From: Bradymonadales bacterium
GTDB taxonomy: Bacteria; Bdellovibrionota; UBA2394
Reading direction: 5' to 3'
DNA: 41,018 bases
NCBI GenBank assembly: GCA_007693605.1
Contig: REDG01000027.1
Coordinates: 1-41,018, forward strand
Part shown: positions 1-41,018 of the stretch, piece after piece
Layout of the letters: every line of letters starts with the position of its first letter
How positions within the stretch are numbered: position 1 is the first letter of the stretch
The notes under the pieces: model-generated
The model's input: the letters and a program-made list of their open reading frames with translations, nothing else
What the model was told of the DNA's origin: nothing
Databases searched by the model: none
Program-made: the position numbers and the translations under genes

Positions 1-36
1 AGGCTAGCAAAGCTCTTTCAAAAGCTCGACTAAATT

Positions 37-450
37 CTAAGGGCCTGCCTCAATTTTTCTAGGACCTTGAGGCCGCCGCTTCCATCGGATTTCACCCTGA
101 CCGAAGCTTGTCTTTCCCCTGAGCACTAGCTCGCCCCCATCCCATCGGAAATCTCGCCGAAGACTCTGTCCAATCCTCCAGGCCTCATTGCTATGCCAAA
201 TCTCATGAATCACGGAACTTTCTTGAATCCTATAGGCCCCGGCATAGAACAGCTCACGAACTTCTGCTGTCGGATCTCCCCAAGAAATCGCCACACTCAT
301 GATGCCTTCAGTAGTATAAATCAACAAACCCCTGGCCCCAGGTCCGCTCTCAACCCAGGCCCCGCCCTCATCTTGAACGAGATGAGAGACCAAGTCCCAA
401 ACTCCTAAAAAGTCAGACGCATGGGCCTCCGATTTCACTGGTCCGGACAT
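37..450 (-). CDS. Lipocalin-like domain protein
   Basis: GxWxL motif (FLGVWDLVSH), GLLIYT.eG.MSV and FYAGAY motifs; start moved to ATG 450, preceded by AGGAGGAG SD and overlapping the trhO end. Confidence 0.7.
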   Translation of the reverse strand: MSGPVKSEAHASDFLGVWDLVSHLVQDEGGAWVESGPGARGLLIYTTEGIMSVAISWGDPTAEVRELFYAGAYRIQESSVIHEIWHSNEAWRIGQSLRRDFRWDGGELVLRGKTSFGQGEIRWKRRPQGPRKIEAGP

Positions 451-1271
451 GATGGATTCTCCTCCTGACATCGTGCACAGAGCTGCAGAAGGCCTGGCTC
501 GACCAAATTCTCCTCTGACCTTTCGATGATCCCTCGACAAGATCGACACTCAAGGTCTTTCACAACCTCGAGATTTTTGTTTACCGCCACGCGATGATCA
601 AAAACAAAACAACTCCCTTCAAAATGTTCCCCCTGACACTTTTCAAAGTACTTCAAAATACCGCCCTCAAGTTGAAGAACATTCTCAAAGCCGTGCTTTC
701 TCATCAGAGGAGCTGCCTTTTCGCAGCGAATCCCTCCTGTACAATAAGTGACAATCTTTTTTTTCTTCCACTCCTCAGGAAAACTCTGAAGAACTTCCGG
801 AAAACGCGAGAAGTGATCGAGCTTTAAATTGATGGCTCCCTGAAAATGACCCATCCGGTACTCAAAATCCTTTCTCGCATCTAAGACAATAAGGTCCTCG
901 CCCTGATCCAAGAGTTTCTTGAAGTCTTCTGCGTCGATTCTTCTCGCCCCGTCATTGATTGGGTCGATCTCAGGACAGCGAATCGTGACGATCTCTCTTT
1001 TAACTCTTACAAAAAACTTCTTAAAGGGGTTCGACTTCGACCAAGTCTTCTGAAACTCCAGGTTCTCAAACTCCGAAAACTTCCGAAGATCTTCGGCAAA
1101 GGCTTCGACAGAACTGACAGGGCCCGCCAAGAAGGCATTAATCCCCTCTTTGGCCAAAAGAATGCTGCCCTTGATTCCTCGATCCGACCCCAATTGATAA
1201 AGACGATCTCGAAGAGCCTCCACAGCCTCCAACGAAACAAAGCGATAGCCAGACAAGTTCAAAATCGACAC
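435..1271 (-). CDS. trhO: Rhodanese-domain tRNA U34 hydroxylase (YceA/TrhO family)
   Basis: GSILLAKEGIN, LDARKDFEY..GHFQGA, YCTGGIRCEKA, LEGGILKY, CFVFDHR motifs; start set at GTG 1271 from expected family N-terminus and promoter position. Confidence 0.85.
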   Translation of the reverse strand: MSILNLSGYRFVSLEAVEALRDRLYQLGSDRGIKGSILLAKEGINAFLAGPVSSVEAFAEDLRKFSEFENLEFQKTWSKSNPFKKFFVRVKREIVTIRCPEIDPINDGARRIDAEDFKKLLDQGEDLIVLDARKDFEYRMGHFQGAINLKLDHFSRFPEVLQSFPEEWKKKKIVTYCTGGIRCEKAAPLMRKHGFENVLQLEGGILKYFEKCQGEHFEGSCFVFDHRVAVNKNLEVVKDLECRSCRGIIERSEENLVEPGLLQLCARCQEENPSCPDQ

Positions 1272-1278
1272 AAGCCTC

Positions 1279-1307
1279 TGATTAGCAAAATTCCAGAGGG
1301 GGGTCAA
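1279..1307 (-). promoter_or_regulatory. Putative sigma70 promoter of trhO
   Basis: TTGACC-17bp-TAATCA with extended TG, 7 nt before GTG 1271. Confidence 0.55.
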
Positions 1308-1317
1308 AAACTCGAAG

Positions 1318-1445
1318 AAGAGAGGGGCCCCAAGGGCCGTCGGCTCCACCACCTCAATGCCCGTTTCACCCCGCTGGCAGATCTCAAAGCTGATGGTCCG
1401 GCCCCTTAACGGCCTCCGCTTCGACAACAGCCCGATCCCTCTCTT
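1318..1445 (-). ncRNA. Unassigned structured RNA candidate
   Basis: Terminal helix AAGAGAGGG/CCCUCUCUU, second helix GGGCUGUUG/CGACGGCCC (G-U pairs work only on minus strand), inner helices; GC-rich intergenic island. Confidence 0.45.
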
Positions 1446-1478
1446 TTTTGAAATCTAAGGCTCTGCTAAGCTTCTCAA

Positions 1479-2582
1479 ATGTCAAAGCACAAAAACCGAG
1501 TCTTGAATTTTGGAGCCGGACCCAGTCTGTTGCCAGAGAAAGTCATCGAGCAGCTTCAGCAATCTCTTTGGAACTTTCAAGGCTCAGGCATGGGACTACT
1601 AGAAATCTACCACCGAAGCAGCCTTTTCGATGAAGTGATGGAAGAGCTTGAGTATCGTTTCAGAAAAATCCTCAAACTCGATGAATCATCTCACATCTTC
1701 TTTCTGCCCGGAGGCGCTAGCTTTCTGTTCGCCGCCATCCCCCTAAATTTTTTAAAGAAAGATCAGGCGGCGGGATTTCTTCATAGCGGTTATTGGACAG
1801 ACAAAGCCATAGCTGAAACAAAGCGCATTGGAGAGGCTCGATTGTTGGCGAGCTCCGAAGCCGATCAATTTCTCTGCCTTCCGACTCTCCCAACGGCCAC
1901 TGATACAAAGGATGTCTGTTACATTCAATACTGTTCGAACAATACGATTGAGGGAACCCAATGGCACAGTCTGCCCAGATTTGAGAACACTCCCGTCGTG
2001 GTCGATATGTCGTCTGATATTCTGTCGCGAGAACTCGACTTTAATCAGTTCGACTTGATCTTTGGGGGCTTGCAGAAGAATCTAGGTGCTGCCGGCATTG
2101 CTGTTTGCGTGATTAGAGACTCCTTTCTTCAAAGCTCAAACAAAGGGCTTCCCATTTTCTTTCAGCTCTCCGCTCACCTAACGGCGGGGTCTCGTCTCAA
2201 CACCCCTCACACCCTTGGCCTATACTTATGTCTTCTGATGCTGAGATGGCTGGAGGATCAGGGGGGCCTTATCGCCATTGGCGAAGAAAACCGGCGAAAG
2301 GCTGAATTTCTTTATGAGTATCTCGATCAGTCTTCTGTTTTCGAAGCCCCCGTCAGAGAGGCTGATCGATCTCATATGAATATTGTTTTTGATCTAAAGC
2401 CTGAACACAAAGAACAGGAAGAGAGGTTTCTGTCGGAGGCAGAAGATGGGGGATTTCTTTCTTTGGCTGGCCACCGCTCTCGGGGAGGCTTTCGTGCGTC
2501 TTTGTACAACGCTCAGAGCTTCGATTCCGTCAGAGCCCTAACCCTATTTATGGAAAAATTTGAAAGTAAAATCAAAGCCTAG
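1479..2582 (+). CDS. serC: Phosphoserine aminotransferase
   Basis: NFGAGPS, NNTIEGTQ, DMSSDILS, QKNLG (PLP lysine), GHRSRGGFRASLYNA. Confidence 0.95.
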   Translation: MSKHKNRVLNFGAGPSLLPEKVIEQLQQSLWNFQGSGMGLLEIYHRSSLFDEVMEELEYRFRKILKLDESSHIFFLPGGASFLFAAIPLNFLKKDQAAGFLHSGYWTDKAIAETKRIGEARLLASSEADQFLCLPTLPTATDTKDVCYIQYCSNNTIEGTQWHSLPRFENTPVVVDMSSDILSRELDFNQFDLIFGGLQKNLGAAGIAVCVIRDSFLQSSNKGLPIFFQLSAHLTAGSRLNTPHTLGLYLCLLMLRWLEDQGGLIAIGEENRRKAEFLYEYLDQSSVFEAPVREADRSHMNIVFDLKPEHKEQEERFLSEAEDGGFLSLAGHRSRGGFRASLYNAQSFDSVRALTLFMEKFESKIKA

Positions 2583-2589
2583 ATGGCAC

Positions 2590-3933
2590 TTAAGCGACCA
2601 CTTGCAGGAACACCGCACTGGCCACTGCAAAATAGATAATCAAACCTGTGACATCCACAAAGGTCGCAACAAAGGGCGCCGAAGCCGTTGCGGGGTCTAA
2701 GCCCAGTCGCCTTAAAGCAAAGGGAAGCATACATCCAACAACCGTCCCCCATAGAACAATGAGTACAACGCTCAATGAAACGGTTAGCGCCAAGAACCAA
2801 TACAAGAAAAATGGATCCATATCTCTACCAGGCCAAACCATTACCCGCAGAAAGCCAAGAACTCCCAATAGCACCCCCAAACTAAGGCCCACAAAAGACT
2901 CTCTGAATAAGACCCTCCACCAATCTCTCAATCGGATTTGGCCCAGAGCCATGGCACGAATGACGAGAGTGGAAGCTTGTGAACCCGAATTTCCGCCGCT
3001 TGCAATAATCAGGGGAATGAATAGCGTCAACACAATGGCTCGTTCTAATTCGGCCTCATAGAATTCAATCGCGCTCGCGGTAAATGTCGAGCCCACAAAC
3101 AGAATTGCCAACCACCCCACTCGCTTGCGAACCATTTCAAAGAAACTGGTTTGAAGGTAGGGCGCATCGAGAGCCGATTGTGCGCCCATTTTTTGGATGT
3201 CTTCAGTGGCCTCTTCTTCGACCACACTAATCATATCGTCAACCGTGACAACCCCCTTCATTCGATTGTTCTCGTCAACGACGGGAATTGCGTTCAGACC
3301 GGATTGGGAAAAAACCCGACTTAGCTCTTCTTGCTCCATATTTTCTCGGACAGTAATCAAGTCCTTTTCCATGATGGCATCCACTCGTTTGTCTGGTGGA
3401 GCTGCAAAAAGAGTTCGAAGTGAAACCACACCGTGTAAGCTCTGATCAATTCCCAAAACATAGATATAGCGCAAGCTCTCTAGATAATCGGTCGCTTGAA
3501 TTCGAACATAAGTGAGAGCTTCCCGAACAGACATCTCAGCACGAATTCTAGGAAAGCGGGGACTCATCAAACCCCCAGCCTGATCTTCTTTGTATGCAAG
3601 AAGTGCTGCCACTTCACTTCGAGAACGTTCATCCAAGAGCTGTAAAAGTGACGGTCTGAATTCTTCATCCGAAGCTTGAATCAAGTCGGCGGCATCATCT
3701 GGCGGCAACAGCCGCATCCATGATCGTCTCTCTAGTTCTGGAATCTCCAGCAAAAGCTCAGACTGATCTTCAGAGCTTAAACTCAAAAAAAGCTCTTCTG
3801 CATCCACTCGAACAAGTGAACGAAATCGCTCCTGCCTTTCTTCAGGCGAAAGAGAGGGCCAATCCTTCCACGCAAGATCCAAAGCCAGCGCCTCGTCTTC
3901 GTTCTCCTGGTTTTCAATTGGCTCTTGGCTCAT
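2590..3933 (-). CDS. mgtE: Magnesium transporter MgtE
   Basis: MgtE_N domain, CBS pair, GGNSGSQ and DPATASAPFVATFVDVTG motifs. Confidence 0.95.
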   Translation of the reverse strand: MSQEPIENQENEDEALALDLAWKDWPSLSPEERQERFRSLVRVDAEELFLSLSSEDQSELLLEIPELERRSWMRLLPPDDAADLIQASDEEFRPSLLQLLDERSRSEVAALLAYKEDQAGGLMSPRFPRIRAEMSVREALTYVRIQATDYLESLRYIYVLGIDQSLHGVVSLRTLFAAPPDKRVDAIMEKDLITVRENMEQEELSRVFSQSGLNAIPVVDENNRMKGVVTVDDMISVVEEEATEDIQKMGAQSALDAPYLQTSFFEMVRKRVGWLAILFVGSTFTASAIEFYEAELERAIVLTLFIPLIIASGGNSGSQASTLVIRAMALGQIRLRDWWRVLFRESFVGLSLGVLLGVLGFLRVMVWPGRDMDPFFLYWFLALTVSLSVVLIVLWGTVVGCMLPFALRRLGLDPATASAPFVATFVDVTGLIIYFAVASAVFLQVVA

Positions 3934-4613
3934 AAATCACCACCAGAGATGTCCTCCATCTCATAGACTCTTTTCTCAAAGCTGTCCCTTTTGGCCTCCT
4001 TTAACATCACTCCAGCCAACGAAGAAGTCGAACAACTCAAAAGATGTCTTTTCCCAAAAAGACGCCCGACGGGACTGCGCACTAGGCTTAGAAGAATCCC
4101 TTCTCCTAGCCGAGACTCTGGCCTCTGGCCCTCCAAAAGGGAAGGTCGAAAAATTTGAATCTGGGGGATGGGCAAGGCCAAGATCTCTCTTTCAATCTCG
4201 GCCTTTGTCCGAAAGTAAAGCCAAGGCGACCGCAAATTCGCAGATCTGGCGCTAACAAGAGAGAATTTCGGTATCCCTCGATACACACAGAGTCGACCCA
4301 ATTTGCGAACAAACTCAAAGTCCACTCTTCGAAACTCATGGGGGCTCTTTGCTTTCTTTCGTGTCGTTCCCAGACAACAAAACAAAATCTCTGCTCGAAC
4401 TTCGCTGGCCACAGACCAAAGATCCTCAAAGTCTGTTTTGATCCATTCCAGTTTCGGATGGCGGTGAGGGGGTTCTCGACGACCCAGAACCAGAACCTTT
4501 GAAATCTCTGAATCCGCAAACAGCTGCAACAAAAGTTCGGAGCCCACCAAGCCGGTCGCCCCTGCAAGTAGGACCGATTTCTCTTGATTGGAATGCCCCG
4601 AAGTCTTTCTCAC
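3930..4613 (-). CDS. NAD(P)H-binding oxidoreductase (YraR/TIP30-like)
   Basis: GATGLVG Rossmann motif, CCLGTT, FRRVDFE, YFRTK, RPSLL. Confidence 0.85.
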   Translation of the reverse strand: MRKTSGHSNQEKSVLLAGATGLVGSELLLQLFADSEISKVLVLGRREPPHRHPKLEWIKTDFEDLWSVASEVRAEILFCCLGTTRKKAKSPHEFRRVDFEFVRKLGRLCVYRGIPKFSLVSARSANLRSPWLYFRTKAEIEREILALPIPQIQIFRPSLLEGQRPESRLGEGILLSLVRSPVGRLFGKRHLLSCSTSSLAGVMLKEAKRDSFEKRVYEMEDISGGDL

Positions 4614-4632
4614 CCCATACTCAATCGTTCAA

Positions 4633-5031
4633 CTACGAAAGAGGAAGAATCTTACTCTTCAAAATGGCAAACCTTCCACCACCCGTCAAAGCGAGTGCAA
4701 TGAAGCCTCCCATAAACAAGAATGCAAGTTCCTTTCTGCCAAAAGGGTCGTCGGCATGAAAAATGAAGAAGGCCACCATCATAGTGATCACGAGAGGAAT
4801 GCTGGCCAATCTTGTGAGAACCCCCAAAATCACCAGAATGGCACAAAACACCTCTGCAAAGACCGCTAGACTCAGGCTGAGCCCTGAGCCTAGAAAACCA
4901 AGAGGGTCAGGAAAGCTTTGTGATCGCTCGCCAAAGTTTGCTAGCTTCCCCCAACCGTGAGCGAAGAGCATGGTTCCCCCCAGCCAAACTCGGAGGACCA
5001 AGATTCCAATATCCTGCAAAAGTGAATTCAT
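4633..5031 (-). CDS. DoxX family membrane protein
   Basis: LRVWLG..LFAHGWGKL, FPDPLG, AEV, KELA; 4 hydrophobic segments. Confidence 0.9.
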   Translation of the reverse strand: MNSLLQDIGILVLRVWLGGTMLFAHGWGKLANFGERSQSFPDPLGFLGSGLSLSLAVFAEVFCAILVILGVLTRLASIPLVITMMVAFFIFHADDPFGRKELAFLFMGGFIALALTGGGRFAILKSKILPLS

Positions 5032-5111
5032 TCAAAACATCCTTTCTGGACAGTAGCTTCCTCCTTGTCGAGGCTTCTAATCAAGGAAAAAGACTGCTAA
5101 GTATGGGGCCG

Positions 5112-5792
5112 ATGACAGCCGTTCAAAAAAAGAAATTTGGCGCCCTTGAAGCGCTGGAAATTTGCCCTCAAGAATATGCTCAGGTTGTTGTTTTGTTGCA
5201 CGGATATGGGGCCAATATGGGGGATCTAATTGGACTCTCTCAGCTGAATCATCAAACGCGATGGATCTGCTTCAACGCCCCGGTTTTGCTTGGGACTCAA
5301 ATGGAACACGAGTTTCGGGCCTGGTTTGATTTTCCCCAGGAGCTGCTGGCCTCATCCACTCAGGCGAGAGAATACTCGGGATTTATTGAACACTGCCGCG
5401 AAGGCTTTGAAGAAGCCTATTCTGCTCTAGTGAACGCTCTCGAAAACATCGGAGAACCCCCTGAAAAAATTCGAATTGGAGGTTTTAGCCAAGGAGCCCT
5501 GATGGCGATCCACTGTTTCTTAAATTCTAAAGACGACCTTCATTCCCTTCTGTGCCTCTCTGGAATGAACCCAAAAATTCTTGGGTGGGAGGAGCTGATT
5601 TCTAAAAGAACTCCACGCCCAGTCTTTCAAAGTCATGGGACTGAAGATCCACTTCTCGATTTTTTTTGTGCAGAAGACTTGGCAAAGTGCTTTAAATCAC
5701 ACGCCTGGCCCATTGAATGGCATCCATTTGAAGGGGGGCATCAAATCCCGCCGGCCGTCATCGCCAGCCTGAGGAGTTTCATTTCAAAGTGA
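5112..5792 (+). CDS. Phospholipase/carboxylesterase (alpha/beta hydrolase)
   Basis: LLHGYGA, GGFSQGA nucleophile elbow, HGTEDP, GGH; start at 5103 or 5112. Confidence 0.9.
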   Translation: MTAVQKKKFGALEALEICPQEYAQVVVLLHGYGANMGDLIGLSQLNHQTRWICFNAPVLLGTQMEHEFRAWFDFPQELLASSTQAREYSGFIEHCREGFEEAYSALVNALENIGEPPEKIRIGGFSQGALMAIHCFLNSKDDLHSLLCLSGMNPKILGWEELISKRTPRPVFQSHGTEDPLLDFFCAEDLAKCFKSHAWPIEWHPFEGGHQIPPAVIASLRSFISK

Positions 5793-6742
5793 ATTCTATA
5801 TGGCATCAACTCGATCAAGCTCGAACGGATCTTTCGGACGGCAAGTTGTGTGCGATTCCGACCGAAACAGTCTATGGCCTCGCAGCTCGCTTCGATCATC
5901 CTGAAGCTATCCTGAAGATATTCGAAGTGAAAGAGCGGCCGTTTTTTGATCCTCTCATTCTACATATTGGTCGTTTGCAGCAGATTGAGGAGTTAACAGA
6001 GGAGTTTTCAGAGTTAGCTGAAGGCTTGGCTAAAGAATTTTGGCCCGGACCGATGACGATGGTTCTAAAGAAATCTCTCAAAGTAGATGAACGGATCACC
6101 GCCGGGCTTGAGACTGTCGGAATTAGAATGCCCTCCCACCCCCTTTGCCTCCGACTGTTGCGAAACCTTCGCTCGGCTGTGGCGGCCCCAAGCGCCAACC
6201 GCTTCGGAAAGACAAGCCCCACCAGGGCTTCTCATATTCGAGAAGAGTTTCCAGATCAGAATTTTTTTATTCTCGATGGAGGCGACTCATCTTTAGGCAT
6301 TGAGTCTACCGTTCTGAGACCCGACAAACAGAAAATCCAGATCTTGCGCCCTGGACCCATTGGAGAAACTCAGTTGCGCGCATTCCTTGTAAAATTCGAA
6401 CTCTCGCATATAGAGATTACAACTGAATCGAGCCAACACTCTCCTGGGCATATGAAACACCACTACCAACCCGCTATTCCTCTGGTGTGGTCGCAGCGAC
6501 CCGTTCTTTCATCGAGTGATCTTGAGTCTATTCAACGAAATCTCAGAGTCTCTAATCTTCGCCATAAGAGTCTCGACCTACCCAGAGACGCGAAGCTCGC
6601 GGCTCGCGTTCTCTATTCGCAGCTTCGAGAGCTTTCACAAGCACCGATTGATTTTATCTTTTTCTGTCCCCCTTTAGATGCAGAAGGGGATTGGACCGCA
6701 GTCTATGACCGACTCAGTAAGGCAAGTTCACTTCAAATCTAG
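5789..6742 (+). CDS. tsaC: Threonylcarbamoyl-AMP synthase, Sua5 type with C-terminal domain
   Basis: PTETVYGL, FWPGP, APSAN, GIESTV, SPG..KHHYQP linker plus Sua5 C domain. Confidence 0.93.
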   Translation: MNSIWHQLDQARTDLSDGKLCAIPTETVYGLAARFDHPEAILKIFEVKERPFFDPLILHIGRLQQIEELTEEFSELAEGLAKEFWPGPMTMVLKKSLKVDERITAGLETVGIRMPSHPLCLRLLRNLRSAVAAPSANRFGKTSPTRASHIREEFPDQNFFILDGGDSSLGIESTVLRPDKQKIQILRPGPIGETQLRAFLVKFELSHIEITTESSQHSPGHMKHHYQPAIPLVWSQRPVLSSSDLESIQRNLRVSNLRHKSLDLPRDAKLAARVLYSQLRELSQAPIDFIFFCPPLDAEGDWTAVYDRLSKASSLQI

Positions 6743-6753
6743 TGGCCCACTAG
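6739..6753. repeat. Collapsed CTAGTGG/CCACTAG element footprint
   Basis: CTAGTGGcCCACTAG; supplies both TAG stops of convergent tsaC and HEPN genes; ends match the element at 15260-15526. Confidence 0.55.
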
Positions 6754-7166
6754 TGATCTTTTATGAATTTTTTTAAGTCCTTCGAAATACTGTTCAAAAA
6801 ACGGATCACTGACAGGGCCTCATCTGAACTGTATTCTTGGGTCGGAACAAAATCTCGCGCTCCACAAAATGAAAGCTCTCTATCTTTTCTCAGCTTTCTT
6901 GACCACTCAGCGATCTCGTCAACCCGCTTGAAAAAAGGAGGTGGAACATTTTTTCGAACAGGAAGTAGCTCTTTACCTGGATCATGAGAGTGTGTGGGCT
7001 CAACTCCAATACACCGAAGCAGGCCCTTGGTGAAAAGCTCCAAGGCTTCTTGCCCCTCACGAATCACATCGGAGTAGGCTTTCCTCTTCTGAAACTCCTC
7101 AAGTATCTCAGCCCTAACTAAAAACTTCTCAAAATAGGCCTTTGCAAGCGCATCACTTATCTCCAC
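6750..7166 (-). CDS. HEPN domain protein
   Basis: YSDVIREGQEALEL..KGLLR..GVEP..HD, RKDRELSF.G; directly downstream of and overlapping an MNT; GTG start 7166. Confidence 0.8.
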   Translation of the reverse strand: MEISDALAKAYFEKFLVRAEILEEFQKRKAYSDVIREGQEALELFTKGLLRCIGVEPTHSHDPGKELLPVRKNVPPPFFKRVDEIAEWSRKLRKDRELSFCGARDFVPTQEYSSDEALSVIRFLNSISKDLKKFIKDH

Positions 7167-7803
7167 TTCCAAGTTCTCCCTTTGCCCTGCCCGGTCGACT
7201 GAACTCCTCGTTCTCTCATATTCTCTAAGACCTGCTTCCTCCAAGCACTGTAGGCGTTTGACTTCTTCCAAATGAGAATCCCATCTTGAGCGATTGAAAA
7301 ATAAACAGCAGGAAGACTCTTAGAAGACAGTTCCGTCGGAAGAAAAACACAAGAAAACTCGCCCGGCACTCCATGTTTGGCAAGCTCTCGCATCTCAAAA
7401 CTCAAATGCTCAAGCATCTCTTCAGTGAACTGGTGTCGAGAATCAAGACCTCCCATGTCGTTACTAAAAATAGCCAAATCAAAATCCGAAGTATTTAGAG
7501 CTGTTTCAGTCGCGCGTGATCCATACAAAACAAGTGCTCCAGTTTGAAAACTTTTTGAGTTTCCGCAAAGTTTCGAAGCTTCGGAAAGATGGCGTCCTTC
7601 AAAAATCGGCTCACCTCTGAATTCAACCAGAGTTCGGGCGCAGGTTTAGCCGTGGCCATCTTCGAGTCTAGACGCTCCAACCTCAGGGGATACAGGCTCA
7701 AGACACCATCAGACTCGACCAATTCAAACAGCTTCTGCTGACGAAAGGGCTGAGGCAATTGAATGCGGCCGCGGTTGTCGGCCATTAAGATCTTCTTTCC
7801 CAT
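7157..7803 (-). pseudogene. AbrB/MraZ-like N-domain fused to minimal nucleotidyltransferase (MNT), split by a -1 frameshift
   Basis: Frame A (7803-7495): MGKKILMADNRGRIQLPQPFR; frame B: ALVLYGSRA...SDFDLAIF (GSx10DxD); one extra base near 7537 joins them as KLEALVLYGSRA. Confidence 0.65.
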
Positions 7804-7826
7804 CCGTAACATTGTAACATATGGGA
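7798..7826 (-). promoter_or_regulatory. Extended -10 promoter with candidate operator
   Basis: TGtTACAAT 7 nt before ATG 7803; TCCCAT..ATGGGA inverted repeat enclosing two direct GTAACAT copies. Confidence 0.5.
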
Positions 7827-7855
7827 GAAATGAAGGAAATCCCGCCTAAGCCGGC

Positions 7856-8863
7856 TTAGGCCTTCTTTTTCATGATTTCAGTTGCCCGATCCTTGGCGTT
7901 TTCAAACTCCCGAGAGCTCACTCGACCATTGCTTGAGGGCTCTTCTGCTGCAAGTTTCTTCATTTGCTGAACCCGCTCTCGGCTCGGAGGGTGAGTACTC
8001 ATGGCGTCTGCCATGGTCGAAAGAATGGGAAGCCGCTGCTGATTTCGAGCCCTTTCCATTTCGTAGAGCTTTTCGTAAAAGTCTCCGACCCGCTTCCGAT
8101 CAAATCCGGCCTGTACGGAGGTACGAAATCCAATGCGATCGGCCTCCATCTCGTCTTCTCGAGAATGAGCCATAAACGCAAACTGCTGAATCATCAGGCT
8201 CGCGCCCGCCCCGACTCCGGCTCCCGCTGCAGACACTTTCGCAACACACTCTCGATCTCGAGGAGGGCATATCAACTGGGCCAAACCAAATCCGGCCCCC
8301 GCGCCCAAGATCGCAGAGCCCAGAGTCGTCAGCAGATTCCTGGTCCTTTGGCGCTCCATTCGATCAATCCTCTCAGCCGTATGACGAGCCTGCACATGCC
8401 CAACCTCATGCCCGACAACGCCCGCAAGTTCCGCCTCCGTCTCAGCCATCGCAATTAGAGGCGCAGTCACAAACACCGTTCCGGCAGGAAGCGCAAAGGC
8501 GTTCACCATTTTCGTCTCAACCACTCCAAACTCATAATAGTAGGGGTTCGCCTCCAGACCATTGGCCACCACCACCTCTTCCCCCAATTGAGAAACATAC
8601 TTTTGCAATCCAGAATCCTTTAGGGGAGGAAACTCCTTTTGCATCTGAGGCAGAAACTCTTTCGTCATTCTTCTCTCGTCTTCCACGGTCAACCGAGTCT
8701 CTTGTCCGGTATTGTCCCCCTCGCGATATCGATGTCGACTTGGGCTCCCGCAGGCGGCCAACAAGAAAGGAAGCGCTTTCAAAAACGATCTTCGTCCAGA
8801 TGGGGTCGAGACCAGTTGATTCAGTTCTGTATGGAGTTCTTCAGTTGCTGGTTTCGATTTCAT
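7856..8863 (-). CDS. M48 family zinc metallopeptidase, probable Tat lipoprotein
   Basis: RRSFLK and LAAC signal, NAFALPAG, HEVGH, E.EAD, STHP. Confidence 0.9.
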   Translation of the reverse strand: MKSKPATEELHTELNQLVSTPSGRRSFLKALPFLLAACGSPSRHRYREGDNTGQETRLTVEDERRMTKEFLPQMQKEFPPLKDSGLQKYVSQLGEEVVVANGLEANPYYYEFGVVETKMVNAFALPAGTVFVTAPLIAMAETEAELAGVVGHEVGHVQARHTAERIDRMERQRTRNLLTTLGSAILGAGAGFGLAQLICPPRDRECVAKVSAAGAGVGAGASLMIQQFAFMAHSREDEMEADRIGFRTSVQAGFDRKRVGDFYEKLYEMERARNQQRLPILSTMADAMSTHPPSRERVQQMKKLAAEEPSSNGRVSSREFENAKDRATEIMKKKA

Positions 8864-8944
8864 CGTCCTAAAAATTCCCAAAATTGCCGCCTCTGTCACT
8901 GAGAATTTGCCAATTAGTGGTCCAACCGCTAAAAAGCCCTTCAA

Positions 8945-9628
8945 ATGACCGACTTGAGCTGGAAAGATGATCGAACGCCGCTGTCTGTACAGTTTGACGA
9001 CATCTACTACGCAGATGAAGACGGTCTTGCCGAGGCTCGCTATATCTTCATCGAGGGCACAGATTTATGCGGCCAGCTCTCAAGTCGTGGGCGCCTTCAG
9101 GTCGCTGAGCTTGGTTTCGGAACCGGACTGAACTTTTTGGCCACTGTGGACTATCTTCAAAAGCTCCCCGACCATGAGATTAGCCTCCATTTTTTCAGTG
9201 TAGAGAAGTTCCCTCTCAGTAAGGATCAGATCCGTCGAGCTCTGTCCCGTTGGCCCGAGATTGACTCTTTGACATCCAAAATGCTCGCCCAGTATCAACC
9301 AGACACTGAGGGCTGGACGAAAGTTCACATCTCTGAATCCATTCAGCTCCATCTCTGGATCGGCGATGTCATTGATTTTTTGAAGCTTCTCCCAACGAAA
9401 ATCGACGCTTGGTACTTAGACGGCTTCTCCCCTCGAAAGAATCCGGAGATGTGGAGCACAGAGGTCTTTGAAGGAATCGCAAGGAAGTCTGCGCCCGGCT
9501 CAAGATTCTCAACCTTTGCCTCGGCGGGTTTTGTCCGAAGAGGTTTAGAGAGTTCTGGATTTCAAGTGCAGAAGCGGCCAGGCTTCGGTCGTAAACGAGA
9601 CTCGCTGTCGGGGCATTTTCTGAGATGA
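8945..9628 (+). CDS. mnmD: tRNA mnm5(s2)U34 methyltransferase (MnmC N-terminal domain, standalone)
   Basis: FDDIYY, ELGFGTGLNF, DAWYLDGFSP.KNPEMW, GFGRKR. Confidence 0.9.
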   Translation: MTDLSWKDDRTPLSVQFDDIYYADEDGLAEARYIFIEGTDLCGQLSSRGRLQVAELGFGTGLNFLATVDYLQKLPDHEISLHFFSVEKFPLSKDQIRRALSRWPEIDSLTSKMLAQYQPDTEGWTKVHISESIQLHLWIGDVIDFLKLLPTKIDAWYLDGFSPRKNPEMWSTEVFEGIARKSAPGSRFSTFASAGFVRRGLESSGFQVQKRPGFGRKRDSLSGHFLR

Positions 9629-10773
9629 AAGCGAACATCGGCATCATTGGCAGCGGCATTGCGAGTTGTTTACTTGCCTACCGACTGCACAAGCTTGGCG
9701 TCTCTTGCTGCCTATTCGAGTCTCGGCCTCAACTTCATGACGGCGCTTCTGGCAGTCTTACAGCGAATGTTGTCCCCCAGTTTACAAAGTCATCTAGCCC
9801 TTTGAGCAGAAGTCTCAATGAATGCTTTCTTGAGGCCATCGAGTTTTATGCGCGCTTTAAGAACTGGCGGCCTTGCGGCGCTCATTTTCTTTTTCACAGC
9901 AATGCTGATCGAGAGAAATATCAAGCGGTTCAAATCGATCCCCGATTCAAGGCAAGCTTTTTAAGCCCCGAAGAAACGAGAGAAGTTTCTAGTTTTCCGA
10001 CCCAGTCCGACTCTCTCTTTGTCCAAGAGGCTGGCTATGTCTACGCAAAGAAGCTCTGCGAAGAGATCCTGTCAGAAACGGACTCTCAACAGTTCATTCG
10101 ATCCCAGGTGACTCAGATTGAAAGGCTTCCGAGCGGGTCGTGGCGCCTGCTTACCCAAGATGGAGGATCTAGCACTTTCCCGATCGTGGTTTTGGCCAAC
10201 GCTTTTGAAGCGATGGCGTTTACTGAAGCCGCCTGGCTCCCCCTCAGACAGGTCAGGGGTCAGTCTGTCGAACTTCGTTCAAATCTTGAGTCTCGAAAAC
10301 TCTCAAAGCTACTTTGCTTTGAAGGCAGCTTGACTCCTTGCCTGACGGGCGATCGTCATCATTTAGGTGGAACCTATCGACATGAAAATTTCCATGATAT
10401 CCCCCAAGCCGATGAAACGGCAGATCTTCTCGGTCGACTTCAGAGGCACTTCCCTTCGCTCGAAGGTCTCGAGCCCTTAGGCTCAAGAGCCCGAGTGAGA
10501 AACACAACTCCTGATCACTTTCCAATTCTTGGCGCTGCCACCAACAGAGAGGCTGAGCCGCTTCCTGGCCTCTTCTTCTTTCTTGGGCTCGGCTCTCGCG
10601 GATTCTCGTGGGGTCCGAGCTTAAGCCGAATCTTGGCAGAAGAAATCCTGAAAACCCCAGAACTAGAATTGGCCGAAAGGGATCGAAAACTTCTTCAAGT
10701 GGTGCGGCCATGCCGCTTCTTGAATGACATGAAGGACCTAAAAGCTCTGGGCAAACAGAGCCGAGTATTCTAA
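9625..10773 (+). CDS. mnmC: FAD-dependent cmnm5(s2)U34 oxidoreductase (MnmC C-terminal domain, standalone)
   Basis: GSGIAS FAD motif, GASG, VRGQ, TPDHFPILG, GLGSRG; ATGA overlap with mnmD. Confidence 0.85.
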   Translation: MKANIGIIGSGIASCLLAYRLHKLGVSCCLFESRPQLHDGASGSLTANVVPQFTKSSSPLSRSLNECFLEAIEFYARFKNWRPCGAHFLFHSNADREKYQAVQIDPRFKASFLSPEETREVSSFPTQSDSLFVQEAGYVYAKKLCEEILSETDSQQFIRSQVTQIERLPSGSWRLLTQDGGSSTFPIVVLANAFEAMAFTEAAWLPLRQVRGQSVELRSNLESRKLSKLLCFEGSLTPCLTGDRHHLGGTYRHENFHDIPQADETADLLGRLQRHFPSLEGLEPLGSRARVRNTTPDHFPILGAATNREAEPLPGLFFFLGLGSRGFSWGPSLSRILAEEILKTPELELAERDRKLLQVVRPCRFLNDMKDLKALGKQSRVF

Positions 10774-10785
10774 AAATGAGAGTCG

Positions 10786-13371
10786 ATGTCGAAGTCCATT
10801 GCCCCCAACGCTCCCCTAGATCTGCTTCCGAAACACTTTGATTCGAAAACAGCAGAAACGCGCTGGTCTGAATATTGGGAGCAAAAGGAAGTTTACAACT
10901 TCGATTTTGACAAGCCTCGATCTAGTAACTTTTGCATTGATACCCCCCCGCCCACGGTCTCTGGCTCTCTTCATATCGGGCATGTCTTTAGCTATGTTCA
11001 GACAGATATTATTGCTCGATTTCAGAGAATGTCTGGAAAGAATGTCTTTTACCCCATGGGATGGGATGACAATGGACTGCCCACTGAAAGAAGAGTGCAA
11101 AGCCTCTATCATGTCCGCTGCGATCCGGCCCTTCCTTACGATCCGAATCTCGAACTAGAGATTCCCTCAGCAAAAGAAAAGAAAGATCGAGCTAGAACTA
11201 TTTCTAGAAAGAATTTCATTGAGCTTTGTCAAAGAGTGACATTGGAGGACGAAAAGGCCTTCATGAGCTTGTTCAGGAGGATTGGCCTTTCAGTTGATTG
11301 GCGCTTGGAGTACGCCACCATTAACGATCACTGTCGTCGCATTGCTCAATACAGCTTTCTAGATCTTTTTGAGAAGTCAGAAGTGTACCAAGTTGAGGCC
11401 CCCTGTCTTTGGGATGTCGACTTTCAGACAGCCGTGGCCCAAGCCGAATTAGAAGACCGAGAATTGGAGGGCGCCTTTCATCACATTCAGTTTGGTGTTC
11501 GAGACTCCAAGGACCAGTTTGTCATTGCCACCACTCGGCCTGAATTGCTTCCCTCTTGCATTGGAGTCACGGCGCATCCAGATGATTCAAGATACAAGGG
11601 ACTGATTGGCAAGGAGGCGATTAGCCCTCTGTTCTCTTGCCCTGTTCCCATTTTTGCCAGTGATCGGGTCGATCCCGAAAAGGGGACTGGTATTTTGATG
11701 GTATGCAGCTTCGGCGATCAAACCGATGTTCATTGGTGGAAAGAACAGAAGCTAGTATCGCGGCAACTCATCGGAAAAACAGGTCGATTTGAAGGGGCAG
11801 CCTTTGGCGAAGAGCCATTTCCAAGTTTAGACGCTGAGACAGCGCAAAATCACTACGATCAGATCGCGGGCAAGAATGTCAAGCAAGCCAGACAGAAGAT
11901 CGTTGAACTTCTTTCACAAGAAGGGACAGCACCCGTTGGAAAAGGCCCTGCTCTGACAAAAGCTCCGCAGAAGATCAATCACTCCGTAAAGTTTTATGAG
12001 AAAGGAGAGCGACCACTCGAGTTCATTAGTACTCGGCAATGGTTCGTTTCTTTGTTGAAGCACAAATCAAAAATGCTCGCACAGGCAGATCAGATTAATT
12101 GGCACCCAGACTATATGAAGGCTCGATATCGAAGTTGGACAGAGAATCTTAACTTAGATTGGTGCATTAGCCGACAACGGTATTTTGGAGTTCCAATTCC
12201 AGTCTGGTATAAACTCGACGCCCAAGCCAAACCTCTTTTTGAACAGGCCATTCTGCCTGCGCTTGATCAGCTTCCAATTGATCCGATGACCGATTGTCCT
12301 CCGTCTTATTCCGAGTCTCAAAGAGACCAACCCAACGGCTTCACCGGAGAAATGGATGTCTTCGATACTTGGTTCACCAGCTCAATGAGCCCCCAAATCA
12401 GCAGCCATTGGCCGCTCGATTCAAAAAGGCACGAGCGAATATTCCCGATGGATCTTCGCCCCCAGGGGCATGAGATTATTCGAACCTGGGCTTTTTATAC
12501 GATCGCGAAAGCCCTCCTTCATGAAGAGAAGGTTCCATGGAAGAATATTGCGCTCTCCGGCTGGATTGTGGACCCCCATCGAAAGAAGATGTCAAAAAGT
12601 AAGGGGAACACCATCACCCCGAGCAGTCTGTTGGACGACTATGGTGCCGATGCTATCCGATATTGGGCTGCGAATGCTCGCTTAGGGGCAGATACAGCCT
12701 ACGATGAGAAAGTTTTTAAAGTCGGACGAAGGCTTGTCACAAAGCTTTATAATGCCTCCAGGTTTGTTTTATCTCAGAAGTCGATCGAATCAGATCATTG
12801 GGAAAGCCTTGATCTCAGTTTTCTTTGTAGACTGAAAGACTTGGTCTCCAAAACAAGAGTTGAGCTTGAGAGCTTTAACTATGCTCAAGCTCTCAGTGAA
12901 ATTGAAAAGTTTTTTTGGAACTCTTTTACAGACACCTACCTTGAACTCGTCAAGCTGCGCGCAAAGAAAGGAGATAAGGCCGCAAGCTCTTGTGTCAGAA
13001 CATTAAGGCTCAGCCTAAAGATTCTGTTGAGGTTGTTTTCAGTTTACCTTCCCTTCATTTGCGAAGAGATCTGGAGCTGGGAATTCAATAAAGAGAACGG
13101 GAGACGAAGCATTCATCAGATGCCCTGGCCAAGCCTTGCAAATGATTTTAAAGACATTCCGATGCCAAGCTCTGATTCTCAATTTGAGTTAGCACTTAAG
13201 CTGTTTTCTGCCATCAACAAGCATAAGACAGGGCTCAGTCTGTCGTTGATGGCCGAGCTTGATGAGTTTGAGTTGAAACTGAGTGAAAGCGAGCGGGCCA
13301 TATTTCAATTCGTGCTCCCAGACCTTCAGGCCGCCACAAAGGTCAAAGAATTTAAAGTTGTTCCGGCTTAA
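10786..13371 (+). CDS. valS: Valine--tRNA ligase, type 2 (archaeal/actinobacterial-like)
   Basis: DTPPPTVSGSLHIGH, GWDDNGLPTERRV, DWCISRQR, QGHEIIRTW, KMSKS; no C-terminal coiled coil. Confidence 0.95.
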   Translation: MSKSIAPNAPLDLLPKHFDSKTAETRWSEYWEQKEVYNFDFDKPRSSNFCIDTPPPTVSGSLHIGHVFSYVQTDIIARFQRMSGKNVFYPMGWDDNGLPTERRVQSLYHVRCDPALPYDPNLELEIPSAKEKKDRARTISRKNFIELCQRVTLEDEKAFMSLFRRIGLSVDWRLEYATINDHCRRIAQYSFLDLFEKSEVYQVEAPCLWDVDFQTAVAQAELEDRELEGAFHHIQFGVRDSKDQFVIATTRPELLPSCIGVTAHPDDSRYKGLIGKEAISPLFSCPVPIFASDRVDPEKGTGILMVCSFGDQTDVHWWKEQKLVSRQLIGKTGRFEGAAFGEEPFPSLDAETAQNHYDQIAGKNVKQARQKIVELLSQEGTAPVGKGPALTKAPQKINHSVKFYEKGERPLEFISTRQWFVSLLKHKSKMLAQADQINWHPDYMKARYRSWTENLNLDWCISRQRYFGVPIPVWYKLDAQAKPLFEQAILPALDQLPIDPMTDCPPSYSESQRDQPNGFTGEMDVFDTWFTSSMSPQISSHWPLDSKRHERIFPMDLRPQGHEIIRTWAFYTIAKALLHEEKVPWKNIALSGWIVDPHRKKMSKSKGNTITPSSLLDDYGADAIRYWAANARLGADTAYDEKVFKVGRRLVTKLYNASRFVLSQKSIESDHWESLDLSFLCRLKDLVSKTRVELESFNYAQALSEIEKFFWNSFTDTYLELVKLRAKKGDKAASSCVRTLRLSLKILLRLFSVYLPFICEEIWSWEFNKENGRRSIHQMPWPSLANDFKDIPMPSSDSQFELALKLFSAINKHKTGLSLSLMAELDEFELKLSESERAIFQFVLPDLQAATKVKEFKVVPA

Positions 13372-13403
13372 AAAAAGTCAGGAGCAAGAGCCCCTGACCT
13401 TTT
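13372..13403. terminator. Putative bidirectional intrinsic terminator
   Basis: A-run, GTCAGG..CCTGAC stem and T-run between convergent valS and redoxin genes. Confidence 0.55.
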
Positions 13404-13429
13404 CATCCAACAAAGACTTATGCTTCCAA

Positions 13430-14095
13430 TTAGGAAGGATTTCTCCACTTGATGGTGCAGCCCCGAGAAACCGTCTGTGCTTTTGTAATTGGTTTTCCCT
13501 CTACCAGTGCCGTCAAAGCAACCCGAAGAAAGTCGTCTTCAGATCCCTGGGCGGGCGCCTCTCGATGATTGCTGTCAATCGCTCCCGTGTAGACCAATCG
13601 GTTGTTCGCATCGAAAAGGAAGATCTCAGGCGTTCGAGTGGCTCCAAACAGTCGGGCGACCTTCGAAGTCGAATCGACAACATAAGGAATAGGAGTAGTA
13701 AGCTCTGTATTCTCAACCAGGTTCGCCATTTGAGTTCTCATATGATCCGGATGGTCCCGCTTTTCTGCCTCGTAATCATTCGGATTGATATAGATCGTAT
13801 TGATTCCTTTAGCACGAAACTCCTCGACGAGATTTGCAAGTCTGGGGTCCCAAGCCACAACGAAGGGGCAGTGAACACAAGTGAAGACCACTAAAGTCCC
13901 CTTTTCTCCCTTCACCGACTGTAGAGTGTATTCCTTCCCATCGATGCCTTTCATTTTGCCCCAATCCTCTGCAATGACCGGCATGGGTGAGTTGATTCCA
14001 AATCGACCCTGAGCCTTTTCCGCCTTCTGATCTGCCATCAAAGCAGAACCTAAGCCTAGAGATGCAATGAAGATAAATCCGAATAGTTTTTTCAT
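13430..14095 (-). CDS. Exported thioredoxin/redoxin family protein
   Basis: Signal peptide, FTCVHCPFV, GATRTPE, YTGAID, GCTIKW. Confidence 0.88.
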   Translation of the reverse strand: MKKLFGFIFIASLGLGSALMADQKAEKAQGRFGINSPMPVIAEDWGKMKGIDGKEYTLQSVKGEKGTLVVFTCVHCPFVVAWDPRLANLVEEFRAKGINTIYINPNDYEAEKRDHPDHMRTQMANLVENTELTTPIPYVVDSTSKVARLFGATRTPEIFLFDANNRLVYTGAIDSNHREAPAQGSEDDFLRVALTALVEGKPITKAQTVSRGCTIKWRNPS

Positions 14096-14138
14096 AAGAG
14101 CCTCACTTTCAGTTGCTAAAATAATCGATTAAAGAGCC

Positions 14139-14684
14139 TTAGAAATTCGTACCGACCTCATGGTTCAAAATCTCTCCGACTCGATCCTTGAAATACTCAA
14201 AACTTCGATCTCCAATCCAAAAATCTCGAATCTCTGCTTGAGAGTCATAGATCGCCGTTGCGGGCAGGGCCCCAGACCATTCCGGATGAAGCCCTCGAAT
14301 AAACTCTTCATCAGAGCCGCCCATCAAATAGGTTTCGAAATCAACTCCCTGACTGGACAAGAAGGCCAAGACCTTTTCCTGATCCTCTTCGACATCGGCG
14401 GAGACAAAAATCAAATCGAAGTCCTCGGGGCTTAGCTCTCTCTTTAATCTCATTAGATAAGGAAACTCTTCTAAGCAAGGAAGACACCAAGTTGCCCAAA
14501 CATTGACTAGCTTCACCCTTGCTCTAGAAGCTTGAACTCTCTCATGAAGACCCTCAATTTCAACTGTCACCAGATACTCTGAACCCAAGGCCGGCCGCGT
14601 AAAATTAGGTGCCGTACGAACCACAAAATAAAGAATGACGGCAATCAAGGCGACCAGCGCAATCACTGAGAACTTTTGAGACAT
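14139..14684 (-). CDS. TlpA-like thiol:disulfide oxidoreductase
   Basis: N-terminal membrane anchor, NVWATWCLPCLEEFP, GALPAT. Confidence 0.88.
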   Translation of the reverse strand: MSQKFSVIALVALIAVILYFVVRTAPNFTRPALGSEYLVTVEIEGLHERVQASRARVKLVNVWATWCLPCLEEFPYLMRLKRELSPEDFDLIFVSADVEEDQEKVLAFLSSQGVDFETYLMGGSDEEFIRGLHPEWSGALPATAIYDSQAEIRDFWIGDRSFEYFKDRVGEILNHEVGTNF

Positions 14685-14750
14685 CTAGGCAATCCTATCT
14701 AAAATTGAAAAATTCTTCCAGAAAACTGCCTCCACGATTATGCTGCGCCC

Positions 14751-15248
14751 ATGGCCCCTTCTAAGCATCTAATTCTGCTTCGCCACGCCCACCGCGATGT
14801 GTCGGACCGGCGCCTCGACAACGGCTTAAGTGAAAGAGGAATAAAGCAAGCCCATCGAGTCGCTCAAATCCTTTCAGAAAGAGTTAGGGCTTTAGGGCTT
14901 CCAATCACAATTCTCACAAGTCCAAAACTGCGCTGCCAGGAAACCGTGCAAGAACTTGGAGAAAGATTGTCTATTCCAGTGATTATTGACCAAAGCCTTG
15001 ATGAGAGATCCGAGTCTGAAGACTCTGATACATTCAATCAGCGACTAGAAAGCTGGATCGACAAGCTAAAGAGCTCACAAGAGATTGTGGTGGCTGCTAG
15101 TCACGGAGACATTCTGCCGGAACTCCTATTCAAACTCACTGGAGTCCACTCTGAGATCGGCAAATCCGGTTGGGCACACTTGAGCCCAAAGGGATCAAGT
15201 TGGGTGATCGCAGATTTCGTTCAAAAGGTGGATGAGATCGCCACCTAA
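14751..15248 (+). CDS. Histidine phosphatase family protein (SixA/PGM-like)
   Basis: LLRHA, LSERG, SPKLRCQET, SHGD. Confidence 0.85.
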   Translation: MAPSKHLILLRHAHRDVSDRRLDNGLSERGIKQAHRVAQILSERVRALGLPITILTSPKLRCQETVQELGERLSIPVIIDQSLDERSESEDSDTFNQRLESWIDKLKSSQEIVVAASHGDILPELLFKLTGVHSEIGKSGWAHLSPKGSSWVIADFVQKVDEIAT

Positions 15249-15259
15249 TGGTCCGACCA

Positions 15260-15526
15260 CTAGTGGTCCAACCGGTAAATTTTTTCATGTTGTGAATCAA
15301 GCTTTTGCTTCGAATCAAGGCGCGAGGGTGGGATCAGGTTGGGTACCTATGCCATCCCGAGCAACGCTGAGTCGAGGCAAAAGCTTGATTCCCTTCGGGC
15401 TGGACCCCTTTGAGCCGATGCGGCGTTGTCGCTCGTTGCATTCGTTCAATATGCGCCTCGCTGCCGTCTTGCATCGCCTCAAACTGGCCTCAGCACAACA
15501 CGGAAACAATTTACCGGGACCACTAG
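15260..15526. mobile_element. MITE-like element with ~33-bp TIRs, CTAG ends and two internal hairpins
   Basis: Left CTAGTGGTCCAACCGGTAAATTTTTTCATGTTGTG vs right (revcomp) CTAGTGGTCCCGGTAAATTGTTTCCGTGTTGTG; internal IRs 15294-15391 and 15409-15483. Confidence 0.7.
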
Positions 15527-16107
15527 GCCTCAAGATTCTTTTGAACAAAGTCCCAGTTCACCAAATTCCAGAAGGCCTCCAAGTACTTGGGCCTCGCATT
15601 TCGATAATCAATATAGTACGCGTGTTCCCAGACATCACAGGTCAAAAGGGCCTTCATTCCATGCTTCATCGGCAAGTCTGCATTCGAAGTCTGCTCAATC
15701 GATAGGCTGCCATCTGGCTTCTTCACAAGCCACGCCCAGCCCGAACCAAACAAATTCACAGACTTGTTTGTAAACTCCTCTTTGAACGCTGGAAAGGAAC
15801 CAAAGGACTGAGTGATTTTTTCTCCCAGGCTTCCCTTCGGTTCCCCATGACTTTTAGGGGTCAGACAATTCCAATAAAAGCTATGATTCCAGACCTGGGC
15901 CGCATTATTAAAAACCGGACCTGAATCCGCCTTCATAATAAGCTCTTCCAAGGGCATCTTCGCCTCAGGCTTTCCTTCCACAAGCCCATTTAGTTTATCG
16001 ACATAGGTCTTGTGGTGTTTTGCATAATGAAACTCGAGAGTCTCTTTTGAAATATGAGGCTGAAGAGCCTCCATCGCATAGGGAAGTTTGGGAAGGGAAA
16101 AGCTCAT
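15523..16107 (-). CDS. sodB: Superoxide dismutase [Fe]
   Basis: HYAKHH, FNNAAQVWNH (Fe-type), FGSGWAW, DVWEHAYYIDY. Confidence 0.95.
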   Translation of the reverse strand: MSFSLPKLPYAMEALQPHISKETLEFHYAKHHKTYVDKLNGLVEGKPEAKMPLEELIMKADSGPVFNNAAQVWNHSFYWNCLTPKSHGEPKGSLGEKITQSFGSFPAFKEEFTNKSVNLFGSGWAWLVKKPDGSLSIEQTSNADLPMKHGMKALLTCDVWEHAYYIDYRNARPKYLEAFWNLVNWDFVQKNLEA

Positions 16108-16173
16108 ACCAACGACCGTCCTTTCTAAATGACAAAATTTTTAACTAAGCTGTTGATTTCACCAAAAGCACAA

Positions 16174-16857
16174 CTAAGGCCGAGCAAACAACGAGGAAAG
16201 GCTTTGCTCAGCACTTTCTAAGCCCTTCTTACTTAGCATTTTCGATGCAAAAGGCAAAGAGCGCCGGGTGTAAATCTCCTCAATCTCGCTTTGCTCCTCA
16301 CGACTGAGAATTGCCCAAACAGGCTTCTCGACCTGAATCCTTCGCCAAATCTCAAAGAGACAGATTCCGGCAGCCACAGAAATATTGAAGCTCTTCGAAA
16401 ATCCGGTCATAGGTATCCGAAACTTCAGGTCAGCCGCCTGTCTCAGCTCCTCAGAGACTCCGTCTTTTTCGTTTCCAAAAGTAAGGGCGAGAGGTCGGTC
16501 AAGCGGAAGATCTGTCAGAGCAAGTGCGGCTTCAGGATCGGACACAGCGATTTTGTATCCCCTAGATCGTAAATCAAGCAAGCAGGCACGAGTGGACTGC
16601 CACGGCTTCAAAAACAACCATTGATCCGCCCCTTGGGTCGTGCGACTCGACTGTTTGAAAGACAGATTGCGAGTAATCAAATGAAGCTCGTGAAAACCCA
16701 AGGCTTCAGCCGAGCGGCACACAGCCGAGATATTCCCCATATTATGAATATCCTCTAAAATGAGGGGGAGCCGAAGTCGGGCACGCGAAACCTCCGCAAT
16801 TCTGTTTCGCCTGCTCTCAGAAATAAAGGACCCCAAAATCTCTCTAGACTCTGACAT
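16174..16857 (-). CDS. TrmH/SpoU family RNA 2'-O-methyltransferase
   Basis: N.SAV.RSAEALG, FGNEKDGVS, IPM.GFSKSFNISVA; ATG 16857 with GGGGAG SD. Confidence 0.88.
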   Translation of the reverse strand: MSESREILGSFISESRRNRIAEVSRARLRLPLILEDIHNMGNISAVCRSAEALGFHELHLITRNLSFKQSSRTTQGADQWLFLKPWQSTRACLLDLRSRGYKIAVSDPEAALALTDLPLDRPLALTFGNEKDGVSEELRQAADLKFRIPMTGFSKSFNISVAAGICLFEIWRRIQVEKPVWAILSREEQSEIEEIYTRRSLPFASKMLSKKGLESAEQSLSSLFARP

Positions 16858-16950
16858 GCTCCCCTCTACTCTGAGTTTTGGGTGGTTTACAAGGCCTGGC
16901 TCTATTTTCCTTTGAGTTTTTTGAAAATGTCGATTAAGGGCGGGATTGAA

Positions 16951-17790
16951 GTGAATATTCGAACGGTCGATTATCAGTCCCCTCAGGCTCCAGAGCAGCT
17001 TTCGAGCTCCTTTCGAGAAACGGGTTTTGCGGTGATCTCCAATCACCCCATTTCAAAGACCCTCATTGAAGAAGTCTATGCAGACTGGGAGAATTTTTTT
17101 TCTTCCGACCAAAAAAGTGAATATCTATTTAATCCGAACACTCAAGCTGGCTACTTCCCCTTTCGTACGGAGAACGCCAAAGATTCTGCCAAAAAAGATC
17201 TCAAAGAGTTCTTTCATATTTATCCAAATCATCCAATCCCCCACGGAATCAGAAAGTCTTCTCTTGAGCTGAGGGATCATCTCTTAAGCATCGGAACGAA
17301 ACTGCTGGGCTGGCTCGACCAAAAAACACCGGAAGACATTCGACGGAAATTCTCTCAGCCCCTTGATCAAATGTTAGAGGGCAGCCCAAAGAATTTGTTT
17401 CGAATCATTCACTACCCTCCTCTTGATGGGACTGAAGAAGTGGGGGCTGTTCGGGCTTCGGCGCACGAAGACATCGACATGATCACGCTACTGCCGGCGT
17501 CGACAGAGATGGGACTCCAGGTGAAAGACCAAAGCGGAAATTGGCATGAAGTCCCCGGGGGCTTTGGCGAACTCGTCGTGAATGTCGGAGATATGTTACA
17601 AATGGCAAGTGCTGGCTTTTATCGGTCGACCACCCATCGAGTCATCAACCCCAAGGGAGATGCCGCAAAAAGATCGAGGTATTCGATGCCCCTCTTTTGT
17701 CACCCTCGACCGGATGTGATTCTTTCTGAGGAGCATACGGCCGACAGCTATTTGACACAGAGACTTAGAGAAATCGGACTGGCCCAGTAG
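16951..17790 (+). CDS. 2OG-Fe(II) oxygenase (isopenicillin N synthase-like family)
   Basis: RIIHYPP, HEDID, NVGDMLQ, STTHRV, RYSMP (HxD..H..RxS). Confidence 0.9.
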   Translation: MNIRTVDYQSPQAPEQLSSSFRETGFAVISNHPISKTLIEEVYADWENFFSSDQKSEYLFNPNTQAGYFPFRTENAKDSAKKDLKEFFHIYPNHPIPHGIRKSSLELRDHLLSIGTKLLGWLDQKTPEDIRRKFSQPLDQMLEGSPKNLFRIIHYPPLDGTEEVGAVRASAHEDIDMITLLPASTEMGLQVKDQSGNWHEVPGGFGELVVNVGDMLQMASAGFYRSTTHRVINPKGDAAKRSRYSMPLFCHPRPDVILSEEHTADSYLTQRLREIGLAQ

Positions 17791-17872
17791 TCCAAGCTGG
17801 ATAAACCAGATGGGCCCTCCATACTCAGTTGAATAGAGGGCGCTGATAGATACAGGCCTGCCTGTGAATTTG

Positions 17873-18105
17873 GCATGAGTTTTGGAAGACAGCCGATGGG
17901 GCTCTCCGAGCGGCTGGGCCGTTAGACGAAGTAAAAAATTGTTGGCGCGAGGAGGAGCGGGCCCAGGAAGCCCTCGAAGATGTTTGGAATTCTAGGCGGT
18001 CCCCAGCGGATGCTTCCAAAAACTCATGCTGCACTCTGAAATGAAGGAGCCTAGTATGACACAAAAGCCTGGAGCGACGCAGCCGCCGAAGCAGGCGACG
18101 CTCCC
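17873..18105. repeat. Composite degenerate palindromic intergenic element
   Basis: GCATGAGTTTTGGAAG/CTTCCAAAAACTCATGC IR (17873-18029); AGCGACGCAGCCGCCGAAGC segment shared with 40349-40368. Confidence 0.5.
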
Positions 18106-18106
18106 A

Positions 18107-18661
18107 CTATCTGAACTGAAGAAACTCAGCCCTAGTTGTCGGATCTCGAAACTGACCGAGCAAACAACTTGTGACCATTTCTGCAGGAGTCTTGACGCCC
18201 CTCATGGCCATGCACTGATGAGTCGCCCGAAGAATCACTCCAACACCATGTGGCTTTAGGTGCTCCATAATGGAATGAGCGATTTGTTGGGTGAGCTTCT
18301 CTTGCACTTGAAGTCGCCGAGAAAAACAGTGAACCACTCGACCCAGCTTTGACAGACCAACAATCTTTTGGTTTGGAAGATAGCCAATGGTGGCCCTTCC
18401 GTGAAACGGCAACAAATGATGCTCGCAAAGCGACCAAAACTCAATATCTCTAACCACTACTAGCTCGTCACAGGCCTCTTCGAAAGTTGTCGACAAGATT
18501 TCGGCGGGATTCTGTCGATAGCCATCGGTGAGCTCTCTCAAAGACCTTGCAACTCTCTGAGGAGTTTGCAAGAGCCCCTCCCGATCGGGATTCTCCCCTA
18601 AAAACTCTAGTAAATCTTTGACTGCCGCTTCTGCTTTCGTAAACTGATCTTGCACCGCCAT
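18107..18661 (-). CDS. folE: GTP cyclohydrolase I
   Basis: REGLLQTP.RV, SLCEHHLLPF, GLSKL.R, RLQVQE, H.CM.MRGV. Confidence 0.96.
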   Translation of the reverse strand: MAVQDQFTKAEAAVKDLLEFLGENPDREGLLQTPQRVARSLRELTDGYRQNPAEILSTTFEEACDELVVVRDIEFWSLCEHHLLPFHGRATIGYLPNQKIVGLSKLGRVVHCFSRRLQVQEKLTQQIAHSIMEHLKPHGVGVILRATHQCMAMRGVKTPAEMVTSCLLGQFRDPTTRAEFLQFR

Positions 18662-18700
18662 GGATTATCGTCTTTTAAAGAAACTGAGAAGGGCTTAGAC

Positions 18701-19438
18701 TTGAGAAATAGGTCCGCCTTAAAAGTTGAACTATTACAAGCACTTAAAGACAATTTTATTGCCCTGATCGTTCATCCCCCAAGTTCAACCTGTGTCGCGG
18801 TTGACCCCTCCGAGGCCGAACCCGTGCTTCGGTATTTGAAAGAGCACCAACTGAAATTGTCGGAAATTTGGAACACACATCACCACTGGGATCACACGGG
18901 AGGGAACAAGAAGTTAAAAGAAGAGACTGGGGCTTTCATTCGATGCAGCCGCCACGACCTCACAAGAATTTCAGATGCTGACCACGGCCTTGAGCACCGA
19001 GAGGTTTTTGAGTTTGCATCCATCAGATTTGAGACGATCGCTGTCCCTGGCCATACGCTTGGACATATTGCAATTTTTTCAGCTTCTGAAAGGATTCTGT
19101 TTACTGGAGACACTCTCTTTTCTTTGGGCTGTGGCAGAATTTTTGAGGGAACTCACCAGATGATGTTTGACAGTCTACAAAAACTGAAAGCCCTGCCAGA
19201 TGAAACTCTTTTGTACTGCGGGCACGAATACACTGAAGCCAACCTAGACTTTGCACTTCAAATCTTTCCAAATGATAGAGAGCTTCAATCCTATCGAGAT
19301 CAGTTAAAGACAAAACTTGAAGAAAATGGCTCAAGCCTGCCTAGCCAGCTTGGACTTGAGAAGAAGTTGAATCCCTTTTTAAGGGCCCAGGATATAGAGA
19401 GCTTTAAGCGCTATAGAGATCTCAAAGATCAATTTTAG
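18701..19438 (+). CDS. gloB: Hydroxyacylglutathione hydrolase (glyoxalase II)
   Basis: THHHWDHTGG, PGHTLGH, GDTLF..GCGR, GHEYT, NPFLR; start uncertain. Confidence 0.92.
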   Translation: MRNRSALKVELLQALKDNFIALIVHPPSSTCVAVDPSEAEPVLRYLKEHQLKLSEIWNTHHHWDHTGGNKKLKEETGAFIRCSRHDLTRISDADHGLEHREVFEFASIRFETIAVPGHTLGHIAIFSASERILFTGDTLFSLGCGRIFEGTHQMMFDSLQKLKALPDETLLYCGHEYTEANLDFALQIFPNDRELQSYRDQLKTKLEENGSSLPSQLGLEKKLNPFLRAQDIESFKRYRDLKDQF

Positions 19439-22050
19439 CCGGTACTCCGAAGCGCCGAACTAATTCCAGAAATGCAAAGTTCTATCACACGAAGACACTT
19501 TGCCTTTTCTTCCTCTGACTCTGCCTGGCGATATCTAAGAATCATTTGTCTTTGTATGAAGTTGAGTGGGTCTACATAGGGGTTTCGTCTTTCAATAGAA
19601 GTCTGTAGTACCTTTTCATTGTCCATCAGCTTTCTTTGACCCGTCACAGACAAAATCATTTTTTCTGTCAGCCGGTACTCTTCCTCGATGGCTTTACCAA
19701 AACTACGAAGCTTCTTTTCAACGAGTTCATGATAGGCTCGAAAAACACCCAGATCTGCGCGGCTAAGACTCAGCTGAGCGTTGTCAATCAGGGCCCGAAA
19801 GAAGGCCCAGTCTCTATACATTTTTCGAAGCTCTTTGATGGGAGCGCCTTTCAAGCCAGAACCCAAACCATACCAGCCAGGCAGGAGGCATCGAATCTGA
19901 ACCCATGAAAAAACCCAAGGGATTGCTCTTAAGTCTTCTACTCTTGCTGTGGGTTTTCGAGAGGCCGGTCGAGAACCAATCTTTAGGGTTTTTATAAACT
20001 CAATGGGTGTCAATTCGTTCCAATAAGAGATAAAGCCGTCAGACTGCTTCACGAGCTTTTCATAAGCCAACTGAGCTCGTTCCGAGACTTCTGTCATGAC
20101 GGGATCAAACTGAAGATGTGACTTTCTTTTCTTCTGAGCCTCGTAGGCGCCCAACAAAACGCCGTAGAGCATCTGTTCAATCACTCTTTTCGCAATTCCA
20201 GCGCGTTGATATTTTGCTGATAGGACCTCTCCCTGCTCTGTGATCCGAATTTTTCCGGACTTCATTCCGATTGGCTGAGACAAAATTGCTCTTGCGGCGG
20301 GCCCACCACCCCGAGCGATGCTCCCGCCCCGTCCGTGAAACAAAACAAGCTCGACTCCCTTTGATTCACAAAGTTCCGAAAGAATCTCCTGGGACTTAAA
20401 AATCAGCCAGTTCGCTGTCGTATAACCACAGTCTTTGTTGCTGTCAGAATATCCAAGCATCACCACCTGTTTGGAATGGTGCTGCTTCAGATGATCCTGA
20501 TAGTGGGGATCTCGGAAAAGCTCTTCCAAGATCTTTGGAGAGTTTTCGAGATCTTTCGCGGTTTCAAAAAGTGGCGCAATCGGCATCGACAACTTCGCCC
20601 ACTTCATGAAGGTCAAAACCTCCAAGATGTCTGAAACCGATTCGGTCATGCTGATGACATAAACCCCCCTCGCTTCAGACTCGAACTTTGAAATCTTTAG
20701 TAGGGGCTGAAACACCCAATGAAAGTCAGGCCCCAACTCCTCTTGCAGCGCATCTGGATTAGGAAGCTCTCGATTCAATGACTGAAGCACTTCCACCTTT
20801 TCAGTTTCCGACAAAGAAGCATAATCTAGGCCGTTCCTAAAAACTCTTAGATACTCGACCATCGCCTTCTCGTGAAGACTGGACTCCTGTCTAATATCAA
20901 GATTGGAAGTGTGAAGGCCGAAAATGGAAAGATGGGTTTTTATGGGCGATAGACTCTGTGAAAAAATTGATTTGGCGCGACTGTGGGCAAGACTCGCCTC
21001 AATCTGCTCTAGATGAGTATGAAGTTCTCGGGCTGTTAGCTTGGTAAGTTCGGCTCTTAAAATCAACAGATAGGCCCGATAGGGCTCAGAACGATGCGAC
21101 TCTAGAATCCGAGCATAGGCCTCATTCTCACTCCAGTGCTCAAGCTGGCTAATCACGGCCTCTGAGAAAAAGTCTCTTTCCACAGAAAAACTCAATCTTT
21201 CGGCCCAATCCTCCAGAAACTTTCCAATTCTTCTCAGACTCCGAGCTCGATGCATCAAAAGAGTCTGCTCGGTTACTTCTGGGCTCACATCAGGGTGCCC
21301 GTCTCGGTCACCCCCAATCCATGAACCAAACCGAATCCACTGCGAATTGATTTTTTCTTCGGGAAAAAACTTTTGCATCGATTCGTTCAGCTGGTTTTGC
21401 AACTCAAGAACAACCGAAAACAAATTATTTTCGAAATACCAAAGGCCCATATCCACCTCGTGGCGAACCTCTGGCTTCTCTCTCCTTCCACGAGAGCTTA
21501 ACCAAAGAGAAGCGATTTCTCTTTTCACTGCATCAGGAGGCGGAAGATCCGTTCCGGATGATTCAAACAATCTTCCAATTCTATCGAGCTTGGTTAGAAT
21601 CGTCCTTCGCTTCACTTCGGTGGGATGAGCAGTGAACACCAAATCAACTTGTGCCCTCTTAAAAATCTCTCGAACGATCTCGATGTCTTTCGACTTGAGA
21701 TGTCTTAGTGCGGCCTCAATCGACTCTTTCAGTTCCCGCTTTGATTTTCTTCTGGCCTCAATGAGCCGAAGGCGGTGGTTTTCTTCAGCGATATTCACAA
21801 GCTCAAAATAACAACCAAAGGCCAAAGCAACCTCATAAGCTTCTTCTGTGCTGAGCTTAGAAACCACTTTTTTGAGGCCTTGAAGAGCTGACGGATCACC
21901 AGCACGATAGGCCTTTGCATATTCTCTAATTCTCTCTTCTTTATCGAAAATGGCCGTGCCAGAAACCTCTTGAATCACCTCGCCCAGAAGCCCCCCTAAG
22001 AAGTGGATCTCGCGGGAGATTTGGGATCGAACGGTCAATTTAGACTTCAT
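19435..22050 (-). CDS. ppc: Phosphoenolpyruvate carboxylase
   Basis: VFTAHPTE, WIGGDRDG, MLGYSDSNKD, FHGRGGSIARGGGP, LRAIPWVFSW, C-terminal RSTG. Confidence 0.96.
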   Translation of the reverse strand: MKSKLTVRSQISREIHFLGGLLGEVIQEVSGTAIFDKEERIREYAKAYRAGDPSALQGLKKVVSKLSTEEAYEVALAFGCYFELVNIAEENHRLRLIEARRKSKRELKESIEAALRHLKSKDIEIVREIFKRAQVDLVFTAHPTEVKRRTILTKLDRIGRLFESSGTDLPPPDAVKREIASLWLSSRGRREKPEVRHEVDMGLWYFENNLFSVVLELQNQLNESMQKFFPEEKINSQWIRFGSWIGGDRDGHPDVSPEVTEQTLLMHRARSLRRIGKFLEDWAERLSFSVERDFFSEAVISQLEHWSENEAYARILESHRSEPYRAYLLILRAELTKLTARELHTHLEQIEASLAHSRAKSIFSQSLSPIKTHLSIFGLHTSNLDIRQESSLHEKAMVEYLRVFRNGLDYASLSETEKVEVLQSLNRELPNPDALQEELGPDFHWVFQPLLKISKFESEARGVYVISMTESVSDILEVLTFMKWAKLSMPIAPLFETAKDLENSPKILEELFRDPHYQDHLKQHHSKQVVMLGYSDSNKDCGYTTANWLIFKSQEILSELCESKGVELVLFHGRGGSIARGGGPAARAILSQPIGMKSGKIRITEQGEVLSAKYQRAGIAKRVIEQMLYGVLLGAYEAQKKRKSHLQFDPVMTEVSERAQLAYEKLVKQSDGFISYWNELTPIEFIKTLKIGSRPASRKPTARVEDLRAIPWVFSWVQIRCLLPGWYGLGSGLKGAPIKELRKMYRDWAFFRALIDNAQLSLSRADLGVFRAYHELVEKKLRSFGKAIEEEYRLTEKMILSVTGQRKLMDNEKVLQTSIERRNPYVDPLNFIQRQMILRYRQAESEEEKAKCLRVIELCISGISSALRSTG

Positions 22051-22510
22051 GTTCAATCAGCCACTCTTTTCTCTCTAGACCCCCAGAGAATCCCGCCAAA
22101 TCCCCTGACTTTGATACCACTCGATGACAGGGCACGGCCAAAGGAAGAGGATTCTTTTTGAGCGCTGATCCCACGGCGCGAGCCGCTTTCGAATTTCCAA
22201 TCTTCTCTGCCAAATCTGTGTAGGAAACAAGTTTGCCAAATGGAATCTTCTTAGCAGCACACCAAACTTTCTTTTCAAAAGAGCTCCCTTGAAGGTCCAC
22301 CTCAAATCGAAAGTTCTTCCTTAACCCAGAAAAGTATTCTTCAATCTCTTTCTTTGCTTGAGACAAATGTCTCTCAACGCGCCTCGTTCTTGGATCGATC
22401 TCTTTCTTTGCTGAAAAGTGAATCTTTTGAACTCCACGGTCAGAAGCCTCTATCGTCAATCGTCCAATTGGGGTAATCAGCTGTTGCCTTGCCAGGCCCT
22501 TATCCGCCAT
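22040..22510 (-). CDS. ogt: Methylated-DNA--protein-cysteine methyltransferase
   Basis: IPFG..SY, AARAVG, NP....PCHRV. Confidence 0.92.
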   Translation of the reverse strand: MADKGLARQQLITPIGRLTIEASDRGVQKIHFSAKKEIDPRTRRVERHLSQAKKEIEEYFSGLRKNFRFEVDLQGSSFEKKVWCAAKKIPFGKLVSYTDLAEKIGNSKAARAVGSALKKNPLPLAVPCHRVVSKSGDLAGFSGGLERKEWLIEHEV

Positions 22511-22523
22511 GCTTTTACTTAAC

Positions 22524-23537
22524 ATGCTTTCCGGCAGGATCGAAAGTATTCATCGAGAATTTCCCCGACTGAAAGACAACAGCATAGGGGATTCGGCTCA
22601 GAGAGAAATCAGCATTTATCAGCCTCCCAAGCAGCTCACGAAAAGTCAGAATCGTCTTCAGTCAGTTTATGTTTTGCCTGGATGGGGAAGCCGCGCCTCT
22701 AAGTACCTTCAAAACACTCAGGTCTTTGGAGAGAGCTTTTTGTCTCTGATCGAAAGGGCCATGCTGGAGTCTAAACTCCCACCACTCATTTTGGTCTTTC
22801 TGGACGGAGCCTCTCGTTTTGGTTGCCACCAATACATTGACTCAGCCGCCTTGGGCCCTAACCAGACCTGGATTGCGGATGATGTCACCGCTTTGGTGGA
22901 GGAACGAGCCCCCGCCAGCCCAGAGCCTGAAGATCGCATCATCTACGGTCACTCCAGCGGGGGCTTTGGAGCTCTCTGGATGGGATTTCAGCGCCCTGAT
23001 CGATTTAGAAAGATTGTTTGCTCGGCCGCAGACAGCTTCTTTGAACTCTCGATTTTGAAGGAAGTTCCGGGCGCCTGTGCCGAACTGGAAAAGGCTGGTG
23101 GCGTTGAAGCCTTTTTAGAGGAGTTTTTGAAGCATCCTATGCCAAGCGCCCTGGGTTCTCGTTCGTTCTTGACCATGCTGCTGCTTTCTCTCGCCCCGTG
23201 CTACGCGGCTCGACCTAAAACCCTCCCCCTGCACGGCGAAGTCTTTTTTGATATCAAAACTGGGAAGATCAAGCAGGACATTTGGGAAGAGTATCTAAAG
23301 TGGGACCCTGCCAGAGCCGTGGATCTGCAGGACCACTCAAAACTCAAACAGTCCTATTTTGTTTTAGACTGCGGACTTCAAGACGAGTTTGCTGCTCAAC
23401 TTGGTCATCGACAAATCGCGGAATCTCTTCAGAAGCACGCTCTGCCCCACCGGCTTGAGGAGTTTCATGGTCGACATTCTGGCAATGACTGGAGAGTGAT
23501 TCAGCGACTTCAGTGGGCCTTAAGGGAGTGTCGCTAA
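22524..23537 (+). CDS. Putative esterase (Fes/enterochelin-esterase-like alpha/beta hydrolase)
   Basis: L.DN.IGD...R...Y.PP, GHSSGGFGA, DCG.QDEF, FHGRHS. Confidence 0.8.
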   Translation: MLSGRIESIHREFPRLKDNSIGDSAQREISIYQPPKQLTKSQNRLQSVYVLPGWGSRASKYLQNTQVFGESFLSLIERAMLESKLPPLILVFLDGASRFGCHQYIDSAALGPNQTWIADDVTALVEERAPASPEPEDRIIYGHSSGGFGALWMGFQRPDRFRKIVCSAADSFFELSILKEVPGACAELEKAGGVEAFLEEFLKHPMPSALGSRSFLTMLLLSLAPCYAARPKTLPLHGEVFFDIKTGKIKQDIWEEYLKWDPARAVDLQDHSKLKQSYFVLDCGLQDEFAAQLGHRQIAESLQKHALPHRLEEFHGRHSGNDWRVIQRLQWALRECR

Positions 23538-23647
23538 AGGCCCATCTCCTTTGTCGGCTGCGTCGCTGCGCTTCTCGAGTGGCATTTGAACCACACTGCG
23601 ATGCTCGCTCCTTGCCTTCGCGCATCTGAACCCTTATCGCCACTCCC
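23524..23647. repeat. ~124-bp dispersed palindromic (REP/MITE-like) element, copy 1
   Basis: GGGAGTG...CACTCCC ends; near-identical reverse complement at 40270-40392. Confidence 0.85.
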
Positions 23648-23656
23648 CACGAATCG

Positions 23657-24397
23657 CTAAAGGCCCCACTTTCGAAGCATCTCTTCTTCTTCTGATTTGG
23701 AAGAGACTTTCTTATACTTCGCTCCTCTCACTCCTTTCACTCTCGCTTCACAGGCCTTCCAACTCGAATCTCGGTGCAACTCACCCCCCACAAAGCTTAA
23801 GTAGTAAGAACTACCCTCTGACTTCATCTTAGTTTTTTGTCTAGACCGAGTAAGTGGTCTTGCCCTCTCAATTCCTCCAGTCAGATTAACAGGATAGTCT
23901 TGCAAACGACCTCGGAACAATTCCACTGAAATGCCCTCTGCAAAGCTCGATGCAATCTCATCCGCCCTCTCGTTTCCAGAAATATCAGAATGACCTTCCA
24001 CATGTCGCCAATTCAGCTTGAGGCTCTCAGGCAAACTTCTCAGTTTCGCATCAATTTCCTTCCACAGTTCCAGGTTCTTTAAATCTTGGTTTTGAGAGCT
24101 CTTCCAATTGTTCTTCGCCCAAGCAAATCTCCAAAACTTAGCCCCCTCTAGCACATACTTCGAGTCAAAGAATATGAGCAGCTCGGCTGCTCCGCTTTTC
24201 TGCCCCTCAGCTCCAACGAAAGCAAGGGCTTTCGCCAAGGCCGTCAGCTCCATTTCGTTGTTTGTGGTGACTGAAGAACCGCCTCCTAACTCTACAACGA
24301 GATCGGCAGATGCAATGACAACGCCCCAGCCCCCTGGGCCCGGATTTCCCTTACAAGCACCATCTCCAAAGACCCATATTTCTTGCTTGGCAATCAC
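23657..24397 (-). CDS. rnhA: Ribonuclease HI with C-terminal viroplasmin/hybrid-binding-like domain
   Basis: DGACKGNPGPGGWG, TTNNEMEL, DSKYV, KNLELW, H..GH...GNERAD; C-terminal W..CEARVKGV.GAKYKK. Confidence 0.9.
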   Translation of the reverse strand: MIAKQEIWVFGDGACKGNPGPGGWGVVIASADLVVELGGGSSVTTNNEMELTALAKALAFVGAEGQKSGAAELLIFFDSKYVLEGAKFWRFAWAKNNWKSSQNQDLKNLELWKEIDAKLRSLPESLKLNWRHVEGHSDISGNERADEIASSFAEGISVELFRGRLQDYPVNLTGGIERARPLTRSRQKTKMKSEGSSYYLSFVGGELHRDSSWKACEARVKGVRGAKYKKVSSKSEEEEMLRKWGL

Positions 24398-24471
24398 CCC
24401 TTAGTGTTCTCAGTTAAGTTGACCCGAGGACAAGAGCTTTTATAAAGTTTTGATCAGTTGGAAATGTCAGC

Positions 24472-25218
24472 ATGAGAACCGTCAACCCCTTCCTTAAAGA
24501 TAAAGTGTTTTTGATGCGTCGGCTAAGCCCTTCGAGCGAGCTGGCCAAGGAGAGCTCGGTCTATTTCATGCTTTTCGTGCTCTTGTCGGTATTTGTTGGC
24601 TCGGCTCTCGTCGCATCCTGGCTGAGAACCCACTTCTCGATGCAACTTGAATTCCGATCTCCTTTTTTGCCCATGCTTGTCGCTCTTGTGGGTCTCGCTC
24701 TGGGTTTAAGATTTTTTTATGAGTTCAGTCGACTCTTTGGTTTTTCTAGTGTTTTACTTTCCGGCGCGCTTTTTGGATTCTACTATGAACTCTTGATTCA
24801 GTTGTTTGATGGAATTTTTCTACAGCTCGCGCTCGTTCTTCTCGCAAGTCTCTGTTCAATGATTGTTCTCTCCTATAAAAATGTTCTCCATGAGCCCTTG
24901 AGAGTAAGGGACTATATGAAATATTTCATTTTCAGCATTCTGACCCTCCACTTTTTCATATGGATCTTTCGAGTGCTAGAAAATCCAATCCCTTACATTC
25001 ACGAGATGCCTCTCATTCGTTCGCTTATTTGCATCTTGAGCATTGTCTTGATTGGCATTTTCTTAACGAATGACTTCAAGAGCCTGCGACGGGCCCTGGC
25101 GATGCGCCTACCAAAGCCCATGGAGGCTTATCTCTCGATGGGAATTCTGTATGGAGTTCTTTGGATGCCGATAGGTATTGTGCAACTCATCCTCAAGGCC
25201 TCCGAAGATCAAGACTAA
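24472..25218 (+). CDS. Bax inhibitor-1/YccA-like 7-TM membrane protein (divergent)
   Basis: MRT.NP start, about 7 hydrophobic segments, DF..L...PK.ME.Y..MG...VLW ending. Confidence 0.6.
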   Translation: MRTVNPFLKDKVFLMRRLSPSSELAKESSVYFMLFVLLSVFVGSALVASWLRTHFSMQLEFRSPFLPMLVALVGLALGLRFFYEFSRLFGFSSVLLSGALFGFYYELLIQLFDGIFLQLALVLLASLCSMIVLSYKNVLHEPLRVRDYMKYFIFSILTLHFFIWIFRVLENPIPYIHEMPLIRSLICILSIVLIGIFLTNDFKSLRRALAMRLPKPMEAYLSMGILYGVLWMPIGIVQLILKASEDQD

Positions 25219-25257
25219 AGGTCCAACCGGTAAATCATCTCCGTGTTTTGCCACTAG
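25215..25257. repeat. Truncated copy of the CTAG-bounded element
   Basis: GGTCCAACCGGTAAAT (identical to 15265-15280), CCGTGTT and CCACTAG; overlaps stops of both convergent genes. Confidence 0.7.
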
Positions 25258-25700
25258 CGACTCCTGAGTTCCCTTGAGATTTCTCGGTCCGCCTGCTTCT
25301 TTTTCAAATCCTGTCTCTTATCATGAATCTTTTTGCCCTTCCCTAAGCCCAGAAGCACCTTCACTCTTCCGCCCTTCAGATAAGCTTTCAGGGCTACAAT
25401 GGTCTTTCCGCCCGTCCAAGCCCCAAACCACTTGCTCAACTCCTTTCGATGCAGCAAAAGCTTCCGTCTCGCCCGAGGCTCGTGATTGAAGCGGTTGCCA
25501 TGAGAATACTCGTTGATATGAGCATTCATCAAATAAAGCTCGTCACCTTGAAAGGCTCCATAAGCATCTGACAGGTTCATCTTTCCTTCTCGGCAAGATT
25601 TCACCTCACTCCCTTTCAAAACGACGCCCGCCTCTAAGGTCTCTTCGATATGATAGTTGAATCTCGCCTTTCGATTTTCAGTGATCAGCTTTTCAGACAC
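25254..25700 (-). CDS. smpB: SsrA-binding protein
   Basis: NRKARFNY, EAG.VL.GSEVKS, RKLLLH, GKGKK.HDKR. Confidence 0.97.
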   Translation of the reverse strand: MSEKLITENRKARFNYHIEETLEAGVVLKGSEVKSCREGKMNLSDAYGAFQGDELYLMNAHINEYSHGNRFNHEPRARRKLLLHRKELSKWFGAWTGGKTIVALKAYLKGGRVKVLLGLGKGKKIHDKRQDLKKKQADREISRELRSR

Positions 25701-26451
25701 TTTTCAACTCCCTGTAAATCTTGGGCCACTCTTTCAGGGGAATCTCCTCCGCACGAAGATTGTCAGACCAAGACTGAGACCGATATAAAGCTCGAATCGA
25801 GTCTTCAGAGAACCTCTTTTTCAGTGAAAACAAAAGGCGTTTTCGCTTGTACAGGAAGCAAGACTTCAAGAATTCAGCGTAGTCTGAATCCCACGAAGAC
25901 GCGGGCTCCCTACGATTTCCGACAACAATCTGCGAGTCGACCTTGGGGGCGGGTCGAAAGGCTCCGGGGGGAACCACCGGGCCTAATTCAATCTCATAGT
26001 AAGACTGAACAAGCACACTCAAGCTCCCATAGGCCCTGCAGCCCGATTTCGATGCGAGTCTTTCGGCCACCTCCCTTTGCACTAAAAACACAAAGTGTTT
26101 TACTTGGTCCGAATGCTTGACGATCTTTAGAATCATTGCGGTCGCTGACTCATAGGGAAGATTCCCTATGAGGGAAAAGTCGAGAACCGGCTTCGACTCA
26201 ACACAAAAATCCCAGTCCAAAAAATCTTGCTGATAATACGGATAGTCTTTGGAATCCTCTGTGTGAATCTCTTTGAATTGAGGGTCGATCTCAAACAGAA
26301 GAAAAGAAGAATACTTCTTTTTCAAATGTTTGGTTAAGGCCGCTCGCCCAGGTCCAATTTCAGCAAACTCCCTCTCTGGAGTAAAATAAGAAACAATGCG
26401 AGCCTGCCATGCCGAATCGACAAGAAAATTTTGACCCCACTTCGCTCTCAT
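25693..26451 (-). CDS. rsmA: 16S rRNA m6,2A1518/1519 dimethyltransferase
   Basis: GQNFL, EIGPG, NLPY, QREVAERL, F.PAPKVDS, RAEE. Confidence 0.93.
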   Translation of the reverse strand: MRAKWGQNFLVDSAWQARIVSYFTPEREFAEIGPGRAALTKHLKKKYSSFLLFEIDPQFKEIHTEDSKDYPYYQQDFLDWDFCVESKPVLDFSLIGNLPYESATAMILKIVKHSDQVKHFVFLVQREVAERLASKSGCRAYGSLSVLVQSYYEIELGPVVPPGAFRPAPKVDSQIVVGNRREPASSWDSDYAEFLKSCFLYKRKRLLFSLKKRFSEDSIRALYRSQSWSDNLRAEEIPLKEWPKIYRELKSV

Positions 26452-27485
26452 TGAGTCTTCCTTCTGATCGCGGGTCTGCTGGTGGAGCTAACACCTTCTT
26501 CAAAATCTGAAAACTCAGATTGAAGAAATTTGACATAGGCTCGGACTCCAACCATTGCGGCATTGTCTGTGCAAAACTCCATGCGCGGAACGAAAATCCT
26601 TTCAAGCACTCCAGACTCAAGTAGGTTTTGACATCTGCTCTTGAGTTCCAGATTTCTGGCAACCCCTCCGACCACAACCAGTCTTGTCAAAGCGCTTTCC
26701 TCTGCCGCTCTTTTGATCTTTTCAATCAAATGATCCATCAACGCCTTTTGAAAGCCCGCGGCAAGATGGGGGCGGCTCTCTGGGTCGGAGTGCTTCGCCG
26801 CAAATCGAGCCAGTTGACTCTTTAACCCGCTGAAGCTGAACTCCAATCCATCTACCTTCACTGCCGAAAACTTAAATCGGGTCGGATCTCCAGCTCTCGC
26901 CAACTCTTCAAGCTTAGCTCCCCCAGGAAATCCCAAACCCAAACACTTTGCAGCCTTATCAAAGGCCTCACCCATCGCGTCGTCTCGAGTGCCCCCTAAC
27001 AAATGAAACTGATCAAAACCATCGACTCGATACAGACTGGTGTGCCCACCAGAGACAAGTGCCGCCAAAAAAGGAAAATCTGGCTGATCCTCTTCAAGAA
27101 AGACCGAAAGCAGATGACTCTCGAGATGATGACAAGAAATAAACCGGCCGGGGTAAAGAAAAGACAAGGATTTGGCTGCCGTTTGACCGACCAAAAGTGA
27201 TCCCACTAAACCCGGCTGAGATGTAGCCGCAAAGGCCTGCACTTCGGCCAAATCCCAACCCGTTTCTGTTATGACCTTTCTCATTAGAGGCAGCAGACTT
27301 CTCAAATGCGCTCGCGAAGCGAGCTCTGGCACAACCCCGCCATACTTCAAATGAACTTCGTCTTGAGATTGAACAGCTAAACTCAGCAGTCGAGGAATTC
27401 GATCTCCCGGATTTGCCTCTAAAGCCGCTACTGAGGTGTCATCACATGAAGTTTCAAAAGCTAAAATTTTTATTCTGTCGGACAT
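26448..27485 (-). CDS. tsaD: tRNA N6-threonylcarbamoyltransferase
   Basis: ETSCDDT, GGVVPELASRAH, HHLESH, VSGGHT, GEAFDK, CTDNAAM. Confidence 0.96.
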   Translation of the reverse strand: MSDRIKILAFETSCDDTSVAALEANPGDRIPRLLSLAVQSQDEVHLKYGGVVPELASRAHLRSLLPLMRKVITETGWDLAEVQAFAATSQPGLVGSLLVGQTAAKSLSFLYPGRFISCHHLESHLLSVFLEEDQPDFPFLAALVSGGHTSLYRVDGFDQFHLLGGTRDDAMGEAFDKAAKCLGLGFPGGAKLEELARAGDPTRFKFSAVKVDGLEFSFSGLKSQLARFAAKHSDPESRPHLAAGFQKALMDHLIEKIKRAAEESALTRLVVVGGVARNLELKSRCQNLLESGVLERIFVPRMEFCTDNAAMVGVRAYVKFLQSEFSDFEEGVSSTSRPAIRRKTQ

Positions 27486-28150
27486 TCCGCATTCATGATT
27501 TCGGTGAAAGCCTCAAGTTCGGCCTCCATCCCAAGGTTTCGAAACGAATCAGCCTGTCGAGCCATCGCATCGCACCTTTTATCGGATTGCGGATAATTTT
27601 CAATAAGATCCTGATACCTCACCAAAGCCTCTGCGTGCTGACCCTGAAGCCTATGGCCCTCAGCCACCCAAAACAAAGCATTATCGGCCAAAGGATCTTC
27701 AGGGCGCTCCTCCAAAAAGCGAAGGAACAGGAGCCTCGCTCGGTCAAAATTTCCAGTCTGATGGGCTCTCAGGGCCTCTCGATAGAGACCATCTGGCCCT
27801 CTGGCCGCCTCGTTTCCCCTTTGAGAACGCGGAGACCTTTGAGCCCGAGAAACCTGAGACTCCATCTGCTGAATTCGGTCCTGCAAAGCCTGGTTCTGAT
27901 ACTCTAAACTCTCAATCTGTCCCCGCATGACGGTCTGATCATTTCGAATAGTGGTCAGCTGAGAACGAAGGTCGGCGAGCCGTCTTCCCTCCAAAACATC
28001 AGGCTCCGAACTGCCAGAGGGAACGCCAGACCGCCCCTCCAAAAAACGACTTCTCTCATCCAAGTCATTTAAACGAGCTTCAAACTCGTCCAATCGTTGA
28101 GCGCAAGAAATACTTAAAAAAGAAATCAGAAACAAAAAAAGGACTCGCAT
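27470..28150 (-). CDS. cpoB: Tol-Pal protein CpoB/YbgF (lipoprotein, coiled coil plus TPR)
   Basis: ISC lipobox, coiled coil, LADNALFW, YP.SDK; directly after pal. Confidence 0.82.
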   Translation of the reverse strand: MRVLFLFLISFLSISCAQRLDEFEARLNDLDERSRFLEGRSGVPSGSSEPDVLEGRRLADLRSQLTTIRNDQTVMRGQIESLEYQNQALQDRIQQMESQVSRAQRSPRSQRGNEAARGPDGLYREALRAHQTGNFDRARLLFLRFLEERPEDPLADNALFWVAEGHRLQGQHAEALVRYQDLIENYPQSDKRCDAMARQADSFRNLGMEAELEAFTEIMNAECPTE

Positions 28151-28194
28151 GAGAGTAGATTAACCGCCAGCGAGCCCTTTTTGAAAGAAAAAGC

Positions 28195-28719
28195 TTATCT
28201 TTGTAAAATCACAAACTCGGCTCGACGATTCAGTCGCCAAGCCTCCTCACTTGATCGAGGATCAAGGGGTTTCTCCTCCCCCCAACTCTTCATTTCCATT
28301 CTGTTACGGGGAACGCCTAAGTCTGCCAAATAGCTAATGGCGGCCCGAGCTCGCCTTTCTCCCAAGGCGATATTGTACTCGTTACTTCCTCTCTCGTCAC
28401 AGTGCCCCTCAACCAAGACCCTCATTCTAGGATTCCCTAAAATCGTTCTTGCGTTGTTCTGCAAACGATTTCGAGACTCTTCTGTCAGATTTGAGCTGTC
28501 GAATGGAAAGTGAACGCGCTCGAGAGTCCCAAGGCCAATTCCGCCAGTCGCCGACGCCCCACTACCTTCTCGAATGTAGTCACTCTCCGTCACATCGGAG
28601 GGACGAGTTGAAGTCGCGTCTTTGGTCGCACAACCCGCCAAAAGCACAGCAATACTCATACACAAAAAGCTGTAGAGAAGTTTAAAGCCAGATTCAGATT
28701 CAAGAGACATGATTTTCAT
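28195..28719 (-). CDS. pal: Peptidoglycan-associated lipoprotein
   Basis: LAGC lipobox, EGHCDERGSNEYNIALGERRA, SWGEEKP, NRRAE; start could be 28719, 28710 or later. Confidence 0.93.
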   Translation of the reverse strand: MKIMSLESESGFKLLYSFLCMSIAVLLAGCATKDATSTRPSDVTESDYIREGSGASATGGIGLGTLERVHFPFDSSNLTEESRNRLQNNARTILGNPRMRVLVEGHCDERGSNEYNIALGERRARAAISYLADLGVPRNRMEMKSWGEEKPLDPRSSEEAWRLNRRAEFVILQR

Positions 28720-28768
28720 AATTTGATTAACTCCTTTTTAGCAAACTGAAGCACTACATTGAAGCCTA

Positions 28769-30958
28769 TTATCGAGAAGGTCCAGCGTCATTCCGCCATT
28801 TTTGACCCCCAACGGCGTCTAACCTTCGTATAGTAGACCCCGAGCTTCGAAGCCGGTCAAGAACAGAAGGATGCGGAAAAGCGTATTGATTCTGTCGTCC
28901 GCAGCTTATCCACACCTTTTGAGGTCTTAGGCGTTCGAGTAGCTGAGGCCCCGTGCTCGTGTTCGAGCCGTGATGGGCGATCTTTAGTAGGCCCAATCCA
29001 GCACTTGGGATCTCTATCTGTCTACTCTGAAGCCAGTTCAACAGTCGCCTCTCCCCAAGCCTCCCAACATCCCCCAAGAAGACGGCCAAGAGCTGCCGAT
29101 CTTTCCTCTGATAGAGATAGTTGAGAATGGAATCTGAATTTCTAACGGGTGGCAGAACCCCATCTCTCGGGCTTCTGGAGATCTGACTGAACGCGCCAAA
29201 ACAAAAGTTCTGACTGCAAATCTCGCCTGAAGAGTCTTGAATGGCCACAAGCTTTCCCAAGAATCGATCCCTTAAGTTCTTGGCGAAAAACTCACTCTCG
29301 TCCTGTCGCGGTATCCAAAGCTCTTCAAATCGAATCCTATCGGCCAAGGCTTCAAAGGCACCGGCATGATCGAGATCAAAGTGGCTTAGCACCCAAAGGT
29401 CTAGACTCTGAATCCTGCGCTGACGGAGCCAGTCTCTCATTCGCTCCCCTAGGCCCCCATCAATCAGAATTCTCTTGTCCTCCATTTGAATGAAAAACGC
29501 GTCACCCTGACCCACATCCCACATTTCAACCTGCAAGCCTTCTACGGCCCCCTTGGAAAATGAAATTTGACTAAGGGCCCCAAACAACACGGGCGTCAAA
29601 AGCACAAAGGCCCATCGCATTCGCCGAAGCGATGCCGGCTGAATCAGTAGAAAGATGAGAGCGCAAAGCAAAAAAATTGCGAACATCCCCATATAGGGGC
29701 TCAAGCCCACGACTTTCGAAAAACTGGAATCAAGCTGCATCAGGCCCTCAACAAAGCGCTGATTGAAGGACTCAACCCACTGGAATCCGAACAAAGCAAG
29801 CGCTTGAACAGGCAGAAAAATGATAAAAAAGAATGAAACAAAGATTAGATTTAAGAAACTTGAAATCCAATGAATCTCGTTTCCCATACTGTGGCTCAAA
29901 AGAAAAACTCCGAGGCTTGTTTGAAGGCTTGCAAGAGCCCAGGTCGAGAAGTCTCGGCCTGAGAGTTCCGATCGAAGAAGAATCCAACAAGCGCCAAAAG
30001 AAAACCAGTAGCCGGGCCTCCAAAAATAGTCTGGTTGAACAATCAAAGTACCCAGCCCTAACAAAGCCAGCAAATCGCTTGGCGGATATCGTATCGAGTC
30101 TTTCCAAAGGATGGGGCCGAACAAGAATATGCTCGCACAAAGAATGGCTCGATTGATGGAGACACCTGGAGGAAACCAGAACCACAGAAAAGTGAGGGCG
30201 AGAACAAAACCAATGCGAAGAGGCCAAAGAAACTCAGACTTGAAAGCGAGGGACAAGCCCCACTTCAAAATGAACCAAAGCGCAAAACTAAAGAGGCCAA
30301 CATGAAGGCCCGAAATCACAAAGAGATGAGACAGACCCAGGCGATGAAGCGAGCGCCAAAGTTCGCGCCCCAAAGAAGCCGACTCTCCCCGCAAAAAAAG
30401 AGCTCTAAATCGAGCAATCCACCCCTCTTCCTCATCAGACCCGAAGCGGACTCGAAAGGAATCTTCTGACTTTGACAGGCGAAGGCGTCCAAGCATCTTT
30501 CTTTGGGTTCGAATCCGTTCTAGAGAGTTGAAGGGAAGCTCAAAACTGGCCGTGGGAACAAGGCGAGCGAGTCTCTCGTATTCAAAGTCAAAATCGGGAT
30601 GTCCAGAAACGAGAGCAAAGGCTCGAACTCCCAGTGCCTGGTGATTGACAGCCCTTAGCCGCACTCGGGAATCAAATCGGCGATGCTCAACCACCTCAAA
30701 GCTCCAAAGCTCCTCTTTGTGCCGCAAGGCTTGTAAGCCCGACAAGGCCTTGATATCCGTCTGATTCTTGAAAACCCCAAACAGCGCCCCGGCCACGAAG
30801 CTCAGACATAGAACCCACCGAAGTCGTGGCTTGATGAGAAATATGAGAGCGAGAACCAAGCAAAACCAAAGACCTGGCCGATAAAAGAAACTAAAGATTC
30901 CGAGTGAAAACGAGAGCCAAAGAAAAAAGAAGCGATCCACCTCCGAAGGGGGAAGCAA
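28769..30958 (-). CDS. comEC: ComEC/Rec2 competence protein (competence TM plus MBL domain)
   Basis: GLSHLFVISGLHVG, DVGQGD, SHFDLDHAG, KIAHHGS, N.YAFPHP; start uncertain. Confidence 0.88.
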   Translation of the reverse strand: MLPPSEVDRFFFLWLSFSLGIFSFFYRPGLWFCLVLALIFLIKPRLRWVLCLSFVAGALFGVFKNQTDIKALSGLQALRHKEELWSFEVVEHRRFDSRVRLRAVNHQALGVRAFALVSGHPDFDFEYERLARLVPTASFELPFNSLERIRTQRKMLGRLRLSKSEDSFRVRFGSDEEEGWIARFRALFLRGESASLGRELWRSLHRLGLSHLFVISGLHVGLFSFALWFILKWGLSLAFKSEFLWPLRIGFVLALTFLWFWFPPGVSINRAILCASIFLFGPILWKDSIRYPPSDLLALLGLGTLIVQPDYFWRPGYWFSFGACWILLRSELSGRDFSTWALASLQTSLGVFLLSHSMGNEIHWISSFLNLIFVSFFFIIFLPVQALALFGFQWVESFNQRFVEGLMQLDSSFSKVVGLSPYMGMFAIFLLCALIFLLIQPASLRRMRWAFVLLTPVLFGALSQISFSKGAVEGLQVEMWDVGQGDAFFIQMEDKRILIDGGLGERMRDWLRQRRIQSLDLWVLSHFDLDHAGAFEALADRIRFEELWIPRQDESEFFAKNLRDRFLGKLVAIQDSSGEICSQNFCFGAFSQISRSPRDGVLPPVRNSDSILNYLYQRKDRQLLAVFLGDVGRLGERRLLNWLQSRQIEIPSAGLGLLKIAHHGSNTSTGPQLLERLRPQKVWISCGRQNQYAFPHPSVLDRLRSSGSTIRRLDAVGGQKWRNDAGPSR

Positions 30959-31074
30959 ACTTCAGTCCTCCTCGGTCGGACAAAAATTTTGGCCCCTCAG
31001 GCCGTCCCCAACCTGAAAGTCGGAAACATCTGTCTACTAGACCGAAAGATCTGGAAGACTAAACGGGAAGCTCG

Positions 31075-31605
31075 CTAAAACCTGAAGGAGGACTGAATCC
31101 CAAAGCTGGCGGCACCCGCCTCGAATTTACTCCAATGAGCCATCGCCTCATGAATGAAGCCGAGATAGAACTGACCGACAAATGAAATGGCAAACTCTCG
31201 CTCTCCGAGCATCCAAAGCGGCCCCGCATGGCCTCGAAAAGCAACCCCCAACATATGCGCCGTATAGCCCTTTGTACGAAGCATCCAAACGGGGCCAGTG
31301 TAAGCTCCATAAGCGAAGAAAAACTTTCTGTGCCGAGGGCCCAAGTCGTACTTTTGTTCCAGCCCTAGGCCTCCCATCAAACCGGCGGTTTTAGGTCCGA
31401 CCCTCCCTTCGCTCAGCGCCACCAGTCTGAGGTCTCCAAAATCCCTTGTCTGATACTCCTTCAAACTCCAAGTCAGACCAAACTGTGTCCAACCGATTCT
31501 CTCCTGACTCGGATCTTTCCACAGCGACCAAGAATAACCAATATGTGGCTGCGGAAATTGTGTAAGGAAGAGACTGGAACTAAGAAAAACAAGATTCAAC
31601 AACAT
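31075..31605 (-). CDS. Hypothetical exported protein, possible small beta-barrel
   Basis: Hydrophobic N-terminus, Gly/aromatic alternating strands, C-terminal Phe; 2-bp gap after uvrC. Confidence 0.55.
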   Translation of the reverse strand: MLLNLVFLSSSLFLTQFPQPHIGYSWSLWKDPSQERIGWTQFGLTWSLKEYQTRDFGDLRLVALSEGRVGPKTAGLMGGLGLEQKYDLGPRHRKFFFAYGAYTGPVWMLRTKGYTAHMLGVAFRGHAGPLWMLGEREFAISFVGQFYLGFIHEAMAHWSKFEAGAASFGIQSSFRF

Positions 31606-31607
31606 CT

Positions 31608-33428
31608 CTATTCATCCTGACTGAAATGGGTTCGCACTGCACTCAAAAGTCGCGGACTAATCACCTTCATCAAATCAAAGTCTTCTGCCTCTAAAATCTT
31701 ATCGATAGAGCCGAATTCCCTCAAGAGCTTCATTCGATCCGACTTCTTCATTCCCGGCACCGCATCAAGTTCAGAGCGGCTAAAGCTCTTCAGTCGTCGT
31801 TGTCGATGAAATTCAATCGCAAAGCGATGGGCCTCGTCTCGAAGCTGAACCAAAAGTCGCTCGGGGGCCGAGTCGGGCTTCAAAAGGACTGGATTCTTTC
31901 GATGGCTCAAAAAAACTCGCTCTCTATTTTTGGGATTCAAGGGATTGAGGCTTTCGCTCCCCTCGCGAGCTTTAGCCAAGGATACCACCTCAACCTGATC
32001 TGATATCTCAAGTTCGCTCAAGACCGCCAGTCCGACGGCAAGCTGGCCTTTTCCGCCATCGACCACCAACAAATCTGGAAGTTCTTCTTGGGTTCGATAC
32101 CTTCGACTCAAGACTTCCTTCATGGAAGCAAAATCATCAATTCGATCCGTCTCTAAAATGAATTTGCGATAGAACCCCTTGTTCGGTTGCCCCCTCTCGA
32201 AGCGAACAACAGAGCCGACAATCTCGTCTCCCTGATGGTGAGAAATGTCTACACAATCAATAATGGTCGGTAACTTCTTCAGGTGAAGCTCCCTCTGAAG
32301 CTCCTGAATGGAGTCTTTATGCTTCTCTTCGCTCACCCGCCTATTCTCTAGAAAAGAGACGGCATTCGCCTCTGCCATCTCGAGAAGCTTTTTCTTCTCT
32401 GAAGACCTGGGTTTGATCACCTGAAATCGCTCCCGAAACATCTCGATGTCAGAGGCTTCTCTGACGATGACTTGCTTGGGTTGAAAGACTTCTTGTTGAT
32501 AGTATTGACTAAGAAATTGTGAGACCAGTTGATCCGAATCTAACTCTACTTGATCAAACTCAAAGTTTCGAAAGTCCCACAGCTTGCCGCTCCGAACAAA
32601 CAAAAGACTAATCACCACGCCAAATTCGTCCCTGGCCAAGCCAAGTACATCAAAGTCGACCCCCATTCTACCCTGCTCATGGGCATAAATACTTTGCTCC
32701 TTCAAGCTGGCCTCTATCGCCTGAATCTGATCTCTGAAAATGGCTGCGGCTTCATAGTCTTCTTCTTCTACGGCGGCCTCCATTCTTTGCTTGAGAGAGC
32801 CCACAAGTTGATCGGTATCCCCACGAAAGAAGAGTTTTACGGACTCCACCAACTTTCGGTAGTCCGATGAGCTAATGAGCCCTACGCAAGGGGCGACACA
32901 TCTTTTAATCTCGTACTCCAAGCAAGGGCGAGAGCGATTATAAAGCTTGGCATCGCTACAAGTTCTCAAAGGAAAGGCCTTCTGCAAAACCTTCAGAGTC
33001 TCTTTCAGTCTCAATCCCGAAAGAAAAGGCCCGAAATAGACCGCACCATCTCTTTTTATTCTTCGAGTCACTTCGATTGTCGGCCATTCGTGCTTGAGGT
33101 CGAGCCGCAGACTCAAGTAACGCTTATCGTCTCGCAACCGAATATTGTAGGGCGGACGATATTTCTTAATGAGTTCATTTTCTATAAACAGAGCATCGTT
33201 CTCTGATGTGGCCACCAAAAAATCTATCTTCGTCGTCTTCTCACGAATGAACTGAACAAAGGGCCGCCGATCAAGGGCCTCCTTTGTGAAGTACTGTCGC
33301 ACGCGGTCACGAAGGGATTTGGCCTTTCCCACATACAGAACTCTTTGAGCGCTTTCTCCGCCTTTGAAAATATAACAACCCGTCTTTTTTGGGAGGGATT
33401 TGACTTGAAGTTGAATAGAGGCGTCCAT
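31608..33428 (-). CDS. uvrC: Excinuclease ABC subunit C
   Basis: GIY-YIG (GCYIF..YVGKAKSLR), Cys-rich region, DISH, DGGKGQ, RDEAHRFA. Confidence 0.96.
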   Translation of the reverse strand: MDASIQLQVKSLPKKTGCYIFKGGESAQRVLYVGKAKSLRDRVRQYFTKEALDRRPFVQFIREKTTKIDFLVATSENDALFIENELIKKYRPPYNIRLRDDKRYLSLRLDLKHEWPTIEVTRRIKRDGAVYFGPFLSGLRLKETLKVLQKAFPLRTCSDAKLYNRSRPCLEYEIKRCVAPCVGLISSSDYRKLVESVKLFFRGDTDQLVGSLKQRMEAAVEEEDYEAAAIFRDQIQAIEASLKEQSIYAHEQGRMGVDFDVLGLARDEFGVVISLLFVRSGKLWDFRNFEFDQVELDSDQLVSQFLSQYYQQEVFQPKQVIVREASDIEMFRERFQVIKPRSSEKKKLLEMAEANAVSFLENRRVSEEKHKDSIQELQRELHLKKLPTIIDCVDISHHQGDEIVGSVVRFERGQPNKGFYRKFILETDRIDDFASMKEVLSRRYRTQEELPDLLVVDGGKGQLAVGLAVLSELEISDQVEVVSLAKAREGSESLNPLNPKNRERVFLSHRKNPVLLKPDSAPERLLVQLRDEAHRFAIEFHRQRRLKSFSRSELDAVPGMKKSDRMKLLREFGSIDKILEAEDFDLMKVISPRLLSAVRTHFSQDE

Positions 33429-33430
33429 AT

Positions 33431-35428
33431 TCAATCTTTGACTTGAATGACCTTGCCCTCAAAAACTGTCGCCTCTTGAAGCGTTCTCATTCGATCTCGT
33501 ATTTTTGCAGCCTTTTCAAAATCGAGCTCTTTAACCGCCTTAAGCTTTTCTGCCTCCAAAACTTTCAGATCATTCCCCAAATGCTCCAAAGAGGGTGCGA
33601 CTTCCACTTCGATAAAGCCCTGTTCACGAGCCACCTCTTCCAGGCTCTTCTGGAGTTCTCGTTGAATTTTTTCTGGCTTGATGCCGTTGTCGAGATTGAA
33701 CTGTTCTTGCAGCTTCCGCCGCTCGTCGGTGATTTGAATACACTCCTGCATCGAAGTGGTCACTTCATCGGCAAAAAAGGCCACGCGACCGTTGAGATTT
33801 CGGGCGGCGCGACCGCACATTTGTAAAAGCGAAGTTTTTGACCGTAGAAAGCCTTCTTTGTCAGCATCCAAGATCGCCACCAAACTGACCTCTGGAAGGT
33901 CTAGGCCCTCTCTCAAGAGATTGATGCCCACCAAAATGTCGTAAACCCCCGCTCTGAGATCTTTCAGCAGCTGAGATCTCTCCATCGTTTCAACATCGGC
34001 ATGCATATACCTCACCCTGAAGCCCAGCTCATTGAGATACTGACATAGATTTTCTGCACTCTTTTTGGTCAAGGTCGCCACGAGCGTCCGTTCTCCGTTC
34101 GTGATTTGCTCTCGGAGCAATTCAACCAACCGATCAACTTGGTTGGTGGCCGGATAGATATTGATTTTAGGATCCAACAAACCGGTAGGTCGCACCACCT
34201 GCTCTACAATTCGCCCTTCAGACCTCTTCATTTCAAAGTCGGCTGGCGTTGCCGAAACATAAACACACTGCCCCATGCGATCCAAGAATTCTTCAAACTT
34301 TAGGGGACGGTTGTCGAGTGCTGAAGGAAGACGAAATCCATGATCTACGAGAACTTGTTTGCGAGAACGATCCCCTCGATACATCCCCCCTATTTGAGGA
34401 ATGCTGACATGACTCTCATCAATGAACAAAAGATAATCCTTAGGAAAATAATCAATCAATGTGTAAGGCGACTCCCCCTCAGCTCGCCCGGTGAGGTGTC
34501 GAGAATAGTTTTCAATACCCGGACAAAAGCCAAGTTCACGAAGCATTTCTAAATCAAAGTTTATTCTCTGCTCGAGCCTCTTTGCCTCCAACACTTTCCT
34601 TTCATTCTTTAGCTCCGCAAGTCGTTGAGTAAACTCCTTTTCAATAGCTTCAATGGCAGACTGAAGACGGCTTTGCGCGGTAATGTAATGGGTGGTTGGA
34701 TAAATGGATACCCGATCCAGGGTTCTCATTTTTTTTCCAGTGAGAGGATCAATCTCAGACAGCCGATCAATATAGTCCCCAAACAATTCCACTCGAACGG
34801 CGCGTCTCTCTTCTGAGGCTGGAAAAATCTCGATGACATCCCCTCTCACGCGAAAACAGCCCCTCGCGAATTCATCGTCTCTACGCGAGTAACGAAGCAA
34901 GTCAAGCTCGGCAATCAGCTCTTCTCGCTTTATCTTTTGGTTGTTTGACAACGAGATCAACATCGCCCGGTAGTCTTCGGGTGATCCCAAACCATAAATG
35001 CAAGAGACCGAGGCCACCACAATCACATCCCTTCTCTCAAGAAGGGATCGCGTGGCAGAGTGCCGCATCTTATCGATCGTTTCGTTAATGGCTGAATCTT
35101 TCTCGATATAGGTGTCTGTGGAGGGCACATAGGCCTCGGGCTGATAATAATCAAAGTAACTCACAAAATACTCGACCGCATTTCTTGGGAACAAGTCTCG
35201 AAACTCCATGAAGAGCTGAGTGGCGAGAGTCTTGTTGTGAGCGATCACTAAGGTTGGTCGGTTAAAGTGAGCGATGACATTGGCCATGCTGAAGGTTTTG
35301 CCAGATCCGGTAATCCCCAACAGCACCTGCTCGTTGACTCCGGCCTCAATCCCTTCGATCAAAGATCGTATGGCCGAAACTTGCCCTCCCGCAGGCTTGA
35401 ATTTTGTTTCTAACTCAAATTTCTTCAT
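33431..35428 (-). CDS. uvrB: Excinuclease ABC subunit B
   Basis: GITGSGKT, YFDYYQPEAY, DESH, GFRLPSALDNRPL, GRAAR, UVR domain. Confidence 0.97.
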   Translation of the reverse strand: MKKFELETKFKPAGGQVSAIRSLIEGIEAGVNEQVLLGITGSGKTFSMANVIAHFNRPTLVIAHNKTLATQLFMEFRDLFPRNAVEYFVSYFDYYQPEAYVPSTDTYIEKDSAINETIDKMRHSATRSLLERRDVIVVASVSCIYGLGSPEDYRAMLISLSNNQKIKREELIAELDLLRYSRRDDEFARGCFRVRGDVIEIFPASEERRAVRVELFGDYIDRLSEIDPLTGKKMRTLDRVSIYPTTHYITAQSRLQSAIEAIEKEFTQRLAELKNERKVLEAKRLEQRINFDLEMLRELGFCPGIENYSRHLTGRAEGESPYTLIDYFPKDYLLFIDESHVSIPQIGGMYRGDRSRKQVLVDHGFRLPSALDNRPLKFEEFLDRMGQCVYVSATPADFEMKRSEGRIVEQVVRPTGLLDPKINIYPATNQVDRLVELLREQITNGERTLVATLTKKSAENLCQYLNELGFRVRYMHADVETMERSQLLKDLRAGVYDILVGINLLREGLDLPEVSLVAILDADKEGFLRSKTSLLQMCGRAARNLNGRVAFFADEVTTSMQECIQITDERRKLQEQFNLDNGIKPEKIQRELQKSLEEVAREQGFIEVEVAPSLEHLGNDLKVLEAEKLKAVKELDFEKAAKIRDRMRTLQEATVFEGKVIQVKD

Positions 35429-36885
35429 GCCGTTGCTGAGTTCGGTCTCCCTCTTTTCATCGCCAGCTCAAGCCGCTTCAAAACCTGCTCAGCTCCCAGA
35501 AGCTTCGCAAGGGGAATCAACTCGGGGCCGGTAAAACTTCCGGTGATGGCGGCACGAAAAGGAAAAAACAGAGCCTTACCCTTGAGGCCAAGACTCTTGC
35601 CCGCCCCCTTAATCTCTTCTGCCAACACTAGCTCAACCGAACTGCCCTCCGCAGTCATTCGCTCTTTTGTCGCAGAATACACCGTACCCAACAGCTTCTG
35701 AGTATCTTCTGAGGCGAGAAGATTTTGCACCTCAGGATCGGATTGATAGTCCGGCTCCTTGAGATAGGCCTCAACCTTTCTGAAATCCGTCAACACTTCC
35801 GCACTATGCTTTACCAGAGCGATCGCTTGACTCCAACGATCTTGCCATTCGGGCATCTGACAGGGCACTAGTTTCGCAAGCTCTGACTCACTCAAGTCTT
35901 GTATGTGCTGGCCGTTCAAAAACTTGAGTTTCTGAAAATCAAAGAGTGCACGGCTCTTATTCACTCGCTCCAAATCAAATCGCTGAATCAGTTCATTCAT
36001 GGAAAACTTCTCGCCCGTGACGGAAGTGTCACCAGGCGACCAACCCAAGAGCGCCAAGTAGTTCACCAGGCCGGAGGGCAGATAACCATCATTTTTAAGA
36101 TTCTCAATCGACAGACTACCCGCGCGCTTCGAAAATTTTCCTCCATCGGAATCTCCGATCATCGGCAAATGGGCAAAAACGGGTTCGCTAAATCCCAGTG
36201 CGCGATAAATCAAAACCTGACGAAAGGTGTTCGAAAGATGATCCTCGCCTCGAGTGACATGGGTGATCTCCATCAAAGCGTCGTCTACTGCATTCGCAAA
36301 CAGAAACACGGGCACCCCGTTTGATCGAAACAGAACAAAATCGCCGATCACTTCGGGGCTCATCTTCACCTCTCCCCGAACGGCATCTTTGATGACAATC
36401 GGATCGGAGCTTTCATCCACCAGCATTCGCCAAACAAACTTCTCTCCTGCATCTGCCCTCTTTTGAGATTCTTGGTCAGAGAGTTGGCGGTACCGACCCG
36501 AATATTTAATGGGCCTTCCTTGAGACACTTGAAGCTTTCTTTCCTGTTCCAATTCTTCAGGGGTGGCAAAGCAGCGGTATATTCGAGTCAGCTTAGAGAG
36601 TTTTTTCAAATAGCTCTCATAAAGGGAGGATCGCTCAGAGCAGCGATAGGGTCCGACAGGTCCGCCTTTCTGGGGGCCCTCATCCCACTCAAGCCCTAGC
36701 CAGAGCAGATCACGATAAATGGCCTCTTCAGAGCCTTCGACCAATCTCTCTTGGTCAGTGTCTTCAATTCTGAGAATGAACTGGCCCTGGCAGTGCCTCG
36801 CATACAAAAAAGCAAACAGAGCGGTTCGTGCATTTCCTAGATGAAGAAAGCCGGTTGGGGAGGGGGCAAATCGAGTTCTAACCAT
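35425..36885 (-). CDS. gltX: Glutamate--tRNA ligase
   Basis: RFAPSPTGFLHLGN, LRIEDTD, RGEDH, KFSKR, anticodon-binding domain. Confidence 0.96.
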   Translation of the reverse strand: MVRTRFAPSPTGFLHLGNARTALFAFLYARHCQGQFILRIEDTDQERLVEGSEEAIYRDLLWLGLEWDEGPQKGGPVGPYRCSERSSLYESYLKKLSKLTRIYRCFATPEELEQERKLQVSQGRPIKYSGRYRQLSDQESQKRADAGEKFVWRMLVDESSDPIVIKDAVRGEVKMSPEVIGDFVLFRSNGVPVFLFANAVDDALMEITHVTRGEDHLSNTFRQVLIYRALGFSEPVFAHLPMIGDSDGGKFSKRAGSLSIENLKNDGYLPSGLVNYLALLGWSPGDTSVTGEKFSMNELIQRFDLERVNKSRALFDFQKLKFLNGQHIQDLSESELAKLVPCQMPEWQDRWSQAIALVKHSAEVLTDFRKVEAYLKEPDYQSDPEVQNLLASEDTQKLLGTVYSATKERMTAEGSSVELVLAEEIKGAGKSLGLKGKALFFPFRAAITGSFTGPELIPLAKLLGAEQVLKRLELAMKRGRPNSATA

Positions 36886-36992
36886 AGCTCAGTCATAGCC
36901 TGCATTCGGGGGCCTGACAAAGTCTCCGTGTTTAGAATTCCGATTTTGCTAACTCCCCGATGTCGGGAGACAAAGCAGACAGGCCTGTAGCG

Positions 36993-37490
36993 TCAGTCCC
37001 TCGATTCGGGAGCCAAAAGAAGGCAATGCGCCTGCGCCACAATCCCCTCTTTTCGGCCCACAAAGCCCAAGAAATCTGTCGTGGTCGCCTTCACTGAAAG
37101 GCGAGAGAGAGAGAGGCCCAATAGTTCACACATCCGTTCTCTGATCTGGGGGATATGCAGGGCCAATTTTGGCTCCTGAGCAATCACAACGACGTCTAGA
37201 GAAATCAATTCGTATGAGCTTCGCTGCAGTTCATTTCTCGTCCAGCTTAGAAATTCAGTGCTCGAAACTCCGGCCCATTTAGGGTCGCTTGAAGGAAAGT
37301 GAGTGCCAATATCGCCACCTCCCATCGCGCCAAGAATCGCATCGACGACGGCATGAATCAAAACATCCGCATCGGAATGGCCCGCCAAACCCTTCTTAAA
37401 AGGAATCTGAACTCCCCCAATCCAAAGCTCCCTGCCCTCTTCAAAGGCGTGTGCATCTATGCCTGAACCAATTCTCAAACGATTCCACAT
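36993..37490 (-). CDS. ispF: 2-C-methyl-D-erythritol 2,4-cyclodiphosphate synthase
   Basis: G.D.H, GHSDADV..HA..DA, DIG.HF, KATT. Confidence 0.95.
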   Translation of the reverse strand: MWNRLRIGSGIDAHAFEEGRELWIGGVQIPFKKGLAGHSDADVLIHAVVDAILGAMGGGDIGTHFPSSDPKWAGVSSTEFLSWTRNELQRSSYELISLDVVVIAQEPKLALHIPQIRERMCELLGLSLSRLSVKATTTDFLGFVGRKEGIVAQAHCLLLAPESRD

Positions 37491-38200
37491 GATACAAGGG
37501 CCTCTAGCAGTTTTAGGTCTTCGAACCGAGTGATTTTTGTATTGTAGGGGTCACCCTCTACCTCAGCGACTTGAAAACCCTTTTCGATAAACAAGCTAAT
37601 GTCGTCGGTGAAATTCCGATCAGACGCACTCAAGCTGTCGTGCAACTCCTTCAAAACCGAAAGTCGAAAAGCTTGAGGAGTTTGCGCTCTTCGTAGATGA
37701 GAGCGATCGAGCGGGCTGGGCTGAATTCCCCCTTCCGTCGCACTCACCACCGTGTCTGCAATTTGAAGGCATGGCAGGGCCGCTGGATAGCGCTCAAGGG
37801 CCTGAAGCAGCGTTTTCAAATAGCTGCCCCTAAAGATCGGTCTGGCCGCGTCGTGAACCAGAACAAATGGCACGCTCCTTAAAGCGGCCAAACCCTTTCT
37901 TACAGAGTCTTGCCTTCTTAAACCACCCTCAACAATCTTAAGCTCTGCTTCAAGCTTGCCATACTCCTCAAGGCTCTTTTCAAAAGCCGATCGAGTCTCT
38001 AACGAAACGACTAAGACAAGCTCCTCAATCTTAATCTGAAACAAAGAGTCTAAAGCCCAATGAAGAACCGGCCGGCCCCCCAACAAACACAAGGCCTTCG
38101 AATGGAAGGCCTTGTTGTCGGATTCACCGACACTCTCAACAAATCTTTGGCTCGATCCCGCTGAAACAACAACTGCAGAAACTGCTGTTTCAGGTGTCAT
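37475..38200 (-). CDS. ispD: 2-C-methyl-D-erythritol 4-phosphate cytidylyltransferase
   Basis: GG.RRQDSV, VHDAARP, QTPQAF, TDD, N.KIT..EDL. Confidence 0.93.
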   Translation of the reverse strand: MTPETAVSAVVVSAGSSQRFVESVGESDNKAFHSKALCLLGGRPVLHWALDSLFQIKIEELVLVVSLETRSAFEKSLEEYGKLEAELKIVEGGLRRQDSVRKGLAALRSVPFVLVHDAARPIFRGSYLKTLLQALERYPAALPCLQIADTVVSATEGGIQPSPLDRSHLRRAQTPQAFRLSVLKELHDSLSASDRNFTDDISLFIEKGFQVAEVEGDPYNTKITRFEDLKLLEALVSCGIV

Positions 38201-38205
38201 ATGAC

Positions 38206-38799
38206 TTAAGCTGCAAAGAGCTCTTCGATCTGCGCCTCAACCGTTGGTTCATCGGTGTCTTCAGCGATAGCAAGCTCTCGAACCAAAAGACCCTTAGCCA
38301 ACTCCAACATTTTCTTTTCCCCAAAGGAAAGAACCTTATCTGTTCTCAAGACACAAAGATCTCTTAAAACTTCTGTGATTTCATAAATGGAGCCAGTCTT
38401 AATCTTTTCCATATACTCTCGATAACGACGGTTCCATGTGCTCTGCTCCACAACGATCTTTTTGTCCTTCAGCATACTGTAGACTTTGGACACTTCTGAC
38501 TCATTTGCAATCGGTCGAAGGCCGACATTGGCAACCTTGTTGGTTGGGACCATCACGGTAATATCATTCTCGAGAATCCGAATCATATAAAATGAAATCG
38601 AAATTCCAGAAATTTCTTTTGATTCGATAGACTGAATCTGTCCAACACCGTGGCCAGGATAGACCACTTTCTGGCCTTCTTCGAAATTCATATCCTGAGC
38701 GGGCTTAACTCGCCTCATCGCCTTTCTAGCAAAAGGTGAACGCTTCACAGGACTAGGACGAAACGCATTCGTCCGAACAGCAGCTTTAGAAATACCCAT
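38206..38799 (-). CDS. carD: CarD/CdnL family RNA polymerase-binding regulator
   Basis: F..G.KVVYPGHGVG, WNRRYREY.EKIKTG, LSFGEK; GGAGA SD before ATG 38799, core domain begins 38691. Confidence 0.93.
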   Translation of the reverse strand: MGISKAAVRTNAFRPSPVKRSPFARKAMRRVKPAQDMNFEEGQKVVYPGHGVGQIQSIESKEISGISISFYMIRILENDITVMVPTNKVANVGLRPIANESEVSKVYSMLKDKKIVVEQSTWNRRYREYMEKIKTGSIYEITEVLRDLCVLRTDKVLSFGEKKMLELAKGLLVRELAIAEDTDEPTVEAQIEELFAA

Positions 38800-39146
38800 A
38801 GTTCTCCATACCCCCAAAAAAAGATTCTACATATCCTCTCGGATATCCATTGTTGTCACATTTCGAACATTGGATGCGTTTTTCGCACCTACATATTCTT
38901 ACTCTCACAGCGGTGCGTTTGCCGAAAGGCAAAACCCCCAGGAGTTTGGAAGCTAACACAATTTCAGACGAAAGTAAAGCTCACTCGAACCCCTTGATTT
39001 CACTTGATAAAACCAGCATACTCTAGGCTCCCTCAGCATTCAAGCCCCTAAGCCCAAGTCTCTGACCGGAATCTTCGACGCATTGCAGACTTCGCTTGAT
39101 TGGGCGGTTCTGGCTTCGTTACAGTGTCATCAAGGGGACAGGGGAT

Positions 39147-40109
39147 ATGATTTCAACTTTCTGGTCTAAACTGGCTTTTAGCGGCTCATTGCTGAGTTCA
39201 GTTTTTGTGCTCACCGCAGGGACGAGTTTTGCTCATATCGAGTCCGATATCGAGGACCTCAGTTTCGAAACGCTAGAGAACTATGCGACCTACAAGAGCT
39301 TTCGAGACGCCCTGTCAGCGGCCGAACGAGAGGCCTTCCGAAACAATGATCCCTTTGATCCAACCAATCGAACGCCTCACTCTCAAAACCCCATTCGAAG
39401 ACCTGGCTTTAATGACATTGGCTCGAGAGTTCCCATCCCACGACAGGGTGCCGCCTTTATCGTCGCGCTTGAAGTTTTGTATCAGACTCTCAACTACTAC
39501 GGGGTCGAACATATCGTTGAGAGAAGAGGCAATACGATTGACTTTCAAGTCGTTCATTCGAGCAAGGGCCATTTCAACTCCCTCGATCGGCTCCAAGTGA
39601 CTTACGCCCTTCAAGAGTTCTCTCGATTCTTCACCGCCTATATGTGCAACGCGCCGACCATTGAAAATTTCTATCATGCCTTTTCGCAGATTCCGATTGA
39701 GGAGATCGGATTGAGATTTAAGTTTGATATGGCCTGGGCTTTGTTGGGCAATCTTCTGCCTACAGAACCGCGGGCAATCTTCGCGGTCGGAAGTCGGTGG
39801 GCTGCGCTTGGACAACTTTTAGGGGGCTCTTCAACCATCACCGGACAGGTAGAGGATCAGAGAGAGCTAAGCCGTTGGCTGGGCATGCTCACGGATATCA
39901 CGAATCTAGTGGAGGGCTTGAGCCGAATGGTCTGTTATGTCGACATTCGACCTGATCCGGTTGAAGAGATTCAGAAGAGAATTGTGATCAATCGGCTCTT
40001 GGACCTGGAACTTTCAATGTTTCAAAACTACGAGTCCCTTCAAGAGCTTGTAGATGCGGCGATTGCGGAAGGCCGAGCCGCTCAGGTGCAACGCCTTCAG
40101 GACCGCTAA
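39147..40109 (+). CDS. Hypothetical secreted protein
   Basis: 320-codon ORF, signal-peptide-like N-terminus ending SFA, G-rich SD, upstream TTGATT-18-TACAGT. Confidence 0.7.
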   Translation: MISTFWSKLAFSGSLLSSVFVLTAGTSFAHIESDIEDLSFETLENYATYKSFRDALSAAEREAFRNNDPFDPTNRTPHSQNPIRRPGFNDIGSRVPIPRQGAAFIVALEVLYQTLNYYGVEHIVERRGNTIDFQVVHSSKGHFNSLDRLQVTYALQEFSRFFTAYMCNAPTIENFYHAFSQIPIEEIGLRFKFDMAWALLGNLLPTEPRAIFAVGSRWAALGQLLGGSSTITGQVEDQRELSRWLGMLTDITNLVEGLSRMVCYVDIRPDPVEEIQKRIVINRLLDLELSMFQNYESLQELVDAAIAEGRAAQVQRLQDR

Positions 40110-40269
40110 AATCCAAGGAACTGATCAAAGGGCTTGCTCTCAGAAGCCCAAGCTTGATACGAAAACTAAAGAAAAGGGGTCAGAGGATGAAAGTGCCTGG
40201 CTGCCTGTAGTCTTAGTGTTGAGCGGAAACGAAGGAGTATGAAAGAGGACTGTCGCCAGCCTCTTGATT

Positions 40270-40392
40270 GGGAGTGGCGATAAGGGTCCAGATGCGCGAA
40301 GGCAAGGAGCGAGCATCGCAGTGTGGTTCAATGCCACTCGAGAAGCGCAGCGACGCAGCCGCCAAAGCGGGTAGGCCTTTAGTGACACTCCC
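40270..40392. repeat. ~124-bp dispersed palindromic element, copy 2
   Basis: Reverse complement of 23524-23647. Confidence 0.85.
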
Positions 40393-40410
40393 GAGTAGAG
40401 TTTTACGAAA

Positions 40411-40725
40411 GTGCCCATAGCTCAGCTGTCAGGGCTTTAGCCCTGCCAAGTATGGAGAGAGCATCGCTCTATCCAGCTGAGCGGACATGAAGGAGTTGAA
40501 GTAGAGTTTTTACGAGTGCCCATAGCTCAGCTGTCAGGGCTTTAGCCCTGCCAAGTATGGAGAGAGCATCGCTCTATCCAGCTGAGCGGACATGAAGGAG
40601 TTGAAGTAGAGTTTTTACGAGTGCCCATAGCTCAGCTGTCAGGGCTTTAGCCCTGCCAAGTATGGAGAGAGCATCGCTCTATCCAGCTGAGCGGACATGA
40701 AGGAGTTGAAGTAGAGTTTTTACGA
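40411..40725 (+). repeat. 3 x 105-bp identical tandem repeat derived from the tRNA-Arg 5' half
   Basis: Units start 40411, 40516, 40621; each begins GTGCCCATAGCTCAGCTG, identical to tRNA nt 1-18. Confidence 0.92.
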
Positions 40726-40799
40726 GTGCCCATAGCTCAGCTGGATAGAGCATCAGATTTCTAATCTGAGGGTCCCAGGTTCGAATCCTGGTGGGCACG
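40726..40799 (+). tRNA. tRNA-Arg(TCT)
   Basis: Acceptor GTGCCCA/TGGGCAC, D arm, anticodon arm TCAGA-TTTCTAA-TCTGA, T arm CCAGG-TTCGAAT-CCTGG; CCA not encoded. Confidence 0.96.
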
Positions 40800-40992
40800 C
40801 ACTACTCCCCATTCCAAACCAAAAGCTAATCGTAATTGTTCCTATAGGCCAATTTACTCTCAGCTTCTGCGCTCTGCTCGAAGCTTCATTCGCTCGAAAG
40901 ACTCGCTCACCGTAAATTGGGGTTCGAATCCTGGTGGGCACGCATTACTCCTCACTCCACCCGAAAAGCTAATCGTAATTGTTCCTATAGGC
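40778..40992 (+). repeat. Diverged direct repeat (143-bp offset) of the tRNA 3' end plus trailer
   Basis: GGTTCGAATCCTGGTGGGCACGCA...AAAAGCTAATCGTAATTGTTCCTATAGGC at 40778 and 40921. Confidence 0.85.
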
Positions 40993-41018
40993 ATCTTTGC
41001 TCTCAAAGGCTCCGCCCT

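Follow-up and report, generated by a model that had tools for sequence, protein, structure and literature searches.

Immediately upstream of the tRNA-Arg(TCT) gene in the window (the whole 41,018-nt stretch of DNA analysed here) are three identical tandem units, each of which combines a copy of the 5' end of the tRNA, a short hairpin and an antisense copy of the D-arm. Units of the same design precede tRNA genes of many types in this genome (G000) and its relatives, and a mirror form, with the same core hairpin on the opposite strand, lies behind other tRNA genes. This is a real, recurrent and apparently undescribed 5' form of tRNA-linked repeats. The opposite-strand core of the mirror units points to an element that is mobile at the DNA level, as do the patchy distribution of units, syntenic sites that are empty and copy numbers that vary, and the units are likely to be selfish DNA rather than a regulator of one tRNA.

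The outermost unit (unit 1, 105 bp; defined by the sequence, TRF and arm comparison) occupies positions 40411..40515 of the forward strand. Unit 2 (40516..40620) and unit 3 (40621..40725), both delimited by TRF and identity comparison, lie on the same strand, and unit 3 adjoins an intact tRNA-Arg(TCT) gene (40726..40800, forward strand), which is the sole high-scoring copy in the assembly. TRF on the window returned a period of 105, with 3.3 copies and 98 % matches over 40394-40743, and the three 124-nt stretches found at 105-nt spacing are 100 % identical to one another; the three identical 105-bp units of the original prediction are thus borne out. In unit 3, a copy of tRNA nt 1-18 (40621..40638; equivalents at 40411-28 and 40516-33) ends in G18 and runs into the core hairpin (40638..40656), which comprises G, a bulged T, a 6-bp stem, a 4-nt loop and a closing C. 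Downstream, and again on the forward strand, are a purine-rich linker in place of tRNA nt 19-21 (40657..40667), a sense copy of nt 22-29 (40668..40675), an antisense D-arm that is the exact reverse complement of nt 10-26 (40676..40692) and a 33-nt spacer (40693..40725) with the word TAGAGT at 40712-17. The 17-nt arms of the three units (40466-82, 40571-87 and 40676-92) are 100 % complementary to tRNA nt 10-26 (40735-51). The position names G18, C56 and D-loop were assigned by sequence from standard tRNA numbering. The anatomy first proposed was correct in its architecture, including the exact antisense arm, but left out the linker that follows the hairpin, as well as 11 nt of the spacer.

The units had also been said to carry the same leader as the real tRNA. 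An indel sets the leader of unit 1 apart from the others, and this leader shares sequence positions with the right arm of a dispersed hairpin repeat. This repeat (40244..40392, no strand assigned) abuts unit 1, is about 125-150 bp long and has 47 BLAST matches of at least 60 nt in this genome. The 33-nt spacer has similar counterparts in the Ile and Arg(TCG) units of this genome; of a four-row spacer comparison, the window-Ile pair was used. There is no ORF of at least 50 aa inside the array, and a search of the window against Rfam returned the tRNA plus two chance-level matches and nothing else. As originally suggested, a single unit is predicted to form a three-way junction at -37.1 kcal/mol, with z -2.16 and equally good values in 8 of 200 shuffles. 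The opposite strand of the unit gives a fold z of -3.69.

The array is genuine. In run X1, possibly the source sample, the collapsed unit contig has a depth of 50.9 against 14.3 in the flank (a ratio of about 3.6), so several unit copies are present in the DNA, and one X1 contig extends unbroken from 40338 into unit 1, up to 40439. The copy number is three as assembled and three or four from X1 depth, and no record extends across the whole array. This last point, and the fact that four of 14 matches in a metagenome scan are plain inverted tRNA duplications, are what could be said for an assembly artefact or a chimeric fold-back, the former having been offered with the original prediction as a real alternative. 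The depth ratio, the similar depth behaviour of the array at Leu(GAG) and the presence of the same design across many independent assemblies make this explanation extremely improbable. In a control for chance, an antisense D-arm match of at least 10 nt occurred in 2 of 1390 shuffled upstream regions.

Comparison across G000 reveals the unit design (nt 1-18, hairpin, nt 22-29, antisense D-arm and spacer) before approximately 10 of 31 tRNA genes, with the layout rebuilt in each unit from the sequence of its own adjacent tRNA gene. Leu(GAG) and Ala(TGC) have three units, Pro(TGG), Phe and Leu(CAG) two each, and Arg(ACG), Ile and Asn one; the Arg(TCG) units lie at the end of contig C49, and at Thr(GGT) only the antisense arm is present. 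In G000, tRNA loci were the only places where the complete architecture was detected. Family-wide, units occur at 20 tRNA types, with no codon or amino-acid pattern among them, and the specific link to the AGA-decoding tRNA that had been envisaged is therefore not supported. The antisense arm found its best match in its own tRNA in 15 of 31 units; in 13, another tRNA whose D-arm is similar scored equally well, and in three the arm's own tRNA ranked second.

A strict test, counting tRNA genes with at least 10 exact antisense bases within 250 nt, was positive for 7/31 tRNAs in G000, 16/40 in G011 and 9/29 in G001. Six other relatives gave 3/42, 2/34, 2/32, 1/36, 1/31 and 0/32, and other families 0/19. 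For G001, G002, G003 and G013 the best 30 tRNA loci by score were taken. The test admits a few false positives (e.g. L212) and misses worn units and a contig-end unit of G002; a doubtful ARAGORN call of Glu(CTC) was excluded from these and later counts, and mis-parsed rows (L212, L105, C58 and L169, not all four in every count) were removed before units were counted by parse. A search for the unit beside other tRNAs of related genomes had been proposed as a check on the original prediction; by the strict test up to 16 of 40 tRNAs (G011) are positive. The family-type core pattern is present in 6 of 14 family genomes and in 0 of 287 other searched genomes of the phylum.

Spacer length varies from 18 to 66 nt across the family units. 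A fixed arm-to-tRNA spacing, suggested by the 43-49 nt of most matches in the collection scan, was rejected on account of this range. The spacers are G-rich and C-poor; on the element strand the scarcity of C is significant for 5' units (P = 5e-5) and not for eight 3' units (P = 0.22). A second type of 5' unit, with a different core, was seen at tRNA-Gly genes only, in five family genomes (L103, L133, L158, L160, L227 and L286).

The family core consists of G-T, a 6-bp stem, a short loop, C and an A-rich linker. The foot of the hairpin reads G-T...C in 25 of 36 parsed units and A-T...T in three; the parse did not specify this pair, which is a compensatory pair around a kept T. Stem pairs 2-4 show four pair types among 24 distinct cores, these cores having been selected for pairing. 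The last base of the loop is A in 29 of 32 5' parses; the window's own loop is TTTA, not GNA. Family loops such as GAA closed by C-G match the C-GNA-G loops described as DNA mini-hairpins, which are far less stable as RNA (PMC13037366), and this favours a DNA-level reading. Among 16 5' units, the junction directly follows G18 in 10 and is displaced by between -1 and +3 nt in the others. A core variant with facing GA dinucleotides, which may form tandem G-A pairs, was observed in family and Saccharibacteria units (L034, L040, L195, L249 and contig C59 of G000); it is in register in three family units and at 12 of 36 tRNAs of the wider scans, a highly redundant set. As a link between this family and the Saccharibacteria it was rejected, since the family count (4/307) equals background, and it is retained as a lead only.

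Behind some tRNA genes of the family are 3' mirror units, composed of an antisense T-arm, a sense T-stem piece, the hairpin and a copy of nt 56 to the end, with the junction after the complement of C56 in both of the two scorable units. In these, it is on the opposite strand that the core nearest the junction, with its A-rich linker, is read. In a survey of 307 family tRNAs reaching 170 nt from each gene, the core was counted upstream on the tRNA strand 27 times and upstream on the opposite strand five times (two on each strand being one 3' unit seen from the next genes), and downstream 12 times on the opposite strand and 10 times on the tRNA strand (five of the 10 being second hairpins of 3' units that read as core both ways); chance expectation is about 1.6 per class. 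A comparison of the 3' cores on both strands is subject to register bias and is illustrative only. The core keeps to the strand that leads into the gene from its surroundings and is not tied to the transcribed one, for which a DNA-level signal would be the simplest explanation. Its change of strand behind tRNA genes argues for a DNA-level origin.

The relation of the antisense arm to the gene was examined at tRNA nt 19-21, which the unit replaces by its linker. Here 84 of 87 arm positions match the tRNA, as against 15 of 54 for the unit's own sense piece; identity had been part of the criteria by which arms were chosen. The arm keeps this match without a partner in the unit, which suggests, by an argument that is partly circular, that the real gene is its likely partner.

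Unit load per genome ranges from none of 32 to 16 of 40 tRNAs, and of 13 relatives one has units at the Arg(TCT) site. The upstream ORF has a homologue in G003 and G008 that stops approximately 60-70 nt short of the tRNA with nothing in the gap, and the same interval in G000 is 616 nt long and contains the dispersed repeat and the three units. That ORF (39096-40109) encodes about 320 aa, has 12 homologues including itself and belongs to no Pfam or NCBIfam family; its synteny with tRNA-Arg(TCT) is kept in 6 of the 13 relatives. Among 16 multi-hit rows, no outer copy is a better match to the tRNA than an inner one, and successive Arg(TCT) units of G011 differ in core, both of which fit serial insertion at the gene. 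An intact tRNA gene adjoins every parsed unit. The identical units of the window most likely reflect recent amplification, which fits either recent slippage or repeated insertion. A proposal that the element strand is the lagging-strand template was rejected, as the counts in G000 (four positive, three negative, two unclear) have no such bias.

From these observations, about an even chance is given to the following: the units are copies of a gene-less, non-autonomous and selfish element, about 100 bases long, which would move in single-stranded form as DNA and find its site by pairing of the antisense arm with a tRNA gene. A hairpin-binding nuclease or transposase would join the core at G|T in the D-loop, and the antisense arm, which spans the junction of the real gene, would act as the guide. 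The element would either supply a fresh nt 1-18 or re-copy it from the resident gene; with a fresh nt 1-18 after insertion at G18, the host tRNA gene would survive. Repeated insertion could enlarge an array, as could slippage involving its direct repeats of 18-34 nt, and loss could take the same routes. Re-matching of the arm to a new tRNA type may occur by gene conversion or by fold-back synthesis at insertion.

Several observations weaken this mobile-element reading. No enzyme is linked to the units, and five 3' units read as core on both strands. In the Escherichia coli repeats discussed below, a hairpin with a GCA/ACA loop is on the tRNA strand. The Gly-specific unit type recurs in five genomes in a way that looks like long inheritance. 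In G000 the full architecture is confined to tRNA loci and the counts show no lagging-strand bias, the window's own loop is not of the GNA type, and no empty allele or empty joint was seen in X1.

An alternative that dispenses with a dedicated enzyme is that the units are neutral replication scars, in which fold-back template switching generated a sense-antisense-sense triplication and a small REP-like hairpin spread by gene conversion, with slippage producing the arrays. The layout is indeed that of an inverted triplication; units vary in where they fold back, in the length of the arm and in the spacer (18-66 nt), slippage would account for identical tandem copies, and no enzyme was found. 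A template-switch scar plus slippage had been raised with the original prediction, but a pure scar leaves the conservation of the core unexplained, together with its fixed junction, its two orientations and its presence in phyla that are far apart. No extension of the antisense arm to nt 1-7 was detected (4.5 pairs against 4.1 in shuffles), and the different cores of the successive G011 units also speak against it. This alternative is considered unlikely.

A host-kept switch or decoy in the pre-tRNA leader can be modelled in two ways. In a read-through transcript, the antisense arm may pair with the unit's own copy, which would leave the tRNA free; alternatively, it may pair with the real D-arm while nt 1-7 of the unit take the acceptor stem, generating an enlarged tRNA-like molecule whose maturation would be delayed or diverted. 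Cofolding of unit and tRNA had been suggested as a check, and in the window precursor the predicted minimum is the fold with the arm on the real D-arm (-82.0 against -66.8 kcal/mol), a fold that is also the lower in 16 of 17 predicted precursors. The energy gap is built into the design, though, and the calculation ignores co-transcriptional folding. Substitutions in the 5' arms are C>T in 17 cases and G>A in four, which preserves pairing on the transcribed strand but is equally compatible with single-stranded DNA. Also in favour of this alternative are a TATAAT word just 5' of the unit in Saccharibacteria loci and three rRNA-linked TLRs of E. coli that are described as transcribed and as binding Hfq and CsrA (PMC8144298). 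Against this are the reverse-complemented core of the 3' units, the missing codon or amino-acid pattern and the existence of close relatives without units at the same gene. A regulatory role of this kind is improbable on balance. Should the modelled folds form, the host must avoid or use the alternative one, by folding order, quick cleavage or a transcription start inside the spacer. Two metatranscriptomes, in which the organism is not covered, had 0 and 1 reads matching the stretch in the window, and the Leu array drew 0 and 2.

The original prediction placed a possible -10 box in every unit, from which a promoter array could be imagined: a spacer promoter before each tRNA-like 5' end, with copy number tuning the output of tRNA or decoy. 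The word itself is present, TAGAGT lying 8 nt before each 5' copy, and TAnnnT words are mildly enriched (16/31 unit-bearing against 73/251 other tRNAs, P = 0.014), a count that G-rich, C-poor spacers may inflate. There is no sigma-70-type -35/-10 pair on the forward strand, good -10 matches precede 1 of 31 unit-bearing tRNAs as against 13 of 251 others, and in unit 1 the word overlaps the arm of the dispersed repeat. A promoter array is accordingly very unlikely.

The mobile-element reading calls for an enzyme, and candidates of four kinds (Y1/RAYT, Ssn, reverse transcriptase and IS110) were checked without any proving to be linked to the units. G000 encodes one RAYT at the NCBIfam cut-off. 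The flanks of 15 Y1 loci, this RAYT among them, yielded no family core; at most of these loci the flanks have short inverted repeats of another kind. G002, G003 and G012 have units and no Y1 match, and unit load does not correlate significantly with Y1 count (rho 0.43, P = 0.24). The SRM motif was found in 0 of 47 units, and none of the 22 GIY-YIG matches in the 14 family genomes is a single-domain gene of the small Ssn type. Reverse transcriptase and IS110 are missing from unit-rich genomes. No integrase gene was recognized within or beside the array, the upstream ORF matching no NCBIfam family. A RAYT-type gene (L070:1465-2121, on contig C78 of G000) is framed by a 25-bp inverted repeat, the core word of which occurs 22 times in G000, several times beside tRNA genes; this repeat shares 11 nt with the leader of unit 1. 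An IS110-family transposase lies on contig C64 (40595-40816), about 500 bp behind tRNA-His.

The closest known likeness is to the tRNA-linked repeats (TLRs) of E. coli, which have been known since 1978 without a known function (PMC8144298). The same text describes them as tandem non-coding units, one to five per tRNA or rRNA locus, with 18-19 nt of the 3' end of the gene, and reports that the rrA/B/F members are transcribed and processed to a small RNA (PMC8144298). The E. coli tyrT locus (the tyrT-tyrV 178-bp repeats; RtT, RF00391) was checked in the current study, and its layout is the mirror of the 5' units: antisense nt 77-68 and 65-56, sense 59-67, hairpin cargo and a copy of 67-85. Its hairpin has a 6-bp stem and a GCA/ACA loop, is on the tRNA strand and has no G-T...C foot. 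The 5' units resemble TLRs in being tandem, non-coding and beside tRNA genes in one to three copies. They differ in position and in what is copied: TLRs follow the gene and repeat its 3' end, whereas the 5' units lie before it and repeat nt 1-18. The 3' units of this family in turn have the hairpin on the opposite strand, unlike those of E. coli. A search for RtT (RF00391) was negative for the window and for 10 further loci related to the units, as against four matches in the E. coli control. The 5' units thus resemble a mirror of TLRs and are not members.

Three other systems share single features with the units. REP/RAYT and IS200/IS605 elements also have short, strand-specific DNA hairpins with a conserved foot and a short loop, cleavage sites set by guide pairing, and non-autonomous spread, the last two being a proposal in the case of the units (PMC8266576, PMC3733652). 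The units lack a GTAG or CGTC tag at the foot, having G-T...C or A-T...T instead, and their junction is G|T, in contrast with the CT site reported for RAYTs (PMC8266576, PMC3733652). In G000 they are bound to tRNA genes and absent as cores from the flanks of the local RAYT, whereas REPs are present in many dispersed extragenic copies, and their proposed guide is 12-20 nt long and matched to a tRNA. Integrative elements that target tRNA genes leave tRNA fragments (PMC9897764), just as the units comprise a partial copy of nt 1-18 next to an intact gene. The units differ from them in being about 100 bp, with no integrase or cargo genes, and in having a D-loop junction, restoration of the 5' end and an antisense arm (PMC9897764). 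Ssn nucleases with their NTS/SRM hairpins offer a precedent for strand-specific hairpin recognition in single-stranded DNA (PMC11893778), but the SRM motif and the small GIY-YIG gene are both lacking, in 47 units and 14 family genomes, respectively. On the features given in these sources, the units fail the defining ones of REP/RAYT, integrative elements and Ssn/SRM alike. No description of the 5' units was found in the full-text literature searched, which consists largely of open-access papers; the earlier statement that no named system has this 5' layout agrees with this and with the Rfam search.

Units are also present beyond the family. A scan of GTDB genomes specified an antisense D-arm, a gap and a D-arm only, leaving the 5' copy free. 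All 16 matches proved to be single tRNA genes with an upstream unit matched to the adjacent tRNA; the 5' copy is above threshold in 15, and in the 16th is present with a one-base gap. The matches comprise 11 Saccharibacteria (several near-identical), one Oscillospiraceae and four from three other MAGs, and are not independent. In Saccharibacteria, the Lys(CTT) locus has one unit in L065 and two in L066 and L068. The 14 matches in metagenomes include nine full units and one arm only; the remaining four (L056, L060, L064 and L067) are head-to-head inverted tRNA duplications, probably chimeric fold-backs. Viral contigs gave no match to the two-part pattern.

It is possible, though doubtful, that the 5' and 3' mirror units form one class of DNA-guided mini-transposon. 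Here a single-stranded circle of about 100 nt would carry a bulged-T hairpin that recruits an undescribed enzyme, and the 12-20-nt arm would direct insertion into the D-loop (top strand) or T-loop (bottom strand), with the gene rebuilt; the E. coli TLRs would be relics, and the arm might be reprogrammable for site-specific insertion. A 5' class that shares a polarized hairpin with opposite-strand 3' units suggests how tRNA-linked repeats arise. If an enzyme reads the core and the arm guides it, this would constitute a new, base-pair-programmed route of insertion. Should the alternative fold be the one adopted in cells, then in certain uncultured genomes as many as 40 % of tRNA genes would have a built-in antisense leader.

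Repeats at tRNA genes seem to break assemblies, as at the contig ends C49/C15 and C75/C13. In the whole G000 assembly ARAGORN detected no tmRNA, and no Lys or Asp tRNA at the default threshold; repeats at these genes may have broken the assembly there. Contig C13 apparently continues the end of the window. Downstream of tRNA-Arg(TCT) is a module of a different element (40841..40944, forward strand; period 143), which ends in a copy of the tRNA 3' end (40921-44). Modules with this period lie behind Arg, Ser, Gly, Cys and Trp genes; they have a core in common, repeat the tRNA from the T-arm to the end and lack an antisense arm on the tRNA strand. The sites in G000 are the one in the window, positions 1-74 of C13, and contigs C18, C46, C53 and C61.
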